Assembly: GCA_054661495.1 (NCBI GenBank)
Contig: BAAFSQ010000506.1
Location: 1-5,052, forward strand
Reading direction: 5' to 3'
DNA from: Zygophlyctis sp. KS116
Lineage: Eukaryota > Fungi > Chytridiomycota
Length of the DNA stretch: 5,052 bases
A model generated the notes under the pieces. That model was not told the DNA's origin. It saw only the letters and a list, made by a program, of their open reading frames with translations, and did no database searches. Shown here piece after piece: positions 1 through 5,052 of this stretch; positions within the stretch are counted from its first letter, which is position 1; each line of letters begins with the position of its first letter. Position numbers and translations under genes: made by a program.

Positions 1-58
1 TGATATCTTGGTAGGTGTTCTAGATGTGTTAGGTGTTGCTCCTAGTACCTTTTCCCTC

Positions 59-64
59 TATAAT
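59..64 (+). promoter_or_regulatory. Candidate TATA-like element (TATAAT) in U3
   Basis: Only TATA-like word upstream of the inferred start near 114-115; positional inference only. Confidence 0.45.
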
Positions 65-113
65 TCGACGAGGGTTTTTAACGGCTAGTAGAAGTGGCGT
101 ATTTTTCTTCTTT

Positions 114-125
114 TAGTAGTTTTAT
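114..125 (+). other. Putative self-primer / transcript 5' end, start of R (TAGTAGTTTTAT; copy at 4922-4933)
   Basis: Complementary to 249-260; directly follows a pyrimidine tract (102-114) and lies about 55 nt downstream of TATAAT; no ATG between here and 286. Confidence 0.7.
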
Positions 126-248
126 CGCCAATAAAACTTGTCTACTTCTGACGTGTTATCTGAGATCAATTAAAGGTCTCTAATTGTTAAATAATACTCG
201 GTTTTACCTATATTCAGGAATTTATAGAACCCACCTTTTTAACAAAGT

Positions 249-260
249 ATAAAACTACTA
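249..260 (+). other. Putative self-priming primer-binding site (ATAAAACTACTA)
   Basis: Starts 5 nt after the 5' LTR end (4-nt spacer), has no TGG tRNA-CCA complement, and is a 12/12 reverse complement of 114-125. Confidence 0.8.
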
Positions 261-285
261 GCTATATCTGATCGAACTATACAAA

Positions 286-3200
286 ATGAATTCTTCTAAT
301 CTTAATAATGTGTTTGAGCCAATCCCCGGCTCACCTGCTCCGTCTTCTGGAGTATCCAATTCAGGACCTTCTCAAGTTCAGGAATTGTCTCAGGTTCTAT
401 TGATGCTTAATAATCGTGTACAACAATTAGAATCTCAATTACAATCTCAGACTTCTAATCGTGGAGTTATATCAGGTGCGTCTCCAAAAGTTTCTCTCCC
501 AGATAAATTTACAGGCACTGCAGGAAAATGCAGAGGATTTTTGGTATCCGTGGAAAATATATTTGCCTTACAGCCTCAACGTTATCCTACTAGTGAAGTT
601 AAAACTCGCTTTATAGGTACTTTGCTTTCTAATCAGGCCTTGTCTTGGTTTACTGATGTTGCTTTGAATAAGACTTACCTCTTGGATGATTATCAACTCT
701 TTATCGAGGAATTTAGATCACTTTTTGAAGACCCAAATATCCAACGTAGGGCAGGGTCTACTTTGAAGAAATTATCTCAAGGAAAGGGATCAGTACTTGC
801 GTACTCGACGATCTTTCGTACTAATGCGGTTGACTCAGGATATAATGAAAGAGCCTTAATAGATATGTTTCGAGATGGTTTAAATTCGGAGATAAAAGAT
901 ACCTTGGCGGCTCACAATGTTTATTTTGAAGAATTGGAGCCTTTCATTAAGTATTGTAATGGCTTGGACAGAAGCATCTATGATAGAAAAATGGAAAAGA
1001 ATCACTTCAGTCCGGCAGTTGGTGGAAATTATGGCAGATCAGCCCGATTGGGAATGTCTAGTCGACCTCAGGCTAGTTACGATCGGCCTATGCACTCATA
1101 TGGACGCCCTCCTCGGCCTCCTCAATCTTATCCTCACAGCTCTTCTCAGTCTACCCCGATGGATCTTGATGCCGTTTACACCACCGATTCTAAGGGATTT
1201 AAGCATCTGACATTTGAAGAAAAGAAAAGACGAAAGGAAATGAATTTATGCTTGTATTGCGGAGAATCAGGCCACAATTATCCGAGTTGTCCTAAAAAAG
1301 GAACTAAAAGAGCTCTAAATGCTTTGCAGATTGCTAGTGTGCGATTTATGGAGAGTCTTAGTGAGCCATCGCTTTTTGCTTCAATAGAGATGGTCATAAA
1401 AGGTGTAGATTTTAATGTCAAGGCGTTGATTGACAGTGGAGCCAATGCTAACTTTGTGTCTGAAGAATTTGTGCACTCAAACGGTATCAAGCAACTCAAG
1501 TTAGCGGAACCGATAGTTGTGAGAATGGCTGATGGTAGAACTTCTGCCATTACTCAGTATTTGCCTCTAGTGACTGTTAAAGTTTATGGAAAGGGAACGA
1601 CTCATGATACTGCTGTTGATTTTCTTATTGTTAAGGGTCTTAAATTTTCAGTGATTGTTGGATCTCCCTGGTTGGCCAAAGCGAATCCTATTATCAATTG
1701 GCTTGAGAAGACTGTGGAATTTATGAACCCAGGTGATTTAATTGTGAAGGAACGTAGTTCCAATTTACCTTCTACGTTTAACTCTAGTGAAAATTATGAT
1801 TCGAGTAAGACATATGAAGAATATATTGAACCTGGACTGGAAAAAGATAAAGATGTTACTAATACAGGTGATTTAATTGCAAAGGAACGTAGTTCCAATT
1901 TTTATGATTCACTTAAAACTAGTGGAGTGGAAGTAAATATTCTACGTGTTCTTCCCCCCGGAGTCCCGAAAAACTATATGGATTATGCAGAGGTATTCTA
2001 TGATAATGAAGTGACCAAATTGCCTCCTACTCGCGCAATTGATCTTTCTATTACTCTCAAGAACCCCGATCAGAAGTTACCGTTCTTGAAGATTTATAAT
2101 TTGTCTTCTAAGGAGGAACTCATTCTTAAAAATTGGATAGACCAAAATCTCAAGGCTGGACTTATCAGAAAATCGACTAGTCCTGCTGCAGCCCCAATAT
2201 TTTTTGTCCCAAAGAAAGATGGCACCTTGCGACCTTGTATTGACTACCGCATGCTGAATGAAAACACTGTGAAGGATAAATTCCCTCTTCCTTTAATTTC
2301 TGATCTTTCAAACAAGTTTTCTCAGAGTGTCGTTTTTACTAAGTTAGATCTAAAAGGGGCTTACAATCTAGTACGGATAAAAGAAGGTCAGGAAAATCTG
2401 TGTGCATTTCGGTCAAAGTTCGGTCAATATGAGCCATTAGTGGTCCAGTTCGGACTTACTAATGCTCCCGCGGTTTTTCAGAGATTCATCAACTCTATTT
2501 TTGCTGATTTACTGGATGTTTACGTTGTCGTATACCTCGACGACATTCTTGTTTTTAGTTCCAGTCAGGAGGATCACATTATTCATGTAAAAGAAGTCTT
2601 ATCCCGCCTAAGAGATAATCAATTGGTGCTTAAGGCAGAAAACTGCGAATGGAGTGTGACTGAAGTTGAATTTCTGGGCTTTATTATATCAAAAGATGGC
2701 ATGCGTATGGCTAAGGACAAAATGTTGGCATTAAAAGAATTTCCTTCCCCAATAAATGTTAAACAAGTTAGGAGCTTTCTGGGTCTTGCTAATTTTTACA
2801 GGAAATTCATTTCTAACTTCTCGTCTATAGTAACTCCTCTGACAAGACTCACTAAGAAAAATGTGCCATTTATATGGGATGAAGTTTGTGCAGAATCGTT
2901 TGAAAATATCAAACAAGCAATTGCCGAGGATGTCGTACTCAAGTACCCTGTTGTTGATAGACAATTTAAACTGTATTGTGATGCCAGCGATTATGCGATT
3001 GGATCGATGTTGGCCCAAGAAGATGATGATGGAGTTATTAGACCATTGGAATTCTTTTCAAGGAAATTGGATTCTGCGGAATTGAATTATAGTACATATG
3101 ATAAGGAATTATTAGCTATAATTGATAGTTTAAAAAATTGGAGACACTACTTGGTCCATTCTGAAAAGGAAATTTTAATCTTTAGCGATCACAATAATTT

Positions 3201-4896
3201 ACAGTACTTCCGTTCCTCTCAGTTACTTAAACCTCGCCATGCGAGATGGGCGGAATTTCTAGCTCAATTCTCTTACAAAATTCTCCACATTAGTGGTAAA
3301 GATAATGTGGTTGCGGATGTCTTAAGCCGTCAGGGAACAAAGAAGAAAAACAAGGATTACCATGGGATTTTATTGGATAAGGTAGCTTTTGAAGATGAAG
3401 ATCTACCACCCCTAGTTATTAATTTGTTGGATTGTTTCTTAAATGTTGCGGAGGTCCATGATTATGTGGAAGACATTGCGAAGTACTTGGACTCAGAAGC
3501 CAATGACTGGGACTGTACCGAACACCCATTTTCCGAATATAAATCTCAAATTAAGAAGTTTTCAGTGATTGGTGATAAAGTTTATTATGATAGAGATAAA
3601 TGGAAGGCGCTATATCTACCTTTAGGACAACGAGAGGCAGCTATGATCAGGTGTCATGATATGTTGGGACATTTGGGGTACGACTCTGTCAAAGACTTAT
3701 TGGAGAGACGCTATTTTTGGCCTAATATGTCAGAGGATTTTAAAGCTTACATAAACAGTTGTGCCAGGTGCCAAAGAGCCCGTGGAGCTCTCCCCAAAGC
3801 CGCTTGTTTACTTCCTATTCCTCCAGTTGGTCATCCTTTCGAGAGATGGGGAATAGACTTTCTACAGAATCTGCCAATCACTAGATCTCAAAATCGACAT
3901 ATAATTACATGTATAGATTATGCTACACGATGGGTAGTAGCAGAAGCTGTACCGAGTATGGACTCGGATGTGGTAATTAAATTTCTTTATGATCGAATAT
4001 TCATGCAATATGGAATTACATTTGAAATTGTGTCAGATAGAGGACTTTCTTTTATGTCAGAGGCGGTTAAGCAGTTCTTAGATATGTATTCTATCAAACA
4101 TTTGCCAAGCAGTTCGTATCACCCGCAAACTAATGGCATGGTGGAATCCATGCATAGAATGATAAATCACGGGATAACTACAGCTATAGATAATGATCGA
4201 TCTCGATGGGATGAAGAATTAGCTCAAGTCTTATTTGCTATTCGCGTTAGAACTCATTCGGTGACTAAATATTCTCCTTTCACTTTAGTTTATGGAATAG
4301 AGCCGCGACTTTTCAGCGATGGGGAGCCTCCTATACAAGTCAGAATGCCTCTAGATGATGATGAGCGCAGAAGAATGGTGTTAGAGCGGACAGCTGAGGA
4401 ATTGGAAAATCTTGGTGAAATTAGAGGGGCAGCGTATAAACGCTCGGTAGCGCAAGCTGAAAGAATGAAGGGAAATGAGGCCAATGAATCTTATATTTTT
4501 AAATTTCAGGTGAATGACTGGGTGAAAAGAAGAAATTTTAGAAAAGAAAAGTTTCAAAATAATTGGTCAGGGCCATATTATGTGGTAGAACACGGGTTTC
4601 CAGGTACGTATAGACTTATGAAACCGGACGGTTCGATGGTGCCTAATCTTGTCAATGAATCACATTTGTTACCGTGGACATCACGAGAAGAAGAGGAAGA
4701 AATTTCAAGACTCCAGGAATTACACGAGCCAGTAAATGATTCAATGTTAGGAGCTGATGGATTCAGAGATGATAATTTCCAAGATTATGCAACTCAGGAG
4801 GAGGATAGTGATATCTTGGTAGGTGTTCTAGATGTGTTAGGTGTTGCTCCTAGTACCTTTTCCCTCTATAATTCGACGAGGGTTTTTAACGGCTAG
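286..4896 (+). CDS. gag-pol: Gag-Pol polyprotein, single frame, 1536 aa (Gag, aspartic protease, reverse transcriptase, RNase H, integrase)
   Basis: Uninterrupted ORF; ATG in acaaaATG context; motifs CX2CX4HX4C, LIDSGA, YLDD, CDAS/KELL/SDH/ADVLSR, HHCC, D-D35E and WSGPY all present in order. Confidence 0.97.
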   Translation: MNSSNLNNVFEPIPGSPAPSSGVSNSGPSQVQELSQVLLMLNNRVQQLESQLQSQTSNRGVISGASPKVSLPDKFTGTAGKCRGFLVSVENIFALQPQRYPTSEVKTRFIGTLLSNQALSWFTDVALNKTYLLDDYQLFIEEFRSLFEDPNIQRRAGSTLKKLSQGKGSVLAYSTIFRTNAVDSGYNERALIDMFRDGLNSEIKDTLAAHNVYFEELEPFIKYCNGLDRSIYDRKMEKNHFSPAVGGNYGRSARLGMSSRPQASYDRPMHSYGRPPRPPQSYPHSSSQSTPMDLDAVYTTDSKGFKHLTFEEKKRRKEMNLCLYCGESGHNYPSCPKKGTKRALNALQIASVRFMESLSEPSLFASIEMVIKGVDFNVKALIDSGANANFVSEEFVHSNGIKQLKLAEPIVVRMADGRTSAITQYLPLVTVKVYGKGTTHDTAVDFLIVKGLKFSVIVGSPWLAKANPIINWLEKTVEFMNPGDLIVKERSSNLPSTFNSSENYDSSKTYEEYIEPGLEKDKDVTNTGDLIAKERSSNFYDSLKTSGVEVNILRVLPPGVPKNYMDYAEVFYDNEVTKLPPTRAIDLSITLKNPDQKLPFLKIYNLSSKEELILKNWIDQNLKAGLIRKSTSPAAAPIFFVPKKDGTLRPCIDYRMLNENTVKDKFPLPLISDLSNKFSQSVVFTKLDLKGAYNLVRIKEGQENLCAFRSKFGQYEPLVVQFGLTNAPAVFQRFINSIFADLLDVYVVVYLDDILVFSSSQEDHIIHVKEVLSRLRDNQLVLKAENCEWSVTEVEFLGFIISKDGMRMAKDKMLALKEFPSPINVKQVRSFLGLANFYRKFISNFSSIVTPLTRLTKKNVPFIWDEVCAESFENIKQAIAEDVVLKYPVVDRQFKLYCDASDYAIGSMLAQEDDDGVIRPLEFFSRKLDSAELNYSTYDKELLAIIDSLKNWRHYLVHSEKEILIFSDHNNLQYFRSSQLLKPRHARWAEFLAQFSYKILHISGKDNVVADVLSRQGTKKKNKDYHGILLDKVAFEDEDLPPLVINLLDCFLNVAEVHDYVEDIAKYLDSEANDWDCTEHPFSEYKSQIKKFSVIGDKVYYDRDKWKALYLPLGQREAAMIRCHDMLGHLGYDSVKDLLERRYFWPNMSEDFKAYINSCARCQRARGALPKAACLLPIPPVGHPFERWGIDFLQNLPITRSQNRHIITCIDYATRWVVAEAVPSMDSDVVIKFLYDRIFMQYGITFEIVSDRGLSFMSEAVKQFLDMYSIKHLPSSSYHPQTNGMVESMHRMINHGITTAIDNDRSRWDEELAQVLFAIRVRTHSVTKYSPFTLVYGIEPRLFSDGEPPIQVRMPLDDDERRRMVLERTAEELENLGEIRGAAYKRSVAQAERMKGNEANESYIFKFQVNDWVKRRNFRKEKFQNNWSGPYYVVEHGFPGTYRLMKPDGSMVPNLVNESHLLPWTSREEEEEISRLQELHEPVNDSMLGADGFRDDNFQDYATQEEDSDILVGVLDVLGVAPSTFSLYNSTRVFNG
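484..990 (+). other. Gag capsid-like domain (PEG10/sushi-type Retrotrans_gag), boundaries approximate
   Basis: PKVSLPDKFTG...CRGFL...ALSWF...LSQGKGSVLAYSTIFR...FRDGLNSEIKD match the pattern of Tf1/sushi-group and PEG10-like Gag; preceded by a Q/L-rich probable coiled coil (about 373-450). Confidence 0.85.
1249..1290 (+). other. Gag nucleocapsid CCHC zinc knuckle
   Basis: CLYCGESGHNYPSC = C-X2-C-X4-H-X4-C, preceded by PMDLD (1156-1170) and LTFEEKKRRKEMNL, the usual context in chromovirus Gag. Confidence 0.95.
1372..1722 (+). other. Retropepsin aspartic protease domain, boundaries approximate
   Basis: ALIDSGANANFVS with catalytic Asp codon at 1432; VRMADG flap-like motif; VIVGSPWLAKANPIINW C-terminal motif. 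Confidence 0.93.
1730..1901 (+). repeat. In-frame internal direct repeat, 37 bp x2 (1730-1766 and 1865-1901), in the PR-RT linker
   Basis: caggtgatttaattgTGaaggaacgtagttccaattt vs caggtgatttaattgCAaaggaacgtagttccaattt, 35/37 identical, offset 135 nt; encodes GDLIVKERSSN / GDLIAKERSSN. Confidence 0.92.
2020..2949 (+). other. Reverse transcriptase (palm, thumb, connection), boundaries approximate
   Basis: SPAAAPIFFVPKKDGTLRPCIDYRMLN, KLDLKGAYNLVRI (Asp at 2347), FGLTNAPAVFQ, YLDD (2533-2544), FLGFII, VRSFLGLANFYRKFI. Confidence 0.97.
2962..3330 (+). other. RNase H domain (Ty3/Gypsy type)
   Basis: Acidic catalytic residues D (2980, CDAS), E (3106, DKELLAI), D (3187, SDH), D (3316, ADVLSR); ELNYSTYDKELL and RHARW motifs. 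Confidence 0.95.
3655..4677 (+). other. Integrase: HHCC zinc finger, DD35E core and GPY/F module; no chromodomain
   Basis: H3655-X4-H3670-X29-C3760-X2-C3769; D3856 (WGIDF), D4036 (VSDRG), E4144 (MVE) with 35 residues between the second D and E; FQVNDWV...WSGPYYV...TYRL...VNESHLLPW at 4504-4677. Confidence 0.95.
4796..4808 (+). other. Polypurine tract (plus-strand primer) AGGAGGAGGATAG
   Basis: 12 of 13 bases are purines, directly abutting the TG of the 3' LTR. Confidence 0.9.
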
Positions 4897-5052
4897 TAGA
4901 AGTGGCGTATTTTTCTTCTTTTAGTAGTTTTATCGCCAATAAAACTTGTCTACTTCTGACGTGTTATCTGAGATCAATTAAAGGTCTCTAATTGTTAAAT
5001 AATACTCGGTTTTACCTATATTCAGGAATTTATAGAACCCACCTTTTTAACA
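4809..5052 (+). repeat. 3' LTR (244 bp)
   Basis: Direct repeat of 1-244, immediately preceded by a purine tract. Confidence 0.98.
4938..4943 (+). terminator. Candidate polyadenylation signal AATAAA (5' LTR copy at 130-135)
   Basis: Canonical hexamer about 40 nt after the stop codon and just downstream of the inferred R start, followed by T/GT-rich sequence. Confidence 0.55.

What the first reader, a model, noticed from the sequence alone, without database searches (positions are those of the whole stretch)
114..260. tRNA-independent, self-primed reverse transcription signature
Seen: the sequence after the 5' LTR (aagtATAAAACTACTAgc) has no TGG, so it is not a canonical tRNA 3'-end PBS. Instead 249-260 pairs 12/12 with LTR 114-125 (TAGTAGTTTTAT), with a possible extra G:U pair at 261/113. 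The partner lies right after a CT-rich tract and about 55 nt downstream of TATAAT, where a transcription start is plausible. Established: S. pombe Tf1 primes minus-strand synthesis with the first 11 nt of its own mRNA, which anneal to the PBS and are cut off in an RNase H-dependent step; similar complementarity is described across the Tf1/sushi group. Inference: this transcript starts at about 114-115 and its first 11-12 nt are the primer.
Basis: partly seen in the sequence, partly recalled or inferred. Interest (0 to 1): 0.8.

Follow-up and report, generated by a model that had tools for sequence, protein, structure and literature searches.

The report
Self-primed LTR retrotransposon in a chytrid
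This is an intact jumping gene from a chytrid-like fungus that most likely starts copying itself with the first 11-12 bases of its own RNA instead of a tRNA; the trick is already known from fission-yeast Tf1, and here about 15 sister lineages show it with matching paired changes.

Summary
Bases 249-260, four bases after the 5' LTR, pair 12/12 with LTR bases 114-125. There is no TGG and no tRNA match.

The window is a complete Ty3/gypsy element: LTRs at 1-244 and 4809-5052, and one gag-PR-RT-RH-IN ORF.

The pairing is not chance. 19 related elements show the same layout with 15 different paired sequences. These are 14 families in this genome, four metagenome contigs and one Batrachochytrium salamandrivorans copy. 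Complementarity averages 10.8 nt with an element's own partner and 2.2 nt with other families' partners.

In nearly all of them the LTR partner lies:
- 33-43 nt after a TATA-like motif;
- directly after a pyrimidine tract, at a pyrimidine|purine step;
- before an AATAAA signal in 12 of the 19.

This fits a partner that is the 5' end of R.

This matches the published self-priming of Tf1, Tf2 and Tj1, and meets the published prediction criterion. The transcription start and the primer cleavage are inferred, because no usable RNA reads exist. The extra "pretzel" duplexes are not supported. The element lacks the chromodomain typical of the Tf1/sushi group.

The same scan has flagged Tf1-type self-priming on other pieces of this genome.

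Verdict: a known mechanism in new members.

The parts
1..244 (+). 5' LTR (TG...CA). Proposed U3 is 1-113, R starts at 114/115, and U5 ends at 244.
   Evidence: D1 (244 nt, 100% identical to 4809-5052)
59..81 (+). Promoter-like A/T motifs. TATAAT at 59-64 is 55 nt upstream of the primer start. TTTTTAA at 75-81 is 39 nt upstream and lies in a GGGTTTTTAAYGG block shared with sister families.
   Evidence: TATA-like motif 33-43 nt upstream of the primer start in most families
102..113 (+). Pyrimidine tract (tttttcttcttt) directly upstream of the proposed transcription start.
   Evidence: a pyrimidine-rich end of U3 in all 19 elements
114..125 (+). Proposed self-primer, the first 11-12 nt of the RNA (TAGTAGTTTTAT). 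The pyrimidine|purine step at 114|115 suggests a start at A115.
   Evidence: (I15)
126..128 (+). Unpaired C126 at the proposed cleavage point. G127 and C128 extend the helix by pairing with T248 and G247.
   Evidence: the base after the primer is C in 17 of 19 elements
118..138 (+). Local hairpin AGTTTTAT/ATAAAACT with loop CGCCA. Its 3' arm copies the first 8 nt of the PBS and overlaps the AATAAA at 130-135. It cannot form at the same time as the primer:PBS pairing.
   Evidence: I2; 8 bp, 2/1000 shuffles
245..248 (+). Spacer aagt between the LTR end (..CA) and the PBS.
   Evidence: spacer of 2-4 nt ending in GT or GA in 17 of 19 elements
249..260 (+). Primer binding site ATAAAACTACTA, complementary to 114-125.
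286..4896 (+). Single 1536-aa ORF: Gag (with a CCHC knuckle), protease, RT, RNase H and integrase. No chromodomain. The stop codon lies 88 nt inside the 3' LTR.
4796..4808 (+). Polypurine tract AGGAGGAGGATAG abutting the 3' LTR.
   Evidence: similar purine tracts before the 3' LTR in sister families
4809..5052 (+). 3' LTR. It carries the second copy of the primer sequence at 4922-4933.

Best explanation
The window is an intact Ty3/gypsy LTR retrotransposon that primes minus-strand DNA synthesis with the 5' end of its own RNA, as Tf1 of S. pombe does.

Proposed steps:
1. Transcription starts at 114/115, just after a pyrimidine tract and 39 nt after a TTTTTAA motif.
2. The first 11-12 nt fold back onto the PBS at 249-260, four bases after the LTR.
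3. The element's RNase H cuts the RNA after T125, next to the unpaired C126.
4. The freed 3'-OH is extended through U5 and R.
5. Strand transfer uses the R copy in the 3' LTR, which ends after the AATAAA at 130-135 (5' LTR numbering).

Shown here: the complementarity, its position, its covariation across relatives, the absence of a tRNA-type site, and the predicted fold.

Inferred: the transcription start, the cleavage, and the use of the duplex as a primer.
For: - The 12/12 duplex sits at the position where a PBS must lie. It arose in 1 of 2000 shuffles.
- The same layout occurs in 19 elements with 15 distinct paired sequences: 14 families of this genome, metagenome contigs L071, L072, L074 and L078, and B. 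salamandrivorans L075.
- Positions -5 to -10 of the primer each show 3-4 different Watson-Crick pair types. The anchored run averages 10.8 nt with an element's own partner and 2.2 nt (maximum 7) with other families' partners.
- The partner has a conserved context. TATAAA lies at -33 in C493 and C503, TATATAA at -39 in L075, and TTTTTAA at -35 to -42 in most others. A pyrimidine tract follows, with a pyrimidine|purine step at the first paired base. AATAAA lies 2-24 nt downstream in 12 of 19.
- The unconstrained MFE fold of the leader closes on the primer:PBS duplex in 8 of 10 families. In the window the pair probability is 0.95 and the duplex energy is -11.2 kcal/mol.
- There is no TGG in 241-300. 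No tRNA gene overlaps the listed near-matches to the PBS complement.
- The element meets the published prediction rule of at least 10 bp starting 0-5 bp after the 5' LTR (PMC6317226). It matches the description of Tf1, Tf2, Tj1, Tcry1 and Tosmo self-priming (10.1101/2022.12.06.519325; PMC4600332).
Against: - There is no direct RNA evidence for the start. The only runs found are metagenome contigs covering 844-1106, 3315-3465 and 3691-3841.
- The two extra duplexes of the Tf1 'pretzel' are not better than shuffled controls in any family.
- The gap between the LTR's CA and the PBS is 4 nt. Integrase would therefore have to trim more than the usual 2 nt.
- The tRNA test is partial. Only 62 tRNA coordinates and one tRNA sequence could be compared, and only 100 of the 210 near-matches were listed.
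- One LTR-like repeat pair in the genome (C308) lacks the signature.
Confidence: 0.85

Rival explanations
1. The complementarity is an RNA structure of the leader, for example for packaging, dimerisation or translation control. Reverse transcription would then be primed by something else, such as an unrecognised host RNA fragment.
For: Retroviral leaders do contain U5-leader stems next to the PBS (general knowledge). The duplex closes a multibranch fold of the leader. Priming itself was not observed.
Against: No other PBS candidate exists between the LTR and the gag ATG, and there is no TGG. The duplex starts 2-4 nt from the LTR end in all 19 elements, where the first templated base must lie. 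Every core duplex is perfect Watson-Crick pairing. That fits a PBS re-copied from the primer in each cycle better than a helix kept only by selection (for the pairing; the comparison is inference).
Confidence: 0.07
2. A tRNA or tRNA fragment primes the element through a non-canonical, internal match to 245-262.
For: Some copia-type elements use internal tRNA halves (PMC6317226). My tRNA comparison was incomplete.
Against: There is no TGG in 241-300. The site is 83% A+T, unlike nuclear tRNAs. The only exact genome match to the 14-mer complement is the PBS itself. None of the 100 listed near-matches overlaps any of the 62 tRNA genes. The PBS sequence differs in every family and tracks that family's own LTR, which a shared host tRNA cannot explain.
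Confidence: 0.02
3. The primer comes from the copy of the same sequence near the RNA's 3' end (4922-4933), or from the poly(A) junction, as proposed for other LTR families of this genome in earlier scan notes.
For: The sequence is present in both R copies. Earlier notes s1-545057 and s1-545058 propose poly(A)-junction priming in other families of this genome.
Against: The PBS has no T-run. The partner lies upstream of the AATAAA signal, so it is not at the RNA's 3' end. In the 3' context the sequence is predicted to be locked in the local hairpin.
Confidence: 0.04
4. The 12/12 match is a chance inverted repeat in A/T-rich DNA.
For: Other 12-nt perfect inverted repeats exist in the window, for example 102-113 with 3339-3350 (I14).
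Against: The match arose in 1 of 2000 position-restricted shuffles and 0 of 200 whole-window shuffles. It recurs with different sequences in 18 other elements.
Confidence: 0.01

Closest known systems
Tf1 and Tf2 of Schizosaccharomyces pombe (self-primed Ty3/gypsy elements; Levin 1995 and 1996, as cited in PMC4600332)
   Same: There is no tRNA PBS. The PBS just after the 5' LTR is complementary to an 11-12 nt LTR segment taken to be the RNA's 5' end. Gag and pol form a single ORF. A polypurine tract abuts the 3' LTR.
   Different: No chromodomain is detectable. The two flanking 'pretzel' duplexes are not supported. The host is a chytrid-like fungus. Neither the transcription start nor the RNase H cut has been shown.
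Tj1 of S. japonicus, Tcry1, and Tosmo1-3 (predicted self-primers; PMC4600332; 10.1101/2022.12.06.519325)
   Same: Self-priming is inferred from the same kind of complementarity between the LTR interior and the PBS, with the transcription start predicted at the first paired base downstream of a TATA box.
   Different: Those elements carry a chromodomain. [quoted passage not shown] They are reported to form the full three-duplex structure.
Tcn1 clade, which includes BatDenTy3-1 of Batrachochytrium dendrobatidis (PMC2864245); most members are predicted to self-prime (PMC6317226)
   Same: These are fungal Ty3/gypsy elements, some in chytrid hosts, that lack tRNA-type PBSs. The prediction rule is the same: at least 10 bp starting within 0-5 bp of the LTR.
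   Different: The Tcn1 clade is defined as chromodomain-bearing. I did not test the phylogenetic placement of this element against labelled Tcn1 sequences.

Membership tests
Self-primed (Tf1-type) LTR retrotransposons, mechanistic class | No tRNA-type PBS (TGG...) next to the 5' LTR | tested here: met
   There is no TGG in 241-300. ARAGORN finds no tRNA in the window. No tRNA gene overlaps the listed near-matches.
Self-primed (Tf1-type) LTR retrotransposons, mechanistic class | At least 10 bp of perfect complementarity between a site starting 0-5 bp after the 5' LTR and a site inside the LTR (rule of PMC6317226) | tested here: met
   12 bp, starting 4 bp after the LTR.
Self-primed (Tf1-type) LTR retrotransposons, mechanistic class | Complementarity kept through compensatory changes in relatives | tested here: met
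   15 distinct primer cores in 19 elements, all paired. The anchored run averages 10.8 nt with the own partner and 2.2 nt across families.
Self-primed (Tf1-type) LTR retrotransposons, mechanistic class | The LTR partner is the very 5' end of the element's mRNA | not testable with these tools
   No RNA reads cover the LTR. Indirect support comes from a TATA-like motif at -33 to -43, a pyrimidine tract, and a pyrimidine|purine step at the boundary.
Self-primed (Tf1-type) LTR retrotransposons, mechanistic class | RNase H-dependent cleavage of the RNA after the primer (between nt 11 and 12 in Tf1) | not testable with these tools
   This needs biochemistry. The only pointer here is the conserved unpaired C directly after the duplex in 17 of 19 elements.
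Self-primed (Tf1-type) LTR retrotransposons, mechanistic class | Three-duplex 'pretzel' structure of the 5' leader (10.1101/2022.12.06.519325) | tested here: inconclusive
   The central duplex is present and dominates the fold. A 2-3 bp extension lies past a one-base bulge. Duplexes between PBS-adjacent segments and the LTR are not better than shuffles (103-446 of 500).
Tf1/sushi group of chromoviruses, phylogenetic family | Chromodomain at the integrase C-terminus | tested here: not met
   PF00385 is not found in the whole polyprotein at E<=0.01, nor in the last 236 aa at E<=10.
Tf1/sushi group of chromoviruses, phylogenetic family | RT-RH-IN clusters with Tf1, sushi or Tcn1 in a tree | not tested
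   No labelled reference sequences were obtainable. The best named hits are B. salamandrivorans and Amoeboaphelidium (42-43% identity) and amphibian or fish proteins, most carrying a chromodomain (35-41%).
Ty3/gypsy (Metaviridae) LTR retrotransposon | LTRs with TG..CA ends, domain order gag-PR-RT-RH-IN, and a PPT before the 3' LTR | tested here: met

The most novel reading that the evidence does not exclude
A chromodomain-less lineage of chytrid Ty3/gypsy elements may couple self-priming to a two-state RNA switch. In the window, C344b, C537 and the B. salamandrivorans copy, the 7-8 bases after the primer copy the start of the PBS. They form a local hairpin that holds the primer's 3' end, with the AAUAAA signal in or next to it. 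The hairpin is predicted to form on the nascent RNA and in the 3' R copy. It gives way to the primer:PBS duplex only once the PBS is transcribed. This could link poly(A)-site choice to priming.
Probability: 0.2. Interest if true: 0.55.

Novelty: new member of a known kind. Interest (0 to 1): 0.35.

Why it matters
Self-priming has been shown experimentally only in fission-yeast elements and is otherwise predicted from sequence. This genome and its environmental relatives supply about 15 independent natural "compensatory mutants" of the primer/PBS pair. Three features stay fixed across them:
- a pyrimidine tract before the primer;
- a primer that ends in ..AT;
- an unpaired C after it.

These fixed features point to what the RNase H cut may recognise. 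The finding extends the mechanism to chytrid-like fungi and to elements without a chromodomain, so self-priming is not tied to the chromovirus integrase. For annotation, it explains why LTR finders that look for tRNA PBSs will miss or mis-score these families.

Tried and rejected
- **Full contigs.** I rebuilt contigs from loci returned by the RT/IN and Gag searches instead.
- **Closest relative.** C1050 and C1082 (82% identical in the U5 end and leader) carry the PBS variant ATAAAACAACTACTA. Their LTR interior is not assembled. A pattern search found only the two PBS copies and unrelated near-matches, so that pair could not be tested.
- **Target-site duplication.** The flanks from the overlapping contigs C517 and C698 show no duplication. 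They may belong to different copies.
- **RNA evidence.** Only two metagenomic runs hold about 5% of the sampled words. Their contigs lie inside gag and IN and say nothing about the start.
- **Pretzel flanking duplexes.** They are not above shuffled controls.
- **tRNA sequences.** tRNA loci could not be cut out. Only one tRNA (Trp) was present in the loci I held, with a 5-nt best match.
- **Primary Tf1 papers.** PMC109269, PMC1369541 and PMC1563812 are not held. Tf1 details therefore come from later papers that describe them.
- **C308.** Its 244-bp repeat pair shows no primer/PBS complementarity, and its interior was not fetched.
- **L073.** My first LTR boundaries were wrong, because the repeat is the end of pol plus the LTR start. 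I left it out, along with L076 and L077, which have no repeats.

Full report
**What is in the window.**
- The 5052-base window is one complete LTR retrotransposon and is also a whole contig (G000:C506) of a 12.7 Mb assembly.
- Two 244-nt LTRs with TG..CA ends lie at 1-244 and 4809-5052 and are identical.
- A single 1536-codon ORF (286-4896) encodes Gag, protease, RT, RNase H and integrase.
- A polypurine tract, AGGAGGAGGATAG, abuts the 3' LTR.
- The contig's ends overlap two other contigs by exactly 77 bases. It is therefore a repeat node of an assembly graph, and the LTR identity cannot be used to date the insertion.
- Earlier notes of this scan call the host a freshwater chytrid-like fungus. 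My own evidence agrees: the best named protein relatives are from Batrachochytrium salamandrivorans and Amoeboaphelidium (42-43% identity).

**The observation.**
- After the 5' LTR comes aagt, then ATAAAACTACTA (249-260). This is the exact reverse complement of TAGTAGTTTTAT at 114-125 (I15).
- There is no TGG between 241 and 300, so a canonical tRNA 3'-end site is absent.
- The 12-mer never occurred in 200 dinucleotide-preserving shuffles of the window.
- A complement this long between the 30 nt after the LTR and a shuffled LTR arose once in 2000 trials.

**Covariation across relatives.** This genome holds dozens of diverged Ty3/gypsy lineages, 36-68% identical in RT-IN to the window. I rebuilt contigs from the loci returned by the RT/IN and Gag searches. 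In each element I looked for the best complement between the bases after the 5' LTR and the LTR itself.
- Ten of eleven LTR pairs show a 10-15 nt perfect complement starting 2-4 nt after the LTR's terminal CA (in a few elements the blast-defined LTR end lies a few bases further upstream).
- Four more families on wrap-around contigs show the same.
- Outside this genome, metagenome contigs L071, L072, L074 and L078 and a B. salamandrivorans element (L075) do too.
- In all there are 19 elements with 15 distinct primer cores. Positions -5 to -10 from the primer's 3' end each carry three or four different Watson-Crick pair types.
- The complementarity anchored at the junction averages 10.8 nt with an element's own partner. 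With other families' partners it averages 2.2 nt, with a maximum of 7.
It removes chance as an explanation.

**Where the partner lies in the LTR.** The context of the LTR site is conserved.
- A TATA-like motif lies 33-43 nt upstream: TATAAA at -33 in C493 and C503, TATTAAA at -34 in C530, TATATAA at -39 in the Batrachochytrium copy, and TTTTTAA at -35 to -42 in most others. In the window it is at 75-81, which is -39.
- A pyrimidine tract follows.
- The first paired base sits at a pyrimidine|purine step. In the window this is T114|A115, which would make an 11-nt primer.
- The primer ends in ..AT in most elements, and an unpaired C follows in 17 of 19.
- AATAAA lies 2-24 nt further on in 12 of 19.

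This is the order expected if the partner is the first stretch of R: promoter, start, poly(A) signal. It also places the partner upstream of the poly(A) signal. That argues against the poly(A)-junction priming proposed in earlier notes for other families of this genome.

**Structure.**
- The minimum-free-energy fold of 114-290 closes on the 12-bp duplex and extends it by two pairs past the bulged C126 (z = -2.3).
- The pair probability is 0.95 and the duplex alone is worth -11.2 kcal/mol.
- In 8 of 10 families the unconstrained fold contains the whole primer:PBS helix. It is often extended by CTT pairing with AAG across a one-base bulge.
- The two further duplexes of the published Tf1 "pretzel" (10.1101/2022.12.06.519325) are not better than shuffled controls in any family. 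I score that feature as inconclusive.

**The tRNA rival.**
- No tRNA gene lies in the window.
- The only exact genome match to the 14-nt complement of 247-260 is the PBS itself.
- None of the 100 listed near-matches falls in any of the 62 tRNA genes located.
- The one host tRNA sequence I held matches by only 5 nt.
- This test is partial. The stronger argument is that each family's PBS follows its own LTR, which a shared host tRNA cannot explain.

**Comparison with what is known.**
- Self-priming was shown for Tf1. It is inferred from the same kind of complementarity for Tf2, Tj1, Tcry1, Tosmo1-3, vertebrate sushi elements, the Tcn1 clade and plant TAR elements (PMC4600332; 10.1101/2022.12.06.519325; PMC6317226).
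- The window meets the published prediction rule: at least 10 bp, starting 0-5 bp after the LTR.
- A B. dendrobatidis element was placed in the Tcn1 clade (PMC2864245). I found no paper describing self-priming for chytrid elements.
- Unlike Tf1/sushi chromoviruses, this element has no detectable chromodomain.
- I could not build a tree with labelled references, so clade membership is open. It works like a Tf1-type element, but I do not file it in the Tf1/sushi phylogenetic group.

**What remains inferred.** The transcription start, the RNase H cut after T125 and the actual use of the duplex as primer are not shown. The only public runs with this sequence are two metagenomic libraries whose contigs cover 844-1106, 3315-3465 and 3691-3841.

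**A side observation.**
- Bases 118-138 form a hairpin whose 3' arm repeats the first 8 nt of the PBS and overlaps AATAAA (I2).
- Similar 7-bp "PBS mimics" follow the primer in C344b, C537 and the Batrachochytrium copy, each better than about 99% of shuffles.
- Folding of growing transcripts predicts the hairpin until the PBS appears, and also in the 3' R copy.
It is the most novel reading still open.

**Verdict.** The mechanism is known. This element and its relatives are new members, with unusually rich natural covariation.

Noticed in passing
window 118-138 (and 4926-4946): A hairpin AGTTTTAT/ATAAAACT has a 3' arm that repeats the first 8 nt of the PBS and overlaps AATAAA (130-135). Comparable 7-bp PBS mimics follow the primer in C344b, C537 and the B. 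salamandrivorans element L075. Each reaches its length in no more than 13 of 1000 shuffles.
   Followed up: partly
window 1721-1789 and 1856-1924: A 69-nt direct repeat, 77% identical, lies inside the coding region between protease and RT. It is an internal duplication of a linker segment.
   Followed up: no
window 4809-4896: The polyprotein ORF runs 88 nt into the 3' LTR before its stop codon, and the polypurine tract lies inside the coding sequence.
   Followed up: no
window 1-77 and 4976-5052; L004 (C517), L003/L038 (C698): The window is a whole contig whose ends overlap two other contigs by exactly 77 nt. The flanks show no target-site duplication. The downstream flank (C698) runs into another gypsy element with a Gag 51% identical, which suggests a nested or clustered insertion.
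   Followed up: partly
G000, many contigs: A 12.7 Mb genome carries dozens of diverged Ty3/gypsy lineages, 36-68% identical in RT-IN. Many have uninterrupted ORFs of 1100-1500 codons, mostly on their own 4-5 kb contigs.
   Followed up: partly
G000:C537 (L041/L011), leader and 3' LTR: In this family the complementarity continues past a 2-nt bulge into a T-run before the primer and an A-run after the PBS, about 20 bp in all. Either the start lies further upstream there, or this is a by-product of base composition.
   Followed up: no
G000:C308 2324-2567 and 6558-6801: A 244-bp, 100% identical direct-repeat pair has a purine tract on one side but no primer/PBS complementarity. Its interior was not fetched. 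It may be a different kind of element.
   Followed up: no
L013 (G000:C550) 4187-4260; G000:C167 11203-11276: tRNA genes lie beside gypsy elements. A tRNA-Trp lies in the 3' flank of the C550 element, about 630 bp after the end of its RT-IN match. Another tRNA lies about 370 bp upstream of the C167 Gag match. This may point to tRNA-proximal insertion, as for Tj1 and Ty3.
   Followed up: no
window 844-1106, 3315-3465, 3691-3841: Contigs from one soil and one freshwater RNA-type metagenomic library match these parts at 99-100% identity. A JGI metagenome protein (P0001) is 99% identical. The element or its host therefore occurs in environmental samples.
   Followed up: partly
L070 (G000:C165) about 3779-3793, minus strand: TAGTAGTTGTTGTAT is followed by C and AAATAAA. 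This resembles the primer context of the C1050/C1082 family with one mismatch and may be a degenerate solo LTR.
   Followed up: no
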